Positions 1 to 32,000 of a DNA stretch of 32,000 nt are shown here, piece after piece. The stretch lies in the NCBI RefSeq assembly GCF_017876815.1, contig NZ_JAGIOS010000002.1:1290001-1322000 (forward strand). The letters are read 5' to 3'. The stretch is from Sinorhizobium meliloti (lineage in GTDB: Bacteria; Pseudomonadota; Alphaproteobacteria; Rhizobiales; Rhizobiaceae). Numbering within the stretch: the stretch's first letter is position 1; every line of letters starts with the position of its first letter. A program made the translations under genes and the position numbers. The notes under the pieces are model-generated. The model was not told the DNA's origin and searched no databases. It worked only from the letters and a program-made list of their open reading frames with translations.

Positions 1-476
1 ATCATTGCTCGACGCCGATCGCACTCGGCGAAAGGCTCTATTCGCGCTGGGACTTCAAATCGGTTCTCTCCGACGGCTTTGTCGATATCATCCAGCCGGA
101 CCTTTCTCATGCCGGCGGGATCACCGAATGCCGCAAGATCGCCGCTATGGCCGAGGCCTACGACGTGGCGCTGGCGCCGCACTGCCCCCTCGGGCCGATT
201 GCCCTTGCCGCCTGCCTGCAGGTCGACGCGGTCAGCTATAACGCCTTCATCCAGGAACAGAGCCTCGGCATCCACTACAACGAGGCGAACGACATCCTCG
301 ACTACATCTCCAACAAAGAGGTCTTCGCTTACGAAGACGGCTTCGTTTCCATTCCGCAGGGTCCCGGTCTCGGCATCGAGGTCGACGAGGCCTATGTGAT
401 GGAACGCGCGAAGGAGGGGCATCGCTGGCGCAATCCGGTCTGGCGCCATTCGGACGGCAGTGTGGCCGAGTGGTGA
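1..476 (+). CDS. dgoD: D-galactonate dehydratase, C-terminal part (5' end lies outside the window)
   Basis: Frame 3 is open from the window edge to TGA 474-476. The translation ...[43 protein letters not shown]...[19 protein letters not shown] matches the enolase-superfamily DgoD C-terminus as I remember it from E. coli DgoD. Confidence 0.9.
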
Positions 477-506
477 GAACTAGGCGCCGATCGAAGGGGG
501 GCAGGG

Positions 507-1286
507 ATGAGTGACCGGCTTAAGGGTAAGCGGATCATGGTGACCGGTGCTGCGCAGGGTATCGGCCTTGCGATTGCCGAAGCGTTCCTGTCGGAGCGGG
601 CGGCACTCTTCCTCCTCGACCGCGACGGTCCCCTGCTTGAAAAGGAGGCGAAGCGCCTGCAGCGGCAGGGGCAGTCGCTCGCCTACGCCGAGGCCGATAT
701 TACGGATGCGGAGGCGATCGAATCAACGCTGTCGGCAGCCGCTTCGTCGATCGGTCCAATCAACGCGCTCGTCAACAATGCCGGGGTCAACGTCTTCTCG
801 GAGCCGCTGGAGATGAGCAATGCCGATTGGCAGCGCTGTTTCGACATCAACCTCCGTGGCGCCTGGAATTGCTGCAAGGCGGTTCTCCCCAGCCTTATCG
901 AGCAGGGCGGCGGGGCGATCCTCAACATCGCCTCGACGCATGCATTCACCATCATTCCGCACACATTCCCCTATCCAGTCGCAAAGCACGCGCTAATCGG
1001 TATGACGAAGGCGCTCGGCATCGAATATGCGTCGAAGGGGGTTCGCGTGAATGCGCTGGCACCGGGTTATGTCTTGACCCAAAAGGCGTACGACTACTGG
1101 AACAGCTTTCCTGACCCGGCGGCAGCCGAGGCGGCAACCCTGAAGCTTCACCCGGGCGGCCGCATTGCGACGGCAGAAGAGATCGCCCGCGCCGCCGTCT
1201 TCATGATTTCGGACGAGTGCCCTTTCATGAACGCGACGTGCTTGACGGTGGATGGCGGGCTCAGCGTCCTGCATCATCCGGCTTGA
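507..1286 (+). CDS. SDR-family (short-chain dehydrogenase/reductase) oxidoreductase
   Basis: 259-aa ORF 30 nt after dgoD. It has the N-terminal Rossmann motif VTGAAQGIGLAIA, NNAGV, and a catalytic-type YxxxK (YPVAKHA). SD-like GGGGGCAGGG lies upstream of the ATG. Confidence 0.9.
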   Translation: MSDRLKGKRIMVTGAAQGIGLAIAEAFLSERAALFLLDRDGPLLEKEAKRLQRQGQSLAYAEADITDAEAIESTLSAAASSIGPINALVNNAGVNVFSEPLEMSNADWQRCFDINLRGAWNCCKAVLPSLIEQGGGAILNIASTHAFTIIPHTFPYPVAKHALIGMTKALGIEYASKGVRVNALAPGYVLTQKAYDYWNSFPDPAAAEAATLKLHPGGRIATAEEIARAAVFMISDECPFMNATCLTVDGGLSVLHHPA

Positions 1287-1762
1287 AGCCGGCGCCGCCA
1301 CGGCAGGCGCCCACAGCCGTGGCTGGCGACCCGCTCGCCCATTGCCCGAGTAATAACGCTGAAGCACGTGGCGGACTGATTCCGATCGATGGCCGAGTAT
1401 GTCGACGGCGACGTGTCGATGGTATCGGAATTCCTTGACCTCGTGTCGCTTGGAACCGCCTTTCCCTTTCAGGAAATGTCGGCAAACGATCGTTGTGAAC
1501 GTCGCTAGAACGAGTCCGCTGGCGGTGAAGGATTCCGTGGCTTTGACAGGTGAGCGCTCCTGTAATTATCGCTACTGGGCCCAGCGGTAGTAAGTGCCGG
1601 TGAAACCAGACCTCTGGACGACGGAAAATAGATGCTTTGGTTCCGTTTGTGAAAGTCTCAGCTGTTGAGCTCTGCCACGTGCTCAAAAAAACTGGTCGTT
1701 GACAATTTTGATGAAAATGCCCCTCTTGCATTGCCTCGGAACCAGATTTGAGAGGCAAGTTC

Positions 1763-2689
1763 ATGCAGCATTTTCCGTATATAGGCTCCGGTCCATATTG
1801 CTACGCGAACGCCTTCGCGATGATGTTTGGCAAACACGCTCCATCCACCGCAAGCATCGAGTTCGCCACAGGTAGCCCTTTCGGGATGCAGCTCGTCGGC
1901 GGGTCTCTGCCCTTCTTCGATCCCTTCGGCTGGACGCCTGAGGCTGGCTTCAATGCCGCTCTCGATGCCATGGGCTGGACGTCGTCCGTCATGAGTGCCG
2001 GGAATGCCGGAGATGCACTCGAGCGACTCCGATCTCAACTCGTCCACGGTCCAGTCTGGGTCGGTCCGGTAGAGATGGGCTGGCTTCGGTACCAACCGGG
2101 CAAGGACGGCCCAATCGGCGCAGATCACTTCGTCGTCGTCATCGGCATCGCGAATGATAGGGTGCAGTTGCATGATCCGCAGGGATACCCATTCGCAACA
2201 TTGCCGATCGGCGATTTCCTGACCGCATGGCAGGCGGAAACCATCGACTATGGAACGCCCTTCACCATGCGTTTCGGTTTCCGACAAGTACGCGTTGTTG
2301 ATGAAGACGATGTGATCAGAGCGTCGCTGCCTGCCGCGATCAGGTGGTTGTCCATGCAAAGGCCGCCACACCTCCCCGAAGGCACCATCGGTAATGGCGA
2401 GGCGGCCGAGGCATTGGCGAGCATAATCGACGCGAGGTGCGACGAAGACTTGCGTGCACACCTGATCCACTTTGCAATCCGCGTTGGCACTAGACGGCTC
2501 GCCGATGCCGCCACTTGCCTTTCCCGGATTGGCTATACAGACGCTGCTCATATTGCTTCGGAGCAAGCGGCCATGATAGGGGCATTGCAGTATCCCATTG
2601 TCACCGGCAAAGACGCGGAAGCGGCAGATCTGCTTAGGCGGCTGGCACCGACATACCAGCTTCTTCTGGAGGCTTTGCGGTCGCGCTGA
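1763..2689 (+). CDS. Hypothetical protein with a papain-like (peptidase C39 / BtrH N-terminal-like) Cys-His-Asp signature
   Basis: The ORF track gives a TTG start at 1748. ATG 1763 is preferred because GAGAGG (1750-1755) sits 7 nt upstream. Motifs: GSGPYCYANAFAMMF (candidate nucleophile Cys), then GADHFVVVIGIANDRVQLHDPQG, the HxVVV...DP arrangement typical of C39-type peptidase domains. About 130 aa of helical C-terminal region has no recognised motif. The function call is from motifs only. Confidence 0.6.
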   Translation: MQHFPYIGSGPYCYANAFAMMFGKHAPSTASIEFATGSPFGMQLVGGSLPFFDPFGWTPEAGFNAALDAMGWTSSVMSAGNAGDALERLRSQLVHGPVWVGPVEMGWLRYQPGKDGPIGADHFVVVIGIANDRVQLHDPQGYPFATLPIGDFLTAWQAETIDYGTPFTMRFGFRQVRVVDEDDVIRASLPAAIRWLSMQRPPHLPEGTIGNGEAAEALASIIDARCDEDLRAHLIHFAIRVGTRRLADAATCLSRIGYTDAAHIASEQAAMIGALQYPIVTGKDAEAADLLRRLAPTYQLLLEALRSR

Positions 2690-2874
2690 CCTCAGTCGCG
2701 TGGCCGTTTTCCAAGTTGCGAGCCGAAAGGCAGCTGGCCCGAAAGACTATAACCCCCCCTTTGGGCGTGCACCGTGGCACGAGCAGGCTCGGGTAACTGC
2801 AATGGGCAGAGAGCAGCCGCACCCTTGAGAGTCTTTGGCGCAGCGGATCTGACAGATTTCCCCCCGCTACGGAA

Positions 2875-3033
2875 ATGGCTGTCGTTTACATCAGCGGGGA
2901 CAGCGCGGCCGAGTGGGCGATCAACGGCGTCCCGAACGACATAATGCTTGAGAAGCCGTTCGCGATGGCGGAGATGATAACTGCTGTTGACCAGCTTCTG
3001 AACGACCGTTCGACCGGCCCTGCAAGCGCCTGA
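2875..3033 (+). pseudogene. Remnant of a response-regulator receiver domain (C-terminal ~50 aa only)
   Basis: My own translation: MAVVYISGDSAAEWAINGVPNDIMLEKPFAMAEMITAVDQLLNDRSTGPASA*. The YISG (Ser/Thr position) and EKPF (Lys position) motifs parallel FYSG/AKP of the intact regulator at 7862-8272. There is no acidic pocket or phospho-acceptor Asp upstream; the frame is closed by TAA at 2794. Confidence 0.45.
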
Positions 3034-3084
3034 ATTCCGCCCCGCGATGTATTGCTGGTGGCGGCTGTCGAAGGAAGCTGCTGA

Positions 3085-4158
3085 TCAAGATGATTCCGGG
3101 TCGGTTGGATCCGGATGCTTGGCGACGGCGAGACTGGCATCCTCCAATTTGCCTGCAGTTGCTTCCGGTGCGCTGCCAATGATGGCGCGGCGTAGTGTTT
3201 CCGCATACTCCCGTCCTTCATTGGCCCGCCTTCTGTTTGCGGCGGCGGCGGCGGCGAACCCGCTACGATGCGCATCTTGCGCCATTTTTTCGCTGAGAGT
3301 CACCCTTTCCTCGATGATCCGAAGGGCAACTCTCAGAGTCTCGTCGACGGCGCCTTCCGACTCCGCAGCCAAAGCCTCGGACGTATAGGCATGCCCGACT
3401 TGACAACGAAATCGCAGCGGCGGCCAACTCTTGATCTGCGAGAGTACGCCGCCGCAGGCCGGACACGAGATCGGGACCGGGTTCGCAATGGTTAGCATTG
3501 TCTCGGAACCGATCTGTCGGCCGAATGCGATATCGACCTCAAGTCTGATTTCGGCGGGGACGGGAATTGGCGGACCGGCCTCTTCGCCGGTGAGCTCAAC
3601 GAGGAGTGCAGCGAGACCGTCGAGAGGAGCGCGGTAATCGACGTCGCTTGCCCTTAGGGCGCCCATTGGCATGTCCGGCGCAACTGCGTCGCTTGGATTC
3701 TGGACGACTGTCACCCCACCGCACCGCTTGAAATCGGCAAGGCCAGCGGCCCCGTCGTTCAACAGCCCCGTGAGTACGACCGCGACTGACCGCGGTCCGT
3801 ATTTCAAACCGATTGATCGAAAGAGAGGGTCAACCGCCGGTCGGGCCAGGTTCTCGCGGGGCCCGCGGCCAAGCCGGATGACGCCGTCAATGACGAGGAG
3901 GTGGTGGTCTGCCGGCGCAACATAGACGTGCCGGCGCTCTACAGCCTCCCCGTCAACTGCAGTCGTTACAGGAATTCCGGAATGCGCGTTGAATATCTCG
4001 GCGAGTAGATCTTTTCCGCGTGCGCCGACATGTACGACGACGAATACAGCGGCGGCGAAGTCGCCCGGAAGTTTGCCAAGCAAGTGCTTCAGGGCTGCCA
4101 CCGCGCCAAGCGAACCTCCTATGGCTATGACGTCTCGGCGGCCCATCGTATGCTCCAT
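3085..4158 (-). CDS. CheB-type protein-glutamate methylesterase domain protein (no receiver domain) with a C-terminal zinc-ribbon-like extension
   Basis: RDVIAIGGSLGAVAAL..., VVHVG, HVYVAPADHHL, ARPAVDPLFRS, VVLTGLLNDGAAG and VVQNPSDA are CheB methylesterase motifs. The C-terminal part carries CPACGGVL...RFRCQVGHAY. An alternative start at ATG 4146 has a GGAG 6 nt upstream and may be the real start. Confidence 0.85.
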   Translation of the reverse strand: MEHTMGRRDVIAIGGSLGAVAALKHLLGKLPGDFAAAVFVVVHVGARGKDLLAEIFNAHSGIPVTTAVDGEAVERRHVYVAPADHHLLVIDGVIRLGRGPRENLARPAVDPLFRSIGLKYGPRSVAVVLTGLLNDGAAGLADFKRCGGVTVVQNPSDAVAPDMPMGALRASDVDYRAPLDGLAALLVELTGEEAGPPIPVPAEIRLEVDIAFGRQIGSETMLTIANPVPISCPACGGVLSQIKSWPPLRFRCQVGHAYTSEALAAESEGAVDETLRVALRIIEERVTLSEKMAQDAHRSGFAAAAAANRRRANEGREYAETLRRAIIGSAPEATAGKLEDASLAVAKHPDPTDPESS

Positions 4159-4386
4159 CGGGCAAAAACGTTCGACGAGCGGATAAGTTCGATCGCGGTG
4201 AGAATCTTAGTCGGGGAAGGGAAGATTTTCCCAGCCGATACTATCGGCGCCGATATGTCAGCTGATATAAGAGGATCGTGCCGGATGCGTATAATGGTGG
4301 CCACCTCCGGCCTCGAAGGTTGCCGATATTCCCCGCAGAGGAAGCATAGCCGGGCAGGCGGCTCGTTCCTGTGCGGTGCCGGGAGG

Positions 4387-7300
4387 ATGAGCATGGGTCG
4401 AGAATTGGATCCTCCGATTGTCGCAATCGGAGCCTCTGCGGGTGGCATTCAGGCTCTTCAGACCTTCTTTGATCTTATACCGAATGACACGGGCGCCACC
4501 TTCGTCGTCATTGTCCATCTCGATCCGCACGCCAGAAGCGAGCTTGCGAACATTTTGGCGGCACGGACGCGCATGTCGGTTACACAGGTCGAGGACCAAG
4601 CGCGCCTTGAAGGCAACCACGTATACGTCATTGCGCCGAACCGTCAGCTTAAGATTGCCGACGGTACGATAACCGCGCTCCCCTTCGAAGAGCCGCATGC
4701 CCTCCGGGCGCCTATTGATCTTTTCTTTCGGTCGCTCGCCGAGGAGCATGGGAGCGAACTTGCGGTCATTCTCACTGGTGCCGGGGCGGACGGTGCGATT
4801 GGGGTGAAGGCTGTCAAGGAGGCGGGCGGAATCGTGCTCGTCCAGGATCCTGAAGAGGCAGAATATGCCTCCATGCCGCGCAATGCCATCGACACTGAGG
4901 TTGCAGACTTCGTGCTGCCTATCCGGGAGCTTCCTCATCGGGTGGCTGAGTTGCTCGCCGATCGTGATCAACTTCCGTCCGAGCCGTTCCACGCAGACGA
5001 TGACGATATGATCGGGCGAATTCTCGCCCATGTGCGCGGCCGAACCGGACACGATTTCTCCCAATACAAGCGGGCTACGATTTTGCGGCGTATCGGACGG
5101 CGAGCGCAAATTGCCAGGCGGGAGACCTTTGCGGACTACTACAACTACCTGCGTGAGAATCCCGAAGAAGCCCAGGCGCTGTTCAGCGACTTTTTGATTT
5201 CGGTTACGACGTTCTTTCGCGATCCCTCGGCTTTCGAGGCTCTTGCCGAACGAGTCATCCCGCAATTGTTTGACGGAAAAGAAGTCGCCGACGCGATCAG
5301 GGTCTGGGTTCCGGGCTGCGCCACCGGTGAGGAAACCTATACGATGGGCATGCTTCTGCTTGAGGAGGCGGCACGCCGCGACCTTTCGCCGGAAATCCAG
5401 GTCTTCGGCTCAGACCTCGACGCACAGGCACTGCGCATCGCGCGCGAAGGACGATACCCATCGACTATCGAAAGCGATCTCTCGGAGGAACGACTGCGCC
5501 GGTTCTTTCAGCGTGAGGGAGATCACTATCGAGTGCGCCGCGAGTTGCGCGATGTGGTTCTCTTTGCCAGCCACAGCTTGCTCAGAGACCCGCCGTTCTC
5601 CCATCTCGATATGATTTCCTGCCGAAACCTGCTGATCTATCTCGATCGGCAGCTGCAGCAGCAGGTGTGCAATACGTTTCATTACGCGCTCAACGCAGGT
5701 GGCTTTCTCTTTCTCGGATCGTCGGAAAGTGCCGACCACCCCGGGCTCTTCCTCACTGTGGATCGCGAGGCACGTATCTACAGGGCTGTCGCAGGCGGCG
5801 GTGCTCGACGACCCATGGTGCTGCCGGCGCTGCTTGGTCCACATAAGCCGGAAATTAAATCGACCATCATTCGGATGCCGGCGGCAGGGCACGTCAGCGA
5901 CGCAGCGGTACACCGCCAGATGCTCGAGAAAATCGCTCCTCCAAGCATGCTGGTCGATGAAAGTCACCACGCGATTCATCTTTCGGAAAACGCCGGACGC
6001 TTTCTCCAACCCTCAGGTGGCCCCGTCAGTACCGACGCGACGGATCTCGTGCGCGAGGAATTTCGCTTCGATCTAAGAGCGGCGCTGCACCGGGCCTTCG
6101 AGCGGAATGAGCCCACGTTGAGCATGCCCATCCTTGCTGACCTGGACGGGCAACCGCACCGCGTCTACCTGCAAGTGAAGCCGGTGGTCCAAGGGACGGA
6201 ACGCACCCGGCATGCCCTTGTGCTTTTTATCGAAGGCGAGGCAATCGACAAAACCCAGGAGGTCGTGCTCGATACGCTTGATGGGCGCCCGACGATCGAC
6301 GAGGCGATCCGCCGCTTGCAGGAGGAGCTGCAGCTCGCGCAAAACCGGCTTCGCCTGACCAGCGAGGAGTCGGCCACCGCCACCGAAGAACTGCGGGCTG
6401 CCAACGAAGAACTGCAGTCAATGAACGAGGAATACCGTTCGACGGCCGAGGAACTGGAAACGAGCAAGGAAGAGCTCCAATCGATCAATGAGGAGCTGCA
6501 AACCGTCAACAGTGAGCTCAAACTGAAGCTGGAAAGCATATCGCGGGCTCACAGCGACTTGCAGAACTTGATGGCCGCGACCGACATCGCGACGCTTTTC
6601 CTCGACCCGTCCCTTCGTATCAAGCGTTTTACCCCGCGGCTGACGGAGATATTCAACGTCACGCCGAGCGACGAAGGCCGGCCGATCACTGATTTCACGC
6701 ATCATCTTAAATATAAGAGACTTTCTGATGACGCACGCGCGGTGCTCGAGACGCTCACGCCAGTCGAGCACGAGGTGAAGAGCCGCGATGACGGCTGGTA
6801 TCTGGTGCGGATGCGCCCCTACCGCACGATGGAAGACAAGATAGACGGCGTTGTGGTGACCTTCGTCGACATCAGCGAGCGGCGCCATGCCGAAGAGGCG
6901 GCGAAGGAGAGCGGGCAACGCCTTGAGCAGGAAATGCGGCTCGTCGAGCTTTCCCGCTCACCGATATTCGTGTGGGACTTTGACGATGGCATAATGCAGT
7001 GGAACCGCGGCAGCGAGGAACTCTATGGCTATTCGCGTGAGGAGGCGCTTGGAAGGCGCAAGGAAGAACTGCTAAAGACGGCCGTTCCCGGCTCGTCCTT
7101 TGACAAGCTCAGGCGAACACTCAGCCAAAAGGGCCGTTGGAGCGGCGAACTGAACCATACCACGAAGGACGGTCGAGTGCTGACGGTAGAGAGCCAGATC
7201 GAGCTCGTGCCGTTTGGCGAGCGCCGGCTTGTGCTGGAAAGCACCCGCGACATTTCCGACCGCAAACGCTGGGAGCGGCGCGGGCAGCTCTTGCTGAACG

Positions 7301-7878
7301 AGCTAAGCCATCGGGTGAAGAACACGCTCGCTGTCGTCCAGTCGCTGGCGCGCCAGACGCTCCGCACAACCCGATCGAGCGAGGACTTCGTCGAGCGCTT
7401 TGAAGGGCGCCTCGCAGCACTTGCGAGTGCCCATAAGCTGCTTGTCGATTCTGAATGGCGCGGCGCCGAGCTTGACGCACTGGCGCGAGGGCAACTCGAT
7501 GCCTACGCCGGCAGCGATCGGCGCCGACTGCAGATCGAGGGCGAGCCAGTGACGCTGCCGCCGGACCTCGCTACACCGTTCGGTCTCGTGCTCCACGAGC
7601 TCGCGACCAATGCCGCGAAATACGGCGCGTTTTCTACTGGAATCGGACAGGTCAGGCTCAGTTGGAAACTCGGGAACAACGGCCGGAACCTTGGGGTTAT
7701 CTGGCAAGAACGCGGTGGCCCGCCGGTTGAGCCTCCGAGCGAGCAGGGTTTCGGCGGCGTTCTGATCGAGAAGAGCTTGCCAGGATCTACGGTTCATCGC
7801 GATTTCCAACCGGATGGCGTCGTCTGCACGATCGACATCGAGCTTCCGGAGATCCCGCCAGATGGCGCGGAAAAGTGA
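4387..7878 (+). CDS. Multidomain sensor: CheB methylesterase - CheR methyltransferase - PAS - coiled coil - PAS/PAS - HWE-family histidine kinase
   Basis: The ORF is open from 4030, but that extension overlaps the divergent CheB gene. ATG 4387 and 4393 follow GGGAGG (4381-4386). Motifs, in order:
- IVAIGASAGGIQAL and VVIVHLDP (CheB).
- FFRDPSAFEAL, VWVPGCATGEETY, ISCRNLLIYL (CheR SAM-dependent methyltransferase).
- Heptad-rich EELRAANEELQSMNEEYRSTAEELETSKEELQSINEELQTVNSEL.
- PAS-like blocks.
- ELSHRVKNTLAVVQSLARQT (His codon 7309-7311), HELATNAAKYGA and VIWQERGGPPV (HWE kinase signature). Confidence 0.9.
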   Translation: MSMGRELDPPIVAIGASAGGIQALQTFFDLIPNDTGATFVVIVHLDPHARSELANILAARTRMSVTQVEDQARLEGNHVYVIAPNRQLKIADGTITALPFEEPHALRAPIDLFFRSLAEEHGSELAVILTGAGADGAIGVKAVKEAGGIVLVQDPEEAEYASMPRNAIDTEVADFVLPIRELPHRVAELLADRDQLPSEPFHADDDDMIGRILAHVRGRTGHDFSQYKRATILRRIGRRAQIARRETFADYYNYLRENPEEAQALFSDFLISVTTFFRDPSAFEALAERVIPQLFDGKEVADAIRVWVPGCATGEETYTMGMLLLEEAARRDLSPEIQVFGSDLDAQALRIAREGRYPSTIESDLSEERLRRFFQREGDHYRVRRELRDVVLFASHSLLRDPPFSHLDMISCRNLLIYLDRQLQQQVCNTFHYALNAGGFLFLGSSESADHPGLFLTVDREARIYRAVAGGGARRPMVLPALLGPHKPEIKSTIIRMPAAGHVSDAAVHRQMLEKIAPPSMLVDESHHAIHLSENAGRFLQPSGGPVSTDATDLVREEFRFDLRAALHRAFERNEPTLSMPILADLDGQPHRVYLQVKPVVQGTERTRHALVLFIEGEAIDKTQEVVLDTLDGRPTIDEAIRRLQEELQLAQNRLRLTSEESATATEELRAANEELQSMNEEYRSTAEELETSKEELQSINEELQTVNSELKLKLESISRAHSDLQNLMAATDIATLFLDPSLRIKRFTPRLTEIFNVTPSDEGRPITDFTHHLKYKRLSDDARAVLETLTPVEHEVKSRDDGWYLVRMRPYRTMEDKIDGVVVTFVDISERRHAEEAAKESGQRLEQEMRLVELSRSPIFVWDFDDGIMQWNRGSEELYGYSREEALGRRKEELLKTAVPGSSFDKLRRTLSQKGRWSGELNHTTKDGRVLTVESQIELVPFGERRLVLESTRDISDRKRWERRGQLLLNELSHRVKNTLAVVQSLARQTLRTTRSSEDFVERFEGRLAALASAHKLLVDSEWRGAELDALARGQLDAYAGSDRRRLQIEGEPVTLPPDLATPFGLVLHELATNAAKYGAFSTGIGQVRLSWKLGNNGRNLGVIWQERGGPPVEPPSEQGFGGVLIEKSLPGSTVHRDFQPDGVVCTIDIELPEIPPDGAEK

Positions 7879-8272
7879 AGACGGCAGGCTTCTTGAGGGC
7901 GCCAGGGTCCTGGTGGTCGAGGACGAGATTTGGATCGCTCTCGACTTGGAAGCAGCATTTCTCGATGTTGGAGCTCAGGTGGTGGGACCCTGCGCGACCC
8001 TTGAGGCCGCATTGGTGGCGGCGAAAAATGAAGCGCTGGCGCTCGCGGTGCTCGACATTCGCTTGGGTACGACAACCACCGAGAGGGTCATCGATCTCCT
8101 CAACGAGAGGGGCATTCCATTCTTCTTCTATAGTGGCCAAACGCTACCCGACGACATGCGAAAGAAAAGCAACGGCGCCATCGTCATCGCAAAGCCCGCC
8201 ACGCAGCAGGATATTGTTGGGACGGCCGCAGGAGTGCTTATAGCCTCGAACCTGCCGCCTTCGCCCTTGTAA
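7862..8272 (+). CDS. Single-domain response regulator (receiver only), translationally overlapped with the kinase
   Basis: RVLVVEDE (acidic pocket), LAVLDIRL (phospho-acceptor Asp), FYSG, AKP. ATG 7862 overlaps the kinase stop (7876-7878) by 17 nt. The in-frame ATG 7814 is an alternative start. Confidence 0.85.
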   Translation: MARKSEDGRLLEGARVLVVEDEIWIALDLEAAFLDVGAQVVGPCATLEAALVAAKNEALALAVLDIRLGTTTTERVIDLLNERGIPFFFYSGQTLPDDMRKKSNGAIVIAKPATQQDIVGTAAGVLIASNLPPSPL

Positions 8273-8444
8273 GCTCCCGATGGTTGCAGCCAATCACAGC
8301 GGCGCTGATGATCGGTGGCGATTGTGATTCATATAGGAGGGTAGGCAGCTTCGAACAGTCTCCGCGCGGAGTACACCGTTTACAGGTCGGAGCACCCGAA
8401 ATTGCCCGACATTTGGCGGGCGACGACGGAGTCGAAAGAGGCAG

Positions 8445-8476
8445 GAGCCCTGACCGTCTCCGGTCAGGGCTTTCTG
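8445..8476 (+). terminator. Candidate intrinsic terminator downstream of the kinase/regulator operon
   Basis: Perfect 10-bp GC-rich stem GCCCTGACCG (8447-8456), loop TCTC, CGGTCAGGGC (8461-8470), followed by TTTCTGT. Confidence 0.5.
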
Positions 8477-8798
8477 TACCAATTGGATTTCCGCAATATA
8501 GAGCAAGGACACGGAAATACGGTCCACCGCAAAGCCCACTACAAGCAATGGCTAGGCTAGAAGATGTGTCGTTGCATGCTTGATCTTATACGAAAGTATT
8601 AGCCATTCCAGTAACAATTTAGGGGTTTTCGGTAACCCTATTTTACTGTCAGTCCTCCGAGGTGAACCAAGGGCCAAATGGGACGTCGGGAGGCCAGCCC
8701 TGCAAGCGTGGTTCCGCGAACTGACGAGCTTAATCTCTGCCGGGTCCACAACGGAAAAATGCGCCGATAAGGAGGTGCGCCTTGTCGACGCCCCGTGA

Positions 8799-9042
8799 GA
8801 ATGGGAAAACGCTGCGCAATCGAATGGAACCCAGGTTTTTCAGGCGATCGCGAGGACAGATATCCGATTGTTGTTCGAACCCTTCGAAGTGATCACCGAA
8901 AACCTTCTCGACTTTATCGAGGAGGTCTACAACAAACGACGGCTCCATTCAGCGCGGCTACTTAGGCCCCAAAAGCCAAGGATCAACATCTTCGGCAGAC
9001 TGGCAATCAATAGCCTGCTCTATGTCCAAGGGGCGCACTCCA
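8799..9042 (+). pseudogene. Decayed 3' fragment of an IS3-family transposase (OrfB C-terminus) plus a probable right inverted repeat
   Basis: Translation from 8799: EWENAAQSNGTQVFQAIARTDIRLLFEPFEVITENLLDFIEEVYNKRRLHSA. After a frameshift it continues LGYLGPK / AKDQHLRQTGNQ* (TAG 9011-9013), the (Y/F)NxxRLHSxLGYLxP end of IS3-type DDE integrases. TGTCCAAGGGGCGCACTCCA ends in CA at 9042 and could be the IR. No N-terminal part is present. Confidence 0.5.
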
Positions 9043-9370
9043 ATAAGGGGCAATATTCAATTCCCTTCAACAAATCCCATTCCTGGGATCAGCGTTTTAA
9101 CCGTTGGGGAGGAAGATTGTTTCGCTGCTGCGCCACTGGAAAGACCGGCTGAAATCCCGTCTGTCGGAGAGTGTGCGCGACCGACCATCGGTGGGCGACA
9201 GCGGGGCCGATTGTAAGCTTCAACTTCTGTGTTCGGCTGCCTCAGCGCGAACGCGCCTGAGCTTGATGCGTCGACTTCGGCAATCGCTCTCGGGGTCACG
9301 GAAAATCGGCGCCCGGAACAAACGCCTTCCTGCTCGATTACAGGCAGACCTGCCACTTTACGGTCGTGGG

Positions 9371-9884
9371 ATGATGGTAAAAAACTCTCGGATAACGCTT
9401 TCATCGGCGCTGCTGGAGCCGCGAAAGGGAACGCCAAGTCCGCGGTTGGAGGAAGCCGAGTTTCGCCGTCGCTTCCTCAACCGGTTTCAGGATCCTGCCT
9501 TCGACAGTCTTCGGTCGGAACTGGATAAGGTAGCCTCGGCGGCTTGGGATGCCTATGAGCATCAGCGAAAAGCGCCTCGCACCCAAAAGGCCGGCGGCCC
9601 CATTCAAGGATCCGGAGTACGAGCTTTCCATCGACTGGCTTGCAGCGCGTGATGCGGTTCACGCCGCGCAATTGCGTCACCTGGATGCCAGGGGTCCAGC
9701 GCGCATCCATTGATCAGCGGGTCGTCCCGTAGCGAGCACACTTGTCCCGGCGAAATGTCGAAATCCTATCGGCTGATGCGGATCGCACAAGAAGCGATCG
9801 ATCAGGCGGCCGGGGTCAAGACGACAGTCCTCGAACTACATCGCCTTGCCGCCGAATACGGGCGAATGATCCACCCCTGCAAGG
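9371..9884 (+). pseudogene. Flavodoxin-family / iron-sulfur flavoprotein-like gene, 5' portion (two frameshifts, then IS insertion)
   Basis: MMVKNSRITLSSALLEPRKGTPSPRLEEAEFRRRFLNRFQDPAFDSLRSELDKVASAAWDAYEHQRKAPRTQKAG runs in frame 2. It shifts to frame 3 (PFKDPEYELSIDWLAARDAVHAAQLRHLDARGPARI), then returns to frame 2 (LISGSSRSEHTCPGEMSKSYRLMRIAQEAIDQAAGVKTTVLELHRLAAEYGRMIHPCK). It ends exactly at the IS21 junction. Confidence 0.65.
9878..9884. repeat. Target-site duplication, left copy (TGCAAGG)
   Basis: The identical heptamer TGCAAGG directly abuts both IS termini (9878-9884 and 12483-12489). Confidence 0.75.
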
Positions 9885-9888
9885 TGCA

Positions 9889-9982
9889 AATTCCGAGGCA
9901 ATCCGCCCCCTGATTCCGAAATGATCTCGCCCCCCAATTCCGAGAAATAGTCGCCCCCTGATTCCGAGATGATGCCGCCCCC
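9889..9982 (+). repeat. Four tandem ~23-bp subterminal repeats at the IS21 left end (probable transposase-binding sites)
   Basis: AATTCCGAGGCAATCCGCCCC / GATTCCGAAATGATCTCGCCCC / AATTCCGAGAAATAGTCGCCCC / GATTCCGAGATGATGCCGCCCC. Confidence 0.8.
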
Positions 9983-10055
9983 ATCGGAAAGCATCTGGCG
10001 TGGGTGTTCTGCTGGTGTGAAGTTTCTTCCTTCGACGTGACGAGGAAGGAACGGG

Positions 10056-11606
10056 ATGCCTGCGGAGAGACTGGAGATGCGGCGTGTCCGCGAGATATTG
10101 AGATATCGCTTCGAACAAGGACTTGGCCACAAGTCGATCGCGGTTCGGGTTGGAGCTGCGCCATCGACGGTGCGCGAGACGCTTCGGCGTGCGGCCATTG
10201 CGGAGCTATCGTGGCCGTTGGGTGACGACGTCAGCGATGCAGTCCTGGAAGCGGCGCTTTACAAGGCAGCCGGGACGAAGACGGGTCATCGTCGGAGCCC
10301 TGAGCCGGACTGGGCGCAGGTCCACCGCGAGCTGAAGCGCAAGCATATGACGCTGCAGATCCTTTGGGACGAATACATCAGCCGTTATCCGGAGGGCTAT
10401 CGCTACAGTCGCTTCTGTGACCTCTACCGCGGCTGGGCGATGAAGTTGCCTGTGACGATGCGGCAGGATCACGCGGCCGGCGACAAGCTGTTCGTCGACT
10501 ACGCCGGCGACACGGTCACGGTTGTCGTTGATCGGCTGTCCGGCAAGACACGGCAGGCGCACCTGTTCGTGGCGGTTCTGGGAGCATCCAGCCTTTCATA
10601 TGCGCAGGCACGTTGGAGCGAGGCGCTTCCCGACTGGATTGAATGCCATATCCTGGCGCTGGAGTACTTTGGCGGTGCGCCAGCCTTGCTGGTTCCCGAC
10701 AATGCCAAGGTAGCGATCATCAAGGCCTGCCACTTCGATCCCCAGGTCAACCGGACGTATTGCGGGATGGCGGCCCATTATGGCAGCGCCGTCTTGCCGA
10801 CGCGGCCGCGACGCCCGCGGGACAAGGCGAAAGTGGAAGCTGCGGTTCGTATCGTCGAACGCTGGCTATTGGGCCGGCTGCGCCATCGCATCTTCTATAG
10901 TTTGGCCGAGGTCAATGCGGCGATTGGCCAATTGCTCCATGATCTCAATGATAAGCGCGTTCTGCGCCGTGTCGGCGCCACGCGCCGCCAATTGTTCGAG
11001 GAGCTTGATCGTCCGGCTTTGCGACCGCTGCCTGTCGAACGTTATGTCTTTGCCGAATGGCGTATCCGGCGCGCCGGGCTGGATTATCACGTCGAGATCG
11101 AGCGGCACTATTATTCCGTTCCCTATCGCTTTGCCCGCGAGCAGGTCGAGGCTCGTATCACCGCCAATACGATCGAGATCTTCCACAAGGGCGAGCGAAT
11201 TGCCGCTCACCGGCGCTCCAGCGGCAACGGCAAGCACACGACGATCCCCGATCATATGCCCTCTGCGCATCGCCGCTTTGCCGACTGGACGATTGAACGG
11301 ATTCAACGCGAAGCCTCTGCGATGGGGCCGGATGTTGCGCTGTTGTGCGAGCGCATTCTTGCCGACAGGCCTCATCCCGAGCAGGGCTTTCGAGCTTGCC
11401 TCGGCATCATCCGCCTCAACAAGAGCTTCGGCCGCGACAGGGTCAATGCCGCTTGCGGCCGTGCGTTGGAGATTGGCGCACGAACCTATGGCTCGGTGCG
11501 ATCCATCCTCGACAATCACCTTGACCGGACGGCTGCCTCAAATGGAGCGGCGCCGCATGAACCGATCCATCACGCCAACATCCGCGGACCTCGCTATTAC
11601 CACTAA
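10056..11606 (+). CDS. istA: IS21-family transposase IstA
   Basis: 516 aa. N-terminal HTH (GLGHKSIAVRVGAAPSTVRETLRR), then KLFVDYAGDTV...HLFVAVLGASS...LVPDNAKVAI, typical of the IstA DDE catalytic region. AGGAAGGAA SD lies upstream. Confidence 0.92.
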   Translation: MPAERLEMRRVREILRYRFEQGLGHKSIAVRVGAAPSTVRETLRRAAIAELSWPLGDDVSDAVLEAALYKAAGTKTGHRRSPEPDWAQVHRELKRKHMTLQILWDEYISRYPEGYRYSRFCDLYRGWAMKLPVTMRQDHAAGDKLFVDYAGDTVTVVVDRLSGKTRQAHLFVAVLGASSLSYAQARWSEALPDWIECHILALEYFGGAPALLVPDNAKVAIIKACHFDPQVNRTYCGMAAHYGSAVLPTRPRRPRDKAKVEAAVRIVERWLLGRLRHRIFYSLAEVNAAIGQLLHDLNDKRVLRRVGATRRQLFEELDRPALRPLPVERYVFAEWRIRRAGLDYHVEIERHYYSVPYRFAREQVEARITANTIEIFHKGERIAAHRRSSGNGKHTTIPDHMPSAHRRFADWTIERIQREASAMGPDVALLCERILADRPHPEQGFRACLGIIRLNKSFGRDRVNAACGRALEIGARTYGSVRSILDNHLDRTAASNGAAPHEPIHHANIRGPRYYH

Positions 11607-11618
11607 GGAGAACGAAAG

Positions 11619-12356
11619 ATGCTTGCCCATCCAACACTGGATAAATTGAATGCCATGGGCCTGGCCGGCATGGCAAAGGCCTTTGGCGAACTTGTTGCCA
11701 ACGGCGAAGCCGAACATCTCTCGCACGCCGAATGGCTCGGACTGCTGCTCGAACGGGAGTGGAGCTCCCGTTACGATCGGAAGCTTGCGGCACGCCTCAG
11801 GTTTGCCAAGCTTCGCCACCAGGCCACCCCAGAAGATGTCGACTATCGCGCCGACCGCGGCCTCGACCGTGCTCTCTTCATGAAGCTGCTCGGTGGCGAC
11901 TGGATCAACGCCCATGACAATCTGGCCATTTGCGGACCCTCGGGTGTCGGAAAGAGTTGGTTGGCTTGCGCTCTCGGCCACAAGGCTTGCCGAGACGATC
12001 GCTCAGTTCTCTATCAGCGTGTCCCAAGGCTGTTTGCCCAGCTTGCGCTCGCGCGTGGTGATGGCCGCTACGCCCGCCTGCAACGGACCTTAGGCCATGT
12101 TCAGCTCCTGATACTGGATGATTGGGGGCTCGAGCCGCTCAACGAACAGGCCCGCCACGACCTGCTGGAAATCCTCGAAGATCGCTATGGACGCAAATCA
12201 ACGATCATTACCAGCCAACTTCCCGTGTCCGCATGGCACGGCGTCATTGGCGACCCAACCTACGCCGATGCCATACTCGACAGGTTGGTCCACAATGCCC
12301 ACCGCATCGAATTGAGCGGCGATAGTCTGCGCCGAAATCTACCGCGCAAAGCTTGA
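11619..12356 (+). CDS. istB: IS21-family helper ATPase IstB
   Basis: 245 aa. Walker A GPSGVGKSW, Walker B LLILDDWG, IstB-like end AILDRLVHNAHRIELSGDSLRR. AAGGAGAA SD lies upstream. Confidence 0.92.
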   Translation: MLAHPTLDKLNAMGLAGMAKAFGELVANGEAEHLSHAEWLGLLLEREWSSRYDRKLAARLRFAKLRHQATPEDVDYRADRGLDRALFMKLLGGDWINAHDNLAICGPSGVGKSWLACALGHKACRDDRSVLYQRVPRLFAQLALARGDGRYARLQRTLGHVQLLILDDWGLEPLNEQARHDLLEILEDRYGRKSTIITSQLPVSAWHGVIGDPTYADAILDRLVHNAHRIELSGDSLRRNLPRKA

Positions 12357-12409
12357 CACCTCGCCTGAATGAACTGACAACAATCATCGCCTGCAGACCC
12401 CACTAAACA

Positions 12410-12482
12410 GGGGGCGAGATCATCCCGGAAACCGGGGGCGCAATCATCTCGGAACAAAGGGGCGGCTTCATCGGAATCGGCA
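12410..12482 (+). repeat. Three inverted copies of the subterminal repeat at the IS21 right end
   Basis: GGGGGCGAGATCATCCCGGAA / GGGGGCGCAATCATCTCGGAA / GGGGCGGCTTCATCGGAATCGGCA are reverse-complement versions of the left-end repeats. Confidence 0.8.
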
Positions 12483-12489
12483 TGCAAGG
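12483..12489. repeat. Target-site duplication, right copy (TGCAAGG)
   Basis: See the left copy. Removing the IS and one copy restores ...IHPCKACFSTSPALCHWPCSCYPNYSLGQVDDWMNEIYPMW... in one frame. Confidence 0.75.
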
Positions 12490-13088
12490 CTTGCTTTTCC
12501 ACTTCGCCGGCGCTCTGTCACTGGCCATGCTCTTGCTATCCCAACTATTCGCTTGGACAGGTCGACGACTGGATGAACGAGATCTATCCGATGTGGGTCG
12601 AGGCCCACGGCATCATGATTGTCACCCCGGTCAATTGGTACCAGGTCTCGTCCCCGATAAAACTGATGATGGACCGGTTGGTTTGCGCTGACGGCGGCAA
12701 CCCGGATCCGACCGCAACGCAGGGTAAAGATGCGAAGCTTGCCAAGGCGCTCGAGCTCGAAGGCTGGAACTACCCTCGGCATCTCGCAGGACGGCTCTTT
12801 TCAGTTATCGTTCATGGTGACGTGGAGGGAGCGGAGAACGTTCGGCGCAGCCTGTCAGACTGGCTTTGCTACATGCATCTGGAACCCGCCGGTCCATTGG
12901 CGGAGTTGGATCGGTATATCGGCTATTGGAAACCCTACGCATTGAGCCATGAAGAATTGGATGCCGACGAGGCGGTGCAGGAAGAGGTACGCAACGCAGC
13001 GCGAACATTGGTTGAGGCGGTTAGCGCCAAGCGAGCCGGAAAGCTGGTTTCGGCAGGAAGACAGCTTTCGGCGCCACGGCAAAAGTAG
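12490..13088 (+). pseudogene. Flavodoxin-family / iron-sulfur flavoprotein-like gene, 3' portion
   Basis: The frame is continuous with 9371-9884 once the IS is excised. It reads ACFSTSPALCHWPCSCYPNYSLGQVDDWMNEIYPMWVEAHGIMIVTPVNWYQVSSPIKLMMDRLVCADGGNPDP...VIVHGD. This is a Cys cluster followed by a flavodoxin-like fold block, as I recall it from rhizobial flavodoxin family proteins. Confidence 0.7.
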
Positions 13089-13314
13089 TCGAAGGTTTGA
13101 GGTTATTTACGCCTTTGCAGGAGATTACCCCGGCAGAAAGGCATCCGGTCGTCCGCAAGCCGAATAGACCATCGGCGGAGCTCCGGACCCCCAATGCTCT
13201 GCCCTCGAATCAGAGTGCAGCGCTCAGCCCGCAAAGATTGCTCTATCCGACCGCCTCGCCAATGATTCTGGCCCCCCCGACGGTCCATGTCTCAGTGAGG
13301 ATGCATCGATCGAA

Positions 13315-13339
13315 GGAACAAGTTGCCTGACGCCCCGTT
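13315..13339 (+). promoter_or_regulatory. EcfG-type (general stress response ECF sigma) promoter candidate
   Basis: GGAAC (13315-13319), a 16-nt spacer, CGTT (13336-13339), about 40 nt upstream of the PRC-barrel ATG. It matches the alphaproteobacterial GGAAC-N16/17-CGTT consensus exactly. Confidence 0.6.
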
Positions 13340-13380
13340 AGGCACCTGCTCTGTTACGCCAGCCTTAAGGAGGAACGAAG

Positions 13381-13749
13381 ATGGTGAACCCGGATCTACA
13401 CGAATCACACGATCTTATCGCCAGCGATAAGGTGGTAGGCACCGCCGTCTATGACATGAATGGGGAAAACGTCGGCTCTATCGAGCGGATCATCCTGGAA
13501 AAGCGCGGCGGCCGCGTCGCATATGCTGTGATGAGTTTCGGCGGCATACTCGGTATTGGACATGAGCATTACCCGCTTCCATGGGAAATGCTTGATTACA
13601 ATACGGACCTTAGTGGGTTCCAAGTGAACATCACCAAGGAGCAGGTCGAGGGTGCTCCGAGATATCCTGCGGGCCAGGATTACGATTGGAGTCCCGAGAG
13701 CGGCCGCCGCGTCTACGACTACTACGGAATCGCACCGTATTGGGTATGA
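13381..13749 (+). CDS. PRC-barrel domain protein
   Basis: 122 aa. LIASDKVVGTAVYDMNGENVGSIERIILEKRGGRVAYAVMSFGGILGIGHEHYPLPWEML is the classic PRC-barrel pattern. A strong SD, AAGGAGGAA, sits 6 nt upstream of the ATG. Confidence 0.9.
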   Translation: MVNPDLHESHDLIASDKVVGTAVYDMNGENVGSIERIILEKRGGRVAYAVMSFGGILGIGHEHYPLPWEMLDYNTDLSGFQVNITKEQVEGAPRYPAGQDYDWSPESGRRVYDYYGIAPYWV

Positions 13750-14329
13750 GCCACCGTTGGTCCGAGCCGACCGCCGCCTCTTCACTGTTGAACGCTGTCG
13801 CGGCGGAGTCTGTGGTCCGCCGTTTCTGTCCAACGAAAGAGCGGGCGACGAAGGACGTCGAGGTGCTGGGTACGGCCAGATAGCAACGAGGCGCTTGCTT
13901 TGGGCAGTTTCGCGGATGGGAGCTCAAGGTCTATCGGCGCTCGGATGACATGGGGAAAGTCGTGATGCGTATGACGCGCGTACCGCGGCCGACCCCTTCG
14001 TCTTGCAAAGGGTCGTGACAGCCGAAACTTCCGAAATTGATCCGAAGCGCACGGCTCCCGTCCTCGACTTCTTGAAGTCGGCAGCATGAGCGGACCGTTT
14101 CCGGCCTGAACGGTCGCTGACGAAGTCTATTCGGTTAAAGCAGTGTCGAAGGAACTGCGCACGAGCTGACCGTCGATCCACTCGGAACCGATGATGCGCA
14201 TGCTGATTATCGGCTGCAGCATGGATGTCCGGTCGAGGCGCCCGCTCTCTAAGGTAGCCCTTGTTGCATCAGACAGGATACGCTCCTTGCCGCGTCCAGC
14301 AGCTCGGCTTCGGATTATGCTCCGGCCGC

Positions 14330-14854
14330 TTATCTTGCTGACCCACCCGGTGACACCAGCCAGTGGTCGAGCGACAGCCTCCCCGCGCCCCAGGTAATCA
14401 AACCAAGCGCCATCGCCGCCCAAGTCAGATGAATGGGCCAGCCATCCGGAACGGTGAGCTGGATGACGATGGCCATTGCGAGGAGGCCAAGCGCGGCAAG
14501 GCGTGTCGCCAAGCCCAAGGCCAAAAAGATTGGCAGCATAACTTCGGCGGAGGCAACCACACAGGCAGTCGCCGCCGGTGCCGGGAAAGGATAGGGGCCT
14601 CCCGGCAGGTGAAGCTGGAATTCCGACGTGAACAGAAGAACGGCAACGTCGTTGAGCTCAAGAAAGCCATCCCATTTGCCCAGGCCGGAGCGCCAGAAGG
14701 GCACGGCAAGCGCCAATCGCAAGGCGAGTTGGGCGAGTGATGCCGGGGCGATGGCGGCGATCATGCCATCGATCTTGGCCGCCCAACGTCTCACTTTCCG
14801 GTTTCTGTGTCTGGCGAGGAAGGTTCGTACCGAGGTCACCTTTTCACCCTCCAT
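14330..14854 (-). CDS. DoxX-family integral membrane protein (last gene of the bufferin-type operon)
   Basis: LRLALAVPFWRSGLGKWDGF...ASAEVMLPIFLALGLATRLAALGLLAMAIVIQL...GAGRLSLDHWL is the DoxX pattern. Start choices are TTG 14869, ATG 14854 and GTG 14839 (GGAGG 7 nt upstream of the GTG). It overlaps or abuts the bufC stop at 14844-14846. Confidence 0.85.
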   Translation of the reverse strand: MEGEKVTSVRTFLARHRNRKVRRWAAKIDGMIAAIAPASLAQLALRLALAVPFWRSGLGKWDGFLELNDVAVLLFTSEFQLHLPGGPYPFPAPAATACVVASAEVMLPIFLALGLATRLAALGLLAMAIVIQLTVPDGWPIHLTWAAMALGLITWGAGRLSLDHWLVSPGGSAR

Positions 14855-15644
14855 GGCGGATAGCCGCAAAAGCGCCGGCCTCCAGCATCACCCTGATGGC
14901 GGTCGCGAGATCGAAATTCCGGCAGCAAGCGTGCCCCGCAACCGCAGCACGTCCGAATGGTTCGCCTTCAAGGAGACTGCCGACGAAGATGTCGACCCCC
15001 CGCGAAAGAGCGCGGACCTCCACCTCGAGCGACGGCCGCGTAATCAACGCGGTTTCCGGCACACTAGCCTCGATGCGCCCGACTGGACCATCCCCGCGAT
15101 TTGCCAAGAACACCGTCACTGCTGGATAGGCGGAGCGGACGACGCCGGTCGCCGGGTGCGGTTCGAAGACCAGGTTGGCGAGTTCAGTGGGCTTTGCCGT
15201 CGCCAACACGTGCGGCAGCAGGGCGGCTGCGTCTGCCGCATGATAGGCGTCGAGCCAGGCCCGCTCGATCCGTGCGATGTCGGCTAGCCACGGCATCGGC
15301 CTGGCATAGGCGTAGCGTTCTATGAAATCGGGAAAATCCTGGCCGTATTCGAAGAGGAGCGGCGATTTCGGTGGCATCTCGCGGATATGGAACCGGGCCA
15401 TGGCCCGGAAGAATGCGTCGCCGGTGATGCGCCTCGTCGCTGGGAACGTGGCAGCGAGCGCCTCGATGAGGCTTACCGTCACATTGTTGCGGTAGACATT
15501 GAAGCGCCTGTCGGCTGCCTTGCTGTGAGGGCCCGTAAGGAGCGTCGGTGTTGGGCAAGCGGGATCGAGTAGCCCGGCGACGAACGGGGCAGGATAGTCG
15601 AGGTCGTCGGCCGCCTCTAGGAAACAGTCCCTAACCTCGCACAT
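14844..15644 (-). CDS. bufC: DUF2063-family partner protein of the DUF692 enzyme (BufC/MbnC-like role)
   Basis: RRFNVYRNNVTVSLIEALAATFPATRRITGDAFFRAMARFHIREMPPKSPLLFEYGQDFPDFIERY matches the DUF2063 N-terminal pattern. ATG 15644 is preceded by AGGAGA at 6 nt and overlaps the upstream gene by 14 nt. The track start at 15674 is less likely. Confidence 0.85.
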   Translation of the reverse strand: MCEVRDCFLEAADDLDYPAPFVAGLLDPACPTPTLLTGPHSKAADRRFNVYRNNVTVSLIEALAATFPATRRITGDAFFRAMARFHIREMPPKSPLLFEYGQDFPDFIERYAYARPMPWLADIARIERAWLDAYHAADAAALLPHVLATAKPTELANLVFEPHPATGVVRSAYPAVTVFLANRGDGPVGRIEASVPETALITRPSLEVEVRALSRGVDIFVGSLLEGEPFGRAAVAGHACCRNFDLATAIRVMLEAGAFAAIRHGG

Positions 15645-16584
15645 GCAATGTCTCCTGTCGGAGGCCAGCAGCATGGCGGTTCATGAGCATTTGGGCGGCC
15701 TGCGCCTCACGTTTCAATATTGGCCAGTCCGGTATCGCGCTATCCCATTCGACTAACGTCGGAATCGGGCCACATAGGGCGATCACCACGTCGAAGAGCT
15801 TCCACACCGCGTCGGCTACCGGCTTGTCGTGGCTGTCGATCAGCAGGAGATCGCCTTCGTCATCCTGCTGCTCCGTATGACCGGCCAGGTGAATCTCGCC
15901 GACATGGGCCATCGGGAAGTCGGACAGATAGTCTAGGGCGGAAAAGCCATGATTGGCGGCCGAAACGAAGACATTGTTGATGTCAAGCAACAGACCGCAT
16001 CCTGTGCGTCTCACCAGTGCCCGGATGAACGCCGTTTCGCTCATCGTCGATTCCTTGAAGAGCAGGTAGCTCGAGGGATTTTCCAGTAAGAGCGGCCGTC
16101 CGATCACCTCCTGTACCTCGTTGATGTGCTCTGCGACCCGCTGCAAGCTTGCCTCGGTATAAGGTAAGGGCAAGAGATCGTTGTAGTAGGTCGTGTCGTG
16201 CGTCGACCACGCCAGATGTTCCGAGACGAGCGCCGGCTCGTATCGCTTGACGAGGGCAGCGAAGCGGGCGAGATGACCTTTGTCCAATGACTGCGGCCCA
16301 CCGATAGACATGCACACGCCGTGAAGCGAGACTGGATAGTCCTCGCGTATTTTCGTCAGTGCGGCATGCGGCGGGCCGCCTGCTCCCATGTAGTTTTCCG
16401 CATGAACTTCGAAAAAGCCGCCAGTCCACTCGTCGTCAGCGAGAATGGCCGGCAGATGCTGGTGCTTAAAGCTGGTGCCAGCCAGCCCATCGACCGGATG
16501 CGCCGGAAAGAGAGGAATTCCCAGCTGAGCGCGATCCGCGTGAATAGTCAGTTCCGTCACTGTCGCCTCCACTTTCCGGCTCAT
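15631..16584 (-). CDS. bufB: DUF692 / MbnB-family metalloenzyme (RiPP Cys-modifying oxidase, BufB-like)
   Basis: 317 aa, TIM-barrel family. Motifs: FFEVHAENY, YPVSLHGVCMSIGG, LVSEHLAW, LLLENPSSY, GLLLDINNVFV, GEIHLAGH, LLIDSHD, TLVEWD. An alternative GTG start at 16560 has GGAGG 5 nt upstream. It begins 8 nt after the precursor gene stop. Confidence 0.9.
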   Translation of the reverse strand: MSRKVEATVTELTIHADRAQLGIPLFPAHPVDGLAGTSFKHQHLPAILADDEWTGGFFEVHAENYMGAGGPPHAALTKIREDYPVSLHGVCMSIGGPQSLDKGHLARFAALVKRYEPALVSEHLAWSTHDTTYYNDLLPLPYTEASLQRVAEHINEVQEVIGRPLLLENPSSYLLFKESTMSETAFIRALVRRTGCGLLLDINNVFVSAANHGFSALDYLSDFPMAHVGEIHLAGHTEQQDDEGDLLLIDSHDKPVADAVWKLFDVVIALCGPIPTLVEWDSAIPDWPILKREAQAAQMLMNRHAAGLRQETLHVRG

Positions 16585-16592
16585 CGTTGCGA

Positions 16593-16916
16593 TTAAGACG
16601 GCACGTCGCGTGTCAGCGGTTCAGGCGAGCCATTGCGATCACCCGGCAGTTCCATTGTCGTGCAGGTGCCGCCGTCGACGAATTTCCAGGCATTGCCCTG
16701 GTAGTCGACAGTCGACGTGGCCTGGCAGGTCGTGCCCGGGCCGGCAGCGCAATCATTCTGACCCTTGAGCGCGACGCCGTAGCACTTCTCCTTTCCTGCA
16801 TCCATCGCAGCCTTGACCTCGGCCTGCGAAAGCGGCGCGGCGCTTGCGAGCGACGACAGCGCGGTCGCCACAGCGCCGGCAAGCATGGCGGTATTGATCG
16901 AACTTCTGGTAGACAT
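16593..16916 (-). CDS. bufA: DUF2282-family secreted Cys-containing precursor (bufferin-type, BufA1-like)
   Basis: 107 aa from ATG 16916, with GGAGAGAAGGA just upstream. It has a Sec-type signal peptide [28 protein letters not shown]. The core carries four Cys (residues 45, 56, 64, 85) in the DUF2282 pattern: [27 protein letters not shown]...GGTCTTM. The track ORF start at 16982 adds 22 implausible residues. Confidence 0.88.
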
Positions 16917-16971
16917 GATCCTTCTCTCCATCGTTGCTGCATGCACCTTCGCTTCGGCGCACAGTCCGTCA

Positions 16972-16998
16972 TTCGCAGCCACCGGGAGCGATGTTACA
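16972..16998 (-). promoter_or_regulatory. ECF (SigF-type) promoter candidate for the bufA operon
   Basis: On the minus strand: TGTAACA (16998-16992), 16 nt, CGAA (16975-16972). It lies about 55 nt upstream of the bufA ATG. A second GTAACC sits 13 nt further upstream (17011-17006). Confidence 0.55.
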
Positions 16999-17123
16999 TT
17001 CTGCGGTTACACGCTTTCGTGAGTGCCGCCCCATTTGAATTTGCGGCGAATTTGGGAAGACTAAGAAGACAGATGTTTCTGCTCCCACGGCCCACCTGCG
17101 GCAAAACATTTGCCGCGCTGACA

Positions 17124-17149
17124 TGTAACAAGTAGCGAAACTCGGCGAA
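17124..17149 (+). promoter_or_regulatory. Similar ECF-type motif in front of the sigma factor gene
   Basis: TGTAACA (17124-17130), 15 nt, CGAA (17146-17149). It lies only ~10-15 nt before the GTG starts, so it would give a near-leaderless mRNA. Confidence is therefore lower. Confidence 0.35.
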
Positions 17150-17159
17150 TTGGGAGGAA

Positions 17160-17702
17160 GTGCAGGTGAACGGCGCGGACGACGGCGATCTCGCCGGGCT
17201 CCTTCGCACGGCGCTCGGTGGCAACGAGAAGGCCTACAGCGAGTTCCTCCAAAGTGCGGCTGCCCTTGTTCGCATCTGGGCGCGCCGGAGAGTGGCGTCT
17301 GTCGGTCTCGATCCCGAGGACATCGTCCAGGAGACACTGCTGGCGGTCCATTTAAAGCGCCATACTTGGCGGACCGACGGACCGGTGAAGCCTTGGCTCT
17401 TTGCAATCGCGAGGCACAAGCTCGTCGACGCCTTACGACGACATGGCCGTCATTCTCGCGTGCAACTCAGTGAGGTTGAAGGCAATCTCGCGACGGAAGA
17501 GGCGGAAACCACCCGGGACTGGGAGATTGGCCGCGCGCTCGAGGTGCTGACGCCCGGCCAACGCTCGGTGGTGACTGCTATATCGGTCGAGGGACGTACG
17601 ATCGCCGAGGCTGCAAGAAGCCTCGACATGAATGAAACCGCAGTTCGCGTCGCGCTCCACCGCGGTCTTGCTGCCATCGCCAGGCGATTTGGACGGAAGT
17701 GA
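17160..17702 (+). CDS. ECF-family RNA polymerase sigma-70 factor (SigF-like)
   Basis: Region 2: EDIVQETLLAVHLKRHTWRTDGPVKPWLFAIARHKLVDALRR. Region 4: LTPGQRSVVTAISVEGRTIAEAARSLDMNETAVRVALHRGLAAI. GTG 17160 or GTG 17166 could be the start; GGGAGG at 17152-17157 favours 17166. Confidence 0.9.
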   Translation: MQVNGADDGDLAGLLRTALGGNEKAYSEFLQSAAALVRIWARRRVASVGLDPEDIVQETLLAVHLKRHTWRTDGPVKPWLFAIARHKLVDALRRHGRHSRVQLSEVEGNLATEEAETTRDWEIGRALEVLTPGQRSVVTAISVEGRTIAEAARSLDMNETAVRVALHRGLAAIARRFGRK

Positions 17703-17703
17703 T

Positions 17704-18342
17704 ATGGAAACGCAGGAACTCATCAAGGCCTTGGCTGCGGACAACCAGCGAAGCGGGATGCCGATGACTCTCGTCTGGACGGGTGCCGCTGTCATCGCCA
17801 TCGCCCTCGCTGCTTGCGTCTTCTTCGTACTTCTCGGGCCCAGGCCGGATATTACAAGCGCAATGCAGACGCTGCGCTTCCCGTTCAAGATTGTGGTGGC
17901 GATCGCGCTTGCCGCGAGCTCCCTCAGTGCACTGCGTGCGCTGTCGCGGCCGGAAACCGAGCCAAGCGACTTGCTGCCCCCTCTGATCGTCGCTCCGGCG
18001 CTGATCGCGATAGCGGTCCTCGCCGAGCTCATCGCCATGCCGGCGAGCACATGGTCCGCGAGGCTCGTCGGAACGAACAGCCTCGTGTGCCTGAGCTTCA
18101 TCCCGCTGATCGGCATCGGGCCCCTCGCTCTGCTGCTCCTTGCGCTGCGTTATGGGGCTTCTTCTCATCCCGCGGTTTCAGGCGCAGCTGCCGGATTGGC
18201 TGCCGGCGGCATTGCGGCGGCCTTCTATGCCTCGCATTGCACGGACGACTCTCCGCTTTTCGTCGCAACCTGGTACACGATGGCGGTGGCAATTTTGGCC
18301 ATTGCAGGGGCATTTGCCGCTCGCCGCGTAATTCACTGGTGA
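17704..18342 (+). CDS. nrsF: DUF1109 / NrsF-family membrane anti-sigma factor
   Basis: ATG 17704 is 1 nt after the sigma stop (TGAtATG). METQELIKALAADN is the typical DUF1109 N-terminus, followed by six hydrophobic segments. There are Cys residues in NSLVCLSF and YASHCTDDSPLF. The track ORF start at 17632 overlaps the sigma gene and is rejected. Confidence 0.85.
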   Translation: METQELIKALAADNQRSGMPMTLVWTGAAVIAIALAACVFFVLLGPRPDITSAMQTLRFPFKIVVAIALAASSLSALRALSRPETEPSDLLPPLIVAPALIAIAVLAELIAMPASTWSARLVGTNSLVCLSFIPLIGIGPLALLLLALRYGASSHPAVSGAAAGLAAGGIAAAFYASHCTDDSPLFVATWYTMAVAILAIAGAFAARRVIHW

Positions 18343-18496
18343 GTAGCGGGCCAGCGCCGGCGCAATAATTTCAAAATCGCTACTGCGATCGGAGTTGCTG
18401 CGGCGCCGCTTGCGAAGCTCAGAGCTGGATGAGGAAAAGTGAGTGCGGTTTTCCGCCCGCGTCCCGCGTCTCAACTTATTAGAAGCGATTTCCTTC

Positions 18497-18526
18497 ATGA
18501 TTTTAGATCGCCCGATCTAAAATCAT
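18497..18526. repeat. 30-bp AT-rich near-perfect palindrome between convergent genes
   Basis: ATGATTTTAGATCG-CC-CGATCTAAAATCAT: 14-bp arms with a 2-nt centre. Confidence 0.7.
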
Positions 18527-18930
18527 CGCGATCCAGAGCAGGCTTCAATCCCGATTGTATGTTCACGGCAAAAGCAATCCGTCCAGACAGGGCCGGAGAG
18601 GGCCACCCCTTTGCGGTTGCGCGCGAGTAGCGGGAAAACGTTGAGCGGATCGGGCCATTTTATTGGCTTGTTGGAGTTTGCCGCCGATCCATGCGCAGGG
18701 CTATACGAGACAACAAGCGGGCTGGAATCCAGATTGGCCCTGGGTCGGACCGCGTTAGCTGCGACCATACTCAGCTTTTTACATTCGAATTGCCGCGCGC
18801 GGCACCACGATCGTACTCCGCTAGGCTGCGTATTCATGAAGGGTCACGCTTTGTTTCAGCCACCGAGCGGATAGGTCCTGCGCGGCCGGCCATGTCTCAG
18901 CGGTCGAAGCGGCGAATGATGGTGTGCCGC

Positions 18931-19419
18931 TTACCGCCTTGCAAGCATTGGCAAAATCAAGCCCCACTGCGTCTCTAGAGGTGCTCCGAACGGTTCAAAA
19001 CCCAGTTTCTTGTAGACAGCGATCGCCCGTTCATTGGCCGGGTGCGGATCGGTCGCGATAACGGGTACACCCGCATCGAAGAGAGCCCTCATTCTCGCTC
19101 CGATAAATGCTGATCCGTGCCCAAGACCGATCATTTCGGGGTCTCCTATGTATTGATCGATTCCCCGCGATCCCCTGGGAAGCTTAGCAAAATGGTGATC
19201 TTCCCAGCCGTGGACGGTATAGTCCTGCATGAACGCAAAGGGGCGTTCGGCGGTTGAAACAATCCAACGCGCCACCCGAGGATCAGCCAAGTCTGCTGCA
19301 TCGTACGACTCATCTGAGCCCCACCATGCGCGGACATGCGGGTTCGATTGCCATGCTGTAAGCAACGGCAGATCATCCACCGTCGCTTTGCGAAAACTGT
19401 ATCGGTTGGCCGCCGTCAT
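18931..19419 (-). CDS. GNAT-family N-acetyltransferase (AAC(6')/siderophore-acyltransferase-like subgroup)
   Basis: 162 aa. FRKATVDDLPLLTAWQSNPHV..., RGIDQYIGDPEMIGLGHGSAFI, NERAIAVYKKLGFEP (acetyl-CoA binding region). Confidence 0.85.
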   Translation of the reverse strand: MTAANRYSFRKATVDDLPLLTAWQSNPHVRAWWGSDESYDAADLADPRVARWIVSTAERPFAFMQDYTVHGWEDHHFAKLPRGSRGIDQYIGDPEMIGLGHGSAFIGARMRALFDAGVPVIATDPHPANERAIAVYKKLGFEPFGAPLETQWGLILPMLARR

Positions 19420-19471
19420 TTAACAAGCCTAGCACGTCGCTGGTCGGTAGAAATAGGCTCTTTTGGGACGG

Positions 19472-19620
19472 TCAAGCTGCGGCGCACGAAGTCTGGTCGC
19501 GGAGGCGAACCAGACATTGAACAAGGGCCTGACGCTTCCGCGATGATGCAGCCGATGCCCACGCCGCGCATTCCCTCGGCGTAGAAGAGGCGGGCAGCGG
19601 TATCGAGCAGGCGCCGCCGC
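19472..19620 (-). pseudogene. Remnant of a TetR-family regulator N-terminal HTH
   Basis: My minus-strand translation: RRRLLDTAARLFYAEGMRGVGIGCIIAEASG. It then shifts frame to ...ALVQCLVRLRDQ... The piece has an upstream in-frame TAA, no start codon and no ligand-binding domain. Confidence 0.4.
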
Positions 19621-19744
19621 GGTAAACATTATGTGTGTCCGGTACGGAAAGATCGTTGAAGGCCTCGGGCACGTGAAGGGGTAGGCTGGGACTTCGTCGC
19701 TTCAAGCGTTTCGCCGTCTTTACAGACGGTGGCCGGTAAAGCAG

Positions 19745-20554
19745 TCAATTTCCGTCTGCAATGGCAGAGGCGCCTGGCGGAAACTCGGCCTTTAGGATTT
19801 TTCTCAGCGTCGCCGCATCCGCCAGAAATGCCGCCGGATCGTCTCCCGCCACGAATTCAAGCATGGCAAATCGCCGGCCGGTCCAGCGCGATTGCGGCAT
19901 GGTGGCCAAAGCCGTTTGCCAGTAGCCTTCGGCGGATGCCAGGGGAAAGCGCTTGCGTTCGTGGTCCCAGGCGAAGACATGGACATGGGAGACATGCGCG
20001 CCGATGCTGGCGATCTCCGTGAGTGCCTCGACGAGTGGGAGCCCGGGCCTCGGCTGCCAGTAGAGATACACATTCGGATGCGCGACCGCCTCGATAAGTC
20101 GGAGTGCCGAGCTCGTCTCGTCCGTCAGGGTCTGTGGGTGATATTCGAGCGAAACCGTGATGCCATGCCGAGCGGCTTCCGCGCCCATGTCGCGAATCGC
20201 ATCCGCTGCATCGCGCCGTTCATCGGCGCTGTAACCCCTCGAAGCGCGCTGGCGCGTGCCGGGCCAGATGCGGATGTTGGAGGCGCCAAGCGCGACCGCG
20301 GTTGCCAGTGCGGGCGCGAGGGCGGAAAGATCGTCGGTCGGCGGCGCGACATAGGAGCCATAGGAGGTCTTGAGACCCGCGCTTTCGCACAGGTGTCCGA
20401 CCGTGCGGGCGGTGGACGTGTCGCCCGGAGGAACATGGGCGTCTCCCGCCCACTCGATCGCGGCGAGCCTCGCCTTCGCTGCTAGCGCGACAATTTCGTC
20501 GGCGGGCAGCTTGCGGAAGGTTACCGTGCAGAGAGCCGGTTCGAAAGCGTTCAT
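19745..20554 (-). CDS. Sugar phosphate isomerase/epimerase (xylose-isomerase-like TIM barrel)
   Basis: 269 aa. Family-like pattern: AIEWAGDAHV, NIRIWPG, VSLEYHPQTLTD, VYLYWQP, HVHVFAW. The start ATG 20554 overlaps the upstream stop (ATGA). Confidence 0.8.
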   Translation of the reverse strand: MNAFEPALCTVTFRKLPADEIVALAAKARLAAIEWAGDAHVPPGDTSTARTVGHLCESAGLKTSYGSYVAPPTDDLSALAPALATAVALGASNIRIWPGTRQRASRGYSADERRDAADAIRDMGAEAARHGITVSLEYHPQTLTDETSSALRLIEAVAHPNVYLYWQPRPGLPLVEALTEIASIGAHVSHVHVFAWDHERKRFPLASAEGYWQTALATMPQSRWTGRRFAMLEFVAGDDPAAFLADAATLRKILKAEFPPGASAIADGN

Positions 20555-21561
20555 GCCATGCGCCCCAGATCAGGCTTGTGGACCTCGAACAGGAGCGGCC
20601 TGCCTTCGAGGAACCGCGCCACTTCATCAACCGCCATTTCACCGAGGCGCATGCGCTCCAGACCGATGGCGCCTGCGATATGCGGCGTCAGAAATACGTT
20701 CGGCAGGTCGTAAAGTGGTGAATTTTCGTCCGGAATTTCGGGGTCAGTAACGTCGATCACGGCATTGATCGCGCCCGACTGCAGTTTTTCGATGAGTGCC
20801 GCCTCATCCACCAACGCGCCGCGCGCCGTGTTGATCAGCGTCGCGCCGTCCTTCATAAGGGCGAGCTGGCGGTTATCGATCATGTGTCGGGTCTCGGGTA
20901 GCAGCGGCGCATGCAGCGACACGATATCGGAGCGGGCCATCAACGTATCAAGGTCGACCTTCTCTACCTCGAGGGCCATGGCTTCGGCGTCTTTGACTAG
21001 CGGATCATAAAGCAGCAATCGATAGTCGAGGAGACGCAGCAGTTCGATCACGCGGCGTCCGATCCGCGATGCGCCGACAATCCCGACCGTGCGGCGATGG
21101 TTTCCTACCGCTTCGCCCTGCAGGATCTGGGTGCGCTCGCGTCCACGGTCGGCCGCATAGACATCGCGGAAGCGGAACACCTGCTTGCCCGCAAAAATAA
21201 CGGCTGCGAGGGTAAACTCGGCGACCGGTACGGCATTGGCCTCCGCCGCGTGGCTGACCTGGATCCCCGCATCGAAAACGCTCTCGTCGACCAGCCCCTT
21301 GATCGTGCCGGCGGCATGGACGATGAGGCGAAGGCGCGGCGTCCGGGCGAGGACGGCCGCATCGATGAACGGCGCGCCCCAGCCGGTCACCAAAATTTGT
21401 GCCTCGGCCAACAAACGCTGCGACCGCTCATCGGCGAACTCCGTCATCGGCCGCTGATCCAGGATTCGGGCGAAGGCATCTAGCCGCGCGAGAAGCTCCG
21501 GCGTCAGAACATAACGCGTCCTTTCCGGCTGCATCGCAAAGGCGACGGTCGGGAGGGTCAT
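20551..21561 (-). CDS. D-isomer-specific 2-hydroxyacid dehydrogenase family, NAD-binding
   Basis: The real start is ATG 21561 (MTLPTVAF...). Motifs: VGIVGASRIGRRV (GxGxxG), DIVSLHAPLLPETRHMI, LINTARGALVDEAAL, TPHIAG. The 497-aa track ORF adds an Arg/Pro-rich artefactual extension. Confidence 0.88.
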   Translation of the reverse strand: MTLPTVAFAMQPERTRYVLTPELLARLDAFARILDQRPMTEFADERSQRLLAEAQILVTGWGAPFIDAAVLARTPRLRLIVHAAGTIKGLVDESVFDAGIQVSHAAEANAVPVAEFTLAAVIFAGKQVFRFRDVYAADRGRERTQILQGEAVGNHRRTVGIVGASRIGRRVIELLRLLDYRLLLYDPLVKDAEAMALEVEKVDLDTLMARSDIVSLHAPLLPETRHMIDNRQLALMKDGATLINTARGALVDEAALIEKLQSGAINAVIDVTDPEIPDENSPLYDLPNVFLTPHIAGAIGLERMRLGEMAVDEVARFLEGRPLLFEVHKPDLGRMA

Positions 21562-23411
21562 GGCGCTGATCCGGGCGCTTGCATTGCGCTGACGGTCAAG
21601 CCTTCCGCCCGAAGCGCGTCGAGCACCGCCATGTCCGGCATCGCCGGCGGATTGGACCAGTCTTCGGCGACGGCGGAAGTGTTGCGGGCCGCAAGCACAG
21701 CGCAGGCGAGGATGGTTTCCCCAGAAGGGATTTTGGCCCGCAACTGCGGCACCAGGGTTTTTGCGGCAATCAGATTGGTGTTGGGCGGCGCCTTTTGGAT
21801 CCGGCCTTCGCGCGGGACGGTCGAACCGAGATCGCGGATCCCGCTGAAATCTTCCGCGCCGATTGCGTGGGCCGTCCCTTCCGCGGCGGTGAGCGCGTCG
21901 GCCTCGAAATCCCGTCGGGGAATGGCGAAGCCGCCTTCGGCCGTCTCCAAAGGCCGCGGCGTCGCAATCCGGTGCACGCGCACATGCCAGGGCGAAGCCG
22001 GAACAAGCCACGTCTCGACAACGACGTCCGGCCAGGGAGACCATTTGGAGAACAGCACATTGTGCGCAAGCCGCACCTCCTTATTGGCCTCGCGCACCCG
22101 ATAATGAACGCCGTCGTCGCTGAATGCCAGCATCGAATCGAAGGCACCGCCGGCAAATGCCCGTTCGTCGCTCTCGACGCTGAAGGCGTATCGCGCCGAA
22201 TAGGCGAATTTCGCATATTTTTCAGAGCCGAAGCGCATCTGGCGGTTTTCCTGGCCGGAGGAGAGCGCCACCACGTCCCCTTTGACGGGTATCATGACCA
22301 TGCCCGGGTGGCGAAGGACTACCGGTTCGGCCAGCCGCCGGAGCGGGACTTCCGAGCTCGTCCAGAATGGATGGTTTTCGCTGACGGCTAGCGGCAGGAA
22401 AGCCTTGAAGGCCCAAAAGGGCGAGCCGGCCGAATTGTAGTTTTCCGACATAAGGAGGTTCGGATAGCCGTAGCCGATAGAAAGAACGCCGTCCCGATCC
22501 GCTATCGGTTTGTCTGCCCACCATCTGAGGTGGCGGAGGCAGAGCCCCTTGATCTCGCCCCAGGGTAGAGCCTCGAGGTCGGCAAAGGCCAGTGCTGCCC
22601 AGAAGCCGGCGCAGGCGAAGCGGTAGGTGAGACTGCGGCCGAAGGGGAGGGTCGCTCCGTCTTCGGCAAACCAGTGGCGAAAATCCTGGGCGAAGGCCAC
22701 CGCCCGCTCGCGATACCGTTTCGCATGGTCGTCTTCGACAAGGCGCGCATAGATCAGCCCGTAGAAGTGCATTGCAAAGGCGATGTAGTGGTCGACGCGC
22801 CGCACATTGCCGTCGCGATACCAGCCGCCACCGATATAGAAGCCGTCAAGTTCGGTGAGATAGGCCTTCGTCAGGCTGCGATCGTGCTCGATGCCGAGGC
22901 GATCGAGAGCGATGTCGACGAAAACGCGAAAGAACTTCCAGTTATTGTCGGCATAGTCGAACTTGCGGGCATGGAGGAGATAAGAGACGAGATTGTCTCT
23001 TTCACGCCCGTTTAAGGGTTCCCACAGCTTCTCCGGCGCCAGCACCAGCGCGAAGCCGAGGGCCGCCAGCTCGACCATGCGCTGGTCCCGGCCGTTCACT
23101 TGTCCCCAATATTCGGGATGTCCAGGGTCGGTGCCGTTGGCGATCCCTTCCGCGTAGCGGTCCCAATGCGCGAAATTTCCGCCGCCTGCAGCAAAGGGAG
23201 CAAGACCCCAGAGAGGCCTCGCAAAACCCTCCAGATCGGCAGCGGCCCGGTCGAAATGAGCCGCTGCGGCGTCGAGACGGACTCGCGCATTTCCTTCAGA
23301 GAAATAGGGGAGCAGCGGATCGAAGAGATCGAGCAGCGCGCGCTGCATGTCGCTGCGTGTCTCAAGCGGATTTCCGGCAAGCGGGTTGGCGCTGGCGGGA
23401 TCATAGGTCAT
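21558..23411 (-). CDS. DUF2264 domain-containing protein
   Basis: 617 aa from ATG 23411 (MTYDPASANPLAGNPLETRSDMQRALLDLFDPLLPYFS...). WGLAPFAAGG, HPEYWG, NNWKFFRVF, DGFYIGGGWYRDG, YRFACAGFW and NSAGSPFWAFKAF agree with my recollection of DUF2264 proteins. It is joined by ATGA overlaps at both ends. Confidence 0.8.
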   Translation of the reverse strand: MTYDPASANPLAGNPLETRSDMQRALLDLFDPLLPYFSEGNARVRLDAAAAHFDRAAADLEGFARPLWGLAPFAAGGGNFAHWDRYAEGIANGTDPGHPEYWGQVNGRDQRMVELAALGFALVLAPEKLWEPLNGRERDNLVSYLLHARKFDYADNNWKFFRVFVDIALDRLGIEHDRSLTKAYLTELDGFYIGGGWYRDGNVRRVDHYIAFAMHFYGLIYARLVEDDHAKRYRERAVAFAQDFRHWFAEDGATLPFGRSLTYRFACAGFWAALAFADLEALPWGEIKGLCLRHLRWWADKPIADRDGVLSIGYGYPNLLMSENYNSAGSPFWAFKAFLPLAVSENHPFWTSSEVPLRRLAEPVVLRHPGMVMIPVKGDVVALSSGQENRQMRFGSEKYAKFAYSARYAFSVESDERAFAGGAFDSMLAFSDDGVHYRVREANKEVRLAHNVLFSKWSPWPDVVVETWLVPASPWHVRVHRIATPRPLETAEGGFAIPRRDFEADALTAAEGTAHAIGAEDFSGIRDLGSTVPREGRIQKAPPNTNLIAAKTLVPQLRAKIPSGETILACAVLAARNTSAVAEDWSNPPAMPDMAVLDALRAEGLTVSAMQAPGSAP

Positions 23412-24436
23412 GGATTGTCTTTCGTGGCAATTGTGCCGCCGGGCACCGGGACGACGGCGTGAGTGACATGCCGGGCGGGCACGCCCGGATGGCGGAAGCG
23501 AAACTGCATCATGGCGACCGCTTCGCAGCCGAGCGCTGCGCGGTCGACACGCATCGTCGACAGGCGCGGATTGGCCATGTCGGCGCAGGGCAGGTCGTCG
23601 AAACCGATGATCGCGAAATCGTCCGGTACGCGCCGGCCGAGTTCGGTCACCGCCTCTAGAACGCCCACGGCGATGAAGTCGTTCATGCAGAAGGCCGCGG
23701 TGAAACCCTCGTCCTCGGCAAGAGCCGCGAGCGTTGCCGCATGGGCTTCGGCGCTGGAGTTGTTCGCGAACGGCAGGCGGATGACACGCGCATGGCCGCC
23801 ATCCACGGAAGCGACCGCCGCTTCGAAGCCGCGCACGCGCTCGCGGATCGTATGCCGATGCGATCCGGTCAGGTGGAGGATACGCCGGTGGCCGGCGTCC
23901 AGCAGCATCCGCGTCGCCGCGAAGGCGCCGAAGAAGTTCGGCGGCGAGACACCGTCGAAGCGTAATTGCGGATCGACGCCATTGACAAGGACGACGGGGG
24001 TGTGGCTTTCCACGAGCCATTCCGCAAGCGCCTGACAGGGATCTATGCCGACCAGGAAAAGCCCTTGCGCACCAACCGATTGCATATGTTCGCCAACGGC
24101 TTGCGGCGTAGCCTTCGCCTCGTTCACGAGGCGAATGTCGAAAGACATGCCCTGCTCGGTCGCCTCGGAGCGCAGGCCATCGACAATGCCCTGGTAAAAT
24201 GCGCTCAGACTGCCCGTGACGCCGTTGCTCGCGATCAGTGCCAGCGCGCGAGGTGCTGCCGCAGCATCTGCTTTGAGGGGGTAGCCGAGGTCATTTGCGA
24301 CCTTGAGAATCTGTACCCGGACATCCTCGCTGATGCCGGGCTCATTCGCGAGGGCGCGTGAGACGGTAGATACTGAAACTCCTGCTTGTGCGGCAATGTC
24401 AGCTTGGCGGAGTCTTCTGGAGGGTCTTTCTATCAT
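23408..24436 (-). CDS. LacI-family transcriptional regulator
   Basis: N-terminal HTH RQADIAAQAGVSVSTVSRALANEPGISEDVRVQILKVANDLGY, followed by a periplasmic-binding-protein-like sugar-binding core. ATG 24436 is preferred over TTG 24454. Confidence 0.88.
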   Translation of the reverse strand: MIERPSRRLRQADIAAQAGVSVSTVSRALANEPGISEDVRVQILKVANDLGYPLKADAAAAPRALALIASNGVTGSLSAFYQGIVDGLRSEATEQGMSFDIRLVNEAKATPQAVGEHMQSVGAQGLFLVGIDPCQALAEWLVESHTPVVLVNGVDPQLRFDGVSPPNFFGAFAATRMLLDAGHRRILHLTGSHRHTIRERVRGFEAAVASVDGGHARVIRLPFANNSSAEAHAATLAALAEDEGFTAAFCMNDFIAVGVLEAVTELGRRVPDDFAIIGFDDLPCADMANPRLSTMRVDRAALGCEAVAMMQFRFRHPGVPARHVTHAVVPVPGGTIATKDNP

Positions 24437-24445
24437 GGCGCAAAC

Positions 24446-24495
24446 ATTGCGCAATCAATGCAAATTTGCAAGATCGAAAAGAAATATTGCGCAAT
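24446..24495. promoter_or_regulatory. Candidate operator set in the divergent LacI/solute-binding-protein intergenic region
   Basis: The perfect 10-bp palindrome ATTGCGCAAT occurs twice (24446-24455 and 24486-24495, centres 40 bp apart). The perfect 12-bp palindrome TGCAAATTTGCA (24459-24470) lies between them. Confidence 0.5.
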
Positions 24496-24583
24496 GAAGA
24501 TTTTTGCATAAGCTCTTGCGTTAATTGAGACCTGCAGGTGCTGGAGGAGAGTGCCGCGCAGGGCAGCACAGGGGAGGACTAGA

Positions 24584-25870
24584 ATGCTACTCAACAGACG
24601 CAGATTCATGATCGGCGCGGCTGGCGCAGCGACGGGTATCGCCCTTGGTTCCCAGTCAGGCCTTGCGGCCGAGACCGTGCAGTTGCGCGCGATGTGGTGG
24701 GGATCCAACGACCGCTCGAAGCGGACCTTGGCGGTCGCCAAGCTTTTCGAGGAGAAGAACCCGGATATCAGGATAGTCGGCGAGAGCTTGAGCGGCGACG
24801 GGTACTGGACGAAACTCGCCACTCAGATGGCCGGTCGCGCCATTGCCGATATCTTCCAGCTCGAGCCCAGTACGATTTCGGACTATTCCAAGCGCGGCGC
24901 CTGCATGGCGCTCGATCCCTTCATCTCTTCGGCGCTCCACGTCGACGCCTTCGGCAAGGACGTGCTGAATTTGACGACGGTGGACGGAAAGCTCTGGGGT
25001 GTCGGCCTCGGTCTCAATTCCTTCGCGCTGTTCTACGACGCCGATGCCTTCGCCAAAGCCGGGATCACGCCGCCAGGGGTCGACACCACCTGGGAGGAAT
25101 ATGCCGACATCGCCATCGAGATGACCAAGGCGGCCGGCAAGAAGAATGTCTGGGGCGGACCCTATGGAGCACGCTATGCCTATGTCTTCGATGCCTGGCT
25201 CCGCCAGCGTGGCAGCAGTCTCTACACCGACACGGGTCTCGGCTTCAGGGTCGAGGAGGCGAAGGAGTGGTACGCCTATTGGGAGGAGTTGCGCAAGCGC
25301 GGCGGCACCGTCGGCGCAGACATTCAGACGCTCGATCAGAACACCATCGACACCAACTGCCTGGCGCTCGGCTACTCGGCGATGGGCATGGCCTATTCGA
25401 ACCAGATGGTCGGCTACCAACTCATCATGAAAAGCAAGCTCGGCATCGGCATGCTACCGCGCGCCGAGAAAGGCGGCCCCTCCGGCCATTACTATCGCCC
25501 GGCGCTGATCTGGAGCATCGGTGCATCGACTGAACACGGCGAAGCGGCCGCCAAGTTCATCAACTTCTTCGTCAACGATGTCGAGGCCGGCAAGATCCTC
25601 GGCGTCGAGCGCGGCGTACCCATGTCGCCGACGGTTCGCGAAGCCATCCTGCCGTCGCTCAACCCGACGGAGACGGAAACGGTGAAATACATCAACGCCC
25701 TCAAGGATCAGGTGGGCGGCTATCCGTCGCCGGCGCCGCTCGGATCGACCGAGTTCGACCAGCGCGTGCTGCGCCCTATCGCCGATGAACTTGCCTTTGA
25801 GCGCATTTCGATCGACGAGGCCGCCACGCGTCTGGTCGACGAAGGCAAGGCCACGGTCCGCGCCGGCTGA
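24584..25870 (+). CDS. ABC-transporter extracellular solute-binding protein (sugar family) with a TAT-type signal
   Basis: ATG 24584 follows GGGGAGGA. The signal is MLLNRRRFMIGAAGAATGIALGSQSGLAA. The mature part has the family 1 SBP pattern (MWWGSNDRSKR..., DIFQLE, FALFYDADAF). No permease or ATPase genes follow. Confidence 0.88.
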   Translation: MLLNRRRFMIGAAGAATGIALGSQSGLAAETVQLRAMWWGSNDRSKRTLAVAKLFEEKNPDIRIVGESLSGDGYWTKLATQMAGRAIADIFQLEPSTISDYSKRGACMALDPFISSALHVDAFGKDVLNLTTVDGKLWGVGLGLNSFALFYDADAFAKAGITPPGVDTTWEEYADIAIEMTKAAGKKNVWGGPYGARYAYVFDAWLRQRGSSLYTDTGLGFRVEEAKEWYAYWEELRKRGGTVGADIQTLDQNTIDTNCLALGYSAMGMAYSNQMVGYQLIMKSKLGIGMLPRAEKGGPSGHYYRPALIWSIGASTEHGEAAAKFINFFVNDVEAGKILGVERGVPMSPTVREAILPSLNPTETETVKYINALKDQVGGYPSPAPLGSTEFDQRVLRPIADELAFERISIDEAATRLVDEGKATVRAG

Positions 25871-25898
25871 ACCGGCCGGTGCCAGCGGATTTCCGATT

Positions 25899-25937
25899 AG
25901 ATCGTTTCTCTGTGCCATCGAAACGGAGAAACGATCT
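25899..25937 (+). terminator. Hairpin after the solute-binding-protein gene (possible terminator)
   Basis: Perfect 12-bp arms AGATCGTTTCTC (25899-25910) and GAGAAACGATCT (25926-25937) with a 15-nt loop, followed by ACCTCTTTG. The loop is long and the T tract weak. Confidence 0.4.
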
Positions 25938-26513
25938 ACCTCTTTGAAGCTAAAGGACGAAAGCCGCCAAAACTTTTCTTCCGAAGCGCTTTACGTTGCC
26001 CCAGGCTAGGCTCCGTGGCCTTGCTCCTGTGTCGCATAGGGGAGAGGGATGGACGTCGAAGTTCAGCGGGCCTCGGGGTTGCCGTCTTCATCGTCGCTAT
26101 GTCGATCCTGGTCGCAGATGAAGTCGCTGGCTCGCCAAACCTCACAGCGGTGGAGATAGGCTTTGCCCCAAGCCGCAATTGGAGCACGTAACTGAATGGG
26201 CGACGGCTCTGGTCACTTTCCATTCGGGGCCGGCCGTGAGGCGATGAAGGTGCCGCAGGCGACCGTGATCGCCGCAACCGCGAACAGGTCGATAAACGGA
26301 GAGCAACCGACGAGATGCTCAAGGTCACATGCACCAGCGTGGCTGTTTAGGACGTCACAGCCGGATTAGCCGCCATAGACGCGTGGCCGGAGGCTGCAAA
26401 TCCGCATATCACCAGGAGAATGATCATTCCGTCGATGTATTGGGCCTACCCCAAATGGCGAGCCGAACAAATACGACGGAGCGCCGCTCTCATCGTCCAA
26501 GAAGGTTTGTTCC

Positions 26514-26726
26514 CTAGGCGTGGTTAGGCGCAGCCCATTGGAGCTGGAACAGGATGCTGTCATCGCGTGAAGGGAACCAGCAGTGGGCGTCGAGACCGGC
26601 TGTTTCCGCTTCGCTGCTTGGATCCTTGAGAACATAGCACCCCGCATAGGTCTTTACGGATTTGCAAAGCCTCTCCAAATCAGAGTGATGGACATTTCTG
26701 ACGAGAACCGGCTCGAACTCTTCCAT
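26514..26726 (-). CDS. Small hypothetical protein (70 aa), no recognised family
   Basis: ATG 26726 is preceded by GGGAG at 6 nt. The amino-acid composition is balanced, unlike the surrounding Arg/Pro-rich shadow ORFs, and the local GC looks lower. There is no motif support. Confidence 0.3.
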   Translation of the reverse strand: MEEFEPVLVRNVHHSDLERLCKSVKTYAGCYVLKDPSSEAETAGLDAHCWFPSRDDSILFQLQWAAPNHA

Positions 26727-27000
26727 TGGCCGCTCCCTGCGATCCTGTTGGCAAGAGTATTATCGAAAGCTAATCATGGAAAGATCAAGGCAGAGGTTCA
26801 GATTTTCTGAACCGAAATACCTTCTTCGCCGTTCTCGATCTTGACTCCGAGTCCCTGCGTGTTTCTGGAGTCGAGGGAAGCGCAAGTTTGGCCGTTTTGG
26901 CCACACCAGCCAGAGACATTCACTAGGCGCTGGAGTATTATTGGGTTGGCCTGGGACATGGCACCCCGAGCGTGGCAGTACACGAAAACTGGGTGGTCAC

Positions 27001-28875
27001 ATGGACGATCCGACCATGCACAGACGTCTGACGGCCATCCTTGCCGCAGACGTAGTGACCTATAGCCGCCTCATGGCCCGGGATGAGGCGGGTACTCATG
27101 CGGCATGGAAATCGCACCGAAAGGACCTGATCGACCCCAAGATCGTCGAATATGAGGGGCGCATCGTGAAGCTCACCGGCGATGGATTTCTGGCGGAGTT
27201 TCCAAGCGTCGTGAATGCGGTCACCTGCGCTGCGACGGTCCAGCGGGGAATGCTAGAGCGCAATGTGGATGTGCCGCGGCCAAGCCGGATCGAGCTTCGC
27301 ATGGGCATCAACCTTGGAGACGTGATCGTTGAAAGCGACGACATCTTCGGGGACGGCGTCAACGTTGCTGTGCGACTTGAAAAAATAGCGGCGCCTGGCG
27401 GTATCGCGGTATCTGCGGCCGTCCGCGATAACGTCGGCAACAGGCTGGATCTTCGATTTGAGGACATGGGCGAGCAGGCGCTCAAGAACATCGACCGGCC
27501 GGTGCGAGCCTACAGCATTTCTCTGGATTTTCCGGCGGCTCAAAGAACGGTCGGCTCGGATGCAGGCACCCGAGAGCCCTGGGAGATTGAGAAGCCGTCC
27601 ATCGCGGTCCTGCCCTTCAACAATATAAGCGGCGACCCTGAGCAAGAGTATTTCAGCGACGGGATCACCGAGGACATCATTACCGACCTGTCGAAAATCT
27701 CCGGCCTGTTCGTTGTCGCGCGCAATACGGCATATACCTACAAGAATAAGCCGGTGAAGGTGCAGGAGGTGAGCCGGGATCTCAGGGTTGGCTATATCCT
27801 AGAAGGAAGCGTCCGTAGGGTCGGCTCACGTGTGCGCGTCACCGCGCAACTTGTTGAGGGTAAGGGCGGTGGTCACCTGTGGGCCGATCGCTACGATTGG
27901 GATCTCACCGAGATCTTCGCCCTTCAAGACGAGATCACCCATACCATTGTCGACCACTTGAAGGTCAAGCTGCTCCCAGAGGAGAAGAAGGACATCGGTC
28001 GAGTGCCGACCGGGAACTTCGAGGCCTATGCCTATTACCTGAGAGGACGCCAATTCCTGCATTGGCACTCAAAGTCGCATTACGTTCTGGCGAAGCGTAT
28101 GTTCGCCATGGCGGTCAAACTTGACCCACTTTATGCGCGGGCCTACGCGGGAATTGCTGATTGCGATTCCTTCCTCTTCCTTCACTACAACGCTGACGTG
28201 TCGATCGACGGCATTTTGGCAACCAGCGCAAAGGCGCTGGATCTTGAGAGCGGTCTCGCAGAAGCGCACGCTTCACTCGGCCTGGCTCTGTCGCTTCGTG
28301 AGCGACATTCGGAAGCGATGGCGGAGTTCGATCAGGCGATTGCCCTCGATCCCGACCTGTTTGAAGCCCATTATTTCTATGCCCGAGCCTGCTTCACCCA
28401 GGGTAAGCTGGACGAAGCAGCCCGGCTTTTCCAGCGCGCCGCAGACATCAAACCTGACGATTACCAATCCTTGCTTGTGCTCATTAACGTTCTCCGGTCG
28501 CTCGGGCGCGAGCAAGAAATGAACGCCGCGGCGCGGGAAGGAGTGGCGCGAGCCGAGCGTGAGCTCATGATGCGTCCGGAAAATCCAAGACCCGCCTATT
28601 TGGGGGCTGTAGGGCTTGCGGCACTTGGTGAGCTTGATCGGGCTAAGGAATGGGCGGTACGCGCTTTGGCGATTGATCCCGACGATCGCCTTGCCAAATA
28701 TAACGTGGCTTGTTTTTATTCGCTCCAGGGCGAACCTGATCGAGCCATCGACTTGCTAATCGAGCTTCTCCCGGGGGCCACCCATGAGACGAAGAGGTGG
28801 GTAAAATACGACTCGGACCTCGACCCGCTCCGTAACCATCCCCGGTTCCCGATGGTCCTTGAACTCCTCGGGTGA
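27001..28875 (+). CDS. Class III adenylate/guanylate cyclase fused to a TolB-N-like domain and TPR repeats
   Basis: Cyclase motifs: RRLTAILAADVVTYSRLM, KLTGDGFLAEF, RMGINLGDVIV...DIFGDGVNVAVRLE. Next comes IAVLPFNNISGDPEQEYFSDGITEDIITDLSK. The protein ends with TPR-like helices. ATG 27001 is in frame with the track start at 26941. Confidence 0.88.
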   Translation: MDDPTMHRRLTAILAADVVTYSRLMARDEAGTHAAWKSHRKDLIDPKIVEYEGRIVKLTGDGFLAEFPSVVNAVTCAATVQRGMLERNVDVPRPSRIELRMGINLGDVIVESDDIFGDGVNVAVRLEKIAAPGGIAVSAAVRDNVGNRLDLRFEDMGEQALKNIDRPVRAYSISLDFPAAQRTVGSDAGTREPWEIEKPSIAVLPFNNISGDPEQEYFSDGITEDIITDLSKISGLFVVARNTAYTYKNKPVKVQEVSRDLRVGYILEGSVRRVGSRVRVTAQLVEGKGGGHLWADRYDWDLTEIFALQDEITHTIVDHLKVKLLPEEKKDIGRVPTGNFEAYAYYLRGRQFLHWHSKSHYVLAKRMFAMAVKLDPLYARAYAGIADCDSFLFLHYNADVSIDGILATSAKALDLESGLAEAHASLGLALSLRERHSEAMAEFDQAIALDPDLFEAHYFYARACFTQGKLDEAARLFQRAADIKPDDYQSLLVLINVLRSLGREQEMNAAAREGVARAERELMMRPENPRPAYLGAVGLAALGELDRAKEWAVRALAIDPDDRLAKYNVACFYSLQGEPDRAIDLLIELLPGATHETKRWVKYDSDLDPLRNHPRFPMVLELLG

Positions 28876-28879
28876 GAGA

Positions 28880-29107
28880 GACTGCGGCGGAGACTATCGG
28901 CAACTTAGGCAGGCCAATGAGATCCGGGGCGATGGCTTGAGACGTCCAAGCGCTACGCTCAAGCCGCGCATCGGGAACATCTTGACTCACCGTGCTAATG
29001 AACTGGCAGCAGTCAATGCGAGCAGACCCGATCCCCAGGGCGAGATCATACCGGAATCCGGGGCCTAATCATCTGTGAACAAAGGCGCGGCTTCATCGGG
29101 ATCGGCA
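28880..29107 (+). mobile_element. Solo right-end remnant of a second, diverged IS21-family element
   Basis: It aligns by eye with 12290-12482. The istB tail ANEIRGDGLRR corresponds to AHRIELSGDSLRR. After that, AATGAACTGGCAGCAGTCAAT...CAGGGCGAGATCATACCGGAATCCGGGGCCTAATCATCTGTGAACAAAGGCGCGGCTTCATCGGGATCGGCA ends in CA at 29107. No istA or left end is present. Confidence 0.7.
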
Positions 29108-29202
29108 CACGGGATGCCTCGACCCATCTGACGGACCGCTACAGCGAGCGGAAGGAACAGGCGGCCGAACTTGAGAGGTTGGTGTCGCTCAGGTCGAGCT
29201 AG

Positions 29203-29487
29203 TCACTCGCTAGACGCAGCCATGCGATCAATGCAGCCATGCCGATCGTACCAAGCAGGGCATTGACGAACAGCGCCGAGGCGATTCCCGAGGTTTTCCA
29301 TCGCGGCGGACAACACGAAGGGAGCGGCGGCACCAACTGCGAGCCTTGTCGCTGCCATCTTGCCCGTGCTCGCGCCGTAGCCAGCGGACCCGAAGAGATA
29401 GAGCGGCGATCCTGTCGATCCCGGACCGTAGTCCAAAGCAGATCGCAGAGGCCAGCGCGCTATTGAGAGCAATGGATACGGTTCCAA
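29203..29487 (-). pseudogene. Possible C-terminal fragment of an MFS transporter
   Basis: PLYLFGSAGYGASTGKMAATRLAVGAAAPFVLSAAMENLG resembles the LFGxxGYGxxxG...AxAP tail seen in a rhizobial MFS family. Only ~90 aa are open and no upstream TM region is present. Confidence 0.3.
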
Positions 29488-29804
29488 GCGATTACGGTCC
29501 GATCGACGCTCCTAAACGAAGACTGAGACTGCAGCGAAGAAGGCAACAGATCTGTTGCGGAAATTTCACCAATTTTGCGGAGCGGGCGCGCAGGTCTTTA
29601 TCGCCATGAGGCCGAGACGGTCGCTCGAACTTATAGATGGAAGAGGGCGTCCAACAATCCTTCATGCGGAGCGTTTCAATTTCAGCGCGCACCGAAGGAG
29701 GAGCGCGACGCGTCCTGCCGAGCGCGTCAAAATTAATAGAATGGACTACAGCTCTCGCCGTAGTCGCCTTGCGCCATTGATCATCACGACATTGACTTGA
29801 ACGT

Positions 29805-30065
29805 TCAAACAATGCCCGAGAATTTCTGATGCTCGCGCACGTAGGCTTTTGCAGCCGCCTCGAGGCTCTTGCACTTCTTCTCGGACTTAAGCAGAGCGTG
29901 ATCATCTTTCTCGGGCGAGCATCGAAGAACGTCACGCCGCAAACAGGCGCCCTCGTAGACCAAGCATAACTTCAAGAACACCAAATCCAGGGACATCCAT
30001 GCCTTGCCGCGCAACTCAGGTGCGGCCAAAAGCAAACGGGCCATTCCTGCCTTCTGCGCATCCAT
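29805..30065 (-). CDS. Small hypothetical protein, no recognised family
   Basis: 86 aa from the internal ATG (MDAQKAGMARLLLAAPELRGKAWMSLDLVFLKLCLVYEGACLRRDVLRCSPEKDDHALLKSEKKCKSLEAAAKAYVREHQKF). The composition is protein-like and there is no motif support. The track start is 30104. Confidence 0.3.
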   Translation of the reverse strand: MDAQKAGMARLLLAAPELRGKAWMSLDLVFLKLCLVYEGACLRRDVLRCSPEKDDHALLKSEKKCKSLEAAAKAYVREHQKFSGIV

Positions 30066-30454
30066 GGCGGTGTTCACTTTCGTTGAAGAGCCAATTCGTC
30101 TCAACGGGTGCTGCTAGGAAAAAGTTCCGCCTCTCCGGCTGCTGTTGTGTTGCGTGCACGGGCTAGGACGGCGCCTCACACATCCACCCTTCCATAATCC
30201 CAACCCGGCCAATCAGCGCCATAACCGCTCAGCCAGGTCCGCGCTGCCGCAAAGTGCAGGATGAACGAGAGAACGTGCGTCACAGCTTGTGGCGCTAGAC
30301 AAGTACGGCGACCGATCCGGAGGAACGGAGATTAGACCGGGCAGAAAAGCGTTGGCCTGAAGACCGCCACCCGTGCTCTAAGCGCCCACGCTCTGAGACC
30401 AAGCCTGAAAACAACCTCCGCGACATAGCCATCCTCATGCCTTCGTTTCCCTTT

Positions 30455-30481
30455 ACAAGGGGAGGGTAGCGGCGTGATCTC
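30455..30481 (+). repeat. Direct repeat copy A (CAAGGGGAGGGTAGCGGCGTGATCTC)
   Basis: It shares CAAGGGGAGGG-yAGC-(GGC)-rTGATCTC with copy B at 30801-30824. Copy A lies at the 3' end of the DUF982 gene. Confidence 0.6.
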
Positions 30482-30731
30482 AACGCAGGGTTTTAATCTT
30501 CGCCTCTTCGACCGCCGCGAGGAAAGCGTCTCGTGCAGGCGCCGCCGAGGCGGCGCCGAGCATCGCATCCGTGCAGGCGTTCAGCGCCGCGGAATAGCTT
30601 CGGCCGTTCGTATCCGGCCAGTTTTCGCTAAGCAATTGAGCCGCATAAGCGGGCGACCACACGATTTGAATGCCTTCGAGATTGGGCAGATCGATGATTA
30701 CGCATTCGTCCCAGTTCTCAGCCATGTTCAT
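30480..30731 (-). CDS. DUF982 domain-containing protein
   Basis: 83 aa. WDECVIIDLP...IQIVWSPAYAAQLLSENWPDTNGRSYSAALNACTDAMLGAASAAPARDAFLAAVEEA follows the DUF982 pattern (W..PV, A..L...WP, C..A..G, AR.AF..AA.EA) common in rhizobia. Confidence 0.78.
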   Translation of the reverse strand: MNMAENWDECVIIDLPNLEGIQIVWSPAYAAQLLSENWPDTNGRSYSAALNACTDAMLGAASAAPARDAFLAAVEEAKIKTLR

Positions 30732-30800
30732 TTTTACCTGCTGTTTCTCACGGTCTAACCGACTTCCCTCTCAATCGTTCCAGAGTAACTACCGTGGCTT

Positions 30801-30824
30801 GCAAGGGGAGGGCAGCATGATCTC
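30801..30824 (+). repeat. Direct repeat copy B (CAAGGGGAGGGCAGCATGATCTC)
   Basis: See copy A. Copy B lies ~70 nt upstream of the DUF982 start, on the opposite strand. Confidence 0.6.
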
Positions 30825-31148
30825 GCTCCACCTCCCATATCTGCCGTCCGGCTGGGACCTCCTACAACGACTGGGGCAAGACCGCCGCCCGTCCCCATCC
30901 TGTAAGAAGTGGCGGAACGACGCCGGCTACTCATCAAGGCCTGAAGCAGGCGATTGCCAGCCGTCGCTCTGCTTTCGGCGCCAAAACATGCGGCAGCATT
31001 TGACAAACGCTCAAAAAGGATTCTCGACTGCCTTCAGCACTACGGCTTCATCAAGAACGACAATCTCTGCGGACGCCTGATCCTGGGACGGCGGTCTGCG
31101 GGCCGAGTGCGAGGGCATCATCCAAGTACGCGAAAAAGGGATTGCGGC

Positions 31149-31502
31149 GTGAGCGTGATTGCCGCCGCCCTGAAGCTCATGCGTGCCGATGGCATGGACT
31201 CCGACGCGATCGTTGCCGCTGTCGCGGAGATGGAGCGTGAGATGACGTCGGGCGTCGACCGTGCTGCCGAGAAGCGGCGCGAGTGGGATCGCTAAGGGAT
31301 GCGGAAACGGCGGAATTTGTCCGGTGGAAACAGGTGGAATCGGGTGGCCGCTGAGCCCTTTCCTCCCCGGAGATCGCCGCGACGCTCACCAACCGCCCGC
31401 CAGAGATCGATCGGTCTCCTGAGGTTATGGCCCGCGTCCGCGCACGGCTGTTCTAGTTCCGGCAGGAAAATGCAGCGTCGAAGGCAGCGACCGGAGCCGT
31501 GA
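31149..31502 (+). pseudogene. Phage/plasmid-type small basic protein interrupted by an in-frame TAA
   Basis: VSVIAAALKLMRADGMDSDAIVAAVAEMEREMTSGVDRAAEKRREWDR-TAA(31293-31295)-GMRKRRNLSGGNRWNRVAAEPFPP... is a single frame on both sides of the stop. The ...RRxWDRxxKRRN.SGG pattern recalls small proteins of alphaproteobacterial prophage regions. This rests on my recollection and is weak. Confidence 0.3.
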
Positions 31503-31693
31503 TAGCTCCTGAGCCCATTGGTCCAATCCGGCCGCCGAGCTCGCACGGATGCTGGCATTGGCGGACGCACGCCTGGTCAGCGCCGCGCAGACGGCCTACC
31601 GACGAAATATCGAGATGGACATCGAGCCGGTCGAAGAGGAGCGAGCGGCATAACTATCCAGCACCGCACCGCCGACATCGAGGCTGCTTCTAA

Positions 31694-32000
31694 GCTCGCA
31701 AGGACGATCTGTCGGCTTCACAGATTGCAAGGCGCTTCGGTGTGTCTCCCAACGTCATCGCTGGGATCGCATTTCGAAATCGCGCGTTGTTCTCATCGAA
31801 GCCGCGAGCTCGCAATTGCCGACCGCACGAGAGCAAGAGAGCTCCGCGGAAGGACAAGACTGCAATGCGCGACCGCAAGCCCGATACCATAATCATCCCT
31901 CCCCACAAATATGACCTGGAGCGACTGCCGTTCGCCAAACGCCTCTTAGAATTGAGGCCCGGCGAGTGCATTTGGCCCATCAACGACGGCAGCCCTTTCC
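31694..32000 (+). pseudogene. GcrA-like cell-cycle-regulator homologue, N-terminus apparently frameshifted, 3' end outside the window
   Basis: Frame 2 reads DDLSASQIARRFGVSPNVIAGIAFRN...PGECIWPINDGSPF (the GcrA LSASQIA...GVSRNAVIGK helix and the C-terminal CxWPIGDP-like box). The expected upstream WTxERIExLxKLW equivalent (RTADIEAASKLAR) sits in a different frame (31650-31705). No start codon is available in frame 2. Confidence 0.5.

Follow-up and report, generated by a model that had tools for sequence, protein, structure and literature searches.

The chemistry of bufferins and their copper role have been established for Caulobacter vibrioides Buf1, which is encoded by bufA1B1C1D1 (CCNA_03363-03366, corresponding to CC3254-CC3257). 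In Buf1, 5-thiooxazoles arise from CysII and CysIII only, whereas CysI and CysIV are unmodified and disulfide-linked (PMC11626156); selective labelling has confirmed the 5-thiooxazole assignment. The authors of the bufferin work place the gig (gold-induced genes) operons of Cupriavidus metallidurans and Legionella pneumophila in the same family, and these operons are induced by transition-metal stresses, for example, gold, cadmium, and copper. Oxazolin (HvfABCX of Haemophilus influenzae) and similar products are 5-thiooxazoles that bind copper. Methanobactin (MbnABC) is an oxazolone-thioamide made from a precursor with a leader peptide and no Sec signal, and it is secreted outside the cell for copper acquisition, not defence. 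In Sinorhizobium meliloti 1021, the operon SMb20530-SMb20527 was shown to be driven by RpoE7 in the work of Lang et al. (2018), who also mapped the promoters and start sites of this operon and of the adjacent sigma factor gene (PMC6180224). The products were then named conserved hypothetical proteins, since bufferins were described only in 2024.

Here we analysed a window of 32,000 nucleotides from the S. meliloti pSymB megaplasmid, which is 100% identical to pSymB of strain SM11. Between positions 14000 and 18500 it is 98.8% identical to strain 1021, and the genes of the locus correspond to SMb20530-SMb20527 and SMb20531/32 of that strain. The locus is very probably a canonical, intact, and ordinary bufferin-1 (BufA1/DUF2282-type) RiPP cluster that works as proposed below under its own ECF16 sigma/NrsF anti-sigma switch. 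Its features are as follows.

14330 to 14869, minus strand: doxX or bufD (SMb20527 orthologue), DoxX-family membrane protein (PF07681)
14844 to 15644 as annotated, minus strand: bufC (SMb20528 orthologue), 266 aa, DUF2063 partner or peptide-modification chaperone (PF09836)
15631 to 16584, minus strand: bufB (SMb20529 orthologue), 317 aa, MNIO/DUF692, a multinuclear non-haem iron oxidase (PF05114 MbnB_TglH_ChrH)
16593 to 16916, minus strand: bufA (SMb20530 orthologue), 107 aa, bufferin-1 precursor (PF10048 DUF2282)
16725 to 16751, minus strand: conserved block of bufA with the codons of the invariant Cys56 (16749-16751) and Cys64 (16725-16727), the CysII and CysIII equivalents
16971 to 16998, minus strand: RpoE7 (ECF16)-dependent promoter of bufABCD, TGTAACA-N16-CGAAT, start site at about 16962
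17124 to 17150, plus strand: RpoE7-dependent autoregulatory promoter of rpoE7-ecfR7, TGTAACA-N15-CGAAT, start site at about 17159
17160 to 17702, plus strand: rpoE7 (SMb20531 orthologue), ECF16-group sigma factor (Sigma70_r2 and r4_2; NF009165)
17704 to 18342, plus strand: ecfR7 or nrsF (SMb20532 orthologue), 212 aa, six-TM-type NrsF anti-sigma factor (PF06532)

We favour this explanation because family matches lie above curated cutoffs for DUF2282, MNIO (BufB equivalog), DUF2063, DoxX, ECF sigma, and NrsF. An earlier sequence-only reading had described four co-directional minus-strand genes of the bufferin or gig type, DUF2282 with MNIO, DUF2063, and DoxX; all four open reading frames are present at the positions it gave, and the locus fits this class in all features open to in silico testing. 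Profile searches that it had proposed gave 80 bits for DUF2282, 345 bits for DUF692, 88 bits for DUF2063, and 58 bits for DoxX. That reading recognized the four-gene operon correctly while overlooking the divergent rpoE7-nrsF pair and the two ECF16-type promoters, and its view that the class is annotated only as DUFs is outdated. BufB passes an NCBIfam equivalog model, and orthologues in NCBI and UniRef, including an S. meliloti protein at 96% identity, carry names such as "BufA1 family periplasmic bufferin-type metallophore" and "HvfC/BufC family peptide modification chaperone". No buf2 paralogue was found within the window, and an Rfam scan of the whole window returned no RNA families.

The precursor BufA matches DUF2282 over residues 42-90 (E 1.3e-22, cutoff 22.4), and its length falls within the 80 to 120 residues that define bufferin-1. 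As the sequence-only reading had stated, it has a Sec-type signal peptide and exactly four cysteines, at residues 45, 56, 64, and 85, and the core segment quoted in that reading is present. By inspection, residues 1-26 (nt 16839-16916) form the signal peptide, recognizable from its basic n-region (Arg4), its hydrophobic stretch, and predicted cleavage at ASA|AP; the A-x-A motif is kept in orthologues. This leaves a predicted core of 81 aa with Cys19, Cys30, Cys38, and Cys59. The ATG at 16916 is preceded by the Shine-Dalgarno sequence GGAGAGAAGGA. Two longer forms of bufA were rejected: for the 129-aa version from GTG 16982, the mapped -10 element (16971-16975) and start site (~16962) lie downstream of that codon, and the 112-aa version from an ATG has no Shine-Dalgarno sequence. 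A Buf2-type (6/12-Cys) identity was discarded as well, the NCBIfam BufA2 model scoring 20 bits against a cutoff of 60.

All four BufA cysteines occur without exception in the 80 sequences compared, and 77 of these keep the spacing C-x10-C-x7-C-x20-C. The 11/8/21 spacing equals that of the Caulobacter BufA1 core, Cys12/23/31/52, in a comparison that used the positions printed in the published work (PMC11626156) and the Pfam profile, not a pairwise alignment. Scanning genomes with BufB yielded 80 closer relatives and no Caulobacter sequence, and none of 270 retrieved homologues had a 68-residue tail of 6978.35 Da, the Caulobacter BufA1 core. The AlphaFold model of BufA (mean pLDDT 39.4) is too poor for a check of the fold, because no sequence below 77% identity was in the underlying alignment. 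A PDB sequence search with BufA and BufC gave chance matches only.

By analogy to the mass spectrometry and NMR data on Caulobacter Buf1, Cys56 and Cys64 are the predicted sites of 5-thiooxazole formation. The sequence-only reading had implied modification of all four cysteines, at -4 Da each, which disagrees with Buf1, where only the central two are modified. The expected total shift is therefore -10 Da, from a computed unmodified core of 8331.87 Da (monoisotopic) to a mature form of about 8321.79 Da (-10.08 Da).

BufB scores 374.7 bits with the NCBIfam MNIO_BufB equivalog model NF050167 (cutoff 310), compared to 230 bits with the HvfB model, below its cutoff of 360. Membership in the methanobactin (MbnABC) family was rejected: TIGR04159 MbnB gave 57 bits against a cutoff of 325, the precursor here is a Sec-signal DUF2282 protein, and the two systems have only the enzyme superfamily in common. 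The nearest solved structure is 3BWW (E 5e-40). Each of the motifs previously listed for this protein, FEVHAENY, SLHGV, SEHLAW, LLLEN, LDINN, IHLAGH, IDSHD, and VEWD, is present. Across 81 sequences, H61, H88, E168, D201, N204, H232, D250, and H252 do not vary, and E279 is conserved in 80 of these. These nine residues were assigned by motif as equivalents of the iron ligands His54/His90/Glu133/Asp163/Asn166/His192/Asp208/His210/Glu239 of MbnB (PMC9060507), five of them being directly visible in printed alignments with MbnB.

BufC has an AlphaFold model with a pLDDT of 86.9, of which the best PDB matches are TglI (8HCI_A, E 5e-6) and NGO1945 (3DEE, E 5e-4), over 232-243 columns. Both of these proteins are partners of MNIO enzymes. 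The PF09836 match and this model agree with the earlier placement of a DUF2063 protein in the MbnC-like partner position, and the modelled similarity to an MNIO partner extends over the whole protein. By contrast, the weak match of the model to an isolated RRE (5V1V, E 3.7) is only suggestive of an RRE-like C-terminal sub-domain, taken alone. The fourth gene product is a DoxX membrane protein as claimed (PF07681 cutoff 23.6), and it reaches 59.7 bits with the HvfX family model NF050144, below the cutoff of 80.

Gene boundaries within the operon depend on the choice of start codons. The ATG of bufB at 16584, 8 nt from bufA, lacks a Shine-Dalgarno sequence, whereas GGAGG precedes the annotated GTG at 16560, which lies 32 nt from bufA. 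Judged from these signals, GTG 16560 is the probable true start, which would give a protein of 309 aa. The short overlaps noted by the sequence-only reading hold, but its 8-nt spacing does not apply with the annotated bufB start. bufB and bufC overlap by 14 nt with the annotated bufC start at 15644 and by 44 nt with its longest open reading frame (14844-15674); the annotated TTG of doxX gives an overlap of 26 nt with bufC. The doxX start is uncertain because most homologues align only from residue 30-36; candidates are TTG 14869, ATG 14854, GTG 14797, and ATG 14764. No clear terminator was found after doxX. The one terminator-like site in a scan of 13700-18900 lies inside doxX and was discarded since the count was below chance expectation.

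The intergenic region of 243 bp between bufA and rpoE7 contains two ECF16-type promoters, exactly as published for SMb20530 and SMb20531 of strain 1021 (PMC6180224). A promoter pattern search observed these 2 sites where 0.00 were expected, and a sigma-70 promoter scan of 13700-18900 found no promoter-like site. Of 78 related loci, 57 have GTAAC-N15-17-CGAA at a distance of about 80 nt upstream from bufA, whereas a control segment has it in none of the 78. RpoE7, with a start at GTG 17160 or 17166, scores 245 bits with NF009165 (cutoff 198), and EcfR7/NrsF scores 179 bits with PF06532. Among 27 NrsF sequences, Cys129 is kept in 26 and Cys179 in 25; their 50-residue spacing is the same as that of C131 and C181, which are functionally important in Caulobacter NrsF (PMC3511200). 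The locus thus contains an ECF16 sigma/NrsF module with two conserved periplasmic cysteines and a GTAAC-N16-CGAA target promoter. Overexpression of RpoE7 in strain 1021 raises SMb20530-20527 expression by log2 4.7-6.8 (PMC6180224).

Gene content, family membership, conserved residues, promoters, synteny, and purifying selection are direct observations. bufA, bufB, and bufC occur together in 79 of 80 related species, and in 71 of 80 related loci doxX comes immediately after bufC. For all four genes, dN/dS is mostly ~0.1-0.2, with 0.24-0.43 in comparison to the closest relative and a range of 0.06-0.32 for bufA. At 95% identity or more, the buf region is present in 40 pSymB records and a flanking control region in 42. 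The locus is missing from S. medicae and from some strains of S. meliloti, and the ECF sigma factors are dispensable for symbiosis (PMC6180224); any role of the locus is therefore accessory.

Caulobacter buf1 and the S. meliloti cluster are alike in their four genes and gene order, a divergent or neighbouring ECF16 sigma factor (sigF in Caulobacter) with NrsF, the precursor cysteine spacing, the two conserved NrsF cysteines, and the promoter type (GTAACC-N16-CGAA in Caulobacter, GTAACA-N16-CGAA here). They differ in the precursor, which has 107 aa with a core of 81 in S. meliloti and 93 aa with a core of 68 in Caulobacter, with 18 compared to 11 residues before CysI and 22 compared to 16 after CysIV. 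Moreover, the S. meliloti locus is megaplasmid-borne, unlike Caulobacter buf1. The RpoE7 regulon of strain 1021 (SMb20527-SMb20532) is the same locus in another strain, with identical promoters. The cluster has an IS21 element on one side and, on the other, an indel hot spot at which strain 1021 has an additional 2.7 kb (a GGDEF gene and a TetR gene); strain 1021 also has ~68 bp more downstream of doxX. The gig operons have the same four-gene architecture and are metal-inducible, whereas the S. meliloti cluster has no known inducer. Oxazolin and other EGKCG "captophorins" are similar in a sister MNIO, a DUF2063 partner, DoxX, and a Sec signal, but the oxazolin precursor contains EGKCG repeats in place of a DUF2282 fold. 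Methanobactin biosynthesis has in common with this locus the equivalent iron-ligand motifs and a cysteine-derived, copper-binding heterocycle.

We propose that a periplasmic stress signal inactivates the membrane anti-sigma factor EcfR7/NrsF, probably via Cys129 and Cys179, and that the released RpoE7 would transcribe bufABCD and its own operon from the two TGTAACA-N15/16-CGAAT promoters. In the cytoplasm, the iron enzyme BufB, kept on the precursor by BufC, would use O2 to oxidize Cys56 and Cys64 of BufA in a four-electron reaction per cysteine, yielding 5-thiooxazole rings. Modified BufA would then be exported by Sec, cleaved by signal peptidase after Ala26, and closed by a Cys45-Cys85 disulfide in the periplasm. 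The resulting 81-residue mini-protein may bind Cu(I)/Cu(II) via thiooxazole thiolates and nitrogens and so buffer excess periplasmic copper, with DoxX in an accessory role. This chemistry, the order of export, and the copper function are transferred by homology from Caulobacter Buf1.

It is conceivable, though unlikely, that the same cluster and chemistry serve another stress, either a thiophilic metal (Au, Ag, Hg, Zn, or Ni) or redox or sulfur stress, so that DoxX and the thiol rings form a periplasmic redox buffer and not a copper sink. Cadmium and chromate, which induce the Caulobacter operon, had no effect on rpoE7 and SMb20530 reporter fusions in S. meliloti (CdCl2 and K2CrO4; copper was not among the stresses reported; PMC6180224), homologous operons were originally recognized by their induction by gold, ECF16 relatives from Bradyrhizobium and Brucella have been connected with oxidative or hypochlorite stress, and the authors of a family survey raise a DoxX-linked protection from oxidative or sulfur stress. 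However, H2O2 likewise failed to induce the fusions, all characterized members of the MNIO-partner class bind copper, and the metal-binding block of BufA is common to relatives. Given the lack of induction by cadmium, chromate, and H2O2, we also consider it conceivable, but improbable, that the S. meliloti bufferin responds to a signal unlike that of Caulobacter and serves a rhizobium-specific purpose. Such a purpose could be tolerance of copper or of other thiophilic metals met in the rhizosphere or symbiosome, or copper supply to or withholding from periplasmic cuproenzymes. If true, the locus would be a plasmid-borne accessory trait for fitness in metal-polluted soils, not a simple copy of Buf1.

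The absence from some strains (Lang et al.), the position next to mobile and variable DNA, and the lack of known inducers would suit an accessory cluster that is silent or decaying and merely carried along in a plastic part of pSymB, with no functional product under any natural condition. This is very unlikely in view of the intact reading frames, the low dN/dS, the invariant catalytic residues and cysteines, the strong promoter response to RpoE7 (log2 6.8), and the presence of the locus in about 40 of 42 closely related pSymB records. A different modification by BufB, such as an oxazolone-thioamide as in methanobactin, or modification of all four cysteines as implied by the sequence-only reading, is extremely unlikely. 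Oxazolone-thioamide and 5-thiooxazole are isomeric and were confused before in the case of oxazolin, but the protein scores as BufB and lies far below the MbnB cutoff, all closely related MNIOs have had their products reassigned as 5-thiooxazoles, and the outer cysteines are unmodified in Buf1.

In conclusion, the locus identified here as a bufferin-1 cluster is already known, given that the RpoE7 regulon was mapped in 2018 and orthologues are named in current databases. Publications of 2024-2026 already describe the bufferin family with its chemistry and copper role, so that there is little discovery value in this assignment. Its practical value is that the "conserved hypothetical" RpoE7 targets of S. 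meliloti, an agriculturally important symbiont exposed to copper-based fungicides in soil, are tied to a known function.

The bufferin-type metallophore operon proposed in the sequence-only reading is real and intact, and that interpretation of it is correct. At 14330-16916, the four co-directional minus-strand open reading frames are present, every sequence motif quoted for them was found, and in profile searches all four proteins exceed the curated cutoffs of the families assigned to them (DUF2282, DUF692, DUF2063 and DoxX).

Genes of the operon and their profile matches
16593-16916, minus strand: bufA, precursor, 107-aa protein (DUF2282, 80 bits)
15631-16584, minus strand: bufB, enzyme, 317-aa protein (MbnB_TglH_ChrH/MNIO, 345 bits)
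14844-15644/15674, minus strand: bufC, partner, 266-276-aa protein (DUF2063, 88 bits)
14330-14869, minus strand: doxX, 179-aa protein (DoxX, 58 bits)

The enzyme scores 374.7 bits on the NCBIfam equivalog 'MNIO family bufferin maturase' BufB (cutoff 310), and it stays well under the cutoffs of the HvfB, ApyH, MbnB and ChrH models. The operon's place in the bufferin-1 class is as secure as sequence evidence can make it. The view that this class is still annotated only as DUFs did not hold: the name 'BufA1 family periplasmic bufferin-type metallophore' is already given to an S. meliloti protein of 96% identity and to many orthologues, and BufC orthologues carry the name 'HvfC/BufC family peptide modification chaperone'.

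In Caulobacter, the operon CCNA_03363-03366 (CC3254-3257) produces bufferin 1, a DUF2282 precursor modified by the MNIO BufB1 and the DUF2063 protein BufC1 (Leprevost et al. 2024, PMC11626156). There, 5-thiooxazoles are formed from CysII and CysIII (-4.03 Da each), CysI and CysIV escape modification and are joined as a disulfide, and the Sec signal peptide is cleaved off; the product binds copper both as Cu(I) and as Cu(II) and helps growth during copper stress (PMC11626156). Selective labelling has since borne out the 5-thiooxazole assignment, and oxazolin, the sister product, was reassigned to 5-thiooxazole chemistry. With cleavage after ASA26, the core cysteines of the precursor described here fall at positions 19/30/38/59, compared with 12/23/31/52 in Caulobacter, an identical C-x10-C-x7-C-x20-C arrangement. 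Conversion of precursor cysteines, as proposed earlier, would thus be expected for the central pair, but by the Caulobacter data not for all four. By this analogy, each of the two rings would take away 4 Da and the disulfide 2 Da, for an expected total shift of -10 Da. For the core Ala27-Ser107 (8331.87 Da monoisotopic), a shift of -10.08 Da would predict a mature product of about 8321.8 Da.

Scanning genomes with BufB yielded 80 related loci, each in a different species and most of them in Alphaproteobacteria and Burkholderiales. bufA lies directly upstream of bufB in 79 of them and bufC downstream in 79, while doxX is found in 71. The four precursor cysteines are invariant, with 11/8/21 spacing in 77 of 80 sequences, and a 14-residue block around CysII and CysIII is the most conserved part. 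BufB residues H61, H88, E168, D201, N204, H232, D250 and H252 show no variation across 81 sequences, and E279 is retained in 80 of these; by motif, they match the MbnB iron ligands His54/His90/Glu133/Asp163/Asn166/His192/Asp208/His210/Glu239 (PMC9060507), five of the nine equivalences being directly visible in alignments of BufB with MbnB and 3BWW. An AlphaFold model of BufC (pLDDT 86.9, pTM 0.83) is nearest to TglI, whose MNIO partner is TglH (8HCI_A, E 5e-6), and is also near the Neisseria DUF2063 protein NGO1945 (3DEE, E 5e-4). In pairwise comparisons with 13 relatives, all four genes mostly have dN/dS values of about 0.1-0.2 (0.24-0.43 with the closest relative), so purifying selection acts on the small precursor gene.

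Divergent from bufA, we observed a sigma/anti-sigma gene pair that the sequence-only reading had missed, and a pattern search located one promoter motif per direction in the 243-bp bufA-rpoE7 intergenic region.

Divergent regulators and promoter motifs
17160/17166-17702, plus strand: rpoE7, ECF sigma factor gene, divergent from bufA
17704-18342, plus strand: ecfR7, NrsF/DUF1109 anti-sigma gene (PF06532, 179 bits)
16971-16998, minus strand: TGTAACA-N15/16-CGAAT copy toward bufA
17124-17150, plus strand: TGTAACA-N15/16-CGAAT copy toward rpoE7

By chance, no copy of this motif is expected across the whole window. Cys129 and Cys179 of the NrsF protein are conserved among homologues and have the same spacing as the functionally important C131 and C181 of Caulobacter NrsF. 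An ECF sigma-NrsF pair lies within 4 kb of the locus in 26 of 80 cases. In 57 of 78 species/loci, an ECF16-type motif (GTAAC-N15-17-CGAA) precedes bufA by about 75-90 nt, with little variation in spacing; among 78 control segments the count is 0. Of the 52 loci that have neither an ECF sigma nor an NrsF gene within 4 kb, 35 carry it, so the regulator gene is often located away from the operon.

The region matches pSymB of S. meliloti SM11 and of several further strains at 100% identity. Strain 1021, in which the counterparts are SMb20530-SMb20527 and rpoE7-ecfR7 (SMb20531/32), matches at 98.8%. Earlier work overexpressed each ECF sigma factor and identified these four genes as the targets responding most strongly to RpoE7 (log2 fold change 6.8, 6.2, 5.1 and 4.7), mapped both promoters in strain 1021, and recognised Caulobacter SigF-NrsF and CC3254-CC3257 as orthologues (Lang et al. 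2018, PMC6180224). The operon is an ordinary, previously described and previously annotated member of a known family.

Both 39-mers printed by Lang et al. 2018 match the window exactly, and we took the last base of each as the start site, an assumption suggested by the table layout. If this holds, the bufA transcript starts at ~16962, which excludes a 129-aa GTG-started ORF. This start site and the GGAGAGAAGGA Shine-Dalgarno sequence preceding the start support the 107-aa protein. The 8-nt bufA-bufB gap described earlier hinges on an ATG without a ribosome-binding site, whereas the annotated GTG at 16560 sits after GGAGG; the start codon of doxX is uncertain. On the same 39-mer reading, the RpoE7-dependent start of rpoE7 at ~17159 precedes GTG 17160 by 1 nt and the annotated GTG 17166 by 7 nt, and a transcript from there would be leaderless or nearly so. 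A GGGAGGAA run at 17152-17159 would stand upstream of such a transcript. A second, RpoE7-independent rpoE7 promoter may lie further upstream, as proposed for Caulobacter sigF.

The locus lies within a plastic part of pSymB.

Mobile element near the operon
~9900-12468: IS21-family element, imperfect inverted ends ~9900-9982 and ~12405-12468
10056-11606: istA
11619-12356: istB

The ORF directly after this element (12573-13088) covers just positions 62-136 of the FMN_red profile (152 positions) and so looks like a 5'-truncated flavoreductase gene. Just downstream of doxX, strain 1021 carries 2.7 kb extra (window 13948/13949; 205-2949 of its pSymB segment, L082), encoding a GGDEF diguanylate cyclase (402 aa) and a TetR regulator (210 aa), and nearer doxX ~68 further bases (window ~14114-14118; L082 3120-3187). 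An indel hot spot spans the stretch from doxX to the PRC-barrel gene (13381-13749); both strains have intact buf genes. The buf region is present at 95% identity or more in 40 plasmid records, and a flanking control segment in 42. Within S. meliloti the locus is accordingly widespread without being universal, in agreement with its reported absence from Rm41 and S. medicae (PMC6180224). Elsewhere in the window (~3085-8272), annotation of the near-identical record CP140921 lists two divergent genes, of 353 aa and 1161 aa, under the name 'chemotaxis protein CheB'; the larger of the two, whose end overlaps a small response-regulator gene, is probably a multi-domain sensor fusion.

The main uncertainty concerns the physiological signal and the metal in S. 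meliloti. H2O2, CdCl2 and K2CrO4 gave no induction, although Cd and chromate are inducers in Caulobacter, and copper was not among the stresses reported (PMC6180224). Of the alternatives, namely a role of the product with a different metal or in redox, a silent passenger, and a different chemistry of the enzyme, we favor none. Instead, by homology to the Caulobacter system, we infer that release of the sigma factor would be followed by oxidation of Cys56 and Cys64 by BufB-BufC in the cytoplasm. The modified precursor would then undergo Sec export and cleavage, a Cys45-Cys85 disulfide would form, and the mature product would bind copper in the periplasm.
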